Shown: positions 1 to 20,849, counted from the stretch's first letter. The stretch is DNA of 20,849 bases from Paraphysomonas bandaiensis (GCA_965644295.1 CBFFRP010000624.1:1-20849), one strand, 5' to 3'. Notes: generated by a model from the sequence alone, not told the origin. Program-made: numbers and translations.

Positions 1-3
1 CAA

Positions 4-90
4 TAACCCTAACCCTAACCCTTAACCCTAACTCTAACCCTAACCCTAATCGAATAGTTTGGGGGATCAGCCTATAACCCTAACCCTAAC
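4..90. repeat. Degenerate telomere-type (CCCTAA)n / (TTAGGG)n repeats
   Basis: About 7 units of taaccc with variants (taacccct-like ccttaa, taactc) at 4-50, a ~24-nt spacer, then taaccctaaccctaac at 75-90. The C-rich strand is on +, as expected at a left chromosome end. Confidence 0.75.
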
Positions 91-187
91 ACACAATCTT
101 ATTAACTTACAGAGTAGAAACTAGGTAACAGTTGCACATTATATCTCTGAGTTTTCTAACACAGTATGATACTTTCAAACTATTATG

Positions 188-1441
188 TTATTCGACTGAC
201 GGCCGCGGGCGCACATCAACATCTTGAATACATCGCAGAAATACGTTGTCATCAGATATTGCCTCTTTCTCTCCTTCTTCAAAAGTGTACGAAGATGCAA
301 TTGCCAACATCGACCCATCATTGCTACATAGTGAGATGTAAATATTCTACAAATCAAAAACAGACCTCTACCTGAAGGCTAATGATGCTATTGATGTGGG
401 ATATTGATGAAATTGGCTTAACCTTTTCTTGTTTGCACAATCCCACACATTGACAATGCCGTCACAGCCGCCGGTTGCAAGTGTCCCTGTACACCACGAA
501 ATAAACATTGCATTTACACACACTTTAACATATTGCGTTAAAACCCACCATACACTGGATGAAAGGCAATGGCATTAACAGGGTAAGCAACATCCCCACG
601 ACGGTGGCACTTGAAAGCATAGTATCTTTTCCCATCCGGCTGTTGTTCAAAATACTCTACAGCTACCCTTCCCTGTACAACGAAATAGATTCACTAGTGC
701 GGTGAAGCTAGTACAGAATACAGTCCCAACCTCAATTGACCCGAGGGCAAACCCTTCTCCGTTCGGGAAGCACGACACTTTTCTGGTTTGATATCGCAAT
801 GGTGACTCCCGGACCTGCTCTGGTGCCGAAAGGTTGCGCGAATCGTATACTACAATGTGCCTTTCAGATGTTGCAACAACAATACGAGTGGAAGTCAACG
901 ACAAACTGTAGGCCTTCCCTGGAAGGTTCAACACTGCGGTACAATGAGCGCTATCTGTCTGTCTTGGATCCCACACTGTGGCAGTTGAGTCCCAGCTTCC
1001 TTTTAACATGATTACAAGCAATCAGCACCAACGCCAACTTAAAGATGAATTACCTGTGACCAGAAAATTATGATGTGGATCGTACTGCATACATGAAACA
1101 GGGCAACGGTGTTGCCCTAACAATTTCGTAGACCCACGGTCTAAATTTAATGAGTGAATCTGATTGTCCAGTCCACAAGCAAATCCAACTTCGTCATTTT
1201 GAAAGCAGCATGCTAAAGTTCCCGCTCTGAAATTAAATGTTGCCTTTGGACTGTTGTTCGATACATCATAGAGACGGGCAGTCTGTGCATGCGAAGGTTA
1301 GCTGCAATTGATTATGCTAAAAAGCAAGAAGCTTACAGAGTCCCATGACGACAAGAGAAGTAATTTCGAATACGGAGAAAAGGAAAGACAAGAAATCCCG
1401 TCACCAGGAGGGGCTCTGAGGACAGACTCGCCTACATCCAT
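188..1441 (-). CDS. BUB3: Mitotic checkpoint WD40 protein BUB3 (multi-exon)
   Basis: Hand-spliced translation: [35 protein letters not shown] / ...LVTGSWDST..WDPR...[22 protein letters not shown] / [27 protein letters not shown] / [34 protein letters not shown] / [18 protein letters not shown]...SVE*. The exons are joined by five short GT-AG introns. The motifs (FKCHR, ATGGCDG, NKKRL, PTSIASL) fit Bub3 better than its paralogue Rae1. Confidence 0.92.
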
Positions 1442-1932
1442 TGATGAATGAATTGAATATGACAAATACGTTTATTTCGCTCAGCTCTGGTGGACTGTAT
1501 ATATTAGGGAGTGCCTATGAGCTGAGTGTACTTATATCCTCGGCTGCATCTGTGGTTGCAGAACTATTCCATATGATCAAAATGCAGCCACTTTACTTGC
1601 TTTTTGTGTGTGGTATAGGGGTATACGAATGAATACCGGAGTACAGAAGCTGTCGCACAATACAAGGATCACACAACACAGTATGCCACTGTATTTTGCT
1701 CTTTTTGGATATACAGAGAATACAGCATACAGTGGACTGTCGAAGAGGAAGGAAAGCATATAATTGGGGCGCTGACGTTGTTTTTCTCCCGGAAGGTTGG
1801 GCTAGGTGTGAGAGTGGAGGGAGAGAGGGGGGAATGGATCTGTGAACGTTTGTTTGTTGCTATCTTCTTATGGATTGATGATTGTATTACTATGATCTCT
1901 CACTGATTTTAGTAGTAGTGTGAATAGCTGCA
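1442..1932. promoter_or_regulatory. Probable bidirectional promoter/5'UTR region between BUB3 and the RRM gene
   Basis: Head-to-head start codons ~490 bp apart, with a purine-rich GA tract at ~1810-1838. Inferred from gene arrangement only. Confidence 0.45.
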
Positions 1933-3987
1933 ATGGAGAGCATGGAGGAGTCAGGAGACTGCACTCTTTTTGTGGGCGATTTGAGTAGGGAAGTCACCAG
2001 AGAAGACTTGTGCGACCTATTTCAAATGGTGGGAAAGGTTAGTGAAGTAGTTTTGAAGTGTTCGAAGGTCACTGGACAGCCTATGGGATACGGTAAGCCA
2101 TTGGAAGGTGCTCTTCTGATTCTGAACGTATTTTAATTAAGGATTTGTGAGGATGTCAACAAAGCAAGGTGCCGAGAGTGCACTGATGACACTCACGGGG
2201 GTGAATTTGAAGGGGAGATGTATTAGAGTTGGTCGCGCAGAAAGAAATTGTCGACTCATTGTTAAAAACTTAAATCAGACTGCACGGTTAGATGAGTTGC
2301 TGTCATTATTTCTGCCATACGGAAATATGCATCACCAAGATACGGGACAAGAAGTCATTGGTTAGTGGTCACATTGTTGTAACTGCTATTTAATTCTGTG
2401 CTGTGTTTTTACGAACAGTTAATGGATACTCAGCCCGTATTTTGCATTTCATTCGACGACAGGATGCGGAAAGGGCGAAGCGCGACATGCACTTAAAGTT
2501 GTTTCACGGGCGCCCAATGCACGTGGAATGGTACCGACACACTCCTGGGTCTGAGCTGAGCGGTGTAACTGAGCATGACATCACACACCGGCCTGAACAC
2601 GTCGTATCAATTCATGTTCGGTTCATGAGTATGGAGGTAACATGCAACCATGTATCGTATATGTGTGACGAAACGAAACATTGTTTGGTATGCAGGAAGG
2701 AATCAAAGTTGATGAACACTTGTTGTATCACACTTTCAAGAAGTTTGGAGAGGTAACGAAAGTTTCTATTAAGGCATTGGTGCCCGATAAGGTAGAGTGG
2801 ATTGTGCACCTCTGATTTGTAATGCCCCTTACAGTAGTGTAATTTCTAAAACAGGACTCGAATGCATATAAGGGATATGCATTTGTACACTTCCCCTCCA
2901 CGCTGGACGGGTGTCGATGTGCACTAGAAGCTGCAGGATCCATGGATGGGAGTATGTACAAGTGCGTTTATCGCACTTTGACTTTATGATTTATATGACT
3001 ATGCTATTTTGACAGTTGTGTTCACTTCTTCTGCAAACCGAGTCAAAATTTTCAGCGGGCCTACAAGGAGCTCCTCAAGCACCACAGTTGTGATAAGAGT
3101 ACTAAGCGATATCCACACTTTCCGCAGTATACCACATCACGATATCAACACCTCTCACACGCCCATCTTTCACAGACAGCAAAACAAGACCGCCCATACG
3201 AGGCACAGTCCATCTCAGACTGGTCAGGGGATTACCACCCTGTACCAGACTATGAAAGTGTTGATGGGATTTACTGGCAGGAAAGGTGCACGCACATGTT
3301 CGTGCCCGAGCAGTACTCCCAGAATGGTCATAGCTCTCTAGGATATGACGAGGTACTATACATGGAAGCCATAGGATTGTCACCTAGTGCGAGATACGAG
3401 CGTGACTCATTCTATGCGGAGAATAAAAATCGCCGCGAACTACTGCCCACATCTGGTTTTCCTAATGATGAGTACTCCTCTGATAGTGGTCACTTGCAGC
3501 TGCACCCAAATTCTGACCTGGAGGAGAGTACTGTTTCTCCGAAAAACTCATCTGATGCCCTCCAGCAATCCGTTGCAGTTGGTAGTCGAGTAGACAGGTG
3601 TCGTCAGTCTTCTAGCTCAATGATTCCATTTGATGAGACATTCCCCAGTACCGGGGTTAATTCTATCAAAGCAAGTACTTTGTTTTCCCCGACTTCAATT
3701 CCCCATGTACACAGGATATCTCCCCATTCAGACACTTACCCACAGCGACGTAGAAATTGCGACCTGGAATCTGGTGGCCACTGCCCCGCCTCATCCAACC
3801 AACATTGTCCGTCTGAACAGGTAAGATAATATTTAAAAACTTATTTTTGACTTAACCGTTGTTATAGAATAGTATTCACAGAAATGAATATATTGATGGG
3901 AATTCATTTGCTCATAGTAGTCGCCTGTGGGAGTATCCCGCCGAACTAACAGGAAGGAATGATGTATTATACAATCATCTTGGCTGA
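1933..3987 (+). CDS. RNA-binding protein with three RRM domains and a Ser/Pro-rich disordered C-terminus (multi-exon)
   Basis: RRM1 has RNP2 LFVGDL and RNP1 MGYG|FV split by an intron after 2092. RRM2 reads LIVKNL...LHF.RRQDAERAK..MH.KLFHGRPMHVEW. RRM3 reads LYHTFKKFGEV...KGYAFVHF. The frame continues through ORF 3296-3820, donor gtaaga at 3821, acceptor at 3867, and TGA at 3985-3987. The last exon is less certain (alternative stop at 3829). Confidence 0.8.
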
Positions 3988-4580
3988 TTTTTCATGCACT
4001 CCTGCAGACAGGCGAGGGTCTGATACATGAGTGAGAACTGCCTGAAATGGTTAAGAGGCGTTGTACTGAAATGCTGCATTGACATTTCTTCTTCACTTCT
4101 CTGTGGTCGTCGTAATTTTGATGTACTCTATATATCTACAATACTACGTTTTATTACTTTTCATGAGCTACAAAACAATAATATATCTGGAAACAGGTTG
4201 GCGTTATTGTTAAAATGTGTGATCACTGAACACGTCACAAACCTAAAATAGTTACAGTTGTCGTTCCCAGCAGTAAATATGAAATAATGATTACGGGTGT
4301 ACAACAACACGTATAATAAGATAATAAGTAAAGTGACTACTTCTTGCATAAACTGATTACACTGTTCTTATCTTTGTTAACTACGTACTACCTATAATAT
4401 GTTGTTATCCCCTTATTGACAGTCATAATATGTATGTGATTGAATATGTTTTGACAAGTCCGACTTCGTTGAGGGTACATTTTTTGTGGCTATTATAAAA
4501 TTTGGGAGTTTATTATTAAATTTTGAGTTAATCCAGTGCAATTTATATTTCCTAAGCATATAGTGATATGGTGTACATAA

Positions 4581-6615
4581 CAGGGCCTGGTAACCGTTAA
4601 TGGTAATGCCATTATAATTGCCAAAACATTTTTCATTGATGCCATTATAATTGCCGGGAACCGGACTACCATTAATGGCCTCTGTACTGCTATAAATAGA
4701 ACTGAGTGTTATTGAAAGATAATGTAGAATCTCCTCTATACTCCGAAGAAACTCTAAACTCTAAACAATATTAGACAACAATGTCACAAGGGATGGTTGC
4801 ACCAAGGTGCTTGCAGCAATGCACAAGCAGTCCCGAGACAACTGAGCATTTCGTAATCTGTGTTATCACTAGTCTAGAATAATAGATAGACAAATGCAAC
4901 AAGTTCTCTCATGTAATAATCAGATCTTATATATTAGACAACAATGTTCATGCAACTCTACGGTACTTTGTGGCAACTAGTTCATTATCTTCTCAATGCT
5001 CTGTAGGTTTAGAGAATAATTTCATGAGCAATATCCATAGGTAGCAACTAACTCATATACCCAAAAACTCTAAAATAACCATTGAAAATATGCATATGGA
5101 TATTATTTCACCTAGAAACATTCATAAAAATACTATTTTTTCCCCAAAGCTGAAAGAAGCTACAGTACACAACTAACAAAGTAATATATATTATACTCTG
5201 TATTTATACCATACATTAAGCAACGATAATAGCCAAAAAATTGATGGCAGTGTAATTTGCAGAGTCATCTTCTGATCACCCATCTCAGTGACGACGGTGA
5301 TGAAATATTTATAACGCACACATATATATTATATTCTCGTGGAAAGGAAGTAGAATACTTTGTTACCAGATAAATTTGGTCTAGTTATTGATGGGTGGGC
5401 ATTCTATATGGTACATCCGATCATTATATTGCAGTATTCGCAATATGTGGTCCAAGGAAAATGAAGCTGGGGTTACTCGAGTGTTACTATATTATAACAT
5501 GCTGCGGACTTCAAAAGCAACCAGACGAAAACAATTTACCTGAGGCTGATATCGGAGATTATGTTGTCATTAATCAACTGCAATTATTCAATAAAACTCT
5601 TGCCAATAATGTCAATTGTCTTGTGTGTGATAACTGTTCATCAGTAAATCGCAAACTGGCTGAACTAATGGAGAAGCCAATGGTTGGTTGCTACTCACAT
5701 CAACTGAATTTGGCAATTGCAAATAATTTCTGCGACCAGACAAGCCTCTCTACCATTATTGAAAGAATTGATTCCTTGATGAAGGATCTAAGAAGGACGC
5801 TGAAAAATGCAAGTTTGCTTGTGTGCAGAAAACAAACATAAAGCCAGAAAGTAGGAATGTGACTCGGTGGTCATCAATATACAACCTATAAGTACGTAAA
5901 ACGGGTTCCTTTTCTTGGTGAATGTAATTTCCCGAGCACCCTCTGCAAGATAAGATTTTTACTCCAGCTAAATTTCGAAATCTAAACCAATATTATTTGA
6001 CGCAACTTGAAAAATTACAGAGTGTTATAATATATGATCGCCTTACAAAAAGAAATGGAACCAATTTGTACCAAACCCGCCAGTTATTTGATATGCTGCT
6101 ACAAGAATTTCCAGAGCTGCATCTATACCTTTCCCTGAATGCAAGCATTGTTGCCAGTTAGGTACCTATGAGTCCAACTACCGCTGCTTGCTTCATATTG
6201 AGGCACAATCTAATTTTGTTGAGAGAGGCTCTTTAGTGGTGCAAGGTTGATTATATATATAATATGACACCTGAGCGTAGAAACATGAATCCATATATAT
6301 CGTCTAGAATCGTTGCTATTCCTACGAACCAATTACATCATGCTGTTGTGGGATGCTTATATATATACCCTCCATGATCTCTGCAAGAAGATCCTGATGT
6401 GCTTGTAGAGAGCGAGAAGTAGTTACAATTCGTAGTCTTCTCTATTTTAACTATATTATAGTAATTATCGAATAGTAATTATTATAAGGAAGCACAACAC
6501 TATCTATTATATATATGAGTGGTGCTATCTACTTTAAGTTAGTAGCTATTAATAGCCATTATAATTACCTGGAACTGGACTATATTAATGGGTCATTAAC
6601 GGTTACCAGGCCCTG
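4581..6615 (+). mobile_element. hAT-superfamily DNA transposon, decayed (2,035 bp)
   Basis: 22-bp TIRs CAGGGCCTGGTAACCGTTAATG (4581-4602; reverse complement at 6594-6615). The 8-bp TSD is gtacataa (4573-4580) / gtacatat (6616-6623), a 7/8 match. Internal transposase remnants are present. Confidence 0.92.
5360..6400 (+). pseudogene. hAT transposase pseudogene
   Basis: Motifs in hAT order: LPDKFGLVIDGW (first catalytic D at 5390), HYIAVFA, LVCDN..VN, GCYSHQLNLAI (CxxH), RNVTRWSS (5853-5876), ERLFS (6223-6237), PERRNMNP..LESLLFLRTN. The frame is broken by stops and small insertions. Confidence 0.88.
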
Positions 6616-6803
6616 GTACATATAATACTACATACCACTGCTATAAAAAAAATATAAGTTTTCATAATATTATATGTTTTCTTTATATATGTTAATATTA
6701 GGGAAAACCTATTTCTTCTTACAGAAAGTATTAAAAGCCACAAATTGCTATACATTCTAGATATCAGGAATGAAAAAATAATGTCCTGAGGATAAAAGGT
6801 AAA

Positions 6804-6917
6804 ATTTAACCTAGGGATAAGAAGGAGTATCGTCCCTTGTCTAAATTTTAAAACTCGGGCCTTTCGCCCTCGTTCCAAAATTATGAGCGCGGGACGATAT
6901 AGCCCCTGTGGTTAAAT
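6804..6917. repeat. ~115-bp imperfect fold-back (MITE-like hairpin element)
   Basis: Nested arms atttaacc/ggttaaat, tatcgtccc/gggacgata, aatttt..aac/gtt..aaaatt and gggc/gccc around a ctttc loop. Confidence 0.55.
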
Positions 6918-6977
6918 ATAACTAAAGTTTTTAATAATGGACAATTAATTATTACTCAGCCCTGGTACACTTCCAAC

Positions 6978-7231
6978 ATGGTATTTTATTATACTGCAAA
7001 AAGTAACGTATACCTATAATCAAGATATAAGATCAAGAGTATAATGTGTGCTAGTTAGTTACAGGTTACAGGTAGCGGTCGATCTATCTTCACTACTCTT
7101 CATCTAACTACTTTTCTAATCTTGGTTCTTGGCACCTACTGTTAATAATAAGACTTTCACACGTATGGTATTTTATTATACTGCAATAAGACATATAGCA
7201 ACGTATTTCTATAATCAAGTGATCAAGAGTA
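6978..7231 (+). repeat. Two diverged ~65-bp direct repeats downstream of MCM2
   Basis: atggtattttattatactgcaa...aacgtat..ctataatcaag..gatcaagagta at 6978-7041 and 7165-7231. Confidence 0.75.
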
Positions 7232-7502
7232 GGAAGAATCACGCTATGTAAATACTAGAATTTCTTGGCGCTATGTTGAATCCAGAGCAGTAGATTTATA
7301 AGACTTCAGTTGTCTTTGTGTATACCTCATATAGCCTGAGAAACATAAACGTAGTGGCAGTAGCTACGTTACAGTAGGCCACTACATCGAACATACACCG
7401 AGAACAAACTGTAATTGCAATCGCATACTTAATAATATACACTGTATATACTGCTCAGCGAACATTAACCACAAATATTCTAAACAAAGTTCTCAAAATA
7501 AT

Positions 7503-10500
7503 TTAGAATGTTTTCACAATCATACGATTTCGTTCGTCTAAATGTAGTCCGTAGTTTCTGAACATCATGCTGTCATAGAAGGGACGAAGGTCGAATATAT
7601 TAAGTGACTTAGCCCTGTTCTCTAGGTCATCCATATATACCTTCACAATATCAGCAGACTTCTTGTATCGCAACTGTGAAATGTCAATACATAAGACATA
7701 ACGAATAGTATACTAAAGTATAATGCTGACGTACTTGATGGTACTTCTCCGCATCCCTGATGAGGCCTTGCAACTGGTGCATAATCAATTGGTTATTTTC
7801 CTCGCCAAAAGTAATGTACTTTCTGAAGGCTCGTTGCAGAGAATTCTTCACTGATACCTTCTGTGCTTGAAGGAACGACTCAAGCATAACCTTGATGGCG
7901 AAGTCTACATCGTCGTCTCTCACATAGTCCCGTAGGTGCATTCGCGCAGTGGCCTCCGCCATACGCATAATGCTCTCAATGTGTCGGACAGCGATAGGCA
8001 CTCCCCCAGATATAGTACTCTGTGCCCTCAGGTCCGCGTACAGTGAGGCCACCTTCTCGGAGTCCACCTCGCGCAGTACGGGTTTTACAAAGGCCCTGGC
8101 ATACTTGATGTATTTTTTCAGGAGATCCTGCTTCACTGGGGGAGGTCCGCCGTCAATGGAGGTGTATTGGGACTCTGGCGGTGCCCCTGCAATTACCACA
8201 AAATCGTGGGAAAGAGAAAAAATACCGAGGGTGACGAACCTAAATACTCACGTTCTCCCTGGCGGTGTTGACCGGGAAGGGAGTCGACCATGGCGTCACG
8301 GTCGATATGTACTTGAACATCACCTGGATCACCATTTCCCTGCGATGACTCCAGGTCGTCGTCGGTCACAGTGGGCAGTCCCAGTTCTCCTTCCTGGAAA
8401 TTGGGGTGAGATCGCATATGGCTATTTACAACAAAGTTGGCAAGCTGCTCGTCGACAACGGGGTCAACAATATCCTGAAGAACACAGAGCACATCAAAGC
8501 GCTGCAAAATTGGATCTGTGAGCTCCACGTTTTCTGCGAGGGTAAATGATGGGTCGTACCGCCCGCTAATAGGGTTGGCCGCAGCAATGACAGCACACCT
8601 CGCCTGTAATGAGGTAAGGATTCCAGCTTTGGCGACAGATATCGTTTGCTGCTCCATTGCCTCGTGAATGGATGTCCTGTCCTGCTCGTTCATCTTGTCA
8701 AACTCGTCAATTAGACAAACACCCTGATCAGCGAGAACCAGGGCACCCCCTTCGAGTGTCCATTCCTTAGTGAGCGGATCCTTGTGCACTCCAGCAGTGA
8801 GACCAACTGCAGACGCGCCCTTACCAGTGCTATACACAGCACGTGGAGCGGTTTTCTCCACGTACTTGAGTAGCTGCGATTTCGCAGTCCCAGGGTCGCC
8901 GAGCAACAACACATTGATATCCCCTCGAACCCTGTGCGTTCCTTTCGACCCACTATCTTTGGCACAACCACCAAACAAAGACAGTGCGACCGCAGTCTTT
9001 ACGTGTCGGTGCCCGTATATAGAGGGGGCGATCGATTTTATTATTCTATCAACAATCTGCATCACAGCTAATAAAAATCTTGTGCTGGTTATTGAAGGCA
9101 GGACCAAACACACCTGTGGATCTTGCCCCAGTCTGACTATGAGCCGCTTATCTTCCTCTGAGATGTCTGCGTTGATATTGCCACCCTTCCGTTGAACAAA
9201 ATTGGCATCTATGATAGTGGAGAACACTGGAAATCCATTTTTGTTCTTGGCATGAGTACCAGTATCTGATGGCCAGCAGGTGATAAGTGAAAACGTAGTG
9301 TATAAACGCATATCAGCGCAATCAGAAGAGTGTAGGTACTATACAAAGATGGGAGCACGGAATACGTACCCTGGGCGTGTCTGTAGACACCTGTGACCTC
9401 CACTTCTTCACCAGGCCTTGCAATGTCAATGAGATCTCCCAGTAGGACCACATCCTTGTAGCGTGGCACTCGTCCTGGAGGCACAGAACCAGGGCTCTCC
9501 TGTAGAGTAATCTTCTGGTAGTTACCGTATTCGGTCTTGGCAATATCGACTTTGAAGGGACCAGTCTCAGAACAGTTAGTGCAACTATGAGGGCGTGCCT
9601 CGCCGGCAAAGGGGCCTAGTACCTCGGAACAATGTGTACATCTAAAGGATACCGATTTCATCTGCGGGAAGACACCAGTCCGTCTCGTAATCACTACATA
9701 TCTGGGTGAGATATAATGGCGTTAAACAAGTAACTTACCTCCAGAGACACGCACAAGACAGTTTAGATGGCCTTGGCGAAGGTCTCTCAAACGATCCGAT
9801 ATTGGAAGGTCTGTAATACGTACGTGCATTTCCTGCGCTATCTGCGTGTAGTGGGTAAAGCCTTCCAGTACGACCTCCTTCAACACCTCGTCGAATATAC
9901 CTAACATGTCTCTCGGCAAATCTGCAAGCCATATGGCTAAGATGGGAGCATATTCACCCAAGTGTACGTAAGAAACTTCCAAAGAAGAGCTATTGGCAGC
10001 GCACATAGCTCTGATTTTGTTAGGGTAGACAGTAGGACCATCCATGGAGGGCCTATACCGATGTATAAATTTTTTGAATCTTTTCTTGATCTCTCTCCGT
10101 GTTCTATCCTGCGCTATCCACTCGCGCAGGGGAACATCGAACCCCTACAAAAAATTATATACATACACATTATAAGGCGATTTCGACCTCAAGGTTGACG
10201 TCTAGCTCCTTGTACTGATCTTCTGCTTCATCTTCTTCATCTATCGCCCCTTCATCACCAACAGTACCGTAGTGAGTGCGAAATACACCAGCAGAGGGAG
10301 CTGTATCTTGTACATCGTAGTCCGCCAATTCATCTAGGAAGGAAACACTCATGTGAGGCAATATTAGCAGAGTTATTCATGCAAAAAAAGACCTATGCGG
10401 GTCTCCCGGGTTGTCATACGTTCTCGGTCACGCTGGTCTAGCATTTCCGTTACATGTCTTCTTTGTGCGTAGGTCATTCTATCCTCCTCTTTATCCGATG

Positions 10501-10820
10501 CCAAATCGTTGGCATCATAGCGGTCCAGCTCCGGTACTGCTGTGTAGTCCCTATTGCAAACATAACAGACGGACGAGAGAGGCTCAGTCAGACACTCACT
10601 GAAGCCATGTGTCGGCCAGGTCCTCCCCTTCCTCATCTTCAACATTTTCATCTTCGCCATTATAATCGTCGGGGTTGCTACCCAGAGACTCCTCGTCACT
10701 GTCTCTCGTCATGTGACGTGTGTATCGAGGCTCGTCTATGACTGAATCGTTTGGGTCTTCCTCCTCATCATCTGCGGTGACACGAAAGCGCCTCCTCTTC
10801 ACACCTGACTGCTGCTCCAT
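7503..10820 (-). CDS. MCM2: DNA replication licensing factor MCM2 (multi-exon)
   Basis: Acidic N-terminus with the MCM2-specific histone-binding motif [12 protein letters not shown]; C4 zinc finger CTHC...CTNC; [14 protein letters not shown]; Walker [10 protein letters not shown]; Walker B IDEFDKM; [17 protein letters not shown]; arginine finger LQRFD; sensor-2 AVRHIES. The last exon reads LRYKK...MIVKTF* with TAA at 7505-7503. Introns are short GT-AG. Confidence 0.97.
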
Positions 10821-11053
10821 TTACTATGTTCAAAGTATGACAGATCGTCTATTTCCAGGTATGGTATATCTTCCAGCGCCCATCATCCATAGGGCCACAC
10901 TCCAGTTCATACCTACTTCTATACATACGTATTCCGCCTTGTAGGATATTGTAGGATCAGCTTTAAGCTGTCCTTTGATATTTGAATTTCAAATTATTCC
11001 CGACCTACTCCTGTCCAACTTATAAATACCCCACTTTTACGAATATATGGATC

Positions 11054-11174
11054 ATGCCGAATAACAATGTTCGGAAAATCGGATTATTTGGACCATATAT
11101 TTATGATTCGTATCTACAGTGTACTCTGTACATGTAGATATCTAGAATACTACGAACACACTATATTTCGGCAT
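11054..11174. repeat. Imperfect fold-back element upstream of MCM2
   Basis: Outer arms atgccgaa..tgttcg / cgaaca..ttcggcat, with a central hairpin tatctaca-gtgtactctgtaca-tgtagata (11111-11140). Confidence 0.45.
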
Positions 11175-12609
11175 TTTTCGCTCTGAGTGAACTGGAATTC
11201 TATGATAAACATAACCACACTATTTGATTAGGTTACGACTGTAGGTTGGAACAGGGTTAGGGTTAGTTTGGGCGCTGTAGTCACAGTCCCGCCTATTTGG
11301 ACGCTGGAGGAGGTCCCATTTGGGGCCTATTTCAGTGACGTATCTGGACATCTCTGGAACAATTTCAGAATAATGGCAGAAATGTGTGACCTCTGTGCCG
11401 GTCTATTGTGTGGCGACATATGCCACCCATCGAAAGAGTTCCTCACCACCGGATAAAGTAATTGGCGTAGATTTGACAGATACCTCCTCACAAACATAGG
11501 CCCAATCCTGGAGAGTGTAGCCTTGCTCGACGTGTGTTTATCAAAGTCATGTGGCTGCAGTGGCCATTGTTGCGTTTATATATCTTCGCTTCCCTGTTGT
11601 TAACTATTAGTCGGGGTAATATCAAAACCTCGTAAAGTGATTTTAAGGTATCACCCGTCGAAGTCAATCAAGCCAACAAAGCTGAATACTTTGATTGCCT
11701 CCATATGATTATTGCTGAAAAAGGTAAAAATTACGCCCCTCGTTTGCTAACTTTCTAAAGGAACCCGTTTATTGTGGAGGCTATCCACGAGATATTAAAC
11801 TCGGAACAAATTGTGGTGAAGGCAAAACAAAAACTCGAAAAAGTGATCAATTCCCATCAAGTTCCTGTGATGAAGATTCATTGCTTTACTAGTGTTCTTA
11901 TTCAACTAGTTTGATATGTTTGCAAATCGATCTGGAACTTCTCTCACATGTTCACGGAGAGCAACTCGTCCTCATGAAGTTGAATTTAGGCTAAGGTCTC
12001 TCGATGTTGCTCTAGACACTATTGCATATAACTAGTGCCGCTTATCTTTGATAGCTACTACGAGGAGTTCTTAAATTAAGTAGACACGATATATTTATAT
12101 GGTAAACTTATCCCATTTTGCTAGCTGTGTGTTGTGTTGACGTCCTTGGCTCTGCTACAAGGTCCAGCAAGTTTGTAAATATATGTATAGTATATTTCTC
12201 TATGGTGTAGACACTTGCGGAAACCACTCTCAAAGTGCTTAAAAAATCCGCAATTCATCTGGGCACTAAGTGATTGCTCAAGTGTGGAGCGTTAACGAAA
12301 ATAAACTTTCCTTGAAAGCGGAAAGTCACTGTCACTATAAGCAAGATTTAATTCTGGCCTAGGTTTCATAGATGGTGGAAGCTGAGCCATTAAAGTGAGG
12401 AAGGAAACCCGCTACCACTTGTTTCCAAATTACAAAGTAACAGCAGTAAAACACTTGTAGTGATAAGGTAACAGCAGTATCGTCAGAGAAGTGTGTGGCT
12501 ATCGTGAGAATATAAAATAGCTGCCGACGTAAGTACAATATCAATATAGTCTATATTGTACGTCATCACCATTATTGAAAGTCTTATTACTAGCAGGAGA
12601 AGTGTAAAC

Positions 12610-12742
12610 CAGGGCCTGGTAACCATTAATGGCCCATTAATGGTAGTCCAGTTCCCGGAAATTATAATGGCATTAATGAAAAAAGTCCCGGCAATTATAA
12701 TAGCATTACCATTAATGGCCCATTAATGGTTACCAGGCCCTG
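12610..12742 (-). mobile_element. 133-bp MITE (non-autonomous member of the same hAT family as 4581-6615)
   Basis: TIRs CAGGGCCTGGTAACCATTAATGG.CCATTAATGGT (35 bp, 1 mismatch) and a perfect 8-bp TSD gtgtaaac (12602-12609 and 12743-12750). The internal sequence matches the subterminal regions of the large element in reverse orientation. Confidence 0.95.
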
Positions 12743-12828
12743 GTGTAAACAGTAAGCAAAGAAGCACTTATTGAGTTAATAATTTAAGAAATACCTGTGA
12801 ATGCCTTTTTATTAGAAAAATAGACGTT

Positions 12829-13818
12829 TAAGAGTCAGAACTAATTGTATGCATTGCGATTTAACAGACAATTGCTTAACTCTGATATCCTATAGTTAAC
12901 GCAACAAAAGCTGATTATTCGTCACCGCAAGTACCAAGTACCAAGGGGCAACCACTTTTGCTTAATCACTCAAAGCAAACACAGTGAACAAGCAGATTTT
13001 TGAGTCCTTAAGGTCAGTCCGGATGCTTGACTTTAGCAGGCAGCCCAATATTCCGGCTGCCCTTGAAGTGGGCCTATTCTCGGGTGTCTGTTCATTCGTC
13101 AGGGTTCAAAGCGACACTCTTGTATTAGAGTCACTTGTACCACACAAGCATTTGGCTATGAGTGGGCAGAAATTTATCTGTTGACTATATATATGCGGCT
13201 CACGTTTTAGTTTCCCGGTATATACTATTTAGCGCAATCAGCAATCGCAACCAATCTCGCTACCAATCACTCGAAGCAAACGCAGTGAGCAAACAAAATG
13301 TAGACATAGGTTTGAATATGTTGTGTACAGTCACGTTATCTTTTTATTAATCATAATTGTGTTTGACAGTCAGTAGATATACTACCTGACATCTGCTGAT
13401 TTCAGGATTTTAGAGTCCTTAAAGTAAACTCATCCCAGATGCTTGACTTCAGCAAGCCCAGCAGAGTTGTAAAGTATAGTAAATGTCTGATTATTAGGAG
13501 TAGTTTTGTAAGAGTCTGAACTAAGTTAGCGAAACAATTTAACTAACTAGTGCTTAACTCTGAAATCCTACTATTTGTCGCTACGAGAGCTGTTTGTGCG
13601 TCACCACTTTCGCTCTTTGTCCTTAAGGTGAACTACTACTATTAATATCCCGGATGCTTGACTTTTGACTTCAGTAGGTAGCCCAATACCTCGTATGCCC
13701 TTGAGGTGGGCCCATTCCCGGATGCCTGTTTATTTGTCGTGGCCCAAAGACGTCTACCTAAGTGACACTTATATTAATGTCTCTTGCACGATACAAGCAT
13801 TCCTATGAGTGGACAGAA
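12829..13818 (+). repeat. Diverged tandem/segmental duplication (period ~620-680 bp) plus partial third copies
   Basis: 12829-12927 aligns with 13509-13607 (taagagtc.gaactaa...tgcttaactctga.atccta...cgtcacc). 13002-13170 aligns with 13619-13818 (gtccttaaggt...ccggatgcttgactt...gcccttga.gtgggcc...caagcatt..ctatgagtgg.cagaa). Partial copies lie at 13265-13298 and 13407-13457. Confidence 0.8.
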
Positions 13819-13923
13819 CGACGGAACAATATCTTCTGTCTATGAATGTGGACAATTCTCTGCCCTACGATGGCAAATACAGTCCAACATAAAGTTTCAC
13901 TCTATTAACCAGCTCCAAGCCCA

Positions 13924-16900
13924 ATGTCTCTATTGAGACTGTGGCTGAGTCACATCAGTGTGCCCAGGGCCTTTTACACTCCCTTACTGCTGCATTTTGT
14001 TGACCACCACGCTTCTGACAAATTACCTGTCACACCATGTTGTACACGCTCCAAGCCCCCCTGCCTGGCCTTGCAACCTTCACCCTACTCAACTACTTCA
14101 GTTAAACCACGTGCCTGCACCAATGCAGCGCTGACCGCACCTACGTGCTATCCCCTCAGCAGACAACTTCGTCTCACCCATCGCTTTCTACGGCTACAAC
14201 CTCTCAGAACATGGCTCGTGCGAGCAGGCTCACGAAAACGACCCCCATGGACCCCCTATGCAATCACTGAATACTCTCGATCCCTCTCAACTGTGCAACA
14301 GGGCTGCCTTCTGCCGCCCACTCAACCCAACCCAACATGGTTTGTCTGTGGTCCATCCACCCAGCAGGCTACCCCCTCACCCTGTTCACCTATCACCCCC
14401 ACAGCCCATCCATCTCATTGGATAGACACTGTATTCCGCATACGGTATACTCGACTACTGTACTACTGTGTCCTACAGGATGTATACCATTCCGTGTATA
14501 CCTCTACTGCTGTTGGACACATCACCATGTCCATGTACCTGTATACCTGTACTGTTGGGCACATCACCATGTCCATGTACCTGTCTACCTGTACTGTTGG
14601 ACACATCACCAGCTCTCTCTCACTGTCCAATACACTCATAACACCACTGCAGTGTCATACACACACACAGTACACTCTACCTCCTCCTAGAAAACCCCCA
14701 GACAAACTATCGCCTCTCCCTTACTGGGCGTACTGGTCCACCCACTATTCCTCCTTCCTTCCACAAACTCAATTCCTTCCATCTTATGATGTGTTTTGCT
14801 CCAACGATCACTTCTTCCTGGACACCAAATACCCGGTGGAGTTGGAACTACACGCGCTACTCGAGAGAATTCCTGACCTCGTCATCATGCGTCTCCAAAA
14901 TGTGTTGCAATGTCATTCCAAGGGAATGCAAGGAGTCCACCGTGCCAGGTCCATCAACCATCCCTCCCACGCCCTTCAGGGGAAGGAATTCTCCTCCGAT
15001 AACAGCGGTGACGGACCTAGCAAATCCACCCACACATTACCCTTACCCACTAAGGATGCCACCACACCGTATGCAACGTTATTTGACTATTTCCCAGTCA
15101 AACGGAAGCCACCTACCACCAACCTTACTCAACTGAACACCATGGGAACTCCAGCATTAGCCCCAGACGGCCCATCCTCACTCTCCACTACCACTCCTGA
15201 CCTCAGGCCGGATGTACTGCCCAAGGATATTGCCACATACCCCCTACACTACACAGAGGGCCGGGGTCACACGCCCTTTCACTCCGATCTGCTGAACAAC
15301 TGGGTTAGATATGATGAAACCCAAACTATTGCTGCCTCCCCACAGGGAAACCTTTTAAAAGAAATATACGCACACATGCTATCCCCTGCCTGTTTAGACA
15401 TATGGGAAGGATTCATAGCCAAGGCTTCCAGGACGGACAACTATGATCTCATGATATCATTCACGCTACCAGAGCACAAATTGGACACCACGCACAGCGC
15501 CCTACTAGTTGCCCAGCATCTCGCGAATGGCAACAAACCCTGGGCAGACTCCACTCATGTTGTATCTAGGCATGTGCGGACCCTTTGCCTGACAAAGGGT
15601 ATTCCCTCAACAGCCACTGTCACTCTCCGTAAGACACTTATGCAATATGAATCCTCGAATCCACACACAGGACTACATCTAGACACGGAGGATTTCCAAC
15701 TGCTACTCGATCTTCTCTCCATACCATACAGACTATGGGACGCTGTTCAACCGCACCTGGCGCCTGGTTGGGCACAGCTATCACCATTCTCCAGACAGGC
15801 ACTAACAGTGCACGCTTCTACCAACACTGTGGTAACCCATGACATCATACGCAGCCAGCATGGGTTTCACATACTAAATGCAACAAATATCCCCACCTCC
15901 ATCATGCACGCTCTAACACGAACTCAGGAGCGGCTATCCTGTTTTCTACAACACCAGACCTCCAGACAGAGCACCAACATCATCTGGACTTCTGAACCGT
16001 CAACTGTACCATCTATGCTACATGAGCAAAGAGAGCAACAGGAACAGAGGGAAGTAATTGCAGTCTCCTTGTCACCGAGAGCTCGACGTCAACTACGGCA
16101 GATGAACCCCACGGACCGTCGACAACTCAGGCTCCATATGTGCGACATGAGCAGAGTCTATCGCCTCACCCTCAGACCCTCAGCCCTTCGCACACAACAA
16201 CATATCCCAAGTGATGGATACTGCGCATACAGCACACTCTATCATCTGCACATTCTTGCTTCAAGCAGGCGACACACTCGCTCCTGTCTGAAATTAGACC
16301 TCAAACAACGCAAGGACCGTCACACGCTAGCATCTTTTATAAATACATTAGGCACCCAAGCGTTCGACACAATGCAACGGGAGTGCATGGCCCATCACAC
16401 ACTTCAGCCACTACGACATAAGTTGGATCACGCACAGGCCGCACTTTTAATACCTGCCAAAACAACATACACTACGGAGGACGACATAACTCACTGGCTC
16501 TCAGTGCGAGAGGTCCACCTTTTAGCCTCTACTATCAACCCCTGCACGACGTGGGCGCAAAATGGTAATTATCTCAGCATTGTAGGCATCCCTACTGACA
16601 AAGTAGCTTATAACATCGCATGGAAGGTGGAGGAACTTAGGAACGCTATTCGTGATAACTACTACCATGTCATACTACAAGATGCTCACTACTTCCTCTT
16701 AGACCCTGCCGGTCTTTCTACTGCCCTAGACAACGCCCTACTATCTCTTGAAAACACCTTGGCCACCAGTATACTCTCAACGTCTGACCCCATCGCTCCA
16801 CCTACACTTCCCGCGGACTCAATCACGAACAACAATAGGACATCAAAGACGACCAGCACCAGAACAACCTCGTCCAGCAGCACCAAGTTAGCACGAACAA

Positions 16901-18042
16901 ATCGACAGATTCTGCAGGCTTCAACCCCTGGAGCACTACCATCGCACAAGAAGATGCAGTTGAAACACGCCCAAACTGCGTTGACAAGTCGATACCAGCC
17001 AACCCGGAAAGCCAAAAAGGTCGTAAATTACGATGAAAGTGACCAACCAACGAACCTTCACAACTCACACCAATCCACGACCACACGAACGATCAGACCA
17101 ACTCCAGCACTTGATACCACCAGCTGGGACAAGGACTGGTCAAGAAAGTTCTACATTGCGTACGCCGATAACACTGCCAAAGGACTATCCCTTTATGCGA
17201 AGAACACATTCCCAGCAGACGTCATCATTGCTGAGTACAAAGGCAAACGCTATCCACTAACAAAGCTGAGTCAGTCTGCAAGGCGTTCTGATTACATAGT
17301 TCAAGACAGTACTGGTACCTTCGCAATAGATGGCTTTGACCAAGTCCGACAATGTGTAACATGCGAAGCTGGGTATATTAATGACCCCCTAGCCACAAAC
17401 ATGGCTAATGTCAAGTTTGTCACGAAAAATAAACGCCTCTATGTCCGTACAATACGTCCCATTGCTAAGGATGAAGAACTTCTCATCAACTACGGGCATC
17501 ATTACTGGTGTGATCAACGCTGGCCACTTGAGATATTAATCCAAGCCAGGGCTGCGTACGACAGCGACATAGGCGGTGCCAATAAAGCAGTATGGGACAG
17601 ACTCCTTGCAGACAAGAGTGGAACTCCTACAGAGACCTCCAGCAGCATCCCCAAGGCTTCCTCGGGAGCAGCCATGGGACTCCGACTCTCCACATGGAAC
17701 ACAAATGGCAATCCGGCATCTCACACAGGCAAAGTCCAAGCTATCATCCGACACTTTAAGCGGCAAAAATTGGACGTGCTCCTATTACAGGATGTCCGTC
17801 TAACAGAAACTCAGGCCAACTTCTTCACACGTATCATAGAAGATGCAATCCAGGGATCAAGAATATGCCTCTTCCTCAGCAAGCAGCCAAAACTGACTTC
17901 AAGAGACCCACTAATGGGGGGTACAGTAGTCATAATCAGCGAATACTGGAAGCGCCGTCTCGCCTTCACAAAGGCTGACTTTACGGGACTTGGTTTAGTG
18001 AGCCGACTAGAGTTCAAAACGTCGGTGGCGCACACACCCTAG
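13924..18042 (+). CDS. Retrotransposon polyprotein, uninterrupted part (1372 aa): unknown N-terminus - OTU-like protease - SET domain - N-half of APE endonuclease
   Basis: OTU: HIPSDGYCAYSTL (16201-16239), HWLSVREVHLLA (16492-), ILQDAHYFLL (H at 16687). SET: KGLSLYAKNTFPADVIIAEYKG, AGYINDP, ANVKF, IRPIAKDEELLINYGHHYW (17179-17508). APE: LRLSTWNTNG, LDVLLLQD, GGTVVII. The true start codon may lie downstream of 13924. Confidence 0.8.
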   Translation: MSLLRLWLSHISVPRAFYTPLLLHFVDHHASDKLPVTPCCTRSKPPCLALQPSPYSTTSVKPRACTNAALTAPTCYPLSRQLRLTHRFLRLQPLRTWLVRAGSRKRPPWTPYAITEYSRSLSTVQQGCLLPPTQPNPTWFVCGPSTQQATPSPCSPITPTAHPSHWIDTVFRIRYTRLLYYCVLQDVYHSVYTSTAVGHITMSMYLYTCTVGHITMSMYLSTCTVGHITSSLSLSNTLITPLQCHTHTQYTLPPPRKPPDKLSPLPYWAYWSTHYSSFLPQTQFLPSYDVFCSNDHFFLDTKYPVELELHALLERIPDLVIMRLQNVLQCHSKGMQGVHRARSINHPSHALQGKEFSSDNSGDGPSKSTHTLPLPTKDATTPYATLFDYFPVKRKPPTTNLTQLNTMGTPALAPDGPSSLSTTTPDLRPDVLPKDIATYPLHYTEGRGHTPFHSDLLNNWVRYDETQTIAASPQGNLLKEIYAHMLSPACLDIWEGFIAKASRTDNYDLMISFTLPEHKLDTTHSALLVAQHLANGNKPWADSTHVVSRHVRTLCLTKGIPSTATVTLRKTLMQYESSNPHTGLHLDTEDFQLLLDLLSIPYRLWDAVQPHLAPGWAQLSPFSRQALTVHASTNTVVTHDIIRSQHGFHILNATNIPTSIMHALTRTQERLSCFLQHQTSRQSTNIIWTSEPSTVPSMLHEQREQQEQREVIAVSLSPRARRQLRQMNPTDRRQLRLHMCDMSRVYRLTLRPSALRTQQHIPSDGYCAYSTLYHLHILASSRRHTRSCLKLDLKQRKDRHTLASFINTLGTQAFDTMQRECMAHHTLQPLRHKLDHAQAALLIPAKTTYTTEDDITHWLSVREVHLLASTINPCTTWAQNGNYLSIVGIPTDKVAYNIAWKVEELRNAIRDNYYHVILQDAHYFLLDPAGLSTALDNALLSLENTLATSILSTSDPIAPPTLPADSITNNNRTSKTTSTRTTSSSSTKLARTNRQILQASTPGALPSHKKMQLKHAQTALTSRYQPTRKAKKVVNYDESDQPTNLHNSHQSTTTRTIRPTPALDTTSWDKDWSRKFYIAYADNTAKGLSLYAKNTFPADVIIAEYKGKRYPLTKLSQSARRSDYIVQDSTGTFAIDGFDQVRQCVTCEAGYINDPLATNMANVKFVTKNKRLYVRTIRPIAKDEELLINYGHHYWCDQRWPLEILIQARAAYDSDIGGANKAVWDRLLADKSGTPTETSSSIPKASSGAAMGLRLSTWNTNGNPASHTGKVQAIIRHFKRQKLDVLLLQDVRLTETQANFFTRIIEDAIQGSRICLFLSKQPKLTSRDPLMGGTVVIISEYWKRRLAFTKADFTGLGLVSRLEFKTSVAHTP
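14510..14610 (+). repeat. 42-bp in-frame minisatellite (2.4 copies) within the polyprotein ORF
   Basis: Unit ctgttggacacatcaccatgtccatgtacctgtatacctgta starts at 14510, 14552 and 14594. It translates as VGHITMSMYLYTCT repeats. Confidence 0.9.
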
Positions 18043-20849
18043 TACTAATAAGCGTCTATCTACCCCGAAGCCATCCACGCCAGGCTCTTGCACATTATGG
18101 AGCAAATTGACCAAGCTAGGGAGAGCGTCCCGTGGTATCTGTACGGCCGACGCCTACAAGCTCCTATGCAACATCCTTACCCGAAGTGGGTCACTAAAGC
18201 CAGAGCCAAGGACCATACTGTCATTGTCGCCGGCGACTTCAATGGCTCCATGGGAGACAAATCCGAAAGGCAGAGACATACGACCACTTGCCGACAAACT
18301 CCAACTGGCTGCACCACTCCATGAGCTTCTCCTACCCAGGAAAACATATCATACCTTCCACAGATTAGACAAAGGAATATCGCGGATCCTGATCATATTC
18401 TGCACACGCCGTTACTTCCGAACATGTCTGTTACGGACACTGGCTGCCTTGACTCCCCTCACTACTCGCAGCAGCCTTCGATCATCGACCAGTCTGGGTC
18501 GGTTTCACTGTACCGAGTCAATCATGACCCTCGACCCACTAGGAGTCGCACCTCCGAATCCCCCGTCTCAATGTAAACCCGAAGGACTCCAAGGAAATGC
18601 AGGCATACACCGCAAGACTCCTCCAACTTCATGCACAACTACCACATTTAGACAACGGATCGTCTGCCATACTCCCTCCTGAGGTGGCAGCCAACAGACT
18701 AGCGGCCATCCATCCTGACCCTCAGGCTTCGCTTGAAGCGAAGCGTCCTACGTATACACATAGCACACGACTACACGAACGTTGTCAGCGCAAACGCTCA
18801 AAGTTCAAGAATGGCTTTTCCCGGAAATGAGAGTAATACAGGAAGGAATGATCATGGTTTTGCGGATTATCCAAAAGATGTTCAATTCTGCCGGATGCAA
18901 ACGGCATGGATGGCGCGGCCCCGGCAACCACCCCACCCACGAAATCATCACTGCATGGTTCATCCGATGGGACTCCTATCTCAGGAGGTTCTCAGGGTCA
19001 CATCAAAGGCGCCTCAGGCATAGCCTGGTGCAGCCATCGCAACGCGGACCCCCGAGTAATCCTGGGTTGGAACGAAAAGCAAGCCACCAAGAAAAACCTT
19101 CTCCGAATTGCCTTGCAATGAGAGGACTTCTTCATGGAAGAGCCGGGACAGAAATGCAGGACTAGACTCACGGCTCGCACCAATCAGATGGAGGCACTGC
19201 TACAGCAGAAAGACTGCAAGCAATTCTTCAGAAAATTGGTCTCAAGGTCAAAACACCACTCCGACTTACCACGGTGAAAACAACCCGAGCGGACATCCGC
19301 CGGCACGCAAGACATTCATGAAGCAGTAATGCACTTCCGTGAACATCATGCCAAACCTCCTGGACTTGACCCTGTAGCACAACAGCTCCAGGATGACCCT
19401 GGGCAATCTGTGATCCGAGGCTCAGCGCTTGCCTTCAAGGCCTCCACCCCACTCAAGTGTTCCTCTTCCCCTGCAACTGGGGTTACGACGAGCCCCGTTG
19501 GCCCGCAACGGAACCACTCCGGCCATGGCAGCATCACACTCAAATCTACTCTTGCAAAAGACATCACCAGGGTAGATTCTACACACCTTCACTCTCTCTC
19601 CTTCAACCGCGCGCCTGGACCTCCAATGGTCTATCAACACAAGTCATTCTGGCCACCAATGGATTCCAGCGAGCTTACATCCTCACCGAATCTCTCTGGA
19701 AACATAAACATGTGCCAGGTGGAGAGGCAAGGTGGTATGCCCATTCTCAGAAACCAAGGAGAATCCTCCCTCACTAATCTAAGCAGTTGGTCTGGCGAAG
19801 TCAGTAGGAAAATATTAACAAGGATAATCGCCATGGTCCCTTGCGGGGAGGCAAAGAAAGTTTTGCATCCGTCCCAGCATGATTGTCGCTGGAGGGAACA
19901 GGACGGACTGGCAGTACTCCAGGTGCTCAGCTGGAAGAAGCAAGACGAAAAGGCGACCGGCAAATATGTACACTCTGGGACTTCAAGAAGGTATTAAACT
20001 CCAGTGCGCCTAACCTGTGCATCTCGCGTGGGCACGACTGGGCGTTCGGACGTGTAGTTGACTGGTTTGGCAACTTAGATGCCGGCGTTAACATTTCCCC
20101 TGGACACCATTCATCGCCGACAACATGAAGAACCCGTTCTCCTTGACCTCCTGACTCCGCAGACAGCCCGCACTTCATTACACCTATTCAGTCTGGTTTA
20201 AATGAGGTGCCTCACCCAAAGGCACAGAGTCCCATGCATACAGGTGGCACTCTGACATCAGCCTCTCCCATTGGCTGGACATTGAACTGTCAACAACGAG
20301 TCCAACATTTACCAACCTGTTCAACTCACGACTCCGACTACCGGCAAAATAAAGATCTCCTTCGCGGATGATCTTAACTAGTAGCTAAATCCATACGCTG
20401 CCCAACTCATTTGTATAGCTCTCTGCGTTCTGTGCTAGAATGGAACTCTCATCCCCAAAGTAGTTTGCACAGTGTTCCGATCCTACAAGATTCCAACAGA
20501 GTCACTCCGACCCCATTGGCTACATCATTCTCTACGACCAGATCAGCAGTCCACCAGGTCTCTCCAAACATCACTAGAGTCGATACATTACCTCGGAGCA
20601 GACCTTCCTCTCACAATCACAGACAGAGCCTCCCATGATTGTCAAATACACAAAGTCGACCACACCTAGGGATTAAACAGGCCTCAGCCGGCTGTAAAGT
20701 CATGGTTATCGAGACCCAAATCATACCGACTGCTCTATAGAGCCACCAGCTTCATGGCCACTACACTGGTACAGAGAAATTGACGCTGCTTGCGCAGCCA
20801 CTCCTACAGAAGGCCCTCAGTCCATTTGAATTACCCCACGGAACTGATC
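18040..20849 (+). pseudogene. Frameshifted continuation: C-half of APE endonuclease and reverse transcriptase
   Basis: LVLISVYLP in a shifted frame at ~18039, VIVAGDFN (GDFN 18232-18243), TFHR..SRI/DHIL, FDHRPVW (DH at 18480). RT motifs: RAPGP (~19608), EVSRKILTRII, LHPSQH, WDFKKVLNS (19976), FADD (20361-20372), HYLGA (20586). There are many frameshifts, from either decay or sequencing error. Confidence 0.8.

Follow-up and report, generated by a model that had tools for sequence, protein, structure and literature searches.

A LINE family of a marine protist whose giant protein joins predicted OTU-fold modules and a SET domain to an APE endonuclease and a reverse transcriptase

The window, a stretch of 20,849 nt of Paraphysomonas bandaiensis DNA, ends in part of a retrotransposon in which a single giant LINE protein joins a SET domain and predicted OTU-fold modules to nicking and copying enzymes. 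The explanation that fits best as a whole, and which we consider probable, is that positions 13854 to 20849 (plus strand) hold a young member of a family of APE-type LINEs (non-LTR retrotransposons) in this marine protist, encoding a predicted isopeptidase in the third OTU-like module (OTU3) and a predicted SET methyltransferase, with assembly noise accounting for the errors on the 3' side. The window copy represents the 5' 7.0 kb of an approximately 9.36-kb element, with a full-length 5' end and the 3' side lost at the contig end. It aligns to positions 510 to 7578 of an intact copy elsewhere in the genome (L037, reverse complement), and the 5' junction, AATTCTCTGCC..., is identical in the two. 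A 5' untranslated region of 70 nt (13854 to 13923) precedes the ATG of the giant open reading frame, whose intact section in the window (13924 to 18042) is a single ATG-to-stop open reading frame of 1372 amino acids, 99.7% identical to L037 with zero indels.

Uninterrupted SET-APE-RT open reading frames are carried by other copies in the genome (L037, 3016 aa; L040, 2788 aa; L041, 2409 aa), and intact copies encode one open reading frame of about 2,800 to 3,000 aa. The intact frame contains, in order, up to three tandem OTU-fold modules, the SET domain, the APE endonuclease, the reverse transcriptase (RT), a stretch with RNase H-like motifs, and a Cys/His knuckle. Pfam recovered the order SET, Exo_endo_phos, RVT_1 in three intact frames from three subfamilies (43 to 62% identity). 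In every subfamily, the SET domain precedes the APE in frame, at a distance of approximately 65 residues. The SET domain is itself preceded by an OTU-fold module whose Cys and His are conserved. The search for further copies found 79 matches of the family in the genome, and the same domain order is kept across genome copies and in four subfamilies, so the architecture is far above chance; 24 copies at ≥97% identity are stop-free across OTU3-SET-APE.

The assignment of the element to the LINEs, made earlier by the sequence-only reading, is borne out by the presence of both APE and RT, by target-site duplication, by 5'-truncated copies and by the many young copies. RVT_1 was matched in the three intact copies with E values of 1e-14 to 3.5e-19, and the YxDD-type motif FADD is present. 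PF03372 (Exo_endo_phos) scored above the cut-off in three copies, N-terminal to the RT, and the APE motifs WN.NG, GDFN, SRIDH, and DHRP are present in the element, with the usual Glu after LQ replaced by Asp or Val. The full-length copy L037 has an 11-bp target-site duplication, GTAATTCATAA, at both flanks, and the element has no LTR or TIR. The 5' truncation points differ among copies, and the 3' end reads ...CACTACTA, with no poly(A). The target-site duplication, the 5' truncations, and the near-identical copies show that the family has been mobile recently. The closest database relatives are metagenome proteins with 28 to 44% identity. The stretch after the RT, which is strongly constrained (pN of 0.16), resembles RNase H at the motif level only (TDGS, YEL, TDC, SHPE, and ADA), and neither Pfam at E ≤ 1 nor PDB profile searching matched RNase H there. 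Contigs from RNA libraries, which may include DNA, cover parts of the element, and contigs from a polyA metatranscriptome map to it.

The tandem OTU-like modules are paralogous, being collinear at the Cys loop, two Trp residues, and the His, and in the subfamily of the window copy only module 3 keeps both Cys and His. Of module 1, alignment with the complete version in the C644 subfamily reveals a remnant of the C-terminal half that ends in DHFFLD (14716 to 14823); the subfamily of the window copy lacks the Cys loop of this module. Module 2 (15265 to 15900) is degenerate, with the Cys loop lost and the His motif altered (QHGFHIL), and it is collinear with module 3 (hhalign E value of 0.003). 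OTU3 (16126 to 16773) carries its Cys at 16222 to 16224, a Trp at 16495 to 16497, and its His at 16687 to 16689, and the motifs originally proposed were all found in place: IPSDGYC at 16204 to 16224 (Asp 16213, Cys 16222), Trp 16495 in HWLSVRE, and His 16687 in AHYFLL. The Cys, Trp, and His, as well as the motifs (D/N)GYC and AH(Y/F), are invariant in the four subfamilies and in 30 of 30 copies. In many OTUs, His+2 is the third member of the catalytic triad (Asp/Asn). OTU3 has no acidic or amide residue at this position, which is Phe or Tyr, and has conserved Asp/Asn at His-2 and Cys-3.

The claim that this region is OTU-like is partly supported: module 3 fails the sequence-profile test, and its predicted membership is based on fold and motifs. 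Eight module sequences gave no Pfam match to the OTU profiles (PF02338 and PF10275) at E ≤ 10, phmmer and hmmsearch of the PDB with the OTU-like modules found no OTU chain, and HMMER against 1.84 billion representatives returned two self-like fragments only. An AF2 model of OTU3 (pLDDT, 78; pTM, 0.79), built on a shallow alignment of 9 sequences all from one LINE family, places the Cys where a helix begins (residues 33 to 45) and the His within a strand (residues 188 to 192). With this model, the best 43 Foldseek matches were all OTU deubiquitinases (DUBs), the best 50 VIA matches were all OTU domains (Z up to 7.5), and the top two ESM Atlas clusters were OTU and otubain. Against 48,161 chains, the best 14 VIA matches were all OTU (Z of 5.8 to 7.0; 125 to 144 residues aligned), and each match longer than 100 residues was an OTU. 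The matches overall spanned 125 to 150 aligned residues at Z-scores of 5.8 to 7.5, which is within the range that the tool calls "middling." The model gives moderate support to an OTU fold, the sole class matched over the full length of OTU3.

A SET domain upstream of the APE, as the sequence-only reading had proposed, was recognized directly by Pfam. The domain occupies 17113 to 17622, and its PF00856 core (residues 1087 to 1191, positions 17182 to 17496) has an E value of 4.8e-9 and scores 37 bits against a cut-off of 22.4, with scores of 34.6 to 37.3 bits in three subfamilies; the window copy shows KGLSLYA at 17179, GYINDPL at 17371, and LINYGHHYW at 17482. The best PDB sequence matches were PBCV-1 vSET, KMT2C/D, and PRDM1 (E values of 0.005 to 0.03). 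The domain aligns with PBCV-1 vSET, the SET domain of KMT2C/D (MLL3/4), and the PR domain of PRDM1 at an N-terminal motif of the GxG type, at the Asn, and at the Tyr-containing C-terminal EEL..Y(G); its C-terminal end closely resembles that of PBCV-1 vSET. In contrast to these small SET domains, the LINE domain lacks a pre- or post-SET Cys cluster and sits in a 3,000-aa retrotransposon protein. The Asn and Tyr are kept and are invariant across subfamilies and in 30 of 30 copies, whereas the cofactor motif reads IND and not NHS in all subfamilies (His-Ser replaced by Asp-Pro, in GYINDPL), so methyltransferase activity is not assured. The APE begins in frame after the SET domain with LSTWNTNGN at 17686.

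Selection was assessed by comparing pN with pS, which was about 0.63 to 0.78; synonymous divergence among the four subfamilies is saturated. Paired pN values were 0.20/0.31 for OTU3, 0.20/0.16 for SET, 0.16/0.14 for APE, and 0.15/0.13 for RT, against 0.37 to 0.46 for the linkers. The Ser/Thr-rich, basic linker between OTU3 and SET (16774 to 17112) is fast evolving, with a pN of 0.41 to 0.43, compared with 0.16 to 0.31 in the flanking domains. These sequence comparisons indicate that OTU3 and SET are under purifying selection comparable to that on APE and RT.

The element would insert by target-primed reverse transcription. Tethered beside the nicking domain, the SET domain would methylate a lysine of a chromatin protein, whether a histone or not, at the target or close to it, and OTU3, acting as a cysteine isopeptidase, would strip ubiquitin-type modifiers off the element's own protein or the local chromatin, a role resembling that of the N-terminal OTU of nairovirus polymerases, the closest structural match of OTU3. 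The particular proposal that the retrotransposon edits chromatin at its own landing site, with SET writing a histone-lysine methyl mark during nicking by the APE and copying by the RT, and OTU erasing ubiquitin from histones or the ORF protein, is offered tentatively and is less likely than not. If it is true, SET and OTU together may determine how the chromatin of the new copy is configured, or may protect the insertion machinery from ubiquitin-dependent restriction.

The OTU-like modules might instead be cis-acting processing proteases, not deubiquitinases, that cut the approximately 3,000-aa polyprotein into OTU, SET, and APE-RT products, as do the analogous OTU-like PRO of tymoviruses and papain-like proteases of arteriviruses. 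A single giant frame in which as many as three protease-like modules precede the enzymes, and fast-evolving linkers between the domains, would suit such a function. Processing could take place at SSDxSGDGP, a conserved short motif that is repeated in the linkers between modules; the window copy has it as SSDNSGDGP at 14992 to 15018, and one to three motifs of this type occur per element in all subfamilies. Viral OTU-like proteases are capable of both polyprotein processing and deubiquitination. However, the frame contains no ubiquitin-like LRGG site and no 2A-like NPGP site, the best structural matches (nairovirus vOTUs and otubains) deubiquitinate without processing a polyprotein, and modules 1 and 2 lack the Cys in the subfamily of the window copy, whose mobility is unimpaired. 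We regard processing as an unlikely function of the modules.

SET, OTU3, or both could be catalytically inactive and function in binding, of a histone tail or of ubiquitin, so as to tether the protein to particular chromatin and steer target choice. The IND motif of SET in all subfamilies and the absence of Asp/Asn at His+2 of OTU3 are in keeping with this, and modules 1 and 2, though plainly degenerate, are still constrained (pN of 0.30 to 0.38 versus pS of approximately 0.7); chromatin roles have been described for inactive SET proteins (PMC12886896). Against it, the OTU3 Cys and His and the SET Asn and Tyr are invariant across subfamilies that share only approximately 41% identity and in 30 of 30 copies, as expected of active sites. 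Inactivity of either or both domains is improbable in our judgment, and we favor a LINE with predicted isopeptidase and methyltransferase activities.

The single uninterrupted frame claimed earlier for the window runs from OTU through SET into the APE (13924 to 18042), but it does not continue, as a stop at 18042 falls inside the APE. The APE endonuclease (17686 to 18560) is open until this stop and frame-shifted beyond it, with DHRP at 18480; intact copies match Pfam Exo_endo_phos. The remaining APE, a linker, and most of the RT occupy 18000 to 20849. The RT motifs WDFKK (19976), FADD (20361), and YLG (in HYLGA, 20586) are present as described, but not in the claimed frame; together with GDFNGS (18232), they are spread over three frames, and the RT pieces of the window had no Pfam match, while RVT_1 is found in intact copies. 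Relative to the intact copy, 13854 to 18000 has 11 mismatches and no indel, whereas in 18000 to 20849 the mismatches number 158 and the gap columns 171, with errors growing denser toward the contig end. Of the 125 gaps after 18000, 116 are 1 to 2 nt long, and the error rate climbs smoothly to approximately 18%. The broken frames after 18042 are probably unpolished long-read errors at a contig end and not decay of the element, as gap columns match substitutions in frequency and almost all gaps span 1 to 2 nt, a pattern typical of unpolished long-read ends and atypical of mutation. True decay of 18000 to 20849, in an old copy or in a mosaic whose 5' part is young and whose 3' part is old, would agree with the stops and many gaps in other genome copies (33 to 55 gap openings in L025, L026, and L029), and the read contigs, being drawn from the family at large, cannot decide between error and decay at the window locus. 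One LINE insertion has one age, yet 13854 to 18000 is 99.7% identical without indels before errors rise to approximately 18%, and decay therefore seems a poor prospect. An origin of the OTU-SET-APE junctions as a one-off chimera, a misassembly, or a host-gene fusion found no support, is exceedingly improbable, and was rejected, because the same order spans both junctions in at least 24 near-identical copies, recurs in four subfamilies and in independent assemblies (L043, a marine MAG; L048, an ENA metagenome), and is supported by contigs from four separate sequencing runs that bridge OTU3-SET and SET-APE.

The nairovirus (e.g., CCHFV) vOTU, the best structural match of OTU3 (Z of 7.0 to 7.5 over approximately 131 to 137 residues), offers a parallel in that an OTU-fold Cys/His protease is N-terminal in the very large polymerase protein of a genetic parasite. 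The two differ in that identity is 12 to 18% with no profile match, the OTU3 fold being predicted from a model, and in that the vOTU has the His+2 Asp and the nairovirus L protein is an RNA-dependent RNA polymerase without SET or APE. Among LINEs, a Josephin-like protease is attributed to Dualen/RandI elements in PMC8557442, which cites Kojima and Fujiwara (2005), NeSL and Utopia elements carry a Ulp1-like protease (PMC4640811), and one sentence of a survey gives an N-terminal OTU domain for an ORF2p of Symbiodinium necroappetens (bioRxiv 10.64898/2026.06.17.732966). These polymerase proteins likewise bear a cysteine protease of the deubiquitinase or deSUMOylase type, in most cases at the N-terminus; none is reported with SET in these sources, the protease families differ except in Symbiodinium, and the window LINE has OTU-fold modules that are highly divergent and arrayed in tandem, up to three per protein. 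Helentrons and proto-Helentron-Pi of Phytophthora infestans have OTU-like cysteine protease genes, the oomycete proto-Helentron also has a SET-domain gene, and Helentrons have an additional APE endonuclease domain (PMC4067079). These are rolling-circle DNA transposons, however, whose SET and OTU are separate open reading frames, unfused to APE and outside a reverse transcriptase protein; the legend to Figure 5 of that article shows SET and OTU as two color-keyed genes across four element types, which does not imply co-occurrence in one element. SymbioLINE-Dnmt and other DNMT-bearing retrotransposons acquired an epigenetic "writer" that is under purifying selection across subfamilies (PMC5890265), but there the writer is a cytosine DNA methyltransferase in ORF1, whereas here a SET domain adjoins the APE in frame. 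The literature search yielded no SET-bearing LINE and no LINE with the order OTU-SET-APE-RT. The novelty claimed by the sequence-only reading thus holds in part: the fusion of SET into a LINE protein is apparently new, whereas DUB-type proteases in LINEs, and a SET gene and OTU genes in transposons of the Helentron type, were already known. The N-terminal stretch of the giant frame is of low complexity and includes a tandem 14-aa repeat (VGHITMSMYL...; 14512 to 14583) that occurs only in the subfamily of the window copy.

The element at 13854-20849 on the + strand of the window belongs to a mobile, recently active LINE family whose polymerase protein bears a SET domain and OTU-like modules that are under constraint. 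A six-frame search of the 62.6-Mb genome, using as the query the stretch of the window that spans the third OTU-like module (OTU3), SET, and APE, returned 79 matches, 24 of which were 97 to 100% identical and contained no stop; the remaining matches fell at 82 to 92%, 59 to 67%, and 41 to 47% identity. A search for further copies with the same domain order had been proposed in the sequence-only reading, and such copies are present in several subfamilies. Full-length intact open reading frames (ORFs) also occur in several subfamilies, encoding 3016 aa in copy L037 (contig C440), 2819 aa in L038, 2788 aa in L040, and 2409 aa in L041, and the copy on contig C644 has an open frame of 3731 aa from stop to stop. 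The order SET, Exo_endo_phos, and RVT_1 was recovered by Pfam in L037, L040, and L041, with all domains above threshold, and the fusion is therefore a property of the family. RNase H was not supported by Pfam or PDB searches.

Position 13854 of the window corresponds to position 510 of the L037 reverse complement, and the two copies align from the 5' end of the element to the end of the contig, opening with the identical junction sequence AATTCTCTGCC. The 3' end common to the copies lies about 235 nt past the stop (...CACTACTA, without poly(A)), which gives an element of about 9.36 kb. An 11-bp target-site duplication, GTAATTCATAA, brackets L037, and the start points of other copies are internal and varied. 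Together, the duplication, the shared 3' end, and the varied internal starts mark a LINE that inserts by target-primed reverse transcription.

The 5' ends vary by subfamily. In the type represented by L037 and the window, the 5' region consists of 870 nt of low-complexity sequence that includes 14-aa tandem repeats, and the L038 and L040 types start within OTU-like module 1 and are missing its Cys loop. The most elaborate subfamily is that of C644 (L033 plus L039, G000:C644:2114-13306), with the order SET-OTU1-OTU2-OTU3-SET-APE-RT, which suggests that the SET/OTU unit was duplicated or that it was lost in the other subfamilies. The additional SET domain of C644, in an N-terminal extension before module 1, is the weaker of the two (22.6 bits against a cut-off of 22.4) and shares 26% identity with the main SET domain. 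A linker motif, HPS...QG..(Y/F)(S/T)SD.S(G/S)DGP, is present one to three times per element and is kept in all four subfamilies (window 14992-15018; L041 residues 113 and 280; C644 residues 370, 1008, and 1042); set in otherwise fast-evolving linkers, it may serve for processing or for docking. No 2A-like (NPGP) or LRGG sites were found.

The window appears to comprise one entire contig (C624, 20,849 bp), and an ORF of 1372 aa extends from ATG to stop at 13924-18042 on its + strand. The landmarks of the sequence-only reading were correctly placed, with IPSDGYC at 16204-16224, the Trp of HWLSVRE at 16495, and the His of AHYFLL at 16687, and its SET domain was confirmed by Pfam at ORF residues 1087-1191 (17182-17496; E 4.8e-9, 37 bits against a cut-off of 22.4). 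APE begins with LSTWNTNGN at 17686. The same reading had described one uninterrupted frame continuing through APE and RT, which is false for the window copy, where the frame is closed by the stop at 18042. Motifs beyond this point are spread over three frames (GDFNGS at 18232, WDFKK at 19976, FADD at 20361, and HYLGA at 20586), and the window pieces downstream of 18042 gave no Pfam match. The original observation is real, yet it was partly misstated for this copy. At window 17779-17802 and the homologous sites of L040, L041, and C644, the metal-binding Glu of APE (normally LQE) is Asp in three subfamilies (LQD or LLD) and Val in L040 (LQV); the remaining APE motifs are intact.

Compared with L037, window 13854-18000 contains 11 mismatches and zero indels, whereas 18000-20849 contains 158 mismatches and 171 gap columns. 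Approaching the contig end, divergence increases smoothly and reaches about 18%; of the 125 gaps, 116 are 1 to 2 nt long. A single insertion has a single age, and under mutation substitutions far outnumber indels; for these reasons, the differences in 18000-20849 appear to be unpolished long-read error at the end of the contig. At the indel sites of the window, contigs from four public sequencing runs match one another and differ from the window, although these contigs derive from the whole family and therefore cannot decide the window locus itself.

Sequence data from other sources bear on the domain junctions. The element was found in runs of 12 studies, covering two organisms as well as seawater, marine, and hydrocarbon metagenomes. 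Contigs span the OTU3-SET junction (run X1 record 1, 15500-17391; run X9 record 23) and the SET-APE junction (X9 record 24, 17373-18840; run X2 record 17, 17032-17807), so that the latter, for which the sequence-only reading had asked for spanning reads, is bridged in two runs. Contigs of a polyA metatranscriptome (X15) cover several parts of the element, including 2.5 kb across RT, and expression is likely, falling short of proof because RNA-library contigs can contain DNA.

The same SET-APE order occurs on two metagenome contigs, L043 and L048. These were rejected as an independent lineage, since they are 97 to 100% identical to the L041 and L040 subfamilies, respectively, and they therefore come from the same organism. 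L043 (GCA_002726235.1, contig PBSN01000010.1, 7.3 kb), compared at the level of protein, is in a MAG labeled "Nitrospiraceae bacterium" and looks like a mis-binned eukaryotic contig. More distant RT relatives in metagenomes (28 to 44% identity) lie on contigs too short to reveal the region before APE; L049 has 390 nt ahead of APE with no SET match, and L049 to L051 are too short for an upstream SET to be judged. JGI metagenome contigs yielded no relatives with the OTU3 profile or the SET-APE profile. One metagenomic RT relative (P0017, an ENA contig encoding 875 aa, 31% identity) is annotated with HATPase_c, response-regulator, and RVT_1 domains and represents either an unusual fusion or a chimera created by gene calling.

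The constraint on OTU and SET among copies, a test suggested in the sequence-only reading, took the form of purifying selection, with pN well under pS. Synonymous divergence between subfamilies is close to saturation (pS mostly 0.63 to 0.78 in the named domains and 0.61 to 0.88 over all segments). For L037 versus L040 and L041 versus C644, respectively, pN was 0.15 and 0.13 in RT, 0.16 and 0.14 in APE, 0.20 and 0.16 in SET, 0.20 and 0.31 in OTU3, 0.30 and 0.38 in OTU2, and 0.34 to 0.46 and 0.35 to 0.50 in the linkers. L037 and L038, which are young copies, differ in OTU3 by 8 synonymous and 4 nonsynonymous changes. This pattern indicates that OTU3 and SET are maintained parts of the element and not passengers.

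The assignment of the upstream domain to OTU stood at the level of the fold and of the invariant Cys, Trp, and His, and it failed at sequence-profile recognition by Pfam, PDB, and HMMER searches. Eight module sequences had no OTU match in Pfam even at E ≤ 10, and phmmer and hmmsearch comparisons with the PDB using module alignment A1, C644 module 1, and merged alignment A3 gave chance matches only (lectin, TPR designs, and LuxP). The OTU3 profile, run exhaustively with HMMER against 1.84 billion representatives, recovered one spurious repeat protein and two fragments that belong to these very elements. Recognition by features in the ESM Atlas was weak and below threshold, with an OTU-bearing cluster not appearing before rank 8.

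The full-length alignment resolves three tandem modules, each characterized by a (D/N)GxC loop, a stretch of the form W...E/D...LA...W, and the motif H(Y/F). A complete module 1 occurs in C644 only (GNGFCG, NQHFFLD), and the Cys of module 2 is retained in L041 only. Module 3, the OTU-like domain of the sequence-only reading, retains Cys and His in all subfamilies; its Cys, Trp, and His are invariant across four subfamilies at about 41% identity and in 30/30 copies. Modules 2 and 3 are collinear by hhalign, with a weak signal (E 0.003, probability 11%). A first AlphaFold model from four module 3 sequences was poor (pLDDT 59), gave no significant Foldseek match, and, in structure alignments with VIA, matched OTU only amid helical-hairpin noise. 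It was replaced by a model from a merged nine-sequence alignment (pLDDT 78, pTM 0.79), in which the Cys starts helix 33-45 and the His lies within strand 188-192. With this model, the best 43 Foldseek matches in the PDB were without exception OTU deubiquitinases (lowest E 0.011, probabilities reaching 0.95), and VIA alignment of the Foldseek matches gave OTU in 50/50 cases (Z 5.4 to 7.5 over 125 to 156 residues). In a Foldseek-independent scan of 48,161 chains, the best 14 matches were OTU domains (Z 5.8 to 7.0); all matches longer than 100 residues were OTU and the others were helical hairpins. In an ESM Atlas search by shape, the two top-ranked clusters were OTU and otubain. OTU3 is thus predicted to be an OTU-fold, Cys/His protease-like module that is highly divergent in sequence, an assignment that extends to the fold and stops short of family membership; it is called an OTU-fold module and not a demonstrated OTU-family member because the Z scores are moderate and the alignment is shallow.

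Insertion would proceed by an APE nick followed by target-primed reverse transcription. As only 65 residues separate it from APE, SET would be placed to methylate lysine at the target, either on the histones of nucleosomes or on some other protein of chromatin. The most likely role of OTU3 would be that of an isopeptidase, with ubiquitin-type modifiers on chromatin close by, or on the protein that the element encodes, as its substrate. The closest structural match of OTU3 is the N-terminal OTU of nairovirus polymerases, for which a parallel in role is proposed. The presence of SET and an OTU-fold module under purifying selection through deep subfamily divergence suggests that the element may manipulate lysine methylation and ubiquitin signaling during insertion. 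The OTU-like modules might instead process the polyprotein in cis. Alternatively, the SET and OTU modules could be catalytically dead binding modules. The nearest solved relatives of SET are PBCV-1 vSET, KMT2C/D, and PRDM1 (E 0.005 to 0.03); in the SET alignment, the Asn is retained, as is the C-terminal Tyr, IND takes the place of NHS in all subfamilies, and methyltransferase activity is plausible, though not assured. OTU3 is without the usual Asp/Asn at His+2, and Asp/Asn is conserved at His-2 and Cys-3.

In the usual view, a LINE requires no more than a nuclease, a reverse transcriptase, and a protein that binds RNA, and it is something that the host silences through chromatin rather than a carrier of enzymes that act on chromatin. 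Accessory cysteine proteases have been described in LINEs, with a Josephin-like protease in Dualen (PMC8557442) and a Ulp1-like protease in NeSL and Utopia (PMC4640811). A Josephin-ORF2p in Haematococcus and one OTU-ORF2p in Symbiodinium necroappetens have been mentioned briefly (bioRxiv 10.64898/2026.06.17.732966). Helentrons are described with OTU genes, and the oomycete proto-Helentron-Pi with a SET gene (PMC4067079), which is separate, whereas the SET of the present LINE is fused beside APE. No SET-domain LINE was found in the full-text literature covered, and a prior description is possible, most subscription journals and Repbase Reports lying outside that coverage. LINEs that carry additional enzymatic domains are thus already described, and the element is one of them. 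It would extend to protein-lysine methylation what is known from LINEs and other retrotransposons with captured DNA methyltransferases (PMC5890265). Its protein, a natural and compact combination of "nickase + RT + chromatin writer", is directly testable; experiments are feasible because of the many near-identical intact copies and the RNA-library contigs.

The window also carries a host MCM2 gene of several exons at 7687-10699 on the - strand, with MCM2_N, MCM_N, MCM_OB, MCM P-loop (E 8.5e-98), and MCM_lid domains, which confirms a eukaryotic nuclear context; the 5' ends of MCM2 and the LINE are about 3 kb apart. An ORF at 650-1021 on the - strand has weak WD40/beta-propeller matches (THOC3 and EML types), well under the cut-offs, and is probably an exon of a host gene.
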